Shown here piece by piece: positions 1-64,000 of a DNA stretch of 64,000 nucleotides. Position 1 is the stretch's first letter. Every line of letters begins with the position of its first letter. Below the pieces are notes generated by a model that saw only the letters and a list, made by a program, of their open reading frames with translations, made no database searches and was not told where the DNA came from. The position numbers and the translations under genes were made by a program. This DNA is from an uncultured Bacteroidaceae bacterium (GTDB lineage Bacteria; Bacteroidota; Bacteroidia; Bacteroidales; SM23-62), in contig CAVVYS010000006.1 of the NCBI GenBank assembly GCA_963752525.1, forward strand, positions 105,194-169,193, written 5' to 3'.

Positions 1-147
1 CATCTGTGGTTTTGAATTCTTTGGCTCTCCGTTGGAATTATATTTTACCCACAGGATATCCGGTCCTCCCTTGATCCCAAAATGCTGCCCTTCAACAATA
101 TAGTATTGGGATAACAATACTACAAAAACAAGAATGAGCTTCTTCAT
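1..147 (-). CDS. N-terminus of a probable outer-membrane beta-barrel (PorT/porin-family-like) protein, truncated by the window edge
   Basis: Manual translation from ATG at 147: MKKLILVFVVLLSQYYIVEGQHFGIKGG... This is a signal peptide followed by the FGIKGG start typical of Bacteroidota OMP beta-barrels. Confidence 0.55.
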   Translation of the reverse strand, partial: MKKLILVFVVLLSQYYIVEGQHFGIKGGPDILWVKYNSNGEPKNSKPQM

Positions 148-269
148 GTTCGGATTTAAAATTAAAAACAAAAATAACATTGTGAAGGTATTCTGAGCAT
201 TTAAATCTTATTTGACTGATATTGAATAAGGTATTAACTTTACTTATGACTCACCCTAAACTATAAACC

Positions 270-2036
270 ATGTCCGGCAAACCTTCGAAGCTTTCCCAAT
301 TCTGGCAGGAATTAAAAAGGCGCAAAGTTATTTATGTAATCACCGTTTATGCCTCTGCTGCATTTGTGATCATCGAGCTGGTTAACAATGTGGTTGAACC
401 TTTGAACCTGCCAGCACGTACTCCTACTGTTGCTATTATTTTTCTCGCAATCGGATTTCCGATTGCCGTGATACTGTCATGGATCTTTGACCTGACCCCA
501 AAAGGGATGGAGAAGACCAAACCTCTGGGTGATGAACAGGAAGACGAAAGGCCAGTTATACAGAATAGATGGCAGATCGCTACCTATGTTAGCATTGCTG
601 TGATCATCGGGTTGATAGTATTGAATCTAGCGGGTGGGGAAAAGCAGTTGAAAGCCGGCGATATCCAGTCTTTATTAATCCTTCCGTTTGATAATCTTAC
701 AGGTGATGATCAGCTGGATTATGTGGCAGCTGGAATGCATTCATCACTCATCGGTGATATGGGACAAATCAGTAGTCTGCGGGTCATTTCAAAAACCTCA
801 GCCCGTGTATATAAAAATGTGGACATGTCCTTGCCTGAAATTGCCACAGAAGCAAATGCAGATGCGGTAGTGGAACCAACGGTCATGTGTTATGGTGACA
901 GTGTATGTATATTAATCAAGGTCATCACTCCATTTCCTGAGGAAAAACAGCTCTGGGTGGCTGAATATAAAGAGGAAAAAAGTCAGATAATGAACCTTTA
1001 TAACCAGGTCACCATGCAGATTGCAGATGAGGTGAAGGTTCAGCTTACACCAGAGGAGGAAAAAATATTGGCCGTTTCAAGAACAATTAATACGGAAGCT
1101 TATGATGCTTATCTGAAAGGATTGTACTATTGGGATCAGAATACTCCCGAGTCACTTCAGCTGGCCCTGGAGTATTTCAATAATGCCATTGAGGCAGATC
1201 CGGATTGGGCAGAACCTTATGCTGGTGTTGCTTATTTTTGGGTGGCAATTCATCAATTCAGCCTTGCCCCCTCATCCGTTACTATCCCCAATATGTATGA
1301 AAACCTGAATAAAGCGATTGAACTGGATCCTAATTCCAGTTTTATCCATTATGTCAATGCCCTGGTAAATGGATGGACTGCCTGGAATTGGGAGAAAGCG
1401 GAACAGGAGTTTTTGAAAGTACTGGAAATGAATCCGAATGATGCATTTGGCCATATGTATTATGCCCATTTACTCTCATGCCAGAGAAGAATTGAAGAAG
1501 CCATTTCACATTGCCGGATCGCACTGGACCTTGATCCATTGAATCCCATGATACAGGCCTTATCTACGATGGTACTGGCTAATGCAGGTGAGTACGAAGA
1601 AGCCATTTCCATGGCTTTTAAGGCAATGGACGTTGTCCCCAATCTAGCAGGACTGGCAAATCTTTCTGCAATTTATGTCTTCATTGGCGAGTATCGAAAA
1701 TCACTCGAGCTTTGGACTACATTGTTACAATTGGAAGATGATCCAAGAAATTCAATCCTGAAAGTATTTGATGAGCAGGGTAAGGTGGCAGCGGTGAAAG
1801 AATTTATAAGCGAATTGCTGCTGGCAACCGGAGATTATTTTCCAATGGAACTAGGACAGCTACATGCCCTGGCAGGAGATGAATCCATGGCTTTGTACTG
1901 GTATGAGAAGGGCTACGAGGCTCGCCACCCTATGATGCCTTATATCAATACAGTCTTTGGGTATGGGAGCCCGTTTAAAATAGAGGATCCGGGTTTTGAC
2001 TCACTTATACTAAAAATGAATCTTCCCTTAGAATGA
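270..2036 (+). CDS. Membrane-anchored TolB_N-like/TPR protein (adenylate-cyclase-associated architecture, no catalytic domain seen)
   Basis: N-terminal FWQELKRRKV plus 3 hydrophobic helices, SLLILPFDNL...LRVISKTS TolB_N-like segment, EAYDAYLKG and multiple TPR-like repeats. Confidence 0.8.
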   Translation: MSGKPSKLSQFWQELKRRKVIYVITVYASAAFVIIELVNNVVEPLNLPARTPTVAIIFLAIGFPIAVILSWIFDLTPKGMEKTKPLGDEQEDERPVIQNRWQIATYVSIAVIIGLIVLNLAGGEKQLKAGDIQSLLILPFDNLTGDDQLDYVAAGMHSSLIGDMGQISSLRVISKTSARVYKNVDMSLPEIATEANADAVVEPTVMCYGDSVCILIKVITPFPEEKQLWVAEYKEEKSQIMNLYNQVTMQIADEVKVQLTPEEEKILAVSRTINTEAYDAYLKGLYYWDQNTPESLQLALEYFNNAIEADPDWAEPYAGVAYFWVAIHQFSLAPSSVTIPNMYENLNKAIELDPNSSFIHYVNALVNGWTAWNWEKAEQEFLKVLEMNPNDAFGHMYYAHLLSCQRRIEEAISHCRIALDLDPLNPMIQALSTMVLANAGEYEEAISMAFKAMDVVPNLAGLANLSAIYVFIGEYRKSLELWTTLLQLEDDPRNSILKVFDEQGKVAAVKEFISELLLATGDYFPMELGQLHALAGDESMALYWYEKGYEARHPMMPYINTVFGYGSPFKIEDPGFDSLILKMNLPLE

Positions 2037-2061
2037 AATAAACATCACTAATCCCAAATCC

Positions 2062-3841
2062 ATGTCCAACAATCCAAACAAACTATCCCAATTCTGGCAG
2101 GAATTAAAAAGGCGTAAAGTCATTTATGTAATCACTGTTTATGCTTCAGCTGCCTTTGTGATCATAGAACTGGTCAACAATGTGGTTGAACCTTTGAACC
2201 TGCCGGAACGTACTCCGACCATTGCGATTATTTTGCTGGCCATAGGATTCCCGATAGCTGTCATCCTGTCCTGGATCTTTGACCTGACCCCGAAAGGCAT
2301 GGAGAAAACCAAACCACTATCGGAGGAACAGGAAGCTGAAAGACCGGTCATACAGAACAGGTGGAAGATCGCCACCTATGTGAGTATTGCGGTGATCATC
2401 GGCTTGATCATCCTCAATCTTGCAGGGGGAGGCAACAAGCTGCAGGCAGGAGACATTCAATCACTGGTGGTACTTCCCTTTGATAATTTCACAGGTGACG
2501 AAGGGCTGGAATATTTTGTATCGGGAATGCATTCTTCGCTGATCGGTGATATGGGCAAGATCAGCGGATTGCGGGTGATCTCCAAGACATCATCGAATGT
2601 ATACAAGGGAGTGGATATGTCAGTTCCTCAGATCGCTTCAGAATTGGCGGTGGATGCTGTGGTTGAGGCGCAGGTGATGTGCCTGGGTGACAGTATATGT
2701 TTGCAGATAAAGGTGGTCAGCGCATTTCCCGAGGAAAAACAACTATGGGTTGCTGAATACAAGGAAGAAAGAAGCCAGATATTGAACCTGTATAACCAGG
2801 TGACGAAAAATATCGCCGATGAGGTGATGATTGAACTAACCGAAGATGAAGAGGGTTTGTTGTCACGGACCAGGACGGTGGACCTGGAAGCCTATGAGGC
2901 ATACCTGAGAGGTCATCAGTACTGGGATGACCTTAGTGAAGAATCATTAAATAAGGCTCTTGAATATCTAAACTTTGCTGTTGAGAAGGATCCTGACTGG
3001 GCACCTCTTTATGATGGCCTGGCCAAGGTTTGGGGAGGAAAAGTGCAAATGGGTTTTGTCTCTCCGGATATCGCCATGCCATTGATCTATGCAAATCTGA
3101 ACAAAGCTTTCGAACTCGATCCGGATTTTGCCGGTTCACATTTTACCAGTGCTGTTTTCGGTGTATGGGCGGAATGGAACTGGGACAAGGGAGAAAAAGA
3201 ATTTCTGAAAGCCCTGGGTATTAATCCAAATGATGCCATGTCACAGGATATATTATGCACATCTGCTCGCGACCCTGCAAAGATTTGACGAGGCTTTGGT
3301 ACATGGCCAGCTGGCCGTTGAACTGGATCCCATGAATCCCCTGATCCTGGCATTGTTTGCACCAGTTTTAATCTCTGCAGGTGATTGGGAAACTGCTTTT
3401 CAATATTGTAAGAAATCACTGTCACTGGATCCAGGAAGTTTTTTTGCATCCGGCATTATGGAGGTATTGGCTTATCATTTGGAACGCTACGACGAAGGAT
3501 TTGAAGCATTAAAAATCTATCTCCCCCTGGAAAATGATGTGATGAAAGATATCGAGACTATTTTCAAAAACAAAAGCTACAATGTAGCACTTGAAGAAAT
3601 ATTACGCCAGATGGAATTACTGGCTCAAACCAACTATGTTAACCCTCTTGATATGGCAATGAGATATGTTTGGCTGAATCAACACGAACAAGCCCTGGAC
3701 TGGCTTGAAACAGGGCTGGAAATGCATGATCCGAATATGCCTTATATAACAACGGGGTTTTTCGATACAGAACCACTCGAAGACAATCCACGTTTCCTGT
3801 CCATCCTGAAGAAAATGAACCTGTCTCTAAAAGAAAAATAA
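2062..3841 (+). CDS. Tandem paralog of 270..2036 (TolB_N-like/TPR), split by one frameshift near 3244
   Basis: ORFs 2062..3288 and 3230..3841 join (NPNDAM/RIYYAHLL) and align end-to-end with the upstream paralog. Confidence 0.8.
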
Positions 3842-3885
3842 TCGATCGAAATAATCTCATCAATGAGGATATATGAAGGCGTTTC

Positions 3886-6054
3886 CTATAGTTTAATCGT
3901 TACACTTTTACCCGCATAAACATCCTGTGGCAGGTCTACCACAAAATATGTTTTATTCTGGTTATTATCAGGCAGGGCGACAAAACCATCCCCACTAACA
4001 TTGTAGATACCAGATACGGTGATCAGCATCCTGCTCAGTTTTCTGGAAGGGTCAGCAACAGATAATTCTTCAATTCTATTGCCCTACATTTTTAGCATTG
4101 CCATGCCCTGGCTGTCCATTCTGAAATTGAATCCATCTGAGATTTCCACTTCTCCGGCCTTATAAAATGCGAGCTGGCATATTCCCAGTTTATTACTTTT
4201 TACTGCCTGTAAATCAGCGGTATTTGAAATAATTTCAACATTGCGATCGTTTCCGCTGGTCTCTTTTAATTCCTGCTCACTCACATCCGGCACAACTATA
4301 TATTGATAGGAAGCATTACTTGGCCGCTTTCCATGGTCAAACCATAACATAAAAACTTTTTCACTTACAATCTCCTCAGAGATATTTTTTTGATCAGTGA
4401 TGTCAGACCAGCGGCCCTGTTCAACCTGGTTGGACAACATTACTGTTGCCGGCTCCGGAAAAATATATCCAACCTTATCCTGGTGCACCCATTTGACATT
4501 GTCCAGTTTTCGATTCCCTTCAGGAAGTACTGTTATTTTATCATCCTGTTTGACAGTTACATCGCTTCTCATTAATACCTGATTAACGGTTGTTGCCACA
4601 GGCAGTCTTGGTCTGGACGTGATGCCTGTTCCCAGACAAACATACTCCTCATCAAAAAAGAACCAGGATTTTTTGGCTGCAAGCATGTCATGAGGGCTCC
4701 TGAAGTCAAATGCTACGGCTCCATATAAACCGTCGGTAACAGCTCCCACAAAGTCCGTAAGTCCATCTTTCTGAATTTCATCCGGGCCATATAACTCAGG
4801 CTTTTGCATAATGGTTGTACCCGATATTTTCTGCCAATCATATACTGCCCAGATATTATGATATTCATCTCCCCTGAGCTGTAAATAATTGGTCCCGTCA
4901 GCCCGGTGATGGGTGGTCTTACCTGGTCCATTGTAGGGTACTTCCATATTCCTGTTCCTGGTAGAGAACATTCTCACAGTGGTATAATAATTGGGCCGTT
5001 GAAATACAAAATGTTCCGTTTGCCAGAAGAATTTACTAAACGACAACGATGGTTCAGCTTCTCCATTTCTTAGCCTGATAATTTCTTCCAATTCATCCTT
5101 TCGATAATCCGTACTCAGCAATAGCCGCTCAATTTCGAGTGACGCCACGCGGTTCAAAGGTTGCTTTGTGGGAGATACTCCTGTTCTTAACACTGATATC
5201 AGTATATACTCCATACACCATTTGCTTATATATTCCATCCAGGTAATAATCAACCAGCTGGTTTATTTTTTCTACAGAGAATGCATATTTTGTGTTTGCT
5301 ACATAATAGGACCATTCACCAAATGCATTTGCATATTTGCCATATCCATAGGAAGTTGTATTGTTCACCCTGTCTGTCCTGTGGTGGAAACTATAATCGT
5401 GCTGCATCCCCCGTGTTCCCGTACTGAATTTCACTTCACCTTCAATCAATTCTATGATTTCCTCAAATCCTTCTTTATCACCAATAAATAGTAAATTTTT
5501 TGCCAGGATCCCTGCAATTACTATTCGGTCTCCACTTGGCCTGGCCCCTGAAGCATTCATATTTGCTCTGCCTATTATTGGTTGGCCTTTTTCAACAAGG
5601 TCTTCAGGTAGCTCATCACCCATTACCAACATCAGGTTCACCAGATTTGTAGGTGTAGAAATTTGATTATTATGCCAGTTATCACCGAAAAAATCATTAT
5701 CAACCCAGTATTTATATCCCCTGGTAATGATTTCTTTCAGCTTCTTACTCTTTGTAATACTTTGATGTCTTGATTTTATAGGCTTTGGCCAGGTAAACTA
5801 GATTATAGGTATGATATCCGCTGGGGAAAACCGGCAGTTCTGCTGAGATCATTATAATTGATCCCCTGAAAACTTCCGTCCTCATTCATTTTGTTCATTA
5901 TTTCTTCTACCCTGCCATCATCAATACTTGATTTCATTACTTCTGCAACTACCCTCTCTTTTACTATTTCAAAATCGTCAGGTTTTGCATGGGTTGTTGA
6001 AACAGAAAATGCCAGGATCAGTATCAACAGGAGTGTTTTGATTGTTGATTTCAT
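3886..6054 (-). CDS. Polysaccharide lyase family 8 (chondroitin AC/hyaluronate lyase-like), broken by several frameshifts and an in-frame TAG at 4084-4086
   Basis: Signal peptide; NWHNNQISTP, GMQHDYSFHH, GDEYHNIWAVYDWQKISGTT, AKKSWFFFDEEYVCLG and WFDHG motifs. The frame continues past the TAG (GNRIEELSVADPSRKL...GKSVTIKL*) to 3886. Confidence 0.85.
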
Positions 6055-6231
6055 GGTTTAGGTTTAGAATTTAGCAAAATGACGAACTCACTTACCTAAA
6101 GTAAATGGATTCCAAAGACTTTAGCAAGTCATGGGGAGTACTTCAGTATGCAGGTAAGCCCGTCTGAGGTGGATGATATTACCAAACTGAATTCAGGGAT
6201 GAAACCTGTTCAGAATAAGATTTTAAACAAA

Positions 6232-8682
6232 TCAGATGCCCATTCCGTCACCACCACCTCCGCCATTGCCGTTTCCCCTGCCATTATTCTTTTTCACCTG
6301 GTTTAACCGGTAAGCGAAGGATAAAGATATGGTCCTGGAGGACCAGCGGAATTCATTTTCAGAGTAAAGATTGGGACGGTCTATGATATACCTGTACTTC
6401 CTGGTATTCAAAACATCATGGATATTAAGGGTGAGCGTACCATTGCCCTTCAGGATATCCTTGCTTATGCCAAGATTTAACATATAATAGGCCAATCTTT
6501 CACCCTGGGTTGTTTTCTGGGGGGCCCTGTAATAGAAAGTGGTCTGTATATCCAGATTATTCTCAAATCTCAGCATTGAGTTGAGCCTGCTGTTCCATGA
6601 ATAATCATCGCTTTCAAGGCGTTCTCCATTGTATTCGCCACTGGTAATGGAACGAAATGCATTGATGTCTCCTGATAAGGTCCACCACTTGAATGGTTCT
6701 ACTGAAATGTTGGTTTCCAATCCGAATGAATTTTGGACGGAAAGGTTAATGGGAAAAATGTAGGTGATCCCTTCCTCATCCACTTCACTTATTCTTTCAA
6801 TTACCCCGTCAGTATGTTTGAAATAACCTCCGGCATACAGGGTGGTTTTCGTATTATTCATCAGGTAACCAAGCTCATAAGAGTCAGTATATTCTGGATC
6901 AAGATTCGGATTCCCGGTTCGGATATTCCTGGAATCCGTATAATTATTGAAAGGATTCAGGTACCAGAAATGCGGTCGGTTTATCCTGCGGCTGTAGCTG
7001 AGCTGCATTGAATTGAAATCATTGAACTGGTAGGCTGTATGAAGGGTGGGGAACAGGTCAAAATACAGCCGGTTATTCCTCTCATCTGTTTGCTCCAGGT
7101 AGGTACGAACATCCGATAATTCCGTGCGAAGACCCAATTGGACAGACCATTTGTTAAATTGATTCCCCGCCTGGGCATATAATGCATATATGTTTTCCGT
7201 ATAGCTGAAGTCATTGGTAAATTCATCCAAAAACTCCCAGTCCCCGTTTTCATCTCTCTCTTCCACTGCATAGGGATTGTTAATGAATCTGAGTTCACTT
7301 CGGTATCCTGTCTCAAATCTGCCCTTTTCACCAAATGGATGGATATAATCGGCCTGAAGAAGTATATCCCTCTGGCTCTCCTTATTCAGGGATCTTTGAA
7401 GGATGGGATCATCTTCCAGTGCTTCACCATAAAAGCTGGTTATTTTCTCCCTGATGTCTGACTCTTCCGTTTCCCCTTCCTCGATATATTGTGCAAAAAC
7501 ATTCAATTTCCTGTCCTTCTGGTCAAACTTGAGCGTGTAGTCCAGTGAAAATTCGATATTCCTCTCCAATTCCTGTTCGTTGTCCTCACGCCAGGTTTTC
7601 TCCTGTATGGTTCCTTCCTGGTCCAGGTCCGTGTACCAGATATTGGTATTATTCTTATCCTCACTGAGACCAATAAAAGCCGCAGCAGTTAATGTATTTC
7701 TGTCATTGATGAAATAGTCGGCACCACCACGCAGATTCTGAGACCAGCCGGTGCGCAGCCTGTTTCTTTCAACATTTGTGAAATAATTTGTATCCGGAAA
7801 CATGAAATGTTGAAACGAGCTGCCATCACCCGGCCTTTCCCGGTAGCTCGCACCATAATTCAGAAAATAGTTTGTTTTCTTACGGCGGAAATTGACATTG
7901 GCACCTGCACGGTAATCATGCGGATACCCCGCTGAGACTTCAAAAGAACCATTAACTCCTTGCTGCTGGTCCTTCTTAAGTATAATGTTAATGATGCCAG
8001 ACATCCCTTCCGCTTCATAACGGGCACTGGGATTGGTGACCACCTCTACCCGGTCGATCAGGCTGCCCTGCAAACTCCTGAGGGCTGCGGGATTATCGGC
8101 ACTGATCAATCCTGAGGGTTTTCCGTCAACCAGTATCTGAATATTCTGGCTTCCCCTGAGACTTACGTTCCCATCCATATCTACAGTCACGGAAGGGATA
8201 TTATCCAGTATCTCTGAAGCGGACTTACCAGCGTTACCAAGTTCTTTGCCAACATTAAAGGTTCTCTTGTCCAGGTCAATTACCATTTCACTCTTTTCAC
8301 CGGTGATAGTTACTTCGGATATTAATTTGGTATCCTGCTGAAGGAATATATCCCCCAGATCAACTTTTCTGTTTTCCCTTGTAATTTGCACATTTTTCAC
8401 TGTCTGATGCTCATACGAAATAAACTGAACCTTAATATAATACTTCCCGTCCGGAACGGGGATGTTAAACGACCCATCTACTGATGTGATATTACCCGTA
8501 ACCAGCGTTGAATCAGCAGTATATACCGATACAGTCGCAAACTCTACCGGTTCACTGTTAGAGGAATCCATCACCTTCCCGGAAATATTCCCGTTATCAT
8601 CGTCAGTGAAGCCATAAACACTGGCAGACTGTATAACAGAATAAAGCAGCACTGTAATCAATAAAAATATGTTCCTTGACAT
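6232..8682 (-). CDS. TonB-dependent receptor / outer-membrane beta-barrel family protein
   Basis: Intact ORF; likely ATG start MSRNIF at 8682. CarboxypepD_reg-like N-terminal domain, plug (LDNIPSV...VEVVTNPSARYEAEG..GIINIILKK) and GNPNLDPEY barrel motif. Confidence 0.9.
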   Translation of the reverse strand: MSRNIFLLITVLLYSVIQSASVYGFTDDDNGNISGKVMDSSNSEPVEFATVSVYTADSTLVTGNITSVDGSFNIPVPDGKYYIKVQFISYEHQTVKNVQITRENRKVDLGDIFLQQDTKLISEVTITGEKSEMVIDLDKRTFNVGKELGNAGKSASEILDNIPSVTVDMDGNVSLRGSQNIQILVDGKPSGLISADNPAALRSLQGSLIDRVEVVTNPSARYEAEGMSGIINIILKKDQQQGVNGSFEVSAGYPHDYRAGANVNFRRKKTNYFLNYGASYRERPGDGSSFQHFMFPDTNYFTNVERNRLRTGWSQNLRGGADYFINDRNTLTAAAFIGLSEDKNNTNIWYTDLDQEGTIQEKTWREDNEQELERNIEFSLDYTLKFDQKDRKLNVFAQYIEEGETEESDIREKITSFYGEALEDDPILQRSLNKESQRDILLQADYIHPFGEKGRFETGYRSELRFINNPYAVEERDENGDWEFLDEFTNDFSYTENIYALYAQAGNQFNKWSVQLGLRTELSDVRTYLEQTDERNNRLYFDLFPTLHTAYQFNDFNSMQLSYSRRINRPHFWYLNPFNNYTDSRNIRTGNPNLDPEYTDSYELGYLMNNTKTTLYAGGYFKHTDGVIERISEVDEEGITYIFPINLSVQNSFGLETNISVEPFKWWTLSGDINAFRSITSGEYNGERLESDDYSWNSRLNSMLRFENNLDIQTTFYYRAPQKTTQGERLAYYMLNLGISKDILKGNGTLTLNIHDVLNTRKYRYIIDRPNLYSENEFRWSSRTISLSFAYRLNQVKKNNGRGNGNGGGGGDGMGI

Positions 8683-8901
8683 TTTCACAGACAATTTTTT
8701 AATTTCGGACAATAAAGATCTTTTTTTATCTAACAAACAACTATAGATAGTGTATTAACAAATATTTATGCTTAATGTTCAACAGGTCATTGACCATGAA
8801 ACAGCACCTGCATATATTCAATCGATCTCCAAAGGATAAGCCCGGATTCTTTTAATTTCCGTCATATTTATCTACATTAGATCATACAAACTTTCTAACC
8901 T

Positions 8902-10287
8902 ATGGACGTCGAGATTCTTTCCAGGCTGCAGTTTGCCTTTACCATAGCTTTCCATTACATCTACCCGCCACTATCCATTGGATTGGGACTGGTGATGGTA
9001 ATAATGGAAGGATTATACCTTCGGACGGGCGAAAAAGTATATGAAACCATGGCCCGCTTCTGGACCCGTATTTTTGCTTTAATCTTCGGAATCGGGGTAG
9101 CAACAGGGATAGTGATGGAATTTGAATTTGGTACAAACTGGGCCAAATATTCCCGTTATGTGGGCGATGTTTTCGGAAGTGCCCTGGCTGCCGAGGGGAT
9201 CTTTGCCTTTGCACTGGAAAGCGGATTCCTGGGGGTCCTCCTGTTTGGATGGAATCGTGTGAAACCCAGGGTTCATTTCATAGCTACCATAGGTGTATTT
9301 CTGGGATCCATTTTTTCAGCTATCTGGATCGTTGTGGCCAACAGCTGGCAACAGACCCCTGCTGGTTATCACATCATGGGAGAGGGAATGCAAGCCCGTG
9401 CAGAGATTACTGATTTTTGGGCCATGGTTTTTAATCCCTCTTCTATGGACCGATTACTGCATGTCTGGATCGGAGCATTTTTAGCGGGTGCCTTCCTGGT
9501 TATCAGTGTTCATGCCTTCTACCTTCTCAAGGACCGGTACATTGAAATATCCCGGAAAGCACTGAAAATAGCCCTTGTGGTGGCCACGGTTTCTGCCCTT
9601 GCACAGCTGGTAACCGGGCATCACTCGGCCGATGGGGTAGCCGAAAACCAGCCGGCCAAATTAGCTGCTTTTGAAGGGCATTTCGAGGAGAGTGCCCCGG
9701 GTGACCTCTACCTGTTGGGTTGGGTGGATAAAGAGACGCAGGAAGTGAAAGGCATCAAGCTCAAAGGTGGACTGAGCTTCCTGGTTGACTGGGATTTTAA
9801 AACACCGGTGGAAGGGTTGAATGCATTTCCCGAAGACGAAAGGCCAACCGCCCTTAATGCCATATTTCAGTTCTACCACATCATGGTGGCCATCGGCCTC
9901 TTCCTAATCGCGATCACCCTTTTCGGGACAGTACAGTGGTGGAGGGGAAAGATCTTTCACCACAGGTGGTATTTGTGGATTTTGGTTGGATCGGTGCTCC
10001 TGCCACAAATTTCGAATCAGGTTGGATGGTACGCTGCAGAAATGGGACGGCAGCCATGGGTGGTATATGGACACCTGAAAACCGCAGATGCCCTTTCTGA
10101 ATCAGTTACATCGAGCCATGTTCTTTTTTCCCTTATCTTTTTTACCCTGATCTACCTGCTACTGTTGGTGCTGTTTTTATACCTGCTCAATAAAAAGATC
10201 AGCAAGGGGCCTTACGATGAGAATGATGTAGATAACAGGCTAAAATTGAAAGATATAGCCATTCAATTTGATACAAAGAAATCATAA
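8902..10287 (+). CDS. cydA: Cytochrome bd ubiquinol oxidase subunit I
   Basis: [40 protein letters not shown] and EMGRQPW motifs. Confidence 0.97.
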
Positions 10288-10299
10288 AATCATAATACC

Positions 10300-11334
10300 A
10301 TGCAAACAATCCTGGGAATAGACTATCCAACCCTATGGTTTCTAATTGTGGGAGCCTTGTTTTCAGGATATGCCATCCTGGATGGATTTGACCTTGGTGC
10401 AGGGGCCTGGCACCTCTTTTTCAAGGATGATCAAAGCCGGCGAATTGCATTGAACGCAGTGGGACCGGTGTGGGATGGCAATGAGGTATGGCTTGTCATC
10501 GGAGGTGGAGCCCTTTTTGCCGGTTTTCCTGAAGCATATGCTACCCTTTTTTCTGCCATGTACATCCCATTTATCTTGTTTCTGGGATTTCTTATATTCA
10601 GGGCAGTATCCATTGAGTTTCGGGGAAAGGAGCCCATGCGGTGGTGGAGGAATACATGGGATTTTTGTTACAGCATTTCCAGCGGTATGCTGGGTTTATT
10701 GCTGGGAGTGGTACTGGGAAACGTACTTATCGGTATAAACATGAATGAACAGTATGTTTTTACCGGTAGCTGGCTTGAATTCCTTAATCCGTATGCTCTT
10801 TCAGTGGGACTGACCACCCTTGCCCTGTTCATGGTCCATGGAGCTATTTACCTCACGATGAAGACAGAAGGGAAATTGTTCGAACAGGTAGCCCGACTAT
10901 TGCGAAGGTCTATCCTCTTTTTTGTAGTGACATTTACGCTGGTAACAGTGATCTCTGTAATCTACTTCCCGCATTTAACCGACCGCTTTTTCTCCAATCC
11001 CATTATGTTTGTTGTTCCGGTTCTCGCTTTTTTATGTATTGCCAATGTTCCCAGACTGGCAAGCAAAGGAAAATACCTTCGATCATTTATCTTTTCTGCG
11101 CTGTCAGTAAGCTTCTTGCTCATCCTTGTGGCCATTGAGCTCTATCCTGTTATCATTCTCGACCGGGGTGACATGGAAAACAGCATGAGCATATACAATG
11201 CTGCTTCTTCTGAAAAAGCACTTGGAATTATGCTTACCATTACAGCTATTGGCTTTCCCCTGGTAGTAGGATATACAGTTTTTGTTTACAGAACCTTCTG
11301 GGGAAAGGTTAAGCTTGACGATACTAGCTACTAA
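10300..11334 (+). CDS. cydB: Cytochrome bd ubiquinol oxidase subunit II
   Basis: YAILDGFDLGAG, GPVWDGNEVWL and FAGFPEAYA motifs; directly follows cydA. Confidence 0.97.
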   Translation: MQTILGIDYPTLWFLIVGALFSGYAILDGFDLGAGAWHLFFKDDQSRRIALNAVGPVWDGNEVWLVIGGGALFAGFPEAYATLFSAMYIPFILFLGFLIFRAVSIEFRGKEPMRWWRNTWDFCYSISSGMLGLLLGVVLGNVLIGINMNEQYVFTGSWLEFLNPYALSVGLTTLALFMVHGAIYLTMKTEGKLFEQVARLLRRSILFFVVTFTLVTVISVIYFPHLTDRFFSNPIMFVVPVLAFLCIANVPRLASKGKYLRSFIFSALSVSFLLILVAIELYPVIILDRGDMENSMSIYNAASSEKALGIMLTITAIGFPLVVGYTVFVYRTFWGKVKLDDTSY

Positions 11335-11372
11335 TATCAGTTGAGGTTAGTAATGGATACAGAAAATTGTAA

Positions 11373-12801
11373 TTAAAACAGTTTCTCAAGCTGCCTGACG
11401 GCAGATGCTGCCAGTGCCTCACCGGCTCCGATTTCATAGATCGTTGACCCGGGTGTGGTTTCATAACCACTGATATAAGGGGTAAACCCCTGGGGACCCT
11501 GGGTAAAGGATACTTCTGTCGGGAAATAACTGGTGTAATCATTGGCCAGACCCATTACCATGGTATTCGGACAGGGGGATTTGGTTTTAATGTCCACCCC
11601 AAATTCATTAAAGGGTTCTCCCGGAAGTCCTACAAAAGCCAGGTCTCCTACCCTGATAACCTGTACTTCAATACTGTCAACCTGATCCTGTATTTCATGC
11701 ATTTTGATCCAGTTTTCAGCATAATGTTCATCGGGTATACCGTCCTGCTGAATGGGGGGCATCCCCTCCCTGGCAACTCTTTCCATTATTTTCTCAGCCC
11801 AGGCCAATTGTTCATCGGTAATGGTGATCCGCTTTAAGAGGCACAAGTTCCTGCGATACAAGAACGTCCCCGCCTTCCACAGCTTCCTGGTTCTTAATGG
11901 CCTCCAGCGCACCTACCCCGAGCATGTACCCAATCCGTTGGGCCTCCTGGTAGGTATCAATGAACCCGTACTCATGATTGATCTGGGTTACATTTCCACA
12001 GAGTCCGTTGAAAAACATCGGGAGATAATCCTCTCCTTTTATCTTTCTGATGGATTCTACCATATATCCGGGATAATCAGCAGAATATAACCAGTTACTG
12101 CCGGTCAGATTGGTGACATGGCAGCCGAAATTGACGATGGACCCGACCTCTTTTCCTGCCTGGTTTACAGTGAAAGTTATCACCTCCGGGTCTTTGGAGA
12201 CCAAGCGAACCTTCTACCAATTCAGGATCCATGCTTTCCCATGTCATATGTACTTTCCCATCCTTACCCATCAGTCTTCTGTTATGAGAGATCCTGTCTT
12301 CTTTACTCCGTCCGGCATAAAGGGTAGATGGGGCCAGGTTCTGGTCAGCCTGTGACCACGGCATCCGCTGCCTTAAGCAAATACTCCTTTGCTTTTGGCG
12401 CTGAAAGATCAGATTTCGGTCCGCTATGGGTATGTGTTGCAAGGATCATAATATGATCCTTCTCAATTCCTGTCTCTTTCCTCGAATATATTCCTTCATA
12501 TAAGTTTGTGGATTCCTTGTGGAGGATGCATATATCAATGGTTAATACTGCTGCTTTAATCCCATTTTCACCCCTGGCGACAAAAGCCCGGGCATATAGA
12601 GGAGTCATGGACTCCCCGTGAGGCATAATCATCGCCCCGGTAGATTCCCACAAGGTCAAGTCCTACCTCCGGAGTATAATCTACTTCAGCAATTCCGACC
12701 ATAAACCCGGAATCAGATTTTGATGATTTCATATTACATGATTGAATGGTGATTAATACAATAGCTGCAGCAAATAGCGAAAGTTTACCTGAGTATTTCA
12801 T
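11373..12801 (-). CDS. Neutral/alkaline ceramidase-like hydrolase lipoprotein, split by several frameshifts
   Basis: Lipobox IQSC; GVHD/PLYARA, ATHTHSGP, NFGCH, SADYPG, FNGLCGN and LPGEPF...GLANDY motifs spread across 5 consecutive ORF fragments. Confidence 0.75.
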
Positions 12802-12960
12802 AGCTTGAAATTTATAATTGGTCCAAAAATAATACTATTATTTGGCCCATGTTATAGATCCTCTACTTTTTTAATTAGCGATTTACTCCCAAAGACAAAA
12901 TATTACTTAGCGCTTCAAAAGGGTCCGGGGTTACATCAAAAGCCCGGTGGAAAGACCCTT

Positions 12961-14902
12961 TTACCTGTTGAACCATACATTCATCTTACCAATATCCCGG
13001 TTGGCCCAGGCATAATATGGGATAAGTTTCAAGCCCTCACCCTCCAGCATATTGATACCACCCAGAAGTTCCGGATGGTAGTGTTCCTTGAAATTTGAAT
13101 TGTTATTGATCCGGGCATTCAGCACATCCACCTGGTTATCCACTTCCTCAGCGCAATAAACGACCGGCCCATACTGGACAGCATCCAGTCCCGCTTTCTG
13201 ATCCACCTTATCATTGGCAATAATGATCCTTGCCTCCATGGGCAGGTTTAACTCGATAACATCTCCCTTTTTCCATTTGCCTTGCAGGGAAACATATCCA
13301 TCCTCCAGCATGGGCATGATTTGCTTTCCATTTACCTTAAGGGAAAAGTCCTGCTCCTGCCTGTCTGTGAAGCTGAACAGATCTGACGGAACTGGCCTGT
13401 TCTGAGCCCATCCAGGTATTCGAATGCAAATGTTCGCATTCGCGGGCTTTGCTGTTCAGGATCTCCAGGCGGACCTTCCCATCCCAGGGATAATTGGATT
13501 GCTGTGAAAGGGTCAGCTTTGCTTCCCCGGGTCTCAAACGAAACCTCACTGTTCATAAAGAGATTCACATAGATATTCTCCCCCCTGGTAGCATAAGCAT
13601 ATCCGGCAACAGAAGGAACAAACCTGGACAGGTTGGAGGGGCAACAGGAGCAATTGAACCAGGGGGACCGGCCATTCTCACCCTGGTTAAAAGGGGTTTC
13701 TCCATCGTGTTGCAGGGTGTTGGGATAGAAAAACAGGGTGCCCTCCAGAGACAGCCCGGAAATAACACCATTATATAGGCTTCGTTCAAGTACATCCATG
13801 TATTTTGAATCGCCATGCAGCAGGAACATACGGTGGTTCCAGTATACATTGGCTATGGCAGCACAGGTTTCATTGTAGGGATGGTTAGGAAGTTCATAGT
13901 TTTTGCCATAGGCCTCACCGTGGGGACTGGCGCCCACTCCCCCTGTAATGGATAGTTTTTTTTCAGCTACATTTTCCCAGATCTTCCCGATGGCTTCCAG
14001 GTAAGCTGAATCACCGGTCAGGGCAGCCACATCTGCCATGGCTGAATACATGTAATTGGCCCTGACAGCATGTCCCACGGCTTCTTCTCTGTTCGGTGAC
14101 CGGAAGATGGGCCTGGCTGTATTCATGATCGATAACTTCAGCCCTGATATCGAGCAGGTGTTTTGCCAGTTGGATGTATCGTTCATCTCCGGTTACCCGG
14201 TACAGTTTGGCCAGGCCGATCTCTATCTCCTGGTGGCCAGGAACATATTTATGGCCCTTGTTGATGCAAACATCATAGATCAGGTCTGCATTTCTTGATG
14301 GCAACATCAAGGAAAGTACGTTTCCCGGTAGCCTGGTAATGAGCCACAGCTGCCTCGTACATATGTCCAACATTATAGAATTCATGGCTGGATCCGGAGG
14401 TTCCTATCCACTGTCCGTCCTCATGATAGGTGCAACATGCAGAAATCTATGTAATCATTCGCCTTGAGGGTCCAGGCAGTATAAAGATAACCATCCTCTT
14501 CCTGGGCTTCTGAAACATAATACACCAGGGAATCCAGGTAGGCTTCCATCTCCGGGTTTTCCTCTAAGCATAAGGCTGTAGGCGGCTCCTTCCATGATCT
14601 TGATACAGGTCGGAATCATTAAACCCGTAATTTCCCTGGAATTTCCCTTCCTTGATCCCGCCTGCAAAAATAAAATTATCGATCCGGCCCGTCTCCTCAC
14701 ACTTCTGGAATGAAAAAGGAATGGTTTTCTCAACGGCAGTGGTGACCCACTCCTTCCAGAATCCGTCCTGTAACTTCACCTGTGTGAAATCAACCGGAGT
14801 AATGGGATAATCCCTGGCGGTATCCGGTTCTTTCATGTCACAGTTCTGGCAAATCAGCGATGTGCACAAAAGCAGTATACTCAAAATTGCAGTTGTTTTC
14901 AT
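12961..14902 (-). CDS. Glycoside hydrolase family 127 (beta-L-arabinofuranosidase-like), frameshifted
   Basis: GRIDNF, FNDSDLY, PGHQEIEIGL, AVGHAVRANYMY, YNETCAAIA, FNCSCCP and GPVVYCAE motifs in successive fragments. Confidence 0.9.
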
Positions 14903-15234
14903 TTGATTAGCTTTTATTCTGAAATTAATGTTTTTTAGTATTTGAACTCTTCTGGTTGGCCAACAATTGGGACCTCAAAAATATGGTCATTCAAATAGGG
15001 AATTTTGTATAGCGTATTTATTTCGCCTAATATAATGGCTCTCTATTCTGTAGCTTGCGAATAGCAAGAATTCATGGTAAACATCCCAATGCTTTGACTG
15101 AAACTGCATATAAGGATTAGAATGACTATGGTATAATGTTTTGATATCTTCATGGAACTTAATTTAATTTCAAATACATATCCAAAATACGGAAAACCTA
15201 CCAAGAACAGATAAATTTATTCATTCCATTTAAT

Positions 15235-15594
15235 ATGAGAACTTTGCTGACTTCAAGCCTGACATTGCTCAAAATGAATACCATTTTCCTGATTAGCCTG
15301 ATGATTATGAGGAACCGACTTATGGGGGATGGGGAGGCAGATTTTATAAAGTAGAAGGTTTGGAGAATGTATATGCCGATGTTTCTGCTGGATAGTATAC
15401 CAGGTGGATTGAAGCCGCGAACAGGGACTTATGATGGAATGGTTCGGATTGATGATCCTTTAGGCCAGACGATTAGCTTTGTAGCAGCGGAAGTTGAACA
15501 GCCCAACACAATTCATATCATACTCGAAGTCAGAGACCGGGGAGAACCAGCACTATTTTCATTTCAGCGGATACTAATATCAGTATTGCCTTAA
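15235..15594 (+). pseudogene. Decayed DUF1593 (nucleoside-hydrolase-like) gene remnant
   Basis: A signal-like start is fused to PTYGGWGGRF, followed by an in-frame TAG, then RWIEAANRD, then a jump to the C-terminal IHIILEVRDRGEPALFSFQR. Most of the protein is missing. Confidence 0.65.
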
Positions 15595-15654
15595 ATCATG
15601 ATCCATTACAAACAGACTGAGGTATACCTGCAAGGGTAAGCAGGTTCTGTAAAA

Positions 15655-18023
15655 TCATTCATACCTCAAAGCATCCACCGGATTCTTGCGGGCGGCTTTC
15701 AAGGTTTGTCCCAGTGTGATCAGTGTTTCAAATAGGAAAACCAGCAGGATACTGCCTGCAAATATCCACCAGTACAATGGTATTCGTACCGCATAACCAT
15801 TCAACCATTTATTCAGGTACATCCAGCAAAAGGGCAGGGCTATCAATGAAGCTATAACTGTCCATATAAGGGTTGACTTATAGATCATTACAATCATTTC
15901 GCGTGTAGAACCTCCATTCACTTTTCTGATCCCAATTTCCTTGGTCCGGCTGATAATATTATGGGTTACCAGTGCATAAATCCCCATGATCACAATGATA
16001 ATGGATAGGATGGATCCGGCCCCCAGAATATTGCGAAGTCTTTCTTCTTTTGTATAATATCTTTTATAGATGTCAGTGGCGAACTCATTGAGCATAATAT
16101 AATCCTGGTCAAATGATTTCATTGTTCTGTTAATCTGAGCAAGTGTTTCTGCCATATCTGCCTTGGGTGCAATTCTGACAGGAATATTTCCTATCCGGTC
16201 AGAATAGGCAGTCATCATCAGAGGCTGAATATCCTTTGCCGCTGATTCGTAATGAAAATCTTCGATCACCCCAATCACTTCCATTGGATCTTCCCACATA
16301 GATACAGATTCACCAACGATCTTTTCAGGAGTGCTGCCCAGCATCTGCACAGCTGCTTCATTCAGAAGTACTCCAGACCTGTCAGAGATCCTGTCGGGAT
16401 CGAAAAACCTTCCATTCATCAGCTTGAATTGATACAGTTTGCAAAGACCCGGATGAATCCGGTACTCAGAAATTGATTTACTCTGGCTCGGTGAATCACC
16501 ATAGTTCCTGACTCCCTGGCCACTAAAACCCGATCCTATAAAATGACCGGATGCTGCTACCTGTTCCACACCCGGAATGTTCAGCAACCTGTCACGCATG
16601 GCAGGATAAGATTCGATGAGCTGTTGGTTAAGATTATGAATCAGCACAATATTTTCCGGATTGTACCCGGGTGACAGGTTTTTCAGATGCCGTGATCTGG
16701 GCATTGATCCCGATTAGGGTCGGCCAGGAGAATGATGGTAATCGAGATCTGAAATACACTGACCATCTTGAGTAGCATTTTTTTATCCCCGGCCGGATTT
16801 ACAGTTCCCTGAATCAGGGGAATAACTTCTGACCTGCTCAGCATAAGGGCCGGGTAGAATCCCGAAATCAGGATGGTGCCAGTGTAAACAGCCAGCAGTA
16901 TAAGATATAGCCCGGGAGTTCTCAGAACAGAAACGAATGATTCCCTTTGCATGATCTTTCCGAAATCAGGGATAAGGACCAGGGTGATAATAACTCCGGC
17001 CAAAAAGGAGATGGTAACTAAAACAAGGGTTTCCAGATAGAACTGGCCGATCAGTGTCTTGCGTTCGCGCACCATTAACCTTCCTGATACCGATCTCCCT
17101 TGAACGCCTGGCCCCGTTCAGTATATAGAGGTTTACAAAATTAGACAATGCAAGCAACATCACAATGATTGCGATAGCCAGCATATTATATATGGTTTTC
17201 ACGTTTCCCGATGGGGAAAGGTCCTTAATGGCTGTCGTATAGAGGTGAAGCCTTTCAAGTGGCTCTGTGCTTGAAGTAAAAGTGGAACTTTCGTAATTGG
17301 CAAACCTCTCCGTAAGTATCCTGGAATTCTGGTCACGGATGATTTTGAGCACCGACTGATGATCGGGGCCTTCTTCCAACAAAAAATAAGTAAAAAATTC
17401 CAACCCACCCAGGTTCTCCAGGTTTGAAACAGCCTCCATGGGCATCATCATATCAAACTGAAAATGCGTATTGGCTGGTATGTTTTCAATAACTGCAACT
17501 ACCATATAGGACTGCTTCTCCATTTCTATACTCTCCCCAATAACGTCATCAGTTCCAAAGATCCTGCGGGCAATTTTCTCAGTAATGACAACTTCATTGA
17601 TCCCAGTCAGGGCATTCTCCAGATTCCCGCTTATTAGCTTTAGATCAAAAAGGTCGAAAAACCCGGGATCTGAATATAGTAGCCTGATGTCTTTAAATCT
17701 ATTTTCCCCATAACTCACTTCCGGTCGTCCTCCCTGATAGACCTGGATGGTTTTCTCCACGCCTGCTACCTGGGACGGAATATCTGTGTAGGCTGCCCTG
17801 AGATTGATTGGCAGGACCAGGGACTCCCCCTTATCCGTCCAAATCGAATTCAGCCTGTAGATCCGTTCGGAGTTTTTAAAATGTTTGTCAAAGCTTAGTT
17901 CATACTGGATAAATACGGTAAGCAATATGGCAGCGGCCAGTCCGAATGGAAAGACCGGTCATGTTGGTAATCAAGCGATACGGAATCTCGTTTGATGATT
18001 CGGAAAATGCTTGTAAGGGTCAT
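15655..18023 (-). CDS. MacB/FtsX-family ABC transporter permease, frameshifted
   Basis: ELSFDKHF..RIYRL, RSREIGIRKVNG, RTKEIGIRKVNGG and AARKNPVDALRYE motifs. Confidence 0.9.
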
Positions 18024-18259
18024 CGGTATATTAAATTGATTTAGTTAGCATTTCAGGCCTTTGGGCAAGAGCATATAAAGTTCAATAAAACTGAAATGCA
18101 AATCAAGTAATCTAGTGACGATTATAAACTCACTTTATTACCTACAAAACCGCTGATTGCTGGCAATTGAGGTTAAACCAGATATCATTAATAAATCACA
18201 TAATTGCCATAAGCCCAAAACTATTCGTAATTTTATTTGCTGGAAAAACAAAACCGGAA

Positions 18260-21200
18260 ATCTGAAAAATACTATTCTCATACCTGAGTATTACTATTGC
18301 TTATCGCTTCCTGCAAAAGAGACCAGCAGAGTACATCTGATGAAATGGTTTCATTGTATCCTGCTCCGAAAACAATTGCTGTAAACACCAGAGAAGGTTA
18401 CCAATCAATTCTGTTACAGGAGACAGCATTCGGCCCATTATTAATTCATTGGGTGATACCCTAAAAACAGGGGTACCTGTTCCGGCCAGAGGCAAGGCCA
18501 TCCATCCCGACAGTGTTGCCCAACCCAAAATAATTCCTGCTGGTGAACCAAGGATGGTATCCGCTCACCTTAACATGCATGAAATACCGGAAGCCCTCAC
18601 CATCATTGCGGTAAATAAAAACTCCCTGGAAACTTTTACTCCCGGTGTAGATACTTCTTCTTTTGTACTGGTTAACTCTACTGGAGATACTAGTACCTAC
18701 AGGTGTGCCCTTACCCATTTCTGGGACGGTTGTGCCCTGCCATGCAACCACATCCTGTTAAGGCTTCACCTCCACACATGAAAGATAATGCCAGCATTAA
18801 TATAAAATACCTGGACGTAGACCAGGGGATGAATTCGTCTTATGTTATATCCAGCCTGGAAGATAGCCATGGCAATCTATGGTTCGGAACCTGGGGTGGA
18901 GGGGTAAGCAGGTATAATGGCGAAACATTTACACATTTTACCCAGTGAAGAAGGCTTAAGTAATAATCGTGTCTATTCCATCCTGGAGGATAGGCAGGGT
19001 AATCTATGGTTCGGTACATATTTGGGTGGGGTGAGCAGGTATGATGGCGAAACCTTTACGCATTTTACTGAAAAAGAGGGATTAAGCAACAATACTGTCA
19101 GATCCATTATTAAGGACAGTCATGGCAATCTATGGTTCGGCACAGGTGGTGGAGGGGTGAGCAGGTATAATGGAGAAACCATTACACATTTTACACAGAA
19201 AGAAGGATTAAGCAATAATTATGTTTGGTCCATCCTGGAGGACAGCCACGGCTATTTCTGGTTCGGTACGGAAGGCGGAGGGGTGAGCAAATATGATGGC
19301 GAAACATTTACGCATTTTACTGAAAAAGAGGGATTAAGCAGCAATAATGTCAGATCCGTATTGGAAGACAGCCATGGCAATCTTTGGTTTGGCACTGGTG
19401 GCGGAGGGGTAAGTAAATTTGATGGCGAATCATTTACGCATTTTACTGAAAAAGAGGGATTAAGTAATAATAATGTCAGATCCATATTGGAGGATAGCCA
19501 TGGCGATCTATGGTTTTCCACTGATGGCGGAGGTGTGAACAGGTATGATGGAGAAACCTTTACACATTTTACCGAAGAAGAGGGATTAAGCAATAATTAT
19601 AACTGGTCCATCATGGAGGACAGCCAGTGGCAATCTTTGGTTTGGCACATGGGCCGGAGGGGTGAGCGTGTATAACGGAAATTCATTTACGCATTTTACT
19701 GAAAAAGAGGGATTAAGTAACAATATTGTATGGTCTATCCTGGAGGATAGCCAGGGTAATCACTGGTTCAGCACAGAAGGCGGAGGTGTAGTCATGTATA
19801 ATGGCGAATCATTTACGCATTTTACTGAAATTGAGGGATTAAGCAGCAGAAATGTCAGATCCATTCTGGAAGATAGCCATGGTAATCTATGGTTCGGTAC
19901 AGGAGGCAGTGGAGTAAGTATGTATAGTGGGGAATTTTTTACACATTTTACTGTAAGAAGAGGGATTAAGTAGCAACAATGTCAGAACCATAAAGGAGGA
20001 TAGCCATGGCAATCTATGGTTTGGAACTGGTGGCGGAGGGGTAAGCAGGTATAATGGCAAAACATTTACACATTTTACTGAAAAAGAGGGATTAAGCAAT
20101 AATATTGTCCGGGCTATCCTGGAGGACAGTCATGGAAATCTATGGTTTGGCACCAGGGGTGGAGGGGTTAGCATGTATAATGGTGAAACATTTACACATT
20201 ATACTACAAAAGAGGGATTAAGTAGTAATACAATCCTGTCAATTTTGGAGGACAGCCATGGCAATATATGGTTCGGAACCGGAGGTGGAGGTGTGAGTAA
20301 GTATAATGGTGAAACATTTACGCATTTTACTGAAAGAGAGGGATTAAGTAATAATATTGTCTATTCCGTCCTGGAGGACTCCAATGGTAATATATGGCTA
20401 AGCACAGAAAAGGGTTTAAATTGCCTGGTACCTGGAACGGATGTTATTCATACCTATGGCCAGCAGGATGGACTGAAAGGCATAGATTTCTATATAAACT
20501 CTGTATTATTGGACAGTAAAAACCGCATCTGGTGGGGCAGCAGTAAAAGTCTTACTATGTTGGACCTGAATTATTTTCAAGATCCCGGTTGAGCCACCAG
20601 TCCTGCAACTGAATAGAATAGAAATTGACGAGCTGTTTGCAGATTACCGCCATTTGACAATTGAAGACAGAAAAGAGATTGATTTCAATGGGGTGGCAAA
20701 GTTTTATAATTACCCTCTAAACCTGGAACTACCGTACAACAATAATCACCTGACCTTCCATTTTTCTGCCATTGACTGGTATGCTCCGCATAAAATAAAG
20801 TACAGTTACAAAATGGAGGGATTAAATGATCCCTGGAGTATACCAACATCAGAAGCCAAAGCAGATTACCGCAGTATGCCTTTTGGCACCTATACTTTTA
20901 AAGTGCGCGCCATTGGTGAAGCACAAAAGTGGAGCAAACCCTTTGATTATACATTTACCATAAACCCACCCTGGTGGCATACCTGGTGGGCAAGGGCTGG
21001 ATATGGCATAGCAACCTTGATGATTTTTATCGGATTTGGACGTTGGCGTACTGCCAAAATAAAACAACAGCAGAAAGAATTGGAAGCTGAAGTAGCCAAT
21101 GCTACTGTATTAATTAGAGCGCAGAAAGAAAAGGTTGAAAACCAACGAGATGAGATTGAAGCCCAGAAAGAAGAAATAGAATCTCAGCGGGACGAGGTTG

Positions 21201-22071
21201 TAGCGACAAATGAGGCCCTGGAAAAACATGAACGTGAGTTAAAGTTCACACTGGAAAATCTCAAATTAACGCAGTCCCAGTTAATCCAATCTGAAAAAAT
21301 GGCCTCTGTGGGATTACTTACTGCAGGAATAGCCCATGAATTGAACAACCCCATAAATTTCATGAGTGGTAATGTAAATCCCCTGCTGCGGGATGTGAAT
21401 GACATTTTTACTCTCATAGAGAAATATGACGAGATCATTAAGTCTAACAAACTTGAAGGTTCCTTTAGCGAAGTAGACCAGTTAAAAAGGGAGATGGACT
21501 TTTCATTTTTAGTAAAAGAGATATATAAACCTGTTGGAAGGAATTGAGGATGGCGCCAGCAGATCCAGTCAAATTGTGAAAGGTCTGCGCAGTTTTTCAA
21601 GACTTGATGAAGAGAAGTGCCAACTCTATGATATTCATGATGGAATTGATTCAACCTTAATATTATTGCATAACAAAATCAAGGACAGGATCAAAGTCCA
21701 AAAGGAATATGGGGAATTTGAGGAAGTAGAGTGCTTTCCCAGCAAACTCAACCAGGTCATTATGAATATTCTAACCAACAGCATCCAGGCCATAGATGGT
21801 AAAGGTGAAATATTCATTCAAACGGTTAGCAGTGCTATTGGAATAAAGATTATCATTAAGGACAATGGAAAAGGGATGGCCCCTGAAGTGAAAGAACATA
21901 TTTTTGAACCATTCTACACGACCAAAGGAGGTGGGGGAAGGAACCGGACTGGGTCTTTCAATCAGCTATGGAATCATTGAACAGCATAACGGAAATATTG
22001 ATGTTATTTCCGAACCTGGTAAAGGCACTGAATTTATTATTTCCCTGCCGAAAACTCAATCTGATAACTGA
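18260..22071 (+). CDS. Sensor histidine kinase with Reg_prop beta-propeller repeats, Y_Y_Y domain, TM helix, coiled coil, HisKA and HATPase; multiple frameshifts; start approximate
   Basis: [12 protein letters not shown] repeats; YSYKMEG...GTYTFKVRA; PPWWHTWW; [22 protein letters not shown]; [15 protein letters not shown] and [13 protein letters not shown]...GKGTEF ending in TGA at 22071. Confidence 0.9.
18808..20430 (+). repeat. About 13 tandem 126-bp (42-aa) propeller-blade repeats inside the histidine kinase
   Basis: The unit cattttactgaaaaagagggattaag...ggcaatctatggttcgg recurs at 126-bp spacing (for example 19061, 19187, 19313, 19439, 19565). Confidence 0.92.
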
Positions 22072-23169
22072 CAAGTTTAAAAGCCTGCTGACTATCTCAA
22101 TTAAATCCAGATTTTCACTGCCATCATTATTGACCAGTCCAAACTGGCCGCTTTTATAGTTCCAGTTCGCCGAACCGACATTATTTTCCTTAAATATCTC
22201 CATCATGTCGGTATACCAGCGCAAACGATCTTCTTCGGGTGCACCTTTCAAAACACCGTATTCACCGCAATACAAAGGCAGATTTAATTCCTTTGCCTTT
22301 CTGAAAGGCTTCTCCATCATATCTGTCATTACCTGCTTGTTAAATTCCTTTCCTATCCAGTCTTTAGCTTCATCTTTCAGATCTTCCTGGAGAGCATCAA
22401 ATTCCTCCTGTGTTAAGATCACCCCCGGGTAGCTCACTGGACCGGTATAATCCTTTAGACCTGTCCAGGATGCATGGTAATGAGTCAGCAAAAACGGCTC
22501 GTAAAAATGATAACTCAATATGATATTTTTGTCATCAGGCACTTTCAATTCATCAAATGTACTGGCCGACTGCCAGCGGTTGGAACCAATCACAATCAAT
22601 CGCTCAGGTTCCATTTCCCGGATAGCAGCAAAACACCTGGCCAATAATTTATTCCAGTCTTCAGCCTCATCTGCCACTGCTTCATTCATTAGCTCATAGG
22701 CAACCATAGAAACCGGATACTTTTTTAAAGCGGATGAAAGATCACGCCAGAGATCGCAAAATTTTTCCTGTTCCCTGGGATCCGTCCAAAGTGGTTTTTC
22801 TTCTGCATTGAAATGATGGGAACGCAAAATATGGAGATCAATAATTACACAAAGGTTGTTTTTTATGCTCCATTCTACACAGTTGGTCATAATTTCAAAG
22901 GCTTCATTATGACGATTGCCCTGTTCATCCCACATCTGTTCTTCATCAATGGGCAGGCGCACATGTTCAAATCCCAATTCAGCAATATACTCAAAGTCTT
23001 TCTCCTGGATAAATAGCTGACGCTCCTCCCCTCTTTTCCCGCTTTGCGAAAGCCAATGGGCCAGGTTGGTCCCTTTGCCAATTACAAAATCAGAAGGTGA
23101 ATTTTTTTGCTCCGAAGTACAAGACACAATTGTCAAGGATGCTATTAATACAAGAATGATTTTTTTCAT
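21958..23169 (-). CDS. Glycoside hydrolase family 5 lipoprotein (the true 3' end may be near 22077)
   Basis: Lipobox IVSC; HVRLPID, IIDLH, YELMNEA (acid/base), YHFYEP and LYCGEYG (nucleophile) motifs. As called, it overlaps the convergent kinase by about 114 bp. Confidence 0.92.
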
Positions 23170-23189
23170 ATTAGTAGCCTTTATTCATT

Positions 23190-24462
23190 TTACCTTTCAC
23201 CTGGTTCAGTGTTGATTTTCTTCATTTCTTCCGGTGTAAAATTGACATCTCCTGTAATATCCGCTGGAACCCAGCATTGTTCAAGAGGTGCAACAACCGG
23301 GGTCTGGATGGGTATTACATATTCTTCTATACCTTCAGCATTCTTTTCAATGCTGCCACCAGCGCTTACAACAGCCTCTCTGGACAATGATTCACATACC
23401 TTTAACAGGGAAGGGAAATCATACGCAGTAAAAGAAAATTTTGTGGTATTGTCAATTCCTGTTTTGTATTTTTCCGGCAGGTTTTCAAACCCCAGGGATG
23501 TGGCCAGGATTCCCGCAGCATTTGAAGGATTACAATCAGAGTCCATGTCCACATCGCATTGACACAATAATGGTATTATCCATATCTCCCTCACCATAAA
23601 GCAGTCCCATTACAATGTAAGCACCATTTAATTTTGCATCGATATTAAAATCAGTAGCTGTTCCATTGCAGCTAAACTTCCTGTACTCATGGTTCAGGTT
23701 ATATTTATCTTCAATCAGCTGCCAGGTTTCTTGCCAGTCATCCGGGTTTTCTTTATGCCAAATTAAAACATCCCGGATGGCTTCTCCATATTGGCTTTCT
23801 GCCGGGATACAAGCTAATCCGGCCTGAATAATTTTAGTAATATCTTTCTCAAAAAATGCCTCAGCATACATTGCTCCAACAAACTGGCCTCCATAAAGTC
23901 CGTCTCCATAGTTCATTAATCGGCCAAACTTTTCTCCCAGGTCTATCACAGTCTGTGGCATGCCGGGAGATATCAGTCCAGAAAAATCAGCTTCAATTTG
24001 ATAATCAATATCATCAGCATGCGAATTATATTTTGGATGCCCGGAATATGGCGGAGCAATACCCGAACGCAGATTCTCCCGGCCATAACGGTTGGCATGC
24101 CACAACCTATACTGGCTGTTGGCAAAATCTATCCCGGCTTGCCTTATAGAAACATCGAAGCCATAATCTTCGAGTGTTTTTAAAAATGTCATTTCTACAT
24201 AAATATCATCCTGGTATTGTTGATTAATCATGTCTGGTTTCCATTCTGGCACTTTTTCCTCGGGAATGATGATTCCTTTGAATTTAAATTCTGTTGGTGC
24301 TCCCCAGCCCACGCCTGCCATCTGACCAAGCCACCCGGCTTTCATTCTGCTCTGATATTCCTCAACAGATATTCTTCTAAAATCATTCTTTGTGCTGCAG
24401 CTAATCAAGCATATAATTAATATCAAAACTCCCACGGAAGTAATTATTTTCTGCGCTTTCAT
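23190..24462 (-). CDS. ADP-ribosylglycohydrolase family lipoprotein, one frameshift near 23550
   Basis: Lipobox LISC; GQMAGVGWGAPTE, QDDIYVE, DIDYQIEAD and G.DSDCNPSNAAG motifs. Confidence 0.85.
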
Positions 24463-24735
24463 TATTGCTGGTTTATAATAATGGCACCTAAAGTTATGCT
24501 TTCAAGAGTCAAAATCCAATATAAACATGCCTGGTCTATCATTAATGAAAGCAACGGAGTATACGTGGATTAAATTACATTGAACAAGGAAAGAGCGAGG
24601 AGGAGACAAGTAATTGACTGACCAAATCCGGATTGGGAACTCGGGATTTTATGGTGGAACGGGAAATAAGGTCAATCTCACGAGAAAGACGGTGCTGATG
24701 AAATAGTATGAACTAACCTGCAAAAGAAACTCCTT

Positions 24736-26481
24736 TCAATCGCCTGCGAGGGACAGCCTCAATGCAGCCATTTCCTGGGTGTTACGAACCAGCAGGATGT
24801 TGTCAACAAGCACCGGGTGGTTCCAGGTTTTGCCTTCGATAGCCGGGAACCGTGTTAACTCCGTTAGCCTGTCAGGGACTGCTTCAACCAGTGCTATCTC
24901 TCCCTTCTCCGTTAGCACCAGCAGCAAATCCTGGTCGGCCAGCAAAATGATCTGTCCACCATAACGTCCGCCTTTCCATTTGCGCTTGCCATTCTCAAGA
25001 TCGATGCATGCCAGGCTGGGGCCAACAAAACCGAAGGCATGGTCCTTATGAACCACGAAGTCATTAAAAGAGGATTTCAACTGGACTGACGTCCAGCGCT
25101 CCTCTATTGTCCATCCACCGGTGGATTGTGAAACCTTGATGCGGCGCATACCCTCTGCCCCCCCGGTATTAAGCAATACATCTCCATTGGCAGTAATAGC
25201 CGGTTGCAGAATACGGTCTCCCTGAGGCCAGGGAAAGCTCCCAGAGCATTGTACCGTTTGCCGGTACAATACTGATCGCACCATCCTACCTCATTCATGA
25301 ACAATACTTGCTCTACACCGGCTATGGTTAACGGATGTGGAGAACTGTATCCACTGCCACCCTCCGGGCCGAACCAGCGTGGTTCTCCGGTGGCGATGTC
25401 ATAGGCTACCATGGAGCCGGCTGTGGCGACTATTACAACATCGCCGACCACCAGGGGTGAGCACGTGAAGCCCCAACCAGGAATCTCCGTTTCAGTATCG
25501 GAAGCAGCATTTCGTGACCAAACAACATCACCATTTCCTGCATCTAGAACGCTAAGAATTCCTGTGGCACCCATTGTGAAGACACGTCCTTTACTAAGTG
25601 TAGGAGTTGACCGCGGACCGGCTCCTGCATGTGAATCCCAGAACCTGGCTGGATCACGGTGTATCCATACCGGCTCACCAGTAGCCAAGTTGTAACATGA
25701 AACGATTTCGTCCTCACCCCGCTGTTCCTGGGTGTAAATGAGGGTACCATGGACAGAGAAAGATGAGCAGCCAGGTCCTATCTGCCTGCGCCACACTTCG
25801 GTGGGGGGAACTTCAGACCAGTCGGTCTCTATCTTTACACCGTATATGATTCCGTCGCGATTGGGTCCACGAAAGCCTGGCCACTCTGCTTCGGTATCCA
25901 TGGCTTCTGCGACTGATGGGAGCTCTGCCAGGTCTTCACCAGTTTTGGCCATGAACTTTTCCTCTCTCGTTTCTGACCACCGCCATTTGAAATCATGACG
26001 GGCCTCACCGGTCATGCCTTCGGTCCGCAATAGCGTCCACACACCGGATGCGAGCAATATGGTTATGACCATTGTTGCGCGCCGGGGTCTCTCCCTTAGA
26101 TTATGGCTGGCCACAGCCCAGGCAACCAGGGCAAGGCTCATTACCGGTATGGAAAAGATGATGAACATCCCCCCCTGCATAGCCGTTGCAATCGACTCGT
26201 GAAGGATCTGTGATGCAGCCACCAGAGAGACTATCATAAAGATGACAGCACCCCAACGTTCGAGCCGGGGTGCCCTGCTGAAAAACGCCCACCAAACAAC
26301 GATAGCCAAGCCACCCAGTATCCCTCCAAACACACCCACTACAGCACTGCCGGGAATAACCATTGGAACGACAAACCAGACCAGCCATTGAAGTATCACG
26401 ATGATAATGCCGGGTTTCAGCCTGAGCATTTTCTGCCGGGTCTGACCAGCAGCTAGTTCTTGTTCTTTACTGTATTGACAT
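24736..26481 (-). CDS. Membrane-anchored PQQ-binding-like (BamB-type) beta-propeller repeat protein, frameshifted; start uncertain
   Basis: N-terminal TM helices; WPGFRGPNRDG, GPRSTPT, SGYSSP and KTWNHPVL motifs. Confidence 0.8.
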
Positions 26482-26493
26482 TTATATCTTTTT

Positions 26494-27426
26494 TCACAAG
26501 CCAGGCAAATTATCCGGATCCAGCCATTCCCCAAGACTGCTTACCGCCGACATGTTAAAGAAATCCAATGGTTTTAGACCTTCAGAATCCATGCTGACAA
26601 TATTCGTTGGGACGTTAGATAAAGGTACGGAAAACAATTCTGCAAATCCACCAGGCCTGTCAGTCTGAATCATCAGTTCAGTCAGATATGTAAATGATTC
26701 GTAATTGATTGAATGAATTTCAACAAATACTGAATCCCCTGGCAATAATGATGGCAAGTTCATCACCTGCCGCATCCGTATCATGGGGATTGATAAGCTC
26801 ACGAATCATTTCCATAAAAGAAATTCCATCAATATTACTGCCAGCTGCAAAACCAGCATCGAAAGCCAGGTTGATTTCATTGGGTTTATTCAGAAAGGAA
26901 CCATTCTTATACGCCTTTATCCAGTATGTATCGCCAGGTCCAACAATATCATTGGCATAGAACTGGGCGTAATATCCTTCCGGATAGATAGATTCTTCCT
27001 CATAGCTAAATACAATGCTGTCAATCTCAGGTACCCTGTTTAACAATGATGATGAAGTATATACTTTCTCTCCGATTTCAACATATAAGCTATAAGAGTT
27101 CATGATTGTTCCAATTTGGGGGTATTCCGGAGAAGGGATCCACTCATAAACTCCCGGGGATTTCTCAAGGAAATCAAACTGTATATTTCCTTCATTATCG
27201 ATGATATATACGGTAGCATTTTCGACTCCAGCATTGGATACATGAATCAAAATATGGAAGTGTTTCAGTAATTCTGATATATTGTGGGGCCTGGATTATC
27301 ATTGATCCAGGCATCGATAACAATTTGTGGTTCTGCTTGTTCAAGTTCCGGGTATATATTATCCTCGCAGGACCAAAAGAAAGAAGCAGCAAATAAAACG
27401 GTTAATAGAAATTGTAGATTTTTCAT
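26494..27426 (-). CDS. DUF4249-family lipoprotein, frameshifted
   Basis: MKNLQFLLTVLFAASFFWSCED lipobox; VPEIDSI and NVPTNI...F motifs; lies directly downstream of a TonB-dependent receptor, as is typical for the family. Confidence 0.75.
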
Positions 27427-27431
27427 TTCAG

Positions 27432-29850
27432 TTAGAATTTAAAATTGTAAGATATTGATGGAATTATTGATCCGATAATGGCCAGTCTTGGTACCTTTTG
27501 TTGCAACCGGCTGACCGGGGATTAGCCCTGTCTCTATCCTGGGAGAAATATATGGAAAAGGGATTTTTACGTGCATAAACATTATACGCTCCGAATACCC
27601 AGTAGTCCTGGTTTTTACGGACTTTACCACTTTTTTTCACCTTTTTCCCGTCCAGGCGAACTGAAAGATCGAGACGATGATAATCTTCAATACGAACATT
27701 GTTTCTGCTTTCATACGCATTGTGGGGTACAACATAGCCCTGCATTTCTAACCTTGATGTCGGGAAGGTAGTCGGGGTGCCGGTTATATAGCTAAAATTA
27801 CCCGAGAATGACCAGCGTTCATTTAGTTGGTATGCTCCTGTAAGACTCAGATTATGTTTCTGATCGAACCGAGTTGGATACCAATCTCCATGGTTAATGC
27901 CATCAACTTTCATTTCAGTCCTTCCCAGGGTATAACCAATCCAACCGGTGAATCTCCCAGTATTTTTCTTCAGGGAAATTTCCATTCCGTAAGCCCTGCC
28001 AATGCCGCTAAGCAGGTCAGCTTCAATAAACTCATTGATGAAAAGCTCTGCACCATCAATATATTCCATCTGGTTCACTGTGGATCTGTAATAGAGTTCC
28101 AGAGACGCTTCAAATCCATTGTTCCGGAAATTCCTGAAATAACCCAAACCAAAGGCATTGGCTATTCCCGGTTTAATGTTATTTGTACTTGGCATCCAGA
28201 TATTAAGCGGATTGGAAGCGGTAGTATTCGAGATCAGGTGAAGATATTGTGCCATCCGGTTATAGCTGGCTTTGATAGAACTGGAGCGACCGATTTGATA
28301 TTTTGCTGAAAACCTGGGTTCTAATGTTGCATAATAGGTGATTGGCTCACGATTACCCACCTCAGATATCCCGGTTAATTGCTTTCGTCTTCCCACCTCG
28401 GTTTCTACATATGAATATACTTTCCCTGGACCTGCAAACATAAAAGTTGAAACCCGGAGGCCATATTCAAATTCTAATTTTGAGGATATGGTTTGTTTAT
28501 TACCAATATATCCAGCTATTTCATAAGCATGTTTGGGGTCAAGGCTCACGTTGTTTGGTTGTCCTCCACTATTAAACAGTGCATTTGCCGGATCAAACCG
28601 GTAATACAATATTTCTCCTCCGAAATAAATTTTATTATTCGCATTCAGGGAATATGAAAATTCAGGTTTAAGTGCCGTTGATCGGATCCTGGAATCCCAC
28701 TCAAAACGGTCTGTCGTAATCTTCCCCTAGCATTAATTCGTATGTATAGTCACTGAAATATGATGTAAGGTTGAAGAACATCCTGTTACTAATTAAATGA
28801 TTCCATCTTAAAGTGGCTGTTCTGTTTCCCCAGCTAAATCCCTGGTGTTCGGTGAACATGAACTTATCCTGTCCAAAGTATCCAGAGAGGTAAAGGCGGT
28901 CTTTTTCGCCAAATGTATAATTGGCCTTTAAGGTCAGATCCCAGAAATTCAAGGCCTGTCCAGATTCAAGTGCATTGGTAAAGGTCCTGGCAAGTACATC
29001 TGCATAAGATCTTCTGGCTGCAATGATGAATGATCCTTTGTCTTTCACAATGGGTGCTTCAAAGGTTAGCCGGCTAAATATGGTTCCAATGCCACCTTGG
29101 ACGCCAATACCGTTTGGTATTTCCCTCTTTCATTTTGATGTCCAGAATGGATGCGATCCTTCCTCCATAAAGGGCTGGTATGCCACCTTTGTATAATTTA
29201 ACGTCTTTTACTGCATCCGGATTAAATACAGAAAAGAATCCCATAACGTGGGATGAATTATAAACCGGCGCATCATCCAGTAAAACCAGGTTCTGGCCAA
29301 CACTGCCTCCCCGCACATTAAAACCAGAGGCACCTTCACCCACGGTACTTACACCAGGCAATAATTGAATGCTTTTAATCACATCAACCTCGCCAAGAAA
29401 GGCCGGCATTTTTTGGATGGTTTTAATATCAAGTTTTTCAACACTCATTTCTGTACTTGTCACATTATGATCCCTGCTCTTTGCCAGGATCACAACTTCA
29501 TCAATCTGCATTACCTCTTCAACCAATTCAAGGTCATCCGCTGATCTGACATTAGTTCAATCCTATGAGATATTGTTCCATATCCGATATAACTGAAATC
29601 TATGTGTATAAGTTCCTTCAGGTAAGGTCAGGGAATAAAATCCATATGCATTGGTAACCGTTCCACTACTCAGTTCCTGTACATATATGGCGGCTCCGAT
29701 TAAAGATTCTCCATTACCGGAATCTCTCAGATACCCATTTAAAGTAATTCCAGCGGATTTTTCCTGACCGAAAGAGTAGCCAGGAGTAAACATTGTAAGA
29801 TCAAAAAGAATCCCAAGTGAGAAATTGAAAAATTGTTTGATTGATGTCAT
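27432..29850 (-). CDS. TonB-dependent receptor, frameshifted
   Basis: GESLIGA..GTVTNAYGFYSL, FLGEVDVIKSIQLLPGV..NVRGGSVGQNL, DYHRLDLS and a C-terminal SYNFKF. Confidence 0.9.
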
Positions 29851-29962
29851 AATATTTTGTTTAGGGGATTTATTGCTTGATTCTTAATCTTTTTAAGTTT
29901 TTCAAATCTATGTTTGTAATATATCAGATTAGAATTCCCTGTAATACACGGGATTAAGATTT

Positions 29963-30013
29963 GTTATGAGTTGTGAGATTTTTGGGATAAATGGTTGAGC
30001 TGGGATGAATGGT
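29963..30013 (-). promoter_or_regulatory. Three imperfect 12-bp direct repeats upstream of the TBDR (candidate LytTR-type sites)
   Basis: Minus-strand ACCATTCATCCC, ACCATTTATCCC and ACAACTCATAAC at 30002-30013, 29984-29995 and 29963-29974. The proximal pair has a 21-bp period. Confidence 0.45.
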
Positions 30014-30058
30014 ATAGGTGAGGAATACATCCAGCTATTGAGCTATGTGTGATACTTT

Positions 30059-30307
30059 TCATTTCAGTTTGTCGTTAGCTTTATCCAATAACTTCTTTTC
30101 ATGTTCATTTTCAGTTGGATTAACTGAAATAAGTTTCAGATTTAGATCCCTGATCAGGTTGAGAATTCCATGCATAAATGCATCATCTTTTACATTTCCG
30201 GAAAGAATGGTATTGTCTCCTTCATAGATTAAGTCCATCCCTTCAAACCTGTCTTCCCATACTTTATCAAGATGTCCCTGTAGTTTAATCTTGGTTTTGC
30301 CTTTCAT
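30059..30307 (-). CDS. Small hypothetical protein (ACT-like) of the type often found next to MalT-like regulators
   Basis: MKGKTKIKLQGHLDKVWEDRFEGM...TILSG..DDAFMHGILNLIRDLNLKLISV; ATG at 30307. Confidence 0.7.
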   Translation of the reverse strand: MKGKTKIKLQGHLDKVWEDRFEGMDLIYEGDNTILSGNVKDDAFMHGILNLIRDLNLKLISVNPTENEHEKKLLDKANDKLK

Positions 30308-30341
30308 TTTTTTTACATTAAATTTTAAGGCAAAATTGGGG

Positions 30342-30389
30342 ATCACCCATCAAAAAAAAATCACCCTCACGGGTGATTCAAAGGGTGAT
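30342..30389. promoter_or_regulatory. Four-box ATCACCC/GGGTGAT operator-like element with a central palindrome
   Basis: ATCACCC at 30342 and 30360; GGGTGAT at 30371 and 30383; core AATCACCC-tcac-GGGTGATT. Confidence 0.65.
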
Positions 30390-30433
30390 TTTATATTAGG
30401 ACGGAAAATACTGGAAAGGGAAATGACGCTACA

Positions 30434-33118
30434 TTAGAGTATTCTCAGTTCCCTTGCTTTATTGACTGCTTTCGATCGATTATTTACTTCAAGTTTTAAG
30501 TAAATATTCTTCAAATGAGTTTTAACAGTATTCAAGGAAATAAATAGTTTATCAGCGATTTCCTGATTAGTCAAGTCTTCGGCAATGAGTTTCAGGGTAT
30601 CCAGCTCACGTGCACTTAAATCTGAGTCTATTTGAACTTCTCCATACTTATTGTTCTTACTGATGGCAAATTTTAGTTTATCAATGAAGGTTTTGGGAAT
30701 ATTGGTTTTCACAGTCGCCTGAATTTTAATCACTTCATCTATTAAATCATAAATATGCTCTACACTGAAAATAAAGTATGAAATCAGGTTTTCATCTGAA
30801 GCAAATTCCATTGCTTCAATCAATTCTCCTATTGCTTTTTCATGATTACCTCTTAATTTAAACAGGTAGGTATACAAAATTTTAAGTTCAATCACTCTTT
30901 CAATTCTTTGTCCGGTATCTGCCAGGGTATATAGTTCCTTAAGAAGTTGTTCCGCTTCATCCAATTTATTTTGAATCAGTAATAACCGGGCATAAGCCTG
31001 GTATGCAGATTCGTTTGCATGAGATTTCTCTTCGTCAAGTTCCAGGCCAAAATCCAGAATAACATCATTGGCCTGTTCAATCAGGTTGTCTTTAAGTAAT
31101 ATATAAATCTTCCATCCGATAACCATGGAAGTTAAAAATGGGGGCATGCTAAAACGCTTCAATATATCTTCCAATTCATCTATTTTCTCATCTGCCTCGA
31201 TATCTCCACGCATCTTCAATAAGAAGGAATAGAACATTAAAATGAAAATATTGAGATAAATGTCTTTTCCACTCTTGCTTAAACTATAGGCAATTTTAAC
31301 ATTTTCGTATGCCCTGTCCATATCTGCCCAGGTGAAATGAGAAACTCCCATAATAAAATACAGCGCGGCATAAGTCCATTCGGCTTTTGATAATTCTGAA
31401 TAACCCCTTTCGTTCATTAAAGCCAGCAGGTCTGTACATCTATTATAAGCTGATTTATAATGCCCCAGCTGTTGTTCGCTCTCTGCTAGCCTAATTACAA
31501 TAGTTGATGTTAGATAGATGTTCCCGGATCTCCTGCCGTATTGCAGGGCCTTGATGTAAGCTTTGTTACTTTCAACTAATTCTCCGTTAGAAAAATAGGC
31601 AATACCATAAGAGAACCAGGCCCAGCTAAACCAGAAAGGGTCATCCTCTGACAGGTTTTCCATGGCTATTTTACAATAACCAAGAATTTTCTCTGAATAT
31701 TCTTCATTGGAATATAAATAGGCAAATGCAACAGCTAATTTGCCCAGCAGCGTCTTGCTCTTTTGAATATCTGGCTGAGATAAACTATTATTGTTTATCC
31801 TCTTCCTGGTTATTATTTCAGCACTCAACAGAAAAGGTTCAGCTTTCTGAGCCTGACCGGCAGCAATTAATATCCATGAATAGTACAGACAGAAGTCAGG
31901 ATTCTTTTTTATCAGTTCATCAGGCAATAAATCACCATAATTCATAATGGCGGAATGCAGTCCCTTTTCCCATTTAGCCTCCACTATGCTACCAAGTAAT
32001 TGAATACACTTCTCGTAATTATTATTTTCCATTGCATGATCTATGGCTAATTCATGCATATTATTTTGTTCATACCACTCACAGGCCTTATTATGAAGTT
32101 CTTCTATTGTAGATTTTTCATTAAGTAATAGCCTTTGTTTTAATAAATCAGCAAAGAGATGATGATATCGGTACCACTGCCGTTCAGCATCCAGCGGAAA
32201 AACAAACATGTTATTTTTCTCCAGGTTCTCAAGGACCAGCTGGCTGTCATTACGGCCTAAAACAGCATTACAGAGAGGAGTGGAAATCTGCTCCAGGATT
32301 GATGTTTTCAACAGAAATTCCTTTATGTCATCTGACTGGATTTTCAATACCTCCTCAATCAGATAATCCATAATATACCGGTTATTCCCTGCAAATGCTT
32401 CGATGAAAGCAGAAGTATCTTCATAGCCCTGCATTGACAATGCTGCCAGTTGAAGACCGGCGATCCATCCTTCTGTTTTGGTTTCAAGGGAATAGATATC
32501 CTCAGGTGAAAGCTTGATTTTGAATTTTTTATTAAACAACTCAAAAATATCATTAGCCGAAAAACTAAGCTCATCTGATCTGAGTTCTACCAACTGATCC
32601 TGGCTTCTTAATTTTGCAATAGGCAGGTTAGGATCAGACCGGGATAAAATTACAACATGTATATTATCGGGAATATGTTCCAATAAATAGGTGACTATTA
32701 TTAAGATTTCACTGTTACTGATCAGGTGAAAATCGTCAAACACCAGCATAAAATCCTGATCGATGTTGAGTATATCATTGATCAAGAGGCTGGTAATTGA
32801 TTCAGCGTTTGGTTCTTTAGGCGAATTCAACAATTCGAGAGCAGATTGTCCGAAATCCGTCCTGATATTTTGAATTCCCCAAATTATATAACTCAAAAAT
32901 ACAGCAGGATCATTGTCTCCTTTGTCAAGTGAGAACCACGCTGTCGGAATTTCATGATAATGTATCCAATCACTTATGATGGTTGTTTTACCAAATCCAG
33001 CGGGAGCAGAGATGAGAATTAATTTTCTTTTCAGTCCCAGGTTTAAACTTTCAAAAAGACCTGCTCGATGAACTAAATCCTGACCTGCAGAAGGAATGTG
33101 CAATTTTGTTAGAAGCAT
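30434..33118 (-). CDS. MalT-like STAND ATPase / LuxR transcriptional regulator
   Basis: MLLTKLHIP, Walker [36 protein letters not shown] and a C-terminal LuxR HTH ([27 protein letters not shown]). Confidence 0.93.
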
Positions 33119-33162
33119 GTAAGCAATTTAAGAAATCTCGGGAATTGGGCATTTCCCTCTGA

Positions 33163-35067
33163 TCATTCTAGATACTGGCCCAGCTCCAACCAGCGCTGAA
33201 GTTTTGTTTCGATGAGTTCAATGACATCAGCAATACGCTTTGATTTCTGATCGAGGGACTCATAACCAAGCTTCCCGGCACTCTAACTCAGCCTCCAGGG
33301 ATGTTTTTTCCTTTTCCAGTTCCTCAATATCTGCTTCCAGCCGACCATACTCTTGCTGCTCTTTGTAGCTGAGTTTTGTTTTTGCCTTTCCCGCGGCTTT
33401 ACTTTCCCTGGGATCATGCTGTTTTACAGAAACCTTGACCAGGTCTTTTTTCTCCTTCTTCTCCAGCATTCCTTTGCCTGGCGGTAGGCTCGTATAGGAT
33501 CCATAATGATCCTTTATCATCCCATTCTCCCTCAAAGATGAAAAGGTGATCAGTGAGTTTATCCAGGAAATACCGGTCATGGGATACTATTATCAGACAG
33601 CCCTTGAATGAGAGCAGGAATTCCTCCAGCTTATTAAGTGCAATAAGGTCGAGGTCATTCGTTGGCTCATCCAGGATCAGAAAATTTGGATTCTTTGATC
33701 AGAACGGTTAGCAGGTGCAGCCTGCGCAGCTCTCCCCCGCTCAGTTTCGAGATCATTTTGTATTGTGATTCCGGGAGTGAACATAAAGTGCTCCAGAAAT
33801 TGCGAGGCAGAAATGGTCTTTCCATCTTCCATCATCACTACTTCAGCAATCTCCCTTACGGCATCAATCACCCTTTGCTCCTTTTCCCATTCCTGTCCGA
33901 GTTGCCTGTAATATCCCATTACTACCGTTTCTCCCAGGTCTATGGTTCCGGAATCCGTGGTACTTCCAATGCAGAGATCACATCCAGAAAAGTTGTTTTA
34001 CCCGTTCCGTTCCTGCCAATCACTCCCAGCCGCTCACCTTTCGAAAACTTATAGCTAAATCTTTAAGGATCTTAAGCGATCCATAGGCTTTACTGATATT
34101 TTCTAAATCCAGGATTTTCCCTCCAAGGCGCGGTGCCCTTACCTGGAGTTTTAATTCACCCTGATCAGATACCAGTTTGGCTCTCTCCCTGATACCATCA
34201 AAAGCATCAATGCGGGCCTTTGATTTAGTGGTCCTGGCCTTTGGCATCACCCGCAGCCATTCCAGTTCCTTCTTCATCAATTGGGTAGCCTTGTCTGATT
34301 CCACCTTTTGCAGTTCCTCCCGTTCTGCTCTTTTTTGAAGAAATAACTCATAATTCCCCTTATAGTGGAACATCTTTCCCTGGTTTAATTCGATGATGCG
34401 GTTGCAAACCCTATCCAGAAAATAGCGATCATGGGTAACCATCAGTAACGTGAGGGATGATTGGGAAAGGTAACGCTCCAGCCATTCAATCATATCGATA
34501 TCCAGGTGATTGGTTGGTTCGTCCAGCATGAGCAAATCGGGCTCATCCAGCAAAACCATGGCCAAGGCCAGCCTTTTCTTTTCCCCGCCTGAAAGCTTGG
34601 ATATTATTTGTGAAGTATCGGTGATCCGAAAAAGGTCCAGTAACTGCTTCAAACGCCTTTCATAATCCCATGCATCCAGCCTGTCCATCTCATTACTGGC
34701 CTCTTCAAGTGTTTTAGCTGTATCTGGAGTCTGACTATGCGAGTGCTTATCCAAGCGCCCTCTCATAACGCTGGATCACAGTGAGTACCGGTGTGTTGGC
34801 TGTGAGGATCAATTGATCAATTGTCAGGGAACCATCAAGATCTGGTACCTGCTCCAGAAAGGCTGTTTTTATTCCACTCCGAAAAGTAAATTCTCCTGAG
34901 TCTGAAGCCATCCTGCCCATCAGGATTCTTAAAAGCGTTGTCTTCCCGGTTCCATTCCTGGCGATCAGTGCTGTCTTATCCCCACGTGCCAGCCCGAAGG
35001 TAAGTCCCTCAAAAAGAACCTGCTCACCAAAGGATTTCGAAAGATTCTCTGCAGAAAAGTAATTCAT
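33163..35067 (-). CDS. ABC-F family ATP-binding protein (Uup-like), frameshifted
   Basis: Two ABC domains (NGTGKTT, LSGGEKKRL, LDEPTNHLD; a second GTGKTT and DEPTNDLD) and a C-terminal KLSYKEQQE...RWLEL domain; no TM segments. Confidence 0.9.
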
Positions 35068-35275
35068 CTCCAATCATCAAATTTCCGTGAAGTTAATACT
35101 TCCCAAATGATACAATAACAAGTTCTGCAAGATCTTTAGTATGATCTATTAATTATACAGGGTAGTAACATAACTTTTCTTGACCCGCTTTACAAATATT
35201 GGTTGGAGAAATACTATTTTAAGATGTAATACATTCCGGCAATCTCGCCTTCATCCTGAATGAGATGGCTATTCT

Positions 35276-37666
35276 CTAATCATATTTCAGGGTCTTGGCG
35301 GGATTTGTTTGAGCAGCTTTTAGTGTCTGGGAACTTATTGTCAGAAGTCCCACGACAACAACTATAAATACTCCTGCCAGAATGGTGCCGATCCCGAAAT
35401 CAACCCGTTTTGTCAAATACTGTAGCCATAGATTATTGACCAGGTATGCAATAATGCCACCGATAACTGCAGCTATAAACATCAACCACAAGTATGATTT
35501 TGAAACCAGGAATATGATATGGTTGACTTCTGCACCGAAAACTTTTCTGATGCCGATCTCCCTCCTTCGGGTTTGCGTACTGTAGGTAGCCATTCCAAGC
35601 AGGCCAAAGCCGGCAATTATGAGCGCCAGTATGGTAGCAAAACCAACGGTATACATGATATCCTCAAAGAAGGTATAGTAAAATCTTATTCTGCCATCAA
35701 GAAAATCTCCATTAAATTCATGGATTGGATCAATCTTTCTCCATGTTCTTTCCAGTTTACTTACAGTAGCTGGCATGTCAGGGGAATCCAGTCTCAGGAA
35801 AGCATGACGATAATTTCCTGGAATATATCTTAACAGCATGGGTTTCAGATTAAGAAATACTGCTGCGTACTGATAATTCTTAATGATACCAATAATTTCG
35901 ACTATGGTTGAATCATTCAGGATCAGGGTTGTCCCTAGAGCTTCCTGTGCAGTTCCCAGCTGGAAATGTTCGACGGTCATTTCGCTGGCGATCACGAACT
36001 TCTCATTTTCTGTACTCATATTGTCAGGGAAGTTTCTCCCGGCAATCAATTCCAATCCCATGGTTTCAATGTAATTTTCATCCGCTGAAAAATAGTTGGC
36101 TCCATATTTTTCATCTTCCATATTCAATCTAATATCAACCCCCTGTAAATTTCCTTCACCCGGAATGTGTGACGATGCAGTGATGTTAAGTACTTCAGGT
36201 AGCTGACTATATTCAGCGTTCACCTTGCTGAAATCTTTTCCCTGCAGGTTAATATCATAGACCACTTCAGCATCAAACCCCATATCAGCATTGATCATGA
36301 AGTTCATTTGTTTGAAAATCAATAGTATTGAAATGATGAATACCATAGAGAATACGAACTGTGTGACAAGCAATATTTTCCTTAATGTGAGGCGGCTGAA
36401 AAATCTGACGTTGGTTATACCCTTAAGTACAAATATCGGTCTAAAAGCAGAAATAAAAACAGCAGGCAGAACACCTGAAATTAAACCGGTAACCAGTGCG
36501 AAGATCAAGAACCAGAGATAGATTTTTATATTTTGCTCCGGTCTTATCTCAAGCAGCGACATCATTTGCATACCGGAGAAAGCCGGTAATAAATACTGTA
36601 AAAATGCGAATGCCAGGAGCAGCGAAATGACGGCTATGACAATTGCTTCAAGCAAAAACTGCAGGATCACCTGTGGTCTGGTTGCTCCAAATGTCTTCCT
36701 GACACCTACCTCTCTTGCCCTCAGCATGGAGCGCGCCACAGAAAGACTGGTATAATTGAAGGCTGCAGAAATGATGATGACCAGGGCCAATCCACCCAGG
36801 AACAATATGAATACTTTGGGCATAAAAACACCTATTTCATTGGCCATTAATGGACCCGGGACGATTTTGTCGAGTGGCTGGAGATAGAAAGATAAATTAT
36901 GATCCTCATTGCCTTTGTACTTCTCAACACTTATCTGATCAAATATCTGCTGTATGTTATCAAGGTCAGCATCTTCGTGGAGAAGAAGATATATCCAGCT
37001 TCCAGAAGTGGTTGACCAGTTGTTGACAAATCTTGGTTCATCCCTTTTTTGATCAAGGATTTCAAGGGTAGACATAGATACCAGTGCTTCAAACTGGAGG
37101 TGTGATTTTTCACTAGTTTTAGCCAAAACACCTTTTACCTCGTAGGCCCTGAGTGTATCGATTTCTATAAACTTTCCAATGGGATCCTCCTCACCAAAAA
37201 ACTTATTAGCAGTTTCCCAGCTCAGCACCAGTGAATATGGTTCATCAAGGATTCCCTCAACAGAGCCTTGCTCTAACTGAAAATCAAAGACATCAAAGAA
37301 TTCAGTGCTGGTATAGAACCCATTTAAGGACAGTCGGGTATCCTTATACAACCCCTCTCCTCCAAAAGAATTATTCAAAATAATCACCTCTTCTGCGATG
37401 GCATAATTATCCCGAAGTTCAATTCCTAAAGCATAAGGATTTGAAGCCATCTTCAGGGACATTTCAAATAGACTATCCACCTGCTGGACCCTGTAGATCC
37501 TCTTACTTTTCGTATGCATCTTATCATAGGAAAACTGGTCGAGAATGACCACTATGATGAGCATGCAAACCGACATACTCAAGGATAGACCAAAGATATT
37601 AATCAATGAAAATCCCTTATATCTAAGAACATTCCTGAAGGCAGTGAGAAGGTAATTTTTAATCAT
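35276..37666 (-). CDS. MacB/FtsX-family ABC transporter permease
   Basis: MIKNYLLTAFRN..FSLINIFGL, RAREVGVRK, RRREIGIRKVFGA and AAQTNPAKTLKYD motifs. Confidence 0.93.
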   Translation of the reverse strand: MIKNYLLTAFRNVLRYKGFSLINIFGLSLSMSVCMLIIVVILDQFSYDKMHTKSKRIYRVQQVDSLFEMSLKMASNPYALGIELRDNYAIAEEVIILNNSFGGEGLYKDTRLSLNGFYTSTEFFDVFDFQLEQGSVEGILDEPYSLVLSWETANKFFGEEDPIGKFIEIDTLRAYEVKGVLAKTSEKSHLQFEALVSMSTLEILDQKRDEPRFVNNWSTTSGSWIYLLLHEDADLDNIQQIFDQISVEKYKGNEDHNLSFYLQPLDKIVPGPLMANEIGVFMPKVFILFLGGLALVIIISAAFNYTSLSVARSMLRAREVGVRKTFGATRPQVILQFLLEAIVIAVISLLLAFAFLQYLLPAFSGMQMMSLLEIRPEQNIKIYLWFLIFALVTGLISGVLPAVFISAFRPIFVLKGITNVRFFSRLTLRKILLVTQFVFSMVFIISILLIFKQMNFMINADMGFDAEVVYDINLQGKDFSKVNAEYSQLPEVLNITASSHIPGEGNLQGVDIRLNMEDEKYGANYFSADENYIETMGLELIAGRNFPDNMSTENEKFVIASEMTVEHFQLGTAQEALGTTLILNDSTIVEIIGIIKNYQYAAVFLNLKPMLLRYIPGNYRHAFLRLDSPDMPATVSKLERTWRKIDPIHEFNGDFLDGRIRFYYTFFEDIMYTVGFATILALIIAGFGLLGMATYSTQTRRREIGIRKVFGAEVNHIIFLVSKSYLWLMFIAAVIGGIIAYLVNNLWLQYLTKRVDFGIGTILAGVFIVVVVGLLTISSQTLKAAQTNPAKTLKYD

Positions 37667-37916
37667 AACAAAACACTTTTAATGTTATTATAAAATTAAA
37701 GGTGACTCATCATCCACCAGGAGTGTATTAAAGCTGTTAGATTCGTCAAAAAAAATTGCTGTATCATTCCTCTCCCAAGCCCTTCTTCCCTTAGACATAC
37801 TATTCTTATCACTGGTTACAAAAATTCTCATCCTTCTTTTGAACCTCCCCCAAGAACCTGGATGATTGGTTAAGCTATAAAAAATGTAGTAATTTGCTGA
37901 CATTAAATAAAAAAAT

Positions 37917-39074
37917 ATGATAATCATAAAAATTATAAGCAGGAAAGGAATTAGTAATGCACTTTTTATATCATTCCTGATTTTCCAAACCATACCTTCT
38001 TTGAATGCCCAGGATGGCCAGAACAAAGTATCCGTAGCTGGAGGTGCTTCTTTCTGGCTGGAACCTTTATGGAGTACCCAGATAGATCCCCGTTGGAAAG
38101 CTGGTAAAATCAAAGGTGATGTAGAAGATGGGATTACTGCTGAGTTCGTAGAATTCTCTGCCGATGGCAAGCTACTTGTTAGCGGCAATGGTCAGGGAGA
38201 GGCATTTGTTCTCAATGCAACTGATGGCTCCATCAAGTACACGTTTACTTATATTACTGAAGAAGAGGTCAATCGTATTAACAGGGATAAGGTTTCCAGC
38301 ATCTCTGGCGGATTCACCAAATCCATGGAAGCCGAATGTGGTACTTTTACACCAGATGGCCGGTATGTGGTATTGGGGGGAAATCTCAATGGCATTAAAA
38401 TCTTTGACCTGGCTGACGGTTCCTTATTCAGGCATATTGAAGTCGAAGAAGAAGTCGATGGTCTCAGTATTTCACCCGATGGCCGTTTTTTCGCTCATGC
38501 ATCCTTTCGTTCTGCCAAGGTCTTAGGAACGAAAAACTGGGAGATGCTTCAAAGCCTTGAATATGGCAAAGATAGTAGGGGTAGTGTTGTCAATTCTATA
38601 GATTTTACTGCAGATGGAGAGTATGTGGTCATTGCCGGAAATGCAGGTAATGTGATGCTTTCCAAAACCAGTAATTGGAATATTGTTGGAAATGGCCTTA
38701 TCCCCGATGCAACTTCCATAAAGTCCGTTCGTTTCTCGCCGGATGAAGGGCTAATTGCTGCAGGGAATGGTGGCGGTGAGGTAATTGCATGGCGTACCTG
38801 GGATATGTCTCTGGTCTTTCAATTCTCAAGTCTGGTTTATATCGAAGCTGTCGCATGGAGTTCAGATGGTCGCTACCTTTTAACAGGAGGTCGTGATGAT
38901 GGGGAGGGGCGTATAATGGTTTTTCGGACCAGAGATTGGCAAATGGTTGGCAATCCATCGGTGCTGGCTGATGGTGCCAGCATCGAATACATTGATGTAC
39001 ATGATAATTTGGTAGCCATTGCCGGAGAGGACGCTCATGTACGCCTCTATCGTATCAAAACCTTGCACCAGTAA
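37917..39074 (+). CDS. Secreted WD40-repeat beta-propeller protein
   Basis: Signal peptide; repeated FSADGK, FTPDGR, ISPDGR, FSPDEG and WSSDGR blade motifs. Confidence 0.8.
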   Translation: MIIIKIISRKGISNALFISFLIFQTIPSLNAQDGQNKVSVAGGASFWLEPLWSTQIDPRWKAGKIKGDVEDGITAEFVEFSADGKLLVSGNGQGEAFVLNATDGSIKYTFTYITEEEVNRINRDKVSSISGGFTKSMEAECGTFTPDGRYVVLGGNLNGIKIFDLADGSLFRHIEVEEEVDGLSISPDGRFFAHASFRSAKVLGTKNWEMLQSLEYGKDSRGSVVNSIDFTADGEYVVIAGNAGNVMLSKTSNWNIVGNGLIPDATSIKSVRFSPDEGLIAAGNGGGEVIAWRTWDMSLVFQFSSLVYIEAVAWSSDGRYLLTGGRDDGEGRIMVFRTRDWQMVGNPSVLADGASIEYIDVHDNLVAIAGEDAHVRLYRIKTLHQ

Positions 39075-39147
39075 CCATGGGATATATACAACAGTACCCC
39101 GGTGTCACCATCTTTAAAGTATAATACGACAGATTGTATAACCCAAA

Positions 39148-40776
39148 ATGATAAAAAGACATTACACATTTACTTTTTGCTTTTTACTTTATGTAATTAC
39201 ATGCTCTGGGCAGTACAGGCATTCCTTATTCGATCCTTATGACTTCAATGCAAAAGGAGACGGAAAAACCCTGGACACAGAAGCCATACAGGCGGCCATT
39301 GATGGTTGCTACAGGTCCGGTGGCGGAAAAGTCTACCTGCAGGGTGGCCATTTCCGTTCTGGAACCATCTATTTAAAAGATAATGTGACTCTATTCATTG
39401 AAGCCGGAGCATCATTGCAGGCAAGCGATAACCTGGATGATTTCCCGAGCAAGGTTTCCAATTATCCATCCTATTCAAAAGAACCGGTAACCCTAAAATC
39501 TTTCATCTATGCTGAAGATGCCAGCAACATTACCATTGCCGGGAAAGGTAACATCAATGGCAATGGTGATCACTGGGTTGATGGACCCTATGGTTCACCC
39601 TCTTTCAGCAAGCGACCTCGTATCCTGCATTTGCGCGGTTGCCATAATATATCCGTCAGAGATGTTACCTTGGTCAACGCTGCTTCCTGGGTTCAGTCTT
39701 ATCAGTCATGTTTCAACCTGGTGATAGATGGAATAACCGTTGACAGTCGCGAAAACAAGGATATTGAAAAAGACCGCTATGCAGAGGTGCCTGGAAGAAA
39801 TACAGACGGACTCGACCTGGTCGATTGTGAGAAAGTCAGAATATCCAATTGCTATATTAACAGCGGAGATGATGCCATTTGCCTGAAAAGCTTTTCACAT
39901 GAAAAGGCTTGCCGTGACATCACCATTAGCAATTGTGTGGTATCCTCCAATGCATCCGGAATTAAAATTGGTACGGAAACCAGTGGCAGGATAGAAGATG
40001 TATGCATACAGAATTGCGTGGTTTACGATACACGCGTTGATGCCCTCAGCATTATGACCGTTGACGGAGCCCGGATAGAAAGAATCATGATCTCTAACCT
40101 GACTTGCAGGAACATAAAGGGATCAGCCATTTTTATCAGATTGGGTAACAGGAATCGAACCTATCGTAAGGATGCTTTTGTAAATATTCCTCATTTAAAA
40201 GATATTACTTTCGAAAACATCCAGGGCACAGGGATTTCATCAGATTTTGGTTGCATAATTGCAGGATTGAAAGACATTCCGGTAGAAAACATCATTATCA
40301 GCAATGTTAACCTTGTATTCGATGGAGGAGGAAAAGCCAAAGATTCGTTCAGAGAAATACCCGAACAAGAACAAAGCTATCCCAACGGAAAAATATTTGG
40401 AGTCCTCCCGGCATACGGGTTTTATATTCGTCATGCCAATAATATAACCCTGAGAGACATACAATTGAGATTCACCAGCGAAGATGAGCGTCCGGCTGTA
40501 TTTTGTGAAGATACCAGAATGTTAAACATAACCGGATTGCTTGCCGGGGCTTCCCTGAATTCACCCCAGCACATTCAATTAATGAATACTCAAGATGCAA
40601 TTATTTCTCAATGCTTTCCCAGAGATCCTGTACACGTATTTCTATCCGTTAAGGGAGAGAATTCCAGGGGAATTGTACTGCTGAATAACCGTTTGAAGAA
40701 CGCACAGACTAAACTGGTTTTGGAAGAGGGGCTAGCAACTACTACTGTGACCGAAATTGGTACCATAAAAGATTGA
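39148..40776 (+). CDS. Glycoside hydrolase family 28 (polygalacturonase-like)
   Basis: AKGDGKTLDTEAIQAAID, NTDGLD, GDDAICLK, GIKIGTE and LPAYGFYIRH motifs. Confidence 0.9.
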   Translation: MIKRHYTFTFCFLLYVITCSGQYRHSLFDPYDFNAKGDGKTLDTEAIQAAIDGCYRSGGGKVYLQGGHFRSGTIYLKDNVTLFIEAGASLQASDNLDDFPSKVSNYPSYSKEPVTLKSFIYAEDASNITIAGKGNINGNGDHWVDGPYGSPSFSKRPRILHLRGCHNISVRDVTLVNAASWVQSYQSCFNLVIDGITVDSRENKDIEKDRYAEVPGRNTDGLDLVDCEKVRISNCYINSGDDAICLKSFSHEKACRDITISNCVVSSNASGIKIGTETSGRIEDVCIQNCVVYDTRVDALSIMTVDGARIERIMISNLTCRNIKGSAIFIRLGNRNRTYRKDAFVNIPHLKDITFENIQGTGISSDFGCIIAGLKDIPVENIIISNVNLVFDGGGKAKDSFREIPEQEQSYPNGKIFGVLPAYGFYIRHANNITLRDIQLRFTSEDERPAVFCEDTRMLNITGLLAGASLNSPQHIQLMNTQDAIISQCFPRDPVHVFLSVKGENSRGIVLLNNRLKNAQTKLVLEEGLATTTVTEIGTIKD

Positions 40777-40948
40777 ATGAATTGGCAGACAGATTGAGCC
40801 GTAGGGGAGCATTCACGATACCTAATAAAACTTATCATTGAAAGAAACTGCCTTTCGGTAGATAAATTCCTTCAATCAATTGATCCCTTTTTTCTAGCAG
40901 TGCCGGATGGGGTAGGTTTGTTTCATAATCCAATAAAAAAATATTGAT

Positions 40949-42298
40949 ATGAAACCTAAAACTACCTTAAGAATAAATACGGTTATCATGGGTCTGCTTA
41001 CAACGATCCTACTTATATATACTAGTTGTGAGGAGATTGGAAGTACTGATATCGATACGATTGAGAACCTTCCGGATATCACCGGATTTCCTGTTGTGGG
41101 GACAAATCAAACCACTTACTTTAACAATTTTACCTCCATTTCGGCTCCTTCAGAAGGAGAATATTTTTATGGCCAGAATGCCACCTACCCGGGAAATACT
41201 CCCAACTATGTGAACAACGGTGATGGCACTGTGACTGATATGGTAAGTGGACTGATGTGGCAGAACTCTTTTGACCACAATGGGGATGGCTCCATTGACT
41301 ATGACGACAAACTCAGCTATGACGAGATCCTGGCCATAGCGGATACAGTGTCAACGGCGGGATATGACGACTGGCGTGTGCCAACAATCAAAGAGCAGTA
41401 TTCGCTGATCATGTTCAGTGGACGCGATATCAGTGGTTATGAAGGCAGCTCCACCGATGACCTGGTCCCTTTTATAAATACAGAATTTTTTGAATACGCG
41501 TATGGTGATACCGATGCCGGCGAACGGCTGATCGATGTGCAGTGTGCCTCCACTAATGTGTATGGTAGCCAGGAGGTTGAAAAGTTGGTCTTCGGCGTCA
41601 ACTTTGCAGATGGCCGCATCAAGGGTTATGGCATGCAGATGATGGGACAGGAGAAGGCCTTCAATTACCTGATGGTTCGTGGCAACCCCTCCTATGGAAT
41701 CAATGAATTTACTGACAATGGTGACGGCACTATCACCGATTACGCCACCGAACTAATGTGGATGCAGGAGGATAACGCCGAAGGTATGCTCTGGAATGAC
41801 GCACTGAACTACGCCGAAAACATGGAATATGCAGGTTATTCTGACTGGCGCCTGCCCGATGCAAAAGAGCTGCAGAGCATTTTAGATTATACACGTTCGC
41901 CGGCCACAAGCAGTTCGGCTGCTATCGACCCGCTCTTTCATTGTACCAAAATTATCAATGAAGCAGGGGAAGATGATTATCCATGCTACTGGAGCAGCAC
42001 CACACATGGGAACTGGACCGAAGGACACGAGGGTGCATGGGGAGCCTATGTCGCATTCGGACGTGCCATGGGAAATATGACTGAGATGCCCGGTGGTCCC
42101 AGCGAAATTCCACCCATGGCTTCAGCCGGCATAAACAGCATCAGTGCCGAAACCAACTGGATCGATGTTCATGGTGCCGGTGCCCAGCGCAGTGATCCAA
42201 AAGCCGGTGATCCGGAAGAATTCTCCAATGGCCATGGTCCTCAGGGTGACGCGGTCCGCATCTACAACTATGTACGCCTTGTGCGGGATGCAAACTAA
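40949..42298 (+). CDS. DUF1566 (Lcl C-terminal, C-type-lectin-like) double-domain lipoprotein
   Basis: Lipobox YTSC; two NGDGT(V/I)TD..LMW(Q/M) ... DWR(V/L)P..KE units; C-terminal YVRLVR; EF-hand-like DHNGDGSIDYDD. Confidence 0.85.
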   Translation: MKPKTTLRINTVIMGLLTTILLIYTSCEEIGSTDIDTIENLPDITGFPVVGTNQTTYFNNFTSISAPSEGEYFYGQNATYPGNTPNYVNNGDGTVTDMVSGLMWQNSFDHNGDGSIDYDDKLSYDEILAIADTVSTAGYDDWRVPTIKEQYSLIMFSGRDISGYEGSSTDDLVPFINTEFFEYAYGDTDAGERLIDVQCASTNVYGSQEVEKLVFGVNFADGRIKGYGMQMMGQEKAFNYLMVRGNPSYGINEFTDNGDGTITDYATELMWMQEDNAEGMLWNDALNYAENMEYAGYSDWRLPDAKELQSILDYTRSPATSSSAAIDPLFHCTKIINEAGEDDYPCYWSSTTHGNWTEGHEGAWGAYVAFGRAMGNMTEMPGGPSEIPPMASAGINSISAETNWIDVHGAGAQRSDPKAGDPEEFSNGHGPQGDAVRIYNYVRLVRDAN

Positions 42299-43049
42299 TT
42301 CTTTTCAATCCATTCAATTGGAGCAGATGAACCAGGTGAAACTGATGAACAGGATCGACAAGAAGTATTGGTTTCACAACGAAAATCTTCAGGGCATACT
42401 TCAATCAGTCAATCAGCACTATTATATTCTGGATATTGAAGGCCAGAATGAGTTTCTCTATACATCTACTTATTACGATACTATGAATAACAGGATGTAC
42501 ATGAAACATCACAATGGTAATTTAAACCGATATAAAATCCGTCGCAGAAATTATATCTCCTCAGAATTAAGCTTTTTGGAGATAAAATTCAAAAACAATA
42601 AGGGGCGAACCATTAAGAAACGCATCCCTGCTGATTATAGGGATTCCTCATTTACCATAGAGGAAAGAGAATTTATTAGAACCCACACACCCTACTCCTG
42701 CAATGACCTGAAACCATCTCTCATTAATGAATTTTCCCGCCGAACCTTGGTAAATAAGAATTTCAAGGAACGATGTACCATCGACCAGAACCTTCAATAT
42801 ACAGTAGGTGGTAAAGGGGTTACCCTGGAAAATCTGATCATTATAGAAATCAAATCTGAAGGAAATTCGTCGATTTCACCGCTAACACTCGCTTTAAGAG
42901 AGGAGCATATCAGGGTATCCGGATTCAGCAAATATTGTGTGGGGCGAGCCATCACAGCGCAGAATTTAAAAAAAAACGCCTTCAAAGGAAAAATAAGAAG
43001 GATAGAAAAAATCATTCATACAAACATCGATTTATATAACAAAAGCTGA
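42288..43049 (+). CDS. VTC domain (polyphosphate polymerase-like, CYTH/TTM fold) protein
   Basis: KLMNRIDKKY, YTSTYYDT, RYKIRRRNY, FLEIKFK..GRTIKKR, ERCTID, IIEIK and FSKYC motifs. The ATG at 42288 overlaps the upstream stop codon. Confidence 0.9.
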   Translation: MQTNSFQSIQLEQMNQVKLMNRIDKKYWFHNENLQGILQSVNQHYYILDIEGQNEFLYTSTYYDTMNNRMYMKHHNGNLNRYKIRRRNYISSELSFLEIKFKNNKGRTIKKRIPADYRDSSFTIEEREFIRTHTPYSCNDLKPSLINEFSRRTLVNKNFKERCTIDQNLQYTVGGKGVTLENLIIIEIKSEGNSSISPLTLALREEHIRVSGFSKYCVGRAITAQNLKKNAFKGKIRRIEKIIHTNIDLYNKS

Positions 43050-43054
43050 AAATC

Positions 43055-43750
43055 ATGATTGCACAAGTCACAGCATTAATTGATACTGTGAGTACCAATA
43101 TCCCTGCTGCAACCGAAGTAGTGAGTTGGGAAGAACAATTCCGGTTACTTGGTATCAAAATAATCAACGTATCCGATTTTATGGAACTCATGCTAAGGTT
43201 TTCCTTTAATACACTCCTGGTGTTTATAGTGGTGCATTTTATGTATGCCAAAAACAGTAAACGCAAAGACTTCTATTTTAGCTACCTGGCAATTGGCGTG
43301 ATCATATTCTTATTGTGCTTCCTGCTTAACAACGTAAAGCTTGAACTGGGATTCGCGTTGGGACTCTTTGCCATTTTCGGCATAATCAGATACAGAACCA
43401 ATACGATTCCAATCAAAGAGATGACTTACCTATTTATTGTCATTGGCATCTCAGTGATGAACGCACTATCCAACAAAAAAGTGAGTTATGTCGAACTAAT
43501 GTTTACCAACACAGCTATTATCTTCGGTCTATGGATTCTGGAAAAAAGGCTGATGCTGAAACAGGAAGGATCGGTCAAATTGATTTATGAGCGGATTGAA
43601 AACATTCATACTGACAGTGAGGAGACCTTAATGGAAGATCTTAGAAACCGCACCGGAATCAACATTAAACGTTATGAAATTGGAAAGATCGACTTCCTTC
43701 GAGACATAGCAGAGATCACGCTCTTTTTCAACATTAACGGACAAGATTAA
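43055..43750 (+). CDS. DUF4956 membrane protein
   Basis: LGFALGLFAIFGIIRYRT..IPIKEMTYLF signature; several TM helices. Confidence 0.9.
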   Translation: MIAQVTALIDTVSTNIPAATEVVSWEEQFRLLGIKIINVSDFMELMLRFSFNTLLVFIVVHFMYAKNSKRKDFYFSYLAIGVIIFLLCFLLNNVKLELGFALGLFAIFGIIRYRTNTIPIKEMTYLFIVIGISVMNALSNKKVSYVELMFTNTAIIFGLWILEKRLMLKQEGSVKLIYERIENIHTDSEETLMEDLRNRTGINIKRYEIGKIDFLRDIAEITLFFNINGQD

Positions 43751-43754
43751 CGAA

Positions 43755-44441
43755 ATGAAGTCAATGAAAAACATACACATAATAGCTATTCGTAAACTAT
43801 TGCTCCTTTTGGGAGTTCTATTTGCAGGTCAAGTGTATTCCCAGACTGAAGAAAATGAATCTCAAGCTGTCGAGAATGATTTTCAGACACGTACAGAATT
43901 GCAATTAAGCTTTAGTCCGGTTAAAAAGCTTCGAATAACTTTTATACCTGAGTTGAGACTGGACGAATCATTTAATGTTGATAAATATCTCCTGGAAACC
44001 GAACTTTCCTACAAGCCTATCAAGGACTTGTCGCTCAGCGGTAGCTATCGGTTTATCTTAAATCCCAGAGACAATAAATCCACTGAGTACCTGCATCGTT
44101 TTGCATTCGCAGCAGACTATTCAAAAAGCATCAAGAGATGGGAGCCATCATTCAGAATTAAATATACCAATTACACCGAAGATATCTCCAATGGAGAATT
44201 TCTCAGGTACAGGGCCAAACTGGAGTATGATATAAAAAATTTCAAGTTAACTCCCTTTATAAGAGCCGAGGGGTTTCATGATCTCGCGGAAAATGAAATG
44301 TACAAAATGCGATATGCCCTGGGGGGGAGATATAAATTAAACAAAAACAACTCAGTCAAAATCGGGTATATGCTTGATTATTACCTGCAGGAATACCGGA
44401 ATAAACATATATTATCTATTGGTTACAGCATAAAATTCTAG
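43755..44441 (+). CDS. DUF2490-like outer-membrane beta-barrel protein
   Basis: Signal peptide, alternating amphipathic strands, LRYRAKLEY and C-terminal IGYSIKF. Confidence 0.75.
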   Translation: MKSMKNIHIIAIRKLLLLLGVLFAGQVYSQTEENESQAVENDFQTRTELQLSFSPVKKLRITFIPELRLDESFNVDKYLLETELSYKPIKDLSLSGSYRFILNPRDNKSTEYLHRFAFAADYSKSIKRWEPSFRIKYTNYTEDISNGEFLRYRAKLEYDIKNFKLTPFIRAEGFHDLAENEMYKMRYALGGRYKLNKNNSVKIGYMLDYYLQEYRNKHILSIGYSIKF

Positions 44442-44445
44442 TCAT

Positions 44446-45837
44446 ATGAACAAAGAACAGCATAACAAAATGAGTCTATTCATTGGTTCTCTATTAATTG
44501 CATTGGCTATGCTTGGTGCATGCCGTAAAGATGACTCAAACATCATCCTGACAAACCTGGACGATTGGACTGAAGAGACCCACAGCAATACTGCAGACCC
44601 CAATTACGAGCTTGTATTTGATCATGGTGAAGTGGTCCGATTCGATATTGTAATAGATCCCGATGACTGGTCCGACATGCAAGCCGATCTTGACGCCAAC
44701 CTGGGCTCAACGGGAGGAAGACCCGGGGGCGGCATGCCAGGTCCTGGTGCAACCTCGGATTACACTCCCATCTGGGTCCCCTGTTCCTTCTTTTTTAATG
44801 ACACTGAGTGGTACCATGTAGGCATCCGCTATAAGGGCAATTCCAGTTTAAGATCATCCTACCAGATGGGCATAGAGAAACTTTCATTGAAACTTGACTT
44901 TGATGAATATGAAGATGACTATCCTGAAATTACAAACCAGCGCTTCTACGGATTCAGACAGTTGAACCTGAAAAATAACTATGATGATGCCTCCCTGGTG
45001 CGAGAGAAGGTGGGTGCGGACCTGTTCAGGGAATTTGGCCTTGCTTCATCCAAAACAGCCTTCTGTGTGGTCTATGTGGACCACGGATCCGGACCAATAT
45101 ATTATGGGGTTTATACCCTGGTGGAGGAAGTGGATGATACCGTACTGGATGGTCAGTTCGAAAGGGGTGGGGGGAACCTCTACAAGCCGGACGGCTTAGC
45201 AGCCAGTTTTGCAGCCGGCAGCTATAACGAATCCCAGATAGAGAAAAAAAATAATGAAGAGCTTGGCAATTATTCAGATGTGTACGCTCTTTATACTGCT
45301 ATCAACAGTGCGGACAGGACCTCTGACAGTGAATCATGGAAGGCTGAACTCAACGTTTGCTTTGATGTGGAAACATTTCTCCGCTGGCTGGCTTCAAATA
45401 CAGCCATGCAGAACTGGGATACATATGGAATAATGACCCACAATTACTACCTCTATAATAATCCGGTCAATGGATTGCTCACCTGGATCCCCTGGGACAA
45501 TAATGAAGCCCTCCAGGAAGGAAAACAGGGAGGTGCCCTTAGCCTCTCACTTGGAGAGGTGGGTAGCAACTGGCCCTTGATTCGCTACCTGGTGGATGTG
45601 GACGAATACATACCTATCTATAAAAATTATCTGCTTGAATTTAAAGAAGGCGTTTTTGCCCCGGAAAGAATGACTACCCTCTACAGTAATTACCAGACCC
45701 TTTTACAGGAGTATGCCTATGCTGAAAACTCCCCTTATACATTCATTCGGTCCGATGCTGCATTTGATGCAGCCATTGAGGAGTTGAAGCAACATGTGCA
45801 GGCAAGGGCCAGTGCCGTTCAAAGCTATTTGGAATAA
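44446..45837 (+). CDS. CotH kinase family lipoprotein
   Basis: Lipobox LGAC; VGIRYKGNSS, SLKLDFD, YGVYTLVEEVD, NWDTY..THNYYLY and IPWDNNEAL motifs. Confidence 0.92.
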   Translation: MNKEQHNKMSLFIGSLLIALAMLGACRKDDSNIILTNLDDWTEETHSNTADPNYELVFDHGEVVRFDIVIDPDDWSDMQADLDANLGSTGGRPGGGMPGPGATSDYTPIWVPCSFFFNDTEWYHVGIRYKGNSSLRSSYQMGIEKLSLKLDFDEYEDDYPEITNQRFYGFRQLNLKNNYDDASLVREKVGADLFREFGLASSKTAFCVVYVDHGSGPIYYGVYTLVEEVDDTVLDGQFERGGGNLYKPDGLAASFAAGSYNESQIEKKNNEELGNYSDVYALYTAINSADRTSDSESWKAELNVCFDVETFLRWLASNTAMQNWDTYGIMTHNYYLYNNPVNGLLTWIPWDNNEALQEGKQGGALSLSLGEVGSNWPLIRYLVDVDEYIPIYKNYLLEFKEGVFAPERMTTLYSNYQTLLQEYAYAENSPYTFIRSDAAFDAAIEELKQHVQARASAVQSYLE

Positions 45838-45856
45838 GCAATATATTCACCAACTT

Positions 45857-45864
45857 TACCTTTG
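45857..45864 (+). promoter_or_regulatory. Bacteroidota primary-sigma -7 promoter element
   Basis: TACCTTTG matches TAnnTTTG and lies just upstream of the ATG at 45871. Confidence 0.5.
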
Positions 45865-45870
45865 CCTTCT

Positions 45871-47043
45871 ATGCGCAGGAATCTGAAAAAAAATAAGCTC
45901 AATCACCTTAAGTACCTGGGGCCCTCAATCTCCATCGTATTCTGGCTCCTTTTGTTTGCTTCCCCATTGATCTTTGGAAATTTTGAAGAGGGAATAGACT
46001 GGGAACATATTCTCAAAGTTTGGAGGTCCTTCATCCCCTACCTGGCCCTTTTCCTGTTAAACAGGTTTGTGTTCCTGCCCTTTTTCTTCTTTCGCGGAAA
46101 ACGCTGGGTCTATTTCATAAGCAATGTGGTTTTGATCCTGGGGGTGGCCATAGGGGTGCATTTCTACCGTACCAATGTAATCCAGCCTCAGCCTCCGGAA
46201 AACCGGAAAGAGGCCTTAGCCCCCCGACGAGAAGCTCCTCCGGGAGAGAGACCGCCTGTTCCGGGAGAAAGGCCCCCAAGGTTACGGGAAAATCCACCAC
46301 CACCCAGAGGAAGGGATGGTTTACCCCCGATCCAGGAAGCTCCCAAACAACTTCCACCTTTTCTCAGCTTTATCGTAGTCTCTGTTTTAATAGTTGGATT
46401 TGATACGGGTTTGATGATCTCAGTAAAATGGACTCAATCGGAGCAAAAACGGTTCCGTGCTGAAAAAGAGAATACAGAGTCGCAGCTCGCATTTCTGCGC
46501 AACCAGGTGAGTCCCCACTTCTTTATGAATACCCTCAACAATATCCATTCACTTATTGATATCAATCCTACCGAGGCCAAAGAGGCCATCATCAAGCTCT
46601 CAAAGCTTATGCGTCACCTGCTTTATGATTCAGAGGTGAATCAGATCCCATTGAAAAAAGAGATTGAATTTATCGGTAACTATGTGGAACTGATGAGATT
46701 GAGATACTCAGAGAAAGTGAAGGTAGAATTTCATATTCCTGGTCAGATCCCTGAGAAAAAAATACCTCCCCTGCTATTTACCTCTTTTGTGGAGAACGCT
46801 TTTAAGCATGGTATCAGCTATCAGGAATCATCATATATTGAAATTACCTTCTTATATGAATCCGGTCAGCTCTTTTTTATTATTAAAAACAGCAATCCGG
46901 GAATTAAAAAAGAACAGGGGCCCTCTGGTATCGGAATTGAGAACTCCCGAAAAAGGCTGGATCTCATCTACGGTGACAGATATGCACTGAACATTGTGGA
47001 CGGGAAGAAGGAATTTACAGTAACGTTAAAAATACCGGTATGA
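45871..47043 (+). CDS. LytS/YehU-type sensor histidine kinase
   Basis: TM helices; LRNQVSPHFFMNTLNNI, PPLLFTSFVENAFKHG and GIGIENSRKRL motifs. Confidence 0.93.
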   Translation: MRRNLKKNKLNHLKYLGPSISIVFWLLLFASPLIFGNFEEGIDWEHILKVWRSFIPYLALFLLNRFVFLPFFFFRGKRWVYFISNVVLILGVAIGVHFYRTNVIQPQPPENRKEALAPRREAPPGERPPVPGERPPRLRENPPPPRGRDGLPPIQEAPKQLPPFLSFIVVSVLIVGFDTGLMISVKWTQSEQKRFRAEKENTESQLAFLRNQVSPHFFMNTLNNIHSLIDINPTEAKEAIIKLSKLMRHLLYDSEVNQIPLKKEIEFIGNYVELMRLRYSEKVKVEFHIPGQIPEKKIPPLLFTSFVENAFKHGISYQESSYIEITFLYESGQLFFIIKNSNPGIKKEQGPSGIGIENSRKRLDLIYGDRYALNIVDGKKEFTVTLKIPV

Positions 47044-47756
47044 TACGCTGCATCGCCATCGACGATGAACCCCTTGCCCTGAAACAGATGGCCGGATACA
47101 TTCAAAAGACACCTTTCCTTGAATTGGAAGGGCAGTTTGATAGTGCCCTTCAGGCCATCTCATGGCTACAGGAGAACCAGGCGGACCTGATGTTCGTTGA
47201 CATCAACATGCCCGATCTGAGCGGGATGGATTTTGTGAAATCCATGAAAAGCCCTCCCGGGGTTATCTTCACGACAGCATACAGCGAGTATGCCCTGGAG
47301 GGATTCCGGGTGGATGCCATCGATTACCTGCTCAAACCCATAGGCTATGGGGACTTCTTAAAGGCGGCCGAAAAAGCCCTGGTAAGAATCAGCGCAAAAC
47401 AGAAAGAGACACTCCGGATTGAAAGCGATGAGAATTTCCTTTTTATTAAGTCGGAGTACAAGATCCTGCGGATCAATCTGTCCGATATCAAGTATATTGA
47501 AGGAATGCGTGAGTATGTACGAATCCACATGGAAAATCAACGTCCGGTGATGACCCTGATGAGTATGAAAAAAATAGAAGCATTTCTTCCTCAGCAAAGT
47601 TTTATGAGAGTGCATCGCTCCTACATAGTGAACCTGAAGAAGGTCAACACTATAGAACGCAACCGGATCATCTTTGACGGTAAAGTTTATATCCCCGTCA
47701 GTGAACAGTATAAAAATGCTTTTCAGGAATTCCTGGACAAGAACTTCCTGACCTGA
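47040..47756 (+). CDS. LytTR-family response regulator
   Basis: AIDDEPLAL, FVDINMP, IFTTAY, DYLLKP and FMRVHRSYIVN motifs; ATGA overlap with the kinase. Confidence 0.95.
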   Translation: MIRCIAIDDEPLALKQMAGYIQKTPFLELEGQFDSALQAISWLQENQADLMFVDINMPDLSGMDFVKSMKSPPGVIFTTAYSEYALEGFRVDAIDYLLKPIGYGDFLKAAEKALVRISAKQKETLRIESDENFLFIKSEYKILRINLSDIKYIEGMREYVRIHMENQRPVMTLMSMKKIEAFLPQQSFMRVHRSYIVNLKKVNTIERNRIIFDGKVYIPVSEQYKNAFQEFLDKNFLT

Positions 47757-47894
47757 ATCCCAATGCCTAATCTATTAATCCAGCTTTAATCAATTTGTTA
47801 GAAACCTGAAAAGTTTTTTTTAATCAACAAAATTCCAAGCCTTTTGTTTAGATAGTTAGATCTTTGTATATTTCATTTTTGAATTAACACATAA

Positions 47895-48764
47895 ATGCTC
47901 ATGAAACGCAGAAAATTTATTCAGAACTCCCTGGCCAGCACTGCATTATTAACAGCATTTCCATATGAATTATTTGCAGGAACAAAAAAGTTGTATCCCC
48001 ACGACAGGGTTCAGCTGGGCAATACTGGCATTGAAATGTCAAGGGTGGCAATGGGCACCGGAACACGCGGATTTGGAGGAAGTTCAAACCAGACCCGGCA
48101 GCTAGGTATTAAAGGTGTCTCGGACCTGCTTCGTGCTGCATTTGATGAAGGTATCAATTTCTTCGAAACTGCCGATCAATATGGCTCTCACCCCCACCTT
48201 AAGGAGGCAATGAAGAAAATTGACAGGGAGAAGTTGGTATTGCTCACCAAGACGAACTCCACCACTTACAAGAATGTTAAAAGTGATCTGGAGCGGTTCA
48301 AAAATGAACTAGGAACCGATTATTTTGATATTGTTCTTCTACATGCCGTTACCGATCCTGATTGGAATAAGAATATGAAAGGTGCCATGGATGCCTTAAG
48401 CGAAGCCAAAGAAGAGGGAACAATACGGGCTCACGGGATTTCATGTCATTCAATTGGCGCATTGGAAACCACCGCGGATGAGCCATGGGTCGATGTAGAC
48501 CTTGCAAGATTTAACCCGGGTGGTGTGGCCATGGATGCTGATGTGCCAACAGTGCAAAAGGTGTTGACAAGAATGAAGAAAAATGGGAAAGCCATCATCG
48601 GGATGAAGGTATATGGTCGTGGCCAACTGGTAGACAAAAAGGATGAATGCCTTGAATTTCAAACCGGTTCTGGTATCACCGACCATTTTACCCTGGGTAT
48701 TGAAAGTTATGAGCAATTACAGGACATTCTAAAGAGGTTCCCAGAGGCCAGCGTCAGGGGTTAA
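47895..48764 (+). CDS. Aldo/keto reductase with twin-arginine signal
   Basis: MKRRKFI Tat motif; LGNTGI..S...MGT, GINFFETADQYG, LTKT and DIVLLH motifs. Confidence 0.9.
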   Translation: MLMKRRKFIQNSLASTALLTAFPYELFAGTKKLYPHDRVQLGNTGIEMSRVAMGTGTRGFGGSSNQTRQLGIKGVSDLLRAAFDEGINFFETADQYGSHPHLKEAMKKIDREKLVLLTKTNSTTYKNVKSDLERFKNELGTDYFDIVLLHAVTDPDWNKNMKGAMDALSEAKEEGTIRAHGISCHSIGALETTADEPWVDVDLARFNPGGVAMDADVPTVQKVLTRMKKNGKAIIGMKVYGRGQLVDKKDECLEFQTGSGITDHFTLGIESYEQLQDILKRFPEASVRG

Positions 48765-48883
48765 TGGTATGTAAATACCTGACATGGATATGATCAGATA
48801 TTTGTTTTGAACTTTTACGGGCTGCCGGAAGCAGGAAACAATTGATCCAATAGATTAGTTTTACCCCCACCAATTTTAACCAT

Positions 48884-50251
48884 GTGAGACAATTCCAGAG
48901 AATCTTACTTTTTGTAGCTGTTTTGATACCCCAGGTAGTATTTTACTCGTGCCGGAAGGTACCGGAAGGTTATGCAGCATCGGACAAATACAGGCTCGTT
49001 TGGACCAGTGATCCTTCCACTACCCTCACCATTGCCTGGGATCAGCTTGATGGCACCACAGGAGAAGTTTATTATGGCCAGGTTGACCTGGGACGAAAGT
49101 ACTGGAAGTACCCTGAATCCCAGGCTCCGCAGGATGTAATGGACAGGTATGATATGCATACACGATTTGCGAAAATATCCGAACTTTCTCCCGGCACCAA
49201 TTATTATTTTGTGATACGGGACAATAGCGGGGTTAGCAAACGCTACTGGTTTAAAACGGCACCAGCCCTACCAGAACAATTTACCTTTGTTGCGGGAGGT
49301 GATACCAAAAGTGCTGATGAACCTCTGGAAGCAGGCAGGGCATCCAACAGGCTGGTGTCTAAATTAAGACCGCTATTTGTCATATACAACGGTGATTTCA
49401 CCAGCGGTGACGGGACTGATCCCGATAACTGGAAAAAATGGCTGCACGACTGGCATACACTCACCACTGCCGATGATGGCCTCATGATCCCAATATTCCC
49501 GGTGATGGGTAACCACGAGAGAGGGAATTTGCGAAACCTGAATATCATATTCAATGCTCCATATCAGAATAACGATACTACACATATTTACAATTCGCTA
49601 AATGTGGGAGATAACCTGCTGCATATGATTGCGCTGAACTCAGAGATCAGGACGGACTCCCTGCAGAAAGAATGGTTGATTAGGGACCTTGAAGTACACC
49701 GTGATTTTCAGTTTAAAATAGCAGGGTATCATAAACCGTTCTTCCCTCATACCCAGCGCAAATCTGAAAAACCACATATCTATAACTCCTGGGCCCAGGT
49801 ATTCTATGATTTCGGATTGGCCCTGTCCCTTGATGCGGATTCGCATATGCATAAAATTACTTTCCCCTTAAAACCTGATTCTTCCGACCAGGCATATTCG
49901 GGATTTATCAGGGACGATATAAACGGTACTATGTTTGTTGGCGAAGGAAGCTGGGGAGCCTGGCCGAGAGACAACAATGATGATAAACCCTGGACCTTGA
50001 CCAGCGGCAGCTTTAACCAGATCAAATGGATCCATGTTTTCCCGGAAAAGGAAGATATGGAAGCCCACATGGATATATATACGGTTATATCATGCGTGTA
50101 TGACGAAAATGATAAACAGTCCTTCTATGATGATATAGAAGCATTGCATGAAGAGAATTTATTCAGCCTTCCCGAGGGTATCCACCTGCACCAGATGGAA
50201 ACTTATGGAAACGTCGTAAAATACCCTTTTCATCTTAACGAAGAAGAGTGA
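48884..50251 (+). CDS. Purple-acid-phosphatase-like metallophosphoesterase lipoprotein with an N-terminal FN3-like domain
   Basis: Lipobox FYSC; LSPGTNYYF; GGDT, NGDF, MGNHE and GYHKP motifs. Confidence 0.85.
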   Translation: MRQFQRILLFVAVLIPQVVFYSCRKVPEGYAASDKYRLVWTSDPSTTLTIAWDQLDGTTGEVYYGQVDLGRKYWKYPESQAPQDVMDRYDMHTRFAKISELSPGTNYYFVIRDNSGVSKRYWFKTAPALPEQFTFVAGGDTKSADEPLEAGRASNRLVSKLRPLFVIYNGDFTSGDGTDPDNWKKWLHDWHTLTTADDGLMIPIFPVMGNHERGNLRNLNIIFNAPYQNNDTTHIYNSLNVGDNLLHMIALNSEIRTDSLQKEWLIRDLEVHRDFQFKIAGYHKPFFPHTQRKSEKPHIYNSWAQVFYDFGLALSLDADSHMHKITFPLKPDSSDQAYSGFIRDDINGTMFVGEGSWGAWPRDNNDDKPWTLTSGSFNQIKWIHVFPEKEDMEAHMDIYTVISCVYDENDKQSFYDDIEALHEENLFSLPEGIHLHQMETYGNVVKYPFHLNEEE

Positions 50252-50306
50252 AACCCAGCAATATTCCAATTTTAAAGGTAGTCTTGGCAAATAGCATTGT
50301 AAATAA

Positions 50307-51530
50307 TTACTTAATTTTGTTTTCTAATAAGTAATAGTCAGTGGCCTCATGGCCGGGTAAACGGAAAATATCATAATCGCCATCCCCTTCAAAATCGGCG
50401 ACCCTGCCATTATAAATCCCACCTTTTTCAATTTGTTTTTGGGTCCATTTAAGATTTGTGCCATCGTTCAGATAAATATTTATCGGAAATTCCGTTTTAC
50501 CAATGTTTACTGCACGGTGGCCGTTTACGCCTGCCATAACATCCAAATCGCCATCCAAATCGAAATCGAAAACCTGCAAGGTGTGGCAAGATGAAAGTGA
50601 ATCAGCCACAATGTTTTCCACCCATCCGTTTTCGTTTCTTTGATACCAGGATACCGGATAACCATTGCGCTCAGAATGCGAAATAAAAACTTCAGATTTC
50701 CCATCATCATTCAAGTCAGCACATACATGTTTGGTTGCATTTTGTGACCAGTTACCAGTTTGATTATGCCATTTGCTATCAATGGACTCAACCTTCCATT
50801 CCTTTGATATGTCTCCACCCGGATTGATAAAACAATACCCGGTTGCCACAATATCGAGGTCGCCATCTCCGTCCACATCACCCACATCCATTCCTTCATG
50901 CAAATTGTCAACCTTCATAAACTGAGCCCTGGTAAAAGTGCCATCACTTTCCTGCTGAAATACCGATAAAGTATGTTCATCGAAAGTAAGCACCGCCAAA
51001 TCCAACTTCCCATCATTATTAAAATCGCCAAGACTTAAATCTTTAACTGCATCAGGTACTTCGCCAATGAAAAATACTTCCCACTCCGGATTTTGGTACC
51101 AGAAGAGTTCTGCAGCCTCGCCCGCATCATCCCATTCCCCGGTATGTTTAACAGCCAGAACATCCTGATCTCCATCGCCATCCATATCTCCAGTTTCCAG
51201 ATCACCCGAGGCAAAAGTCCCTCCGCCTGGTGGTTCTTCAGCAATTTTTGTCATTTGCCATAGCCCTTTTTCCTTTTGTCCGGTATAATATCCCAAAAAT
51301 CCACCCGAACTGTTGTTATCAATAAACACTACATCAATCAGTCCATCGTTACTTATATCACTCACCGTAACGCCCCACCAATAACGGGCATTGTTTACCA
51401 AAGCTCTCGATTCGAAAGACAATTCATTAAGAATTTCTCCTTCTGAAGATGGTATTTTCTTGTTTTTTGAAGTACATGAAGTAAAACCAGCTACAATGAC
51501 GATTACAAATATCGGAAGTGTCCTTTTCAT
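50307..51530 (-). CDS. FG-GAP/VCBS repeat lipoprotein
   Basis: Lipobox FTSC; repeated GDMDGDGDQD, GDFNNDGKLD, GDVDGDGDLD and DFDLDGDLD motifs. Confidence 0.88.
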   Translation of the reverse strand: MKRTLPIFVIVIVAGFTSCTSKNKKIPSSEGEILNELSFESRALVNNARYWWGVTVSDISNDGLIDVVFIDNNSSGGFLGYYTGQKEKGLWQMTKIAEEPPGGGTFASGDLETGDMDGDGDQDVLAVKHTGEWDDAGEAAELFWYQNPEWEVFFIGEVPDAVKDLSLGDFNNDGKLDLAVLTFDEHTLSVFQQESDGTFTRAQFMKVDNLHEGMDVGDVDGDGDLDIVATGYCFINPGGDISKEWKVESIDSKWHNQTGNWSQNATKHVCADLNDDGKSEVFISHSERNGYPVSWYQRNENGWVENIVADSLSSCHTLQVFDFDLDGDLDVMAGVNGHRAVNIGKTEFPINIYLNDGTNLKWTQKQIEKGGIYNGRVADFEGDGDYDIFRLPGHEATDYYLLENKIK

Positions 51531-51684
51531 ATTATGTATTTTAATAAAATGTGAAATGTAAGTTGGACAAAACTACTATTATAATTTAAATGCAGAAAAG
51601 GCTTATATTGGTATTGATGTTTGATACTGGGTATCTGAATGAACAGTACTTGTTTCAAAAATCTAAATAAATCCCTACATCCCG

Positions 51685-53922
51685 ATGAAATCGCTATCCA
51701 ATAAACTACGCATGGTCATTTTTACTGGACTTGTGCTGATTTGTACCGCAGGTCTCATGGCCCAGCGCACGGTCATTGACCTCAATGGTACCTGGGAATT
51801 TGACCGCACTGAAAAAGCCTTTCCCCCGAAAAAATTTAGCCGGACCATTCCTGTACCCGGGCTCATCCACCTGGCTGAACCAAAGATTGAAGATTATGAT
51901 GTCTGGTTTAAAAAACCGGAGGTCGTGGAAGCAAAGCATTCCCATGGAGTATATGACATCGACTACAAGCCTAAATACAACTGGTACAGGAAAATGGTCA
52001 GGATCGGGGAAGAACTGAATAACAAGGAATTCCTTCTCCGGATCAAGAAGAGCCAGTATGTGACCCAGGTTTATGTGAATGGGATCGACATGGGTACTTC
52101 CATGGAGTGCTATACCCCGGTTGAATTTCCTGTAACCCGGGCTTTGAGGATTGGAGAAGATAATGAGATCCTGATCAAGGTGGGCGACCGTTTCTGGCTT
52201 CCTCCCCAGGCGGCCGGATCCACGGATAAAGAAAAAGAGCACTACCTCCCTGGGATCTGGGACGATGTGGAACTCATCGCGGCTGGCAAGATCCAGGTAA
52301 ACAACACACTTATATTGCCCGATGCCGCTGGGGGAAAAGTCCTTGCCAAAGTCCGCATGAGATCCTTTTATCCGCAACAAATCATGTACGGTGATCCCAA
52401 GTTTGACTCAGTGAAAGTGAAAGTGGAAGTTTATGAAAAACTTAGCGGGAAGAAGGTGGGAGAAAATAGTATTCTGGCCATTGCACGCAGGGAACATTTT
52501 ACTTTGGCAGAAATACCGGTATCCATATCCGGTCCGAAATTATGGAGCCCGGAACATCCCTTCTTATATGCCACAAAGACAATCCTATTGGCAGGGGATC
52601 GGACCATTGATATGCAGGAGGACCAGTTCGGACTCAGGGATTTTGAACGCAGGGGTAAATATTTTTACCTGAATGGAGAGAAGATTCTTCTGCGGGGTAC
52701 CAACATCACCCTGCAGCGCTTCTTTGAAGACCCTGACTGTGCAGATCTGGCCTGGAACCATGAATGGGTAAAGAAACTTATCATAGATGATCCCAAGGCC
52801 ATTTACTGGAATGCCATGCGTATCTGCGTGGGGATCGTTCCCGATTTCTGGTACGACCTGGCAGATGAATACGGCATGCTTTTCCAGAACGAATGGAATT
52901 ACTGGCAAACCCATGGATGGGATGAGCAGGTAAGGGATGAGTATACTAATTGGGTATGGAGCGACGGAAACCATCCCAGTATTGTGATCTGGGACGCCAT
53001 CAATGAGAACTGGGATGAATACATCGGGAACACCCTGATCCCGGAACTGCAAAAGCTGGATCCGACCAGGACCTGGGATGCCGGTTACATGACTGCATCC
53101 CATATGGGCATTGATGAGATGGATGAACCCCACCCCTACGAGGGAAGGGTACCATGGAAAAGTGAAGAGGAGCTTTTCCAAATGGATTACCCCCTGGGTG
53201 ATCTTGATTATCGGAATGAAAGGAACATAGCCAGTATAGAATCGAGTGCTGCCCAGCTGGTGAACGAATATGGCTGGGTCTGGCTCTGGCGCAATGGGAA
53301 GCCCTCCAAACTCACCACCCAGGTCTACAACTATTATGTGAAGGAAAATTCCACAGCCGAAGAAAACCGGGCCTTCCAGGCTTACTGGCTTCAGTGCGAA
53401 ACCGAATGGTTGCGAAGCATACGTGCCCATGCTGGGGTACTGGCCTTTACCCACCTAACCAACAATTATGGATATACTGGCGACTGGTACATCAATGACA
53501 TTGCAGAACTGGAAAGTGGTCCAACCCTTAGCTGGTTCCGTCATGCCTTTGCTCCATCGGCCGTTTTTATCAACCACCCTGATGAACGCTACATGAAGCA
53601 GTTCGAGCCTCACAAGCCCGGTTCCCGCCTGCTCTTTACCCTCAAAGCCATCAATGATTTAAATGTTGCAGAATCAGGTAAGGTGATGATAAGCCTCCTG
53701 GATCATAAAGGAAAAGCGATATGGAGTCAAGAACAGGAAATACAGGTGGCCCCTTATGGTGAAAAGAACTACCCGGTAGTAATCGATCTGCCTTCAGAAG
53801 CCGGGGCTTACACCCTTGTGACAGAATTTGCTGGAAATGTGAGTCCCTTGAAAAGGCAAATCAGCCGCAGATACATCAATGTAGGGACAACGAATAACAG
53901 ATTTTTTGAAGTCGCTTTTTGA
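51685..53922 (+). CDS. Glycoside hydrolase family 2
   Basis: IDLNGTWEF, LWSPEHPFLY, FYLNGEKILLRGTN, NHPSIVIWDAINE and VNEYG motifs. Confidence 0.9.
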   Translation: MKSLSNKLRMVIFTGLVLICTAGLMAQRTVIDLNGTWEFDRTEKAFPPKKFSRTIPVPGLIHLAEPKIEDYDVWFKKPEVVEAKHSHGVYDIDYKPKYNWYRKMVRIGEELNNKEFLLRIKKSQYVTQVYVNGIDMGTSMECYTPVEFPVTRALRIGEDNEILIKVGDRFWLPPQAAGSTDKEKEHYLPGIWDDVELIAAGKIQVNNTLILPDAAGGKVLAKVRMRSFYPQQIMYGDPKFDSVKVKVEVYEKLSGKKVGENSILAIARREHFTLAEIPVSISGPKLWSPEHPFLYATKTILLAGDRTIDMQEDQFGLRDFERRGKYFYLNGEKILLRGTNITLQRFFEDPDCADLAWNHEWVKKLIIDDPKAIYWNAMRICVGIVPDFWYDLADEYGMLFQNEWNYWQTHGWDEQVRDEYTNWVWSDGNHPSIVIWDAINENWDEYIGNTLIPELQKLDPTRTWDAGYMTASHMGIDEMDEPHPYEGRVPWKSEEELFQMDYPLGDLDYRNERNIASIESSAAQLVNEYGWVWLWRNGKPSKLTTQVYNYYVKENSTAEENRAFQAYWLQCETEWLRSIRAHAGVLAFTHLTNNYGYTGDWYINDIAELESGPTLSWFRHAFAPSAVFINHPDERYMKQFEPHKPGSRLLFTLKAINDLNVAESGKVMISLLDHKGKAIWSQEQEIQVAPYGEKNYPVVIDLPSEAGAYTLVTEFAGNVSPLKRQISRRYINVGTTNNRFFEVAF

Positions 53923-54080
53923 TTAGTATTCCCCAAGTCGGCAGACTGTATCATAGTTTACCGTAAATCCTCCATTTGTTCGCAGATTTATCGTTCTGAG
54001 CGTAAAATATCGCGAAATAATAATGCGAGAACGCAACCATGTGATGATAAAAACAATCTAATCTATAAACTCACTCCTAT

Positions 54081-55574
54081 ATGAAACACATTAAATCTTT
54101 GCTCCGGATTTTTATTTTGATACCAATATTCTTTATAAGCTCCTGTGAAAAGCAACTCGAAGTTGAACAGGAAGGGACACTCGAACTGGGTGTTTTCCTT
54201 GATCAACTGGATGAACAGCTTAAAAGTTCATCTTTAGACAGCAGTGATGTTAAAACGCATTTTGTTGTGATCAGTGTTATCAATGAAAAGGGAGAAACCG
54301 TCTTGGATCATGAACGCCTGGAACTATATAATTTCAGTGGCCATTGGATCACCAAGGAAATCAAATTGAAGGCAGGACAATTTGAGGTAGTTAAATTCCT
54401 GGTTGTCGATGGGGAAGGGAATGTCCTTCTGGCCGCACCTGTTACAGGATCGCCCATGGCCTACCTGGTTGATGACCCCTTGCCCCTTCCGTTCGTGATA
54501 CGGAAAAACCAGACCAGCAGGGTTGCTCCGGAAGTACTGGTGGTCAATAATGAGCCGCCCGAAGCTTTCGGTTACGCGACCTTTGGAGTCAATGTGGTCA
54601 GGACACTGGATTTCTTTGTTGCCGTGTATATAGATGATCCAAGGATCATGGCTCCCACAAGGTTTACCGATGCAAAACTCACGGTTATTATTGATTCACT
54701 CTGGAGACATTCCTTCAAGCTTGAGGCTAAGGTGAACAGGGTCACGGTGCGGGATAACCGCTGGGAATATATACTGGTTGTATATAAGGAAGGTTTTGCA
54801 CCAAAAAAACTGGTGGTGTCGAGGGAGAAGCTCCTGAATACAAGTCCTGAAAATCCTTTAACCATAGGATTACCTTTGGAAGACCTTCATATCCTGGTCC
54901 TTCAGCCTGGGCCGGAGGAGGGAAAAGATGCCATGATCAGCAGGAGCCTGCCAGAGGATAATTTTGGGAAATTCCCGTTTTTCGAGGCTACGGCCATCTC
55001 TCCTGTAAGCAGTGATATACAGCATAAACTTACACGCAGCCTGATTGAATTTGATTTAAACCAGCTGCCTAAAAGTGCCACCATAAAGAGGGCCATCCTG
55101 ACATTGTATTATCCCAGTTACCATTATGCTGACACTGTTTATCCCCTTATGAATACTGCTGGCGGGCAAACAGGTACTGATACCCTGAAACCCTCCCACG
55201 CGGATTATTTAGCTGTATTGCAAAGAGTAATCTCTCCCTGGGAAGAGCATGAAGTGACTTGGGAAAAGCAGCCGAAGACAACAACTGAAAACCAGGTCTT
55301 CATTCCGAGGATCTATTATATCACAGATGCAAGTTGTGATTGTATCGTGCCTCCACTAAGTGAAACAGTTGATGTGACGAAATTGCTGTCTCCAGATGCA
55401 TCAGGAGTCATGCAACATGGCATTTTGCTAAAACTAGTAACAGAGGAATATCCGGATTGGTTGAGGTTTGCTTCAAGTGATTACGATATGCTCTCTACCA
55501 GCAACCAGGAACTGGAAAATCGCTGGCCAAAACTGGAGATCTATTATAACCTTCCATACACTGATAGCCAGTAG
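54081..55574 (+). CDS. DNRLRE/CBM96-like domain lipoprotein
   Basis: Lipobox ISSC; LQPGPEEGKDAMI, RSLIEFDL..LPKSATIKRAIL, WEEHEVTWEKQP and FASSD..PKLEI motifs. Confidence 0.75.
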   Translation: MKHIKSLLRIFILIPIFFISSCEKQLEVEQEGTLELGVFLDQLDEQLKSSSLDSSDVKTHFVVISVINEKGETVLDHERLELYNFSGHWITKEIKLKAGQFEVVKFLVVDGEGNVLLAAPVTGSPMAYLVDDPLPLPFVIRKNQTSRVAPEVLVVNNEPPEAFGYATFGVNVVRTLDFFVAVYIDDPRIMAPTRFTDAKLTVIIDSLWRHSFKLEAKVNRVTVRDNRWEYILVVYKEGFAPKKLVVSREKLLNTSPENPLTIGLPLEDLHILVLQPGPEEGKDAMISRSLPEDNFGKFPFFEATAISPVSSDIQHKLTRSLIEFDLNQLPKSATIKRAILTLYYPSYHYADTVYPLMNTAGGQTGTDTLKPSHADYLAVLQRVISPWEEHEVTWEKQPKTTTENQVFIPRIYYITDASCDCIVPPLSETVDVTKLLSPDASGVMQHGILLKLVTEEYPDWLRFASSDYDMLSTSNQELENRWPKLEIYYNLPYTDSQ

Positions 55575-55598
55575 TTGGTCAGTACGTAATACACACAA

Positions 55599-55630
55599 AA
55601 ATCCCCGGTCGAATTTTGGTCCGGGGATTT
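55599..55630. terminator. Bidirectional intrinsic terminator between convergent genes
   Basis: Inverted repeat aaatccccgg (55599-55608) and ccggggattt (55621-55630), with A/T tails on both sides. Confidence 0.7.
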
Positions 55631-55676
55631 ATTATACTGTGAGGTTCTTACTGGTATCCTTCCGATTGGTCAGCTC

Positions 55677-56249
55677 TTAGCGGAGAGGGGTGAAAACCAT
55701 AGATGGACCTGTAAGATCCCCAGATGGCAAGGGATCGACGGAAGCAATTTTGCCATACTTCTCCTCCAGCTCTGATAGTTCTCCCCAGTCCAGAGCCCTG
55801 AGTGGACATGCATCAATGCAGGTTGGGTTTTGTCCCAGGGAACGGAGATCTGCACACATGTCACATTTACTCATTTCCCCTGTTTCTGCACTATACTGAG
55901 GCGTATCGTATGGGCATGCATCGAAACAGGACTGGCAACCAACACATTTCGACTGGTCTACATGAACAATCCCATCATCCTCTTTGCTGATGGCAGAAAC
56001 CGGGCATACCTCCATACAGGCAGGTGATTTGCAGTGCTGACAGGAGAGGGTCAGATGATACACAAAAACCCCCACAGGTATAAGGTTATCGTTTTCTGTC
56101 ATCCAGGTCCCACCAGTGTGTTCGATTACCCTGCGCCAATTCAGTTCATCCGGCAGGTCGTTTTTATCCCTGCATGAAGTCTGACATGCCTTACAACCGA
56201 TACAAGCACCTATATTCAGATAAAATCCAAGTTGTGTCTTCGCTATCAT
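55677..56249 (-). CDS. dmsB: DMSO reductase-type 4x[4Fe-4S] subunit B
   Basis: CIGCKACQTSC, CQHCKSPACMEVCP, CVGCQSCFDACP and KCDMC..PTCIDACP motifs. Confidence 0.85.
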   Translation of the reverse strand: MIAKTQLGFYLNIGACIGCKACQTSCRDKNDLPDELNWRRVIEHTGGTWMTENDNLIPVGVFVYHLTLSCQHCKSPACMEVCPVSAISKEDDGIVHVDQSKCVGCQSCFDACPYDTPQYSAETGEMSKCDMCADLRSLGQNPTCIDACPLRALDWGELSELEEKYGKIASVDPLPSGDLTGPSMVFTPLR

Positions 56250-56258
56250 CTCTTGATT

Positions 56259-58883
56259 CTAAAATAGGATTTTGGGTTCATTCTTATGGTCAGGAATTAA
56301 TTCCATCTCATATTTCTCCACTTCCAGCAGACAGGAGTTCCAGCCACTGGTTCCCTGCCCGGTTGTTATCGCACCAGTCAATATATTGGCGCTACCAGCC
56401 GTGTCAGCACCAAGTTTCTCATCCATCTCGGACCATGCCCCGCTGCCCATGCAGGTCACTCCAGGACGAATCCTGCTGGTAATATGAGCTTTACGGATAA
56501 CTGTTCCATGCCGGCTTCTGGCGCGGATGGTATCACCATGCTTGATGCCACGTTCAATGGCATCCAAAGGATTTATGAAAAAGCCCTGAGGCCATGCTTC
56601 CCTGAGCCAGGTGACATTATCGAAAGTCGTACCTGCCCGGCGCAGGTAATGTACCGAATAGAACTGCAAGGGGTATGCTCCTTTGGTTTTGGTTTCCCAA
56701 TCTGCATAGCTGGCCTCATACCCTTCAACAGGGGTAATGTATTCGGCCGTTGGAGGGATGGTACTCCAACCACATCCGTCAACGAACTCTGCAAGTTCGC
56801 GGCAATGTATCTCCAGCTTCCCACTCCTTGTAGTAAGGGGATACTTCTCCGGATCTTTCCGGAAGTTCTCAAGCGGGATGTGCCGGAAGTTATCATTGGG
56901 AGACCGTGATACCTGAAAGACGCCCTTCTCTTGGAGCTCTAAAAATGAAATTCTACCTTTCTGAGGTTTTCCAACTGCCCCCAATTTTTTGATGTCTTCA
57001 TCAGTAATGGTTAACAGGGGTTCATACTCCTTTCCATTCTCCTTGATCACCATTGCTCCCTTAGCAGCGTTATATATTTGCTGAGATACAGTAAGCGGCT
57101 CGATGAGCGAAGTATCCAATCCCAAACGGGCACCTATTTCCCTGGCGATCCACATATCATCTCTGGACTCATACCAGGGTTCTACCGCCTTACTGCCCAT
57201 AAAGATTACTTCTCTGTTTCCCCCTGATTGAATGAGGCCATCCCGTTCCCACTGGGTTGTGACAGGTAGTACCAAATCAGAATATTTGGCTGTCGTATGT
57301 AAAAAATGTGCGTGGCAAACCATGAATTCGAGTCTGCGAACTGCATCAATCCCAACCTTTTGCCCTTCCCTTGACCCAAGCATATTGGTTTCACCTGCAT
57401 GGTACATCAAACGTATGTCAACCTTCTTGATCTTATCTTTCCCTGAGGTATACTCACCATTCAGAATGGCTTTCCAAAGCTGATTACCAGGAATACAAAT
57501 ACCAGACTCAGGCCGCCCATGAACATAATTTTCCGCGGCTCCCACAGGATTCGGAATTCCGGGTAGTCCGCTGCCTCCGGCATAAACCAGGGGCGGGCCA
57601 CCGTTTCCTGAACCAATATGGGTTGATGTTCCAGTCATCCGCCCCGACTCTCCTATATGACCTGTCATACAACCCAGTGTCATGAAGGCCTGAGGCCAGG
57701 AGTCGGCATTATTCACACGAGCCGGTGCCCAGCTGGCCAGCAAGGCTACCTTCTTTGTTTTTGCGATTTCTCGTGCAAGTGATTTAATCCTTTCCGCAGG
57801 TATCCCGGATATTTCAGAAGCCCATTGGGCATCTTTGGGTTGATGATCCTTTTTCCCCAATAAATAGTCTTTGAAATTCTCAGCTGGATCTACCCCTTCA
57901 GGCATATGTTCAGCATCAAAGCCTACCGTGCAACGGTGGAGAAAGTCCCAGTCAATAAGCGGATTGTTTTTCTGGTTATCTTCAACCAGCAGGGTATGCA
58001 TCATACCAAGTACCATGGCATGATCTGTTCCGGGGCGTACCGGGTACCAGTCGTCGCCCAAAAGACCAGCAGTGGAACTCAAAAAGGGATCAATAAAAAT
58101 AAATTTTGCGCCAGCTTTTTTTACCTGGAGAAAATGATAGGTTGGGCTGCCCGGACTGCTCCAGGCAGGATTTACACCCCACATCACAATAAGTTCACTG
58201 TTTCTGAGGTCCATCCGGTCTCCAATAGAAGTCCTGGTTTCAAACCCTAGAGGACCTGTTTTTTTGTAGAGGCCAATGCGTTTCCCTGTCCCCATCCATG
58301 AACCCAGAGAGTCAGTTACCCAGGTATCAACACAGCCTCCAAAAAGATTGATGGCTCTCTTCACCTCTCCACCCCTGCAGTAAATGGATTCATTTCCGAA
58401 TTGATTTTTAACACGGTTCAGCTCACTGACAATGGTATTCAATGCTTCATCCCAGCTTATACGCACCCATTCATCTTTACCCCTTAATGATTTATCTCCC
58501 CCACCAGGGGACCAATGCTTCCGTCGCATGGGATACTTGAGCCTGTCGGGGGCAAACACCTGCTTTCGCTGGGAGCGTCCCCGTACGCATGCCCGCTGTT
58601 GGGGATAATCAGGAGTATCCGCATGTGTATCATCTGTCTTAAGACGTAACACCTTGTCGTTCAACACCAAAGCTTTCAAAGCACAGCGCCCTCCACAATC
58701 ATGCCAGCAGACCACCGGCACCCATTTCCCTTTGGCCAACATTTCTGCCCTTTTTGCCAGGTCCACAGAAGGATTCAGTACAAACAATTCTCTTTCTGTC
58801 AAACACGGATGAAGCGCGATTCCGGCTGAAACAAGTCCGGCTTTTTTCAGAAAATCACGGCGAGCGTTTGATCTATTGTTCAT
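56259..58883 (-). CDS. DMSO-reductase-family molybdopterin oxidoreductase catalytic subunit (DmsA-like; substrate unknown)
   Basis: Tat RRDFLK; CWHDCGGRC...RACVRG FS0 cluster; PDRLKYPM, RISWDEAL, PVRPGTDHA and TAKYSDLVLP motifs. Confidence 0.92.
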   Translation of the reverse strand: MNNRSNARRDFLKKAGLVSAGIALHPCLTERELFVLNPSVDLAKRAEMLAKGKWVPVVCWHDCGGRCALKALVLNDKVLRLKTDDTHADTPDYPQQRACVRGRSQRKQVFAPDRLKYPMRRKHWSPGGGDKSLRGKDEWVRISWDEALNTIVSELNRVKNQFGNESIYCRGGEVKRAINLFGGCVDTWVTDSLGSWMGTGKRIGLYKKTGPLGFETRTSIGDRMDLRNSELIVMWGVNPAWSSPGSPTYHFLQVKKAGAKFIFIDPFLSSTAGLLGDDWYPVRPGTDHAMVLGMMHTLLVEDNQKNNPLIDWDFLHRCTVGFDAEHMPEGVDPAENFKDYLLGKKDHQPKDAQWASEISGIPAERIKSLAREIAKTKKVALLASWAPARVNNADSWPQAFMTLGCMTGHIGESGRMTGTSTHIGSGNGGPPLVYAGGSGLPGIPNPVGAAENYVHGRPESGICIPGNQLWKAILNGEYTSGKDKIKKVDIRLMYHAGETNMLGSREGQKVGIDAVRRLEFMVCHAHFLHTTAKYSDLVLPVTTQWERDGLIQSGGNREVIFMGSKAVEPWYESRDDMWIAREIGARLGLDTSLIEPLTVSQQIYNAAKGAMVIKENGKEYEPLLTITDEDIKKLGAVGKPQKGRISFLELQEKGVFQVSRSPNDNFRHIPLENFRKDPEKYPLTTRSGKLEIHCRELAEFVDGCGWSTIPPTAEYITPVEGYEASYADWETKTKGAYPLQFYSVHYLRRAGTTFDNVTWLREAWPQGFFINPLDAIERGIKHGDTIRARSRHGTVIRKAHITSRIRPGVTCMGSGAWSEMDEKLGADTAGSANILTGAITTGQGTSGWNSCLLEVEKYEMELIPDHKNEPKILF

Positions 58884-59043
58884 TACCTTTTATTGAAGGC
58901 GTTTATTAGTAATACAGTACTGGGTCAGCATTCACCAGGACCCACTAAATTTAGCAAATATTCTTTCTAAACCGTATTTCAATATTCCTGTTCCTCGGAT
59001 AACAATTTATAATGTTCAACGTTATTAAAAAACCAAATAATTA

Positions 59044-59778
59044 ATGAATGTGAAACTTAAAATCCAGAGGATGAAAACATTAAAAATGTTCGCGTTAACA
59101 GCCATACTCCTCATGGGTATTGGTTCCATCTCGTATGGTCAGGAAAAAGTCAATGGCCCTACTAAATTTTCTGCTGGAGTTCTGACCGGATATAACAGGG
59201 GATATGGGATACAGGCAAACCTGACACTCCATAATGCTACCAATGAGCTCCCGTTTGAGCTCCGGCTTGGCCTTGGTTACACCTTCCTAAACCCGGGTAA
59301 TGCAGGGGATGCCCGCCGTATATTCATTAATAATGCCACCAATGGAGAACCTGAAAAAAAAGGAAGATCCATTGATTACAGACTTGATTTCTTATTCTCT
59401 AAATCTATGTTCGGCTTACCTTATTCTTACATCTTTCTTGGTCCCAGGGGATCCTCTTTTAAAGGAAATTTTAAATACATAGGCGGGAACGAGGATTTTG
59501 ATGTCACCTCCCAGCAATGGGGAGTTGGTGGAGGAATTGAAAGTCATTTTAAAATGAAACAAAATCTGCATCTTGTAATCGCTCTCGGACTTGACTTTTA
59601 TTTGCCGAGTACATTGCATGGTCATGATACCTCCTATAGTCCGGATAATGACAATGTGAATTCAAGAAATGACAATGAGAACAATGATGAGCCTTTTACC
59701 TACAAGGATGCAGATAAAGCCATATACCAACCCAGATTTATGCCATTTGCAATGATTGGCCTGACCTTTGGCCTATAG
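59044..59778 (+). CDS. Hypothetical outer-membrane beta-barrel protein
   Basis: Signal peptide, amphipathic strands and C-terminal IGLTFGL; start may be 59071. Confidence 0.6.
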   Translation: MNVKLKIQRMKTLKMFALTAILLMGIGSISYGQEKVNGPTKFSAGVLTGYNRGYGIQANLTLHNATNELPFELRLGLGYTFLNPGNAGDARRIFINNATNGEPEKKGRSIDYRLDFLFSKSMFGLPYSYIFLGPRGSSFKGNFKYIGGNEDFDVTSQQWGVGGGIESHFKMKQNLHLVIALGLDFYLPSTLHGHDTSYSPDNDNVNSRNDNENNDEPFTYKDADKAIYQPRFMPFAMIGLTFGL

Positions 59779-59857
59779 AAAAATTCCGGTCCTGCTATTT
59801 TGCATTTATAAAAATCGTATCTTTTCGGTCAAGTCAAAACCACTTAATTTATAAACT

Positions 59858-60502
59858 ATGGCAAGTATATTAGATTTATTGAACAGCGACATCGGAAAGA
59901 CATTAATTAATGGCACAAGTCAGCAATTAGGACAGGATAAAGCCAAGACAACCACAGCTCTGAATGCCGCATTACCTCTACTTCTGGGAGCAATGAAAAA
60001 CAATGCAAAAACCCCTGAAGGCGCCACTGGGTTATTAAGTGCCTTGGGGAATGAAAAACATAATGGAGGCATCTTAGATAATTTAGGAAATATCTTGGGG
60101 GGCAATAGCATTGATGATGATGTGATGCAGGATGGCGCTGGCATCCTACGTCATGTGTTTAATGGAAAAGAACAAAATGTTGCCAGTGCAGTGAGCAAAT
60201 CAAGTGGTTTGGATGCAGGATCTGCTATGAATATCATAAAGGTAGCGGCTCCTGTACTGATGGGGCTCCTGGGAAAAGAATCACGTCAACAGAATGTCGG
60301 GGATCAAAATGGAATTGGGAATTTACTGAGCGGACTACTGGGAGGAGAAAGCCAGCAACAAGAAAGCCTGGTAACTCGTTTACTCGATGCTGACAACGAT
60401 GGCAGCGTCATTGATGATGTGGCCGGTATGCTATTAAACAGTGGCGGGGGCAAGAAAGGCGGCATGGGCGGCTTGCTTAGCGGTTTGCTTGGCAGGAAAT
60501 AA
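59858..60502 (+). CDS. DUF937 family protein
   Basis: ALPLLLGAMKNN, DGAGILRHVF, AAPVLMGLLGK and LDADNDGSVIDD motifs. Confidence 0.85.
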   Translation: MASILDLLNSDIGKTLINGTSQQLGQDKAKTTTALNAALPLLLGAMKNNAKTPEGATGLLSALGNEKHNGGILDNLGNILGGNSIDDDVMQDGAGILRHVFNGKEQNVASAVSKSSGLDAGSAMNIIKVAAPVLMGLLGKESRQQNVGDQNGIGNLLSGLLGGESQQQESLVTRLLDADNDGSVIDDVAGMLLNSGGGKKGGMGGLLSGLLGRK

Positions 60503-60735
60503 TTCACTGGTTGGAAAACAAGGAGTCAATTGACGTCTTAAAAGTATCAGAGGTATTTTAATCCCATAAAGGGTACCAGGTATCTTGATATCCTGTACAT
60601 ATTGACATACCGTTATTATGGATTTCTCACCTTTCGCATAAAGCGTCAGTATAACACCTGGTAACGCCATTCTCATTTTTTATTGATAATTGAGGATGAT
60701 CTTGGCTTGAGGAGAGAAAGAAACGAGGCACGACA

Positions 60736-62427
60736 ATGGATCATCCAGAGAATCACAACAAACAGATAAAACCCTATTTGTGCATATTATTCAGTGTACT
60801 TATTATCTCTTTTATCATTGAAGTTAAAGCTCAATCACAAATTGAGGATAATGAATCCGTTGTTAATATTTCAGAAAAAAGAGATACAATACTTTATAAT
60901 GGGATAGTCCTGCCTGACAGATGGCCGCCTGAGGAGAAAAGTGATCCCAGGATGCCACCTCCTTATATAACGTCTCCTCCCGATGTAATTCCCATTGATG
61001 TGGGTCGACAACTTTTCGTAGATGACTTTCTGATTGAAAGCACAGATATGGAATGAATATTCCACAAGGCTGAGAGTTATATCGGAAATCCAGTACTTAA
61101 GCCTGATAAAACCTGGGAAAAGGGGCTGGTCCCCTGGGCACATCCAGTAAGTGATGGGGTGTGGTATGATCCAGAAGATAAGCTATTCAAGATGTGGTAC
61201 ATGGCTGGTATGTATCCAAGGGAAACATGTTATGCCTATTCAAAAGATGGAAAACTCTGGTATAAGCCTTTACTTGATATTGTGGAAGGTACAAATATCG
61301 TTTTGGCCACAGATGGTGACCGCAGAGATTCCAACACAATCTGGCTGGATTTAAACGAAAAGAATCCTCAAAAACGCTATAAGATGTGGCAGGTTATGCA
61401 TTATGGCGAAGGGTTGACGAATTCAAAAATGCATCTATACTTTTCTGGAGATGGTATTCACTGGCAGAAAGCCGCTACAAGTCAAAAGCGTCTGAGGGGA
61501 GAACGAACAACAATTTTTTATAATCCATTTCGGAACGTATGGATATATAGTCTGAGGAATAATGGCGGGGGACGTCACAGGGATTACCAGGAAGATGTTA
61601 ATCCTGTTAGGGGAACCAGAAAAGTTGAGATGAACTCTACATCCTGGATATATGCAGATGATCTGGATATAATGCCTGGATTTAAATGTCAATTATACAA
61701 TTTAGATTGTATTGCCTATGAGAGTCTGATACTGGGGTTCTTTTCTATTTATCGCGGTGTTATAGAAGACCGAACCAGGCATACAGATGTTTGCTTAGGC
61801 TATACACGCGATGGATATAACTGGACCCGACCGGAACGTAAGCCATTCCATCCGATTTCTGACAATGAAGATGACTGGAACTTTGGATATATTCAGTCCT
61901 CCGGCGGCGGTTGTTTAGTTGTAGGAGACAAGCTTTATTTTTACCTGGGCGGTTCTTCAGATGATACGAATCCAGCAAATCCGGAAGGACCCGGATATAC
62001 AGGTCTGGTAACATTACGCAGAGATGGCTTTGCATCAATGAATGCTGGCGCACTGGAACGTACACTTACTACAAGGCCTGTGGTTTTCAAAGGAGGACAT
62101 TTATTTGTCAATACAGATGCTGAGGATGGAGAACTCAGGGTTGAAGTTCTCGATAACAAAAATAATGTCGTTGAGCATCTCGCCATGGAAAAATGCATCC
62201 CTGTTAAAACTGACGGTACGATCCAAAATGTTAGATGGAAAGATGCAAATGACCTTTTTTCATTATCTGGACAAGTTGTAAAGTTCCGGTTTTATCTTAA
62301 AAAAGGCAGTCTTTATTCATTTTGGATTAGTCCAGATAAATCAGGAGCTAGTTATGGCTATGTCGCAGCAGGCGGTCCGGGATTTAGCGGCTCAATGGAT
62401 AAGGAAGGAATAAATGCTTATAAATAG
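60736..62427 (+). CDS. GH32-like five-bladed beta-propeller glycosidase with an internal in-frame TGA at 61054-61056
   Basis: IDVGRQLFVDDFLIE..ME*IFHKA..GNPVLKPDK..SDGVWYDP continues in the same frame; TLRRDGFASM and SLYSFW motifs. Confidence 0.75.
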
Positions 62428-62514
62428 CACGAAACGTCCTCTCTGTATAAACGATTAAATCTTTCGATGTATGCATTTTGAGCCGGTTTTCCTGGAAATA
62501 TAGATTAACAAAAG

Positions 62515-62600
62515 TTACCTAGTTATTACCTTCTTAACATACGTATCATTAGAATGGATTCTGATAAAGTAAATGCCGCTCGGTAAATTGTTTTTGAATC
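62515..62600 (-). pseudogene. Orphan remnant of a T9SS type-A C-terminal sorting domain
   Basis: Manual translation NNLPSGIYFIRIHSNDTYVKKVITR*; the upstream frame is interrupted by stop codons. Confidence 0.5.
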
Positions 62601-62904
62601 AAAAACCCAAGCTTATAAATGATGCCCGCTAGCACCCTTCTTACTGTTTGTATCAGCAAAAAGAAGCTTTTCCCTGGTGTTTTCTCTAATCAGATAGGAA
62701 AAGGATGGGGTATATTTAACCATAAAAACGCAACTACTTAATTTATAAGATAATAGCGTTTATAATGTGAGGTCGGTCGTGGATTGTAACCTATTGCCTT
62801 CTTTAGGCATTCCATTACATCTTTTTATTTCATTGCGCAGACTATCTGACGTTTATCCAATAGGGCGAAGTGCACTGGGCTGTTGGAGGCTGTGGGCAGA
62901 GCTT

Positions 62905-63429
62905 TCATTGAAAGTGAATCTTATCAATCTCCAATTTGAATGCTTCTGGCTTTTTATTCCCGATAAGGATGCCAATTTCCTCAAGTTTTTGAGCGGGATA
63001 ATTTGGATCATTCAACCTTCTGCCGCGCCAGCTTGGGTACATCTCTGAGAGGGGGATTTCTATCCATTGCCAGGACCCAGAGGTGTCGAAATAATAAATA
63101 TAGGAATGTCTTTCAGTTCTGCTGGACTTGACCCTGAACTGATACCGAAGACCATCTCCCTTCAAGCGAATGGCAATGGTTTTGAAAGAGCCCATATCAA
63201 GCTTTTGAAACACATACCTCAAAGAAGCAAATCCACCATTGTTATCCAGGGATACATTGCCCGAAAAGACTGCATTGCCCTGTTCATTTATTTCAAAGCT
63301 ACTATTGGAACGACCACCCATCACCACATCATCCACCGTAAACCAGCTTTCGAGGGTGCTTTCACTATTGAAATCTACAAAAACAGTATTTGCATTCATG
63401 ACTAATCCTATAATTAATAGTAACATCAT
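62905..63429 (-). CDS. CIA30 family protein
   Basis: WFTVDDVVMGGRS, FSGNVSLDNNGGFAS and LKGDGLRYQFR motifs. Confidence 0.9.
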   Translation of the reverse strand: MMLLLIIGLVMNANTVFVDFNSESTLESWFTVDDVVMGGRSNSSFEINEQGNAVFSGNVSLDNNGGFASLRYVFQKLDMGSFKTIAIRLKGDGLRYQFRVKSSRTERHSYIYYFDTSGSWQWIEIPLSEMYPSWRGRRLNDPNYPAQKLEEIGILIGNKKPEAFKLEIDKIHFQ

Positions 63430-63819
63430 GAGTTTACATATAGGTTCTTATTCATCATATCCAATTTGGTAAAACTGTTTGCACCGGATTGTCTTTGAGT
63501 TAGTCAAGCCTGACGTAAAAGATAAACAACATTAACGACAATTGGTTCAAAAGTTTCCGGATGGCAGATTCTTGATGGAGGGAAAATATACCTCACAATC
63601 CTGCCAATAGTCCACCACCAAATGCCATTGATCCGTCCACGTTGATTGTTGTTTTGATGAGTTGAAAATTTTACCCTAAGAAGCACCTACTTACAATTTC
63701 ATTATATATAGGATGTTGGTTTGCCGGACCTGTCTAATCAAACAGCGGTCGATGTTAAATTCGTCTTAATAGTATTACTTTTAGGCCTGACAATTGGATT
63801 GTTGACTTCAGTCACGGTG

Positions 63820-64000
63820 ATGGGAAGATCTTTAAAAGCAAAAGAAAAAGCAGCAGGACAGCAAGCAGGATTATTCAGTGTGCTTGGCCCGTATAAAGGG
63901 ATTGTCATCGTATTGATAATCATGGCCCTGGCAGGAAGTGCAGTAAACCTGCTCATCCCCAAGATCATTGCCACGGGGAATCGATTCCTTCTCAGCCAAC
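63820..64000 (+). CDS. N-terminus of a probable ABC exporter (permease/ATPase), truncated by the window edge
   Basis: MGRSLK...LFSVLGPYKGIVIVLIIMALAGSAVNLLIPKII..GID resembles the first helices of an ABC_membrane domain; frameshift near 63975. Confidence 0.55.
   Translation, partial: MGRSLKAKEKAAGQQAGLFSVLGPYKGIVIVLIIMALAGSAVNLLIPKIIATGNRFLLSQ

Follow-up and report, generated by a model that had tools for sequence, protein, structure and literature searches.

A bacterial gene cluster combining VTC, DUF4956, and an outer-membrane barrel hints at a route for polyphosphate synthesis and exit from the cytoplasm

The window analyzed here, a stretch of 64,000 nucleotides from the genome of an uncultured Bacteroidaceae bacterium, carries seven consecutive open reading frames on its forward strand, all with Pfam matches exceeding the curated cut-offs. 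They encode a lipoprotein with two lectin-like domains (Lcl_C, DUF1566; positions 40949-42298, 128.7 bits over two stretches), a VTC protein (42288-43049, 102.9 bits), an inner-membrane DUF4956 protein (43055-43750, 172.2 bits), a DUF2490 outer-membrane β-barrel (43755-44441, 64.2 bits), a lipoprotein of the CotH atypical-kinase family (44446-45837, 238.3 bits), a LytS-type membrane histidine kinase (45862-47043, His_kinase 85.2 bits), and a LytTR-type response regulator (47040-47756, Response_reg 68.9 bits and LytTR 83.2 bits). The first two genes overlap by 11 bp, the next three follow after gaps of 5, 4, and 4 bp, a gap of 24 bp precedes the kinase gene, and the two-component pair overlaps by 4 bp; these genes and spacings, as well as the lipoboxes and catalytic motifs, match the description given in a first-pass annotation of this DNA. 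Since the same seven-gene order recurs in three related loci (L015, L018, and L019) and portions of it in dozens of others, the arrangement is well beyond chance expectation. A match to the Bacteroidota -7 promoter motif TAnnTTTG lies 29 nt 5' of the first start codon (TAGGTTTG, 40913-40920, forward strand) and is a candidate promoter element, as a weak lead only; across the window, such matches show no enrichment (47 versus 55 expected). Further downstream, the window encodes a purple-acid-phosphatase-like lipoprotein (48884-50251).

We compared the cluster with 80 related loci and with a 151-genome sample of the phylum. VTC and DUF4956 form a nearly obligate pair of genes: DUF4956 follows immediately downstream of VTC in 77 of the 80 loci (two more being interrupted by contig ends), the two are adjacent for 29 of the 31 VTC matches in the phylum sample, and all 27 VTC genomes of that sample have DUF4956. 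A DUF2490-type barrel adjoins the pair in 60 of the 80 loci, and these three genes are the conserved core of the cluster.

The VTC protein (253 aa) has VTC as its sole detected domain and, on inspection of its N-terminus, no signal peptide, and is predicted to be a stand-alone cytoplasmic triphosphate tunnel fold acting as a polyphosphate polymerase. Its start at 42288, the source of the 11-bp overlap, is backed by the conservation of the first 14 residues among homologues; the public gene call (P0001, 240 aa) begins 13 codons further downstream. Yeast Vtc4 (3g3q) aligns to the VTC profile over its full length (E 1.2e-11), and the alignment shows that Vtc4-type catalytic residues are kept, in support of the earlier reading: eight of the nine triphosphate- and Mn-binding residues of Vtc4 are retained (K26, R85, R87, K100, R151, E187, S214, and K215, equivalent to K200, R264, R266, K281, R361, E426, S457, and K458). 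The ninth, Tyr359, is replaced in the bacterial proteins by a Phe (F149), which is invariant in our alignment A1. According to the yeast literature, K458 distinguishes the catalytic Vtc4 from the inactive Vtc2/3, and a Y359F mutant of Vtc4 has reduced polyphosphate synthesis. As profile searches found PPK1 (two matches) and PPK2 (five matches) in the same genome, VTC appears to be an additional, specialised enzyme.

DUF4956 is the predicted membrane partner of VTC, or a translocase; the VTC operons encode no other integral inner-membrane protein. It has several hydrophobic helices on inspection, and an AlphaFold2 model (pLDDT 87.8) predicts five helices followed by a C-terminal alpha/beta, ACT-like domain; with five helices per monomer, a pore would require oligomerisation. 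Three residues of or near its RYRT motif (F108, R112, and R114) are invariant across 71 sequences. The first-pass annotation had seen in VTC and DUF4956 a split synthase and translocator. The near-obligate pairing and the Vtc4-type residues speak for such a partnership, but no resemblance could be detected between DUF4956 and the membrane domain or channel of yeast VTC, or any solved transporter, so that a "split VTC" would be an analogy and not a homology. DUF4956 is also found apart from VTC: a third copy in the window's genome sits behind a HAMP-GAF gene, a DUF4956-DUF2490 set adjoins CotH in a genome with no VTC match (G135), and in one family (f25), 16 of the 22 genomes lack VTC beside a DUF4956-like gene that has HlyD-like and OEP-like genes behind it.

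The DUF2490 protein begins with a signal peptide of the cleavable type, ends in Phe, and is modeled as a small β-barrel (pLDDT 93) whose strands show a clean in/out periodicity. Among the lumen-parity columns conserved to at least 70%, 11 are Lys or Arg versus 3 Asp or Glu, and the net lumen charge of the window's protein is +9. The confident barrel and its conserved basic lumen favor the outer-membrane conduit proposed earlier, transport itself being a prediction. The accompanying expectation that DUF2490 occurs only in diderms agrees with our control genomes, where its matches are confined to two diderms; VTC, DUF4956, and CotH were matched also in Corynebacterium glutamicum and Methanosarcina acetivorans. 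In other classes of the phylum, a gene for a HlyD-like periplasmic adaptor lies directly upstream of VTC (15 of the 23 VTC loci in the phylum sample). All 15 give sub-threshold matches to NCBIfam HlyD/RND_mfp models (best E 2.8e-15), and the adaptor profile matches the solved adaptors ZneB, AcrA, EmrA, and MacA. Barrel and adaptor are mutually exclusive and never found together in the loci examined, none of the 80 barrel-type loci having an adjacent HlyD-like adaptor. In a further genome (G149), the barrel position is occupied by a gene with a weak match to Porin_O_P, the phosphate-selective porin family (22.0 bits versus a cut-off of 20.9). Judging from these matches, putative envelope-crossing partners recur near VTC-DUF4956 in three non-homologous forms, and the replacement of DUF2490 by an adaptor or a Porin_O_P-like barrel in other lineages would fit an envelope-crossing route.

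The remaining genes are less widespread. CotH, which the first-pass annotation had included in the system, is not part of the core and is present in only 23 of the 80 loci; all 27 VTC genomes of the phylum sample have it. The Lcl_C lipoprotein (hydrophobic leader ending in YTSC, Cys27) is encoded in nine of the 80 loci, every one of them CotH-bearing, and is an accessory gene travelling with CotH. The two-component pair occurs in ten, nine of these with CotH; its kinase has a proline-rich loop between membrane helices, and the closest NCBIfam model to its regulator is BtsR, below cut-off. The leader of CotH ends in a lipobox (LGAC, Cys26, followed by RKDD), and D325 and D351, within its QNxD and PWD motifs, are invariant across 26 sequences; going by the motifs, we presume that they correspond to D228 and D251 of Bacillus subtilis. 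The window's CotH falls in a clade of 17 members (SH-like support 100) composed solely of CotH proteins from VTC loci. ATP is not expected outside the cytoplasm, where CotH would work, being a lipoprotein here and bearing T9SS sorting domains in other loci. Whether polyphosphate could instead be its phosphate donor is speculative and rather doubtful: CotH lies outside the core, 12 of 57 CotH-bearing genomes have an exported-looking CotH without VTC or DUF4956, DUF4956-barrel-CotH sets exist without VTC, and a streptococcal VTC deletion has no reported phenotype (see below), leaving topology as the sole basis of the idea.

Collectively, the cluster suggests a bacterial route for polyphosphate synthesis plus exit from the cytoplasm. 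We tentatively propose, at not quite an even chance, that VTC and DUF4956 make polyphosphate and move it across the inner membrane, with DUF2490 as the outer-membrane conduit and CotH and Lcl_C as accessory surface proteins. From its conserved catalytic residues, VTC would polymerise polyphosphate from ATP in the cytoplasm like yeast Vtc4. The growing chain may then be handed to DUF4956, with its invariant arginines, and delivered to the periplasm, a step suggested by gene linkage only. The DUF2490 barrel, given its predicted structure and conserved Arg/Lys lining, would let the polyanion cross the outer membrane, a bridging role that the HlyD-like adaptor may take in other lineages of the phylum. 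CotH and Lcl_C would be lineage-specific additions that act on the exported polymer, or together with it, at the cell surface, and regulation of the operon probably falls to the LytS/LytTR pair. Several observations weigh against this reading: the Phe in place of Tyr359, the missing likeness of DUF4956 to known channels, its occurrence apart from VTC, and the VTC-DUF4956 pairs that have neither barrel nor adaptor nearby. The interpretation first given for this cluster stands in part, as regards the VTC-DUF4956 pairing, the catalytic residues, and the barrel, but not in the homology implied by a split VTC, and CotH is outside the core. Within the literature we searched, the co-occurrence is indeed without a functional account, as that annotation had stated.

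Alternatively, VTC might work at the cytoplasmic face without any export, making polyphosphate or turning over a triphosphate compound, with DUF4956 being an anchor or a ligand sensor through its ACT-like domain, as proposed for MgtC-type proteins, and barrel and adaptors serving other traffic. We consider this unlikely. The C-terminal beta-alpha-beta-beta domain of DUF4956 is indeed weakly ACT-like (aspartate kinase ACT domains at E >0.5), the Streptococcus intermedius homologue is termed an MgtC-like transmembrane domain plus an ACT domain in its description (PMC12345266), DUF4956 of G149 matches MgtC weakly (E 2e-4), and VTC-DUF4956 lacks a nearby barrel or adaptor in 20 of the 80 loci and in the genome's second pair, on C10. 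Yet a comparison of the 71 DUF4956 sequences with Pfam MgtC gave no match at E up to 0.05, and three unrelated, mutually exclusive envelope-crossing components in the same operons would be left unexplained. Periplasmic adaptors, moreover, operate together with an inner-membrane transporter, for which DUF4956 is the sole candidate here.

It is less probable still that the cluster serves phosphate acquisition and storage, the barrel admitting phosphate, pyrophosphate, or polyphosphate, DUF4956 importing it, VTC storing it as polyphosphate, and nearby phosphatases feeding the route. The basic lumen, the Porin_O_P match in G149, and several neighbors would suit such a function: the purple-acid-phosphatase-like lipoprotein of the window, a Metallophos/PAP_N gene downstream of DUF4956 in G111, a Metallophos gene that precedes the adaptor gene of G105, and genes resembling phytases in G025 and G057. 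However, these neighbors are unconserved, the window's lipoprotein having no match across the 80 loci, and adaptors of the HlyD type are a hallmark of export; Vtc4-type enzymes take their phosphate from ATP rather than in free form, and they extrude the chain in the direction away from the cytosol. Equally improbable is a non-polymerase VTC, some other triphosphate-tunnel enzyme (a triphosphatase or nucleotide-acting) whose product or signal acts via DUF4956, which would accommodate the Phe at Y359, the lack of the SPX and membrane domains of Vtc4, and the several chemistries hosted by the tunnel fold in the CYTH/TTM superfamily, but sits poorly with the retained ligands, K458 included, and with Vtc4 and Vtc2 as the only solved relatives found.

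The proposed export route resembles the yeast VTC complex (Vtc4/Vtc3/Vtc1; 3g3q, 7ytj, 8i6v) in its catalytic tunnel domain with the shared ligands and in its proposed logic, synthesis coupled to membrane passage. In contrast to yeast, the bacterial protein has neither an SPX domain nor a fused three-helix membrane domain, its membrane partner belongs to an unrelated family and is encoded separately, Tyr359 is a Phe, and the loci add outer-membrane or periplasmic partners. The adaptors of related operons, joined in one lineage by a weak OEP-like gene, recall tripartite export systems (inner-membrane transporter, HlyD/AcrA-type adaptor, and outer-membrane channel), but they score far under the curated family cut-offs, the window itself has no adaptor, and the protein at the inner membrane belongs to none of the ABC, RND, and MFS transporter classes. 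In its basic lumen with conserved arginines, the window's barrel is like anion-specific channels, a feature that may parallel the arginine ladder of the phosphate and polyphosphate porins OprP/OprO; a Pfam search found no match to their family, Porin_O_P, and the small porins KdgM and NanC, together with PcoB, are closest in size and fold (best TM-scores of 0.47-0.58). DUF4956 shares with the MgtC family a plan of several membrane helices and a small cytoplasmic alpha/beta domain, as outlined in PMC12345266, without the family match; the window's genome has no MgtC match either. The kinase-like domain of CotH matches Bacillus spore-coat CotH (B. cereus, 5jd9; E 3.9e-17) with both invariant Asp kept, but the Bacillus protein acts inside the mother cell with ATP, whereas the window's lies outside the cytoplasm; the B. 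subtilis control genome has neither VTC nor DUF4956.

The co-occurrence of VTC, DUF4956, and CotH is itself already in print: in two reports, Gram-positive pel loci are flanked by accessory genes for CotH, a polyphosphate polymerase, and DUF4956 (plus DUF4832), so that there, too, a single operon holds the three families, with a secreted CotH (PMC7112168; S. intermedius SIR_1592-1594, PMC12345266). In S. intermedius, deletion of the DUF4956 or CotH homologue lowered aggregation by >50% in one medium, and no change is reported for the VTC deletion in the part of that paper available (PMC12345266), a pattern that counts against the export reading. The same 2025 paper reports not finding the triad outside pel loci (PMC12345266), contrary to the window and >20 loci of our analysis. 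The window has neither a pel locus nor DUF4832, and adds to the shared families the DUF2490 diderm envelope set, an Lcl_C lipoprotein, and a LytS/LytTR pair.

Positions 40949-47756 (plus strand) of the window hold seven co-oriented ORFs. The first two overlap by 11 bp and the last two by 4 bp; in between, the successive gaps measure 5, 4, 4 and 24 bp. Layout and spacing agree exactly with those described in the first-pass annotation. All products match Pfam families above the curated cut-offs, in the order Lcl_C/DUF1566 (two domains), VTC, DUF4956, DUF2490, CotH, a LytS-type His_kinase and a Response_reg-LytTR protein; no NCBIfam model matches the five structural genes. Inspection of the N-termini indicates that the VTC protein has no signal peptide, and the DUF4956 protein has multiple hydrophobic helices. 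The DUF2490 protein starts with a cleavable leader and has a C-terminal SIKF, with Phe as the last residue, and the leaders of Lcl_C and CotH stop at Cys27 and Cys26, respectively. Cys26 of CotH is directly followed by RKDD, which we take to resemble the surface-export signal of Bacteroidota lipoproteins. We consider an envelope-spanning system handling polyphosphate (polyP) to be the best supported reading of this cluster, one that we hold tentatively, at slightly less than an even chance, and that is built entirely on sequence, predicted structure and gene order.

The long start of the VTC gene at 42288 is backed by first residues that are conserved across homologues, of which named ones come from Saccharicrinis, Labilibaculum and Puteibacter; these names place the genome among Bacteroidota of Marinilabiliales type. 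The public call for this gene (P0001, 240 aa) begins 13 codons later, at 42327, which would conceal that the VTC gene overlaps the gene before it by 11 bp. A scan for sigma-70 promoters and terminators returned fewer sites than in shuffled sequences, and no enrichment of the TAnnTTTG motif was found. Pfam identifies the two-component pair as a His_kinase (PF06580) sensor and a REC-LytTR regulator, and reports no 5TM-Lyt sensor domain. Between the membrane helices of the sensor (45862-47043, plus strand) lies a long loop rich in proline and arginine, at residues 108-165 approximately (PPENRKEALAPRREAPPGERPP...).

The VTC protein (253 aa) consists of the VTC domain alone (PF09359, 102.9 bits versus a cut-off of 23) and lacks hydrophobic segments. 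Built from 20 diverse homologues, a wide profile (A4) aligns over the full length with the yeast Vtc4 structure (3g3q, E-value 1.2e-11); apart from Vtc4, Vtc2 was the only relative found among solved structures. This breadth was required, as a narrower profile (A1) gave only a partial match to solved structures (E-value 0.007) and a phmmer search of the PDB with the single sequence gave no matches. The available text of a cryo-EM preprint on the VTC complex lists K200, R264, R266, K281, Y359, R361, S457 and K458 as triphosphate ligands and E426 as Mn ligand, and describes K458 as the sole residue differing in the inactive Vtc2/3. Eight of these nine ligands are kept in the window, the catalytic-type lysine (K458) among them: K26, R85, R87, K100, R151, S214, K215 and E187 align with Vtc4 K200, R264, R266, K281, R361, S457, K458 and E426. 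The position of Y359 is taken by F149, a phenylalanine invariant in 21 homologues; in yeast, the Y359F exchange lowers polyP, as stated in the same part of the preprint. With its catalytic-type residues retained, the VTC protein is a candidate polymerase of predicted activity.

Polyphosphate in bacteria is generally credited to PPK1 and PPK2. The genome has two matches to PPK1 and five to PPK2, and VTC is thus not the sole polyP route of the cell; no match to Ppx-GppA was found in this genome. If it is a polymerase, bacterial VTC would constitute a third polyP route beside PPK1 and PPK2. The literature searched contained no assay of a bacterial VTC-type polymerase.

The DUF2490 protein (PF10677, 64.2 bits, cut-off 29.8) was modelled with a pLDDT of 93 and 11 DSSP strands, and its fold matches are porins, the closest by TM-score being small channels of 12 strands (KdgM 0.58, PcoB 0.50, NanC 0.47). 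Every predicted strand has a hydrophobic and a polar residue parity. At the polar (lumen) parity, at least 70% of residues are Lys or Arg in 11 columns (R68, R99, R115, R134, K136, R151, R153, K184, R186, K194 and K227) and only three columns are acidic, with a net charge of +9 in the window protein. Across 41 sequences, R99, R151 and E172 never vary. Judging from the strand parity of the model, the basic residues would face the lumen of the barrel. The window barrel has no match to Porin O/P (PF07396), for which a weak match (22.0 bits versus a cut-off of 20.9) occurs only in the positional equivalent in another genome, G149. The expectation that DUF2490 is confined to diderms was checked on 14 control genomes, the related loci being near relatives and mostly Bacteroidota.

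We collected 80 related loci as DUF4956 alignment matches, mostly from Bacteroidia, and scanned them with local HMMs. VTC lies directly 5' of DUF4956 in 77 of them; two more are truncated by contig ends and one (L045) has no VTC. A DUF2490-type barrel directly follows DUF4956 in 57 loci and directly precedes VTC in three. CotH is found within 23 of the 80 loci, Lcl_C within nine (each with CotH) and a LytS/LytTR pair within ten (nine with CotH), and the complete seven-gene order of the window is found again in three loci (L015, L018 and L019). For an evenly drawn sample of 151 genomes from the phylum we give counts without P-value, as the genomes are related and hence non-independent: 27 genomes contain VTC, 48 DUF4956, 57 CotH and 48 DUF2490. 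Every one of the 27 VTC genomes holds both DUF4956 and CotH, and by our reading of the coordinates 29 of 31 VTC matches lie directly 5' of a DUF4956 match. DUF4956 and CotH are found together in 45 genomes of the sample, DUF4956 only in three, CotH only in 12 and neither in 91.

Twenty-three VTC loci examined from the 151-genome sample reveal a second architecture. A single-pass protein of ∼355 aa is encoded directly 5' of VTC in 15 loci, a DUF2490 barrel is present in two, and the VTC-DUF4956 pair stands with nothing else in four; one locus (G149) has a 334-aa protein with the weak Porin_O_P match at the barrel position, and another (G057) has CotH between DUF4956 and VTC in a polysaccharide-type cluster. 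All 15 upstream proteins match the NCBIfam models for RND adaptors and "secretion protein HlyD" at scores well below the curated cut-offs (best E-value 2.8e-15), and a search with their profile recovered the solved adaptors ZneB (3.9e-7), AcrA (4e-6), EmrA and MacA. No HlyD/AcrA-type adaptor lies next to VTC in any of the 80 barrel-type loci, nor in the window. Since the adaptor occurs in other lineages and in none of the barrel-type loci, two or three unrelated envelope-crossing parts interchange beside VTC-DUF4956. This interchange, together with DUF4956 being the only inner-membrane protein in VTC-DUF4956 operons, is the main case for export and our strongest argument. An operon uniting a polymerase, an inner-membrane protein and outer-membrane or periplasmic conduits would be a concrete, testable candidate for polyP export.

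CotH (PF08757, 238.3 bits) matches the structure of Bacillus cereus CotH (5jd9, E-value 3.9e-17). Two aspartates, D325 (QNWD) and D351 (PWD), are invariant across 26 CotH sequences, and from motif and spacing we infer that they correspond to D228 and D251 of Bacillus subtilis, mutants of which are described as catalytically dead in the available text of PMC7821199. The window CotH is a predicted kinase, whose donor may be ATP or polyP. A more far-reaching proposal is that VTC-made polyP, exported via DUF4956 and DUF2490, would be the phosphoryl donor of a dedicated clade of surface CotHs, with the lectin-like lipoprotein Lcl_C as substrate or targeting partner of the polyP-using CotH. In a FastTree phylogeny of 39 CotH domains, the window CotH falls into a 17-member clade (stem length 0.85, SH-like support 100). 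Its members are without exception encoded within VTC-DUF4956-DUF2490 loci, and the 13 CotHs of VTC-less genomes all lie outside it; this result is favoured by the choice of in-locus CotHs for closeness to the window. Export of polyP could explain how exported kinase-fold enzymes obtain an energy-rich donor, and a polyP-donor CotH would, if true, mean ATP-independent phosphorylation of proteins or glycans outside the cytoplasm. Attractive as the proposal is, we regard it as unlikely, and several comparative facts as well as one published VTC deletion speak against a strict dependence of CotH on exported polyP. Of 13 CotH ORFs taken from the 12 genomes with CotH and no DUF4956, 12 have a hydrophobic N-terminal leader (one start is unclear), indicating that exported CotH does not always need the VTC-DUF4956 system. 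One genome (G135) has DUF4956-DUF2490 convergent with CotH and no VTC match, and within family f25 CotH and a partial DUF4956-like gene occur in one identical set of 16 out of 22 genomes. In the f25 genomes inspected, G084 (L006:7033-9938) and likewise G108 (L009), this gene precedes one for a HlyD-like adaptor and one for a 410-aa protein with a weak OEP (TolC-type) match; VTC is absent.

Two further DUF4956 genes in the window's own genome set limits to the export model. One forms a second VTC-DUF4956 pair (G000:C10:115012-116308; L004:7926-9381) without barrel, adaptor or CotH, with citrate lyase genes and an M20 peptidase gene beside it. Of the 80 related loci, some 20 seem to be orthologues of this pair-only type. 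The other (G000:C27:608255-608767; L005:7211-7876, minus strand) is preceded by a HAMP-GAF gene and not by VTC. The HAMP and GAF protein has 490 aa, and its first 214 residues match no family.

Two genes past the cluster, the window encodes a lipoprotein-type, purple-acid-phosphatase-like metallophosphatase (Pur_ac_phosph_N and Metallophos; 48884-50251, plus strand), and a link of this phosphatase to the cluster was rejected, as it is conserved with the cluster in none of the 80 loci. Elsewhere, a Metallophos/PAP_N gene follows a VTC-less DUF4956 in G111 (L008:8429-9871), a small Metallophos gene (L102:5051-5746) lies 5' of an adaptor, and SdiA-regulated/phytase-like beta-propeller genes directly follow DUF4956 in two adaptor-type loci (L097:8431-9195 and L098:5974-6768). 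Apparent fusions among the public protein calls, of DUF4956 with CotH (P0139) and of DUF4956 with DUF2490 (P0146 and P0204), were likewise rejected: their second halves retain a signal peptide or lipobox of their own, so that they probably arose when the calls of adjacent genes were merged, and they count as adjacency only.

The genes are not without precedent in the literature. According to the available parts of the respective papers, cotH, a polyP-polymerase gene and a DUF4956 gene accompany Gram-positive pel loci as accessory genes (PMC7112168), and the same set is found in a Clostridium perfringens locus (PMC2879425). In S. intermedius, deletion of the DUF4956 or CotH homologue altered Pel levels and, in one medium, lowered aggregation by over 50%, and the accessible text reports no change upon deletion of VTC (PMC12345266); its authors state there that they did not find the triad outside pel loci. 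In our dataset, the G057 locus (L100:5501-12580 on G057:C20) has the order DUF4956-CotH-VTC, the CotH being 900 aa long and carrying a beta-helix; the neighbours of this locus are Wzy_C, C-methyltransferase and GNAT/FemAB-type genes, a surface-polysaccharide setting like that of Gram-positive pel loci. The literature searched on DUF4956, DUF2490, CotH and bacterial VTC yielded no functional account, in line with the first-pass annotation, which knew of none for the cluster. Bacteroides thetaiotaomicron, one of our control genomes, carries the cassette, which makes genetics feasible. Its BT3498-99 are annotated as DUF4956 and DUF2490 in the available part of PMC10434189.

It had further been proposed that VTC and DUF4956 form a split version of the yeast VTC synthase and translocator. 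The DUF4956 protein (PF16316, 172.2 bits, cut-off 30.6) was modelled with AlphaFold2 from 71 sequences (pLDDT 87.8), with helices at 39-67, 71-92, 97-112, 120-138 and 145-165 and a C-terminal beta-alpha-beta-beta domain. Helix 3 ends with an RYRT motif, formed by the invariant F108, R112 and R114; K121 is close to invariant. Foldseek returned no PDB match to this model at E <= 0.001, a wide VIA-align search found generic helix bundles only (best Z 8.8), and a features search of the ESM Atlas gave no usable match. Sequence comparison gives kinship with MgtC no support (PF02308 matches none of the 71 sequences at E <= 0.05, the window's included). A complex prediction of VTC with DUF4956 scored 0.00, which counts neither for nor against binding. 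With no convincing solved relative in these searches, the likeness of DUF4956 to yeast VTC is a functional analogy at most. Eukaryotic VTC subunits combine an SPX domain with a fused C-terminal membrane domain, whereas the VTC protein of the window carries neither.
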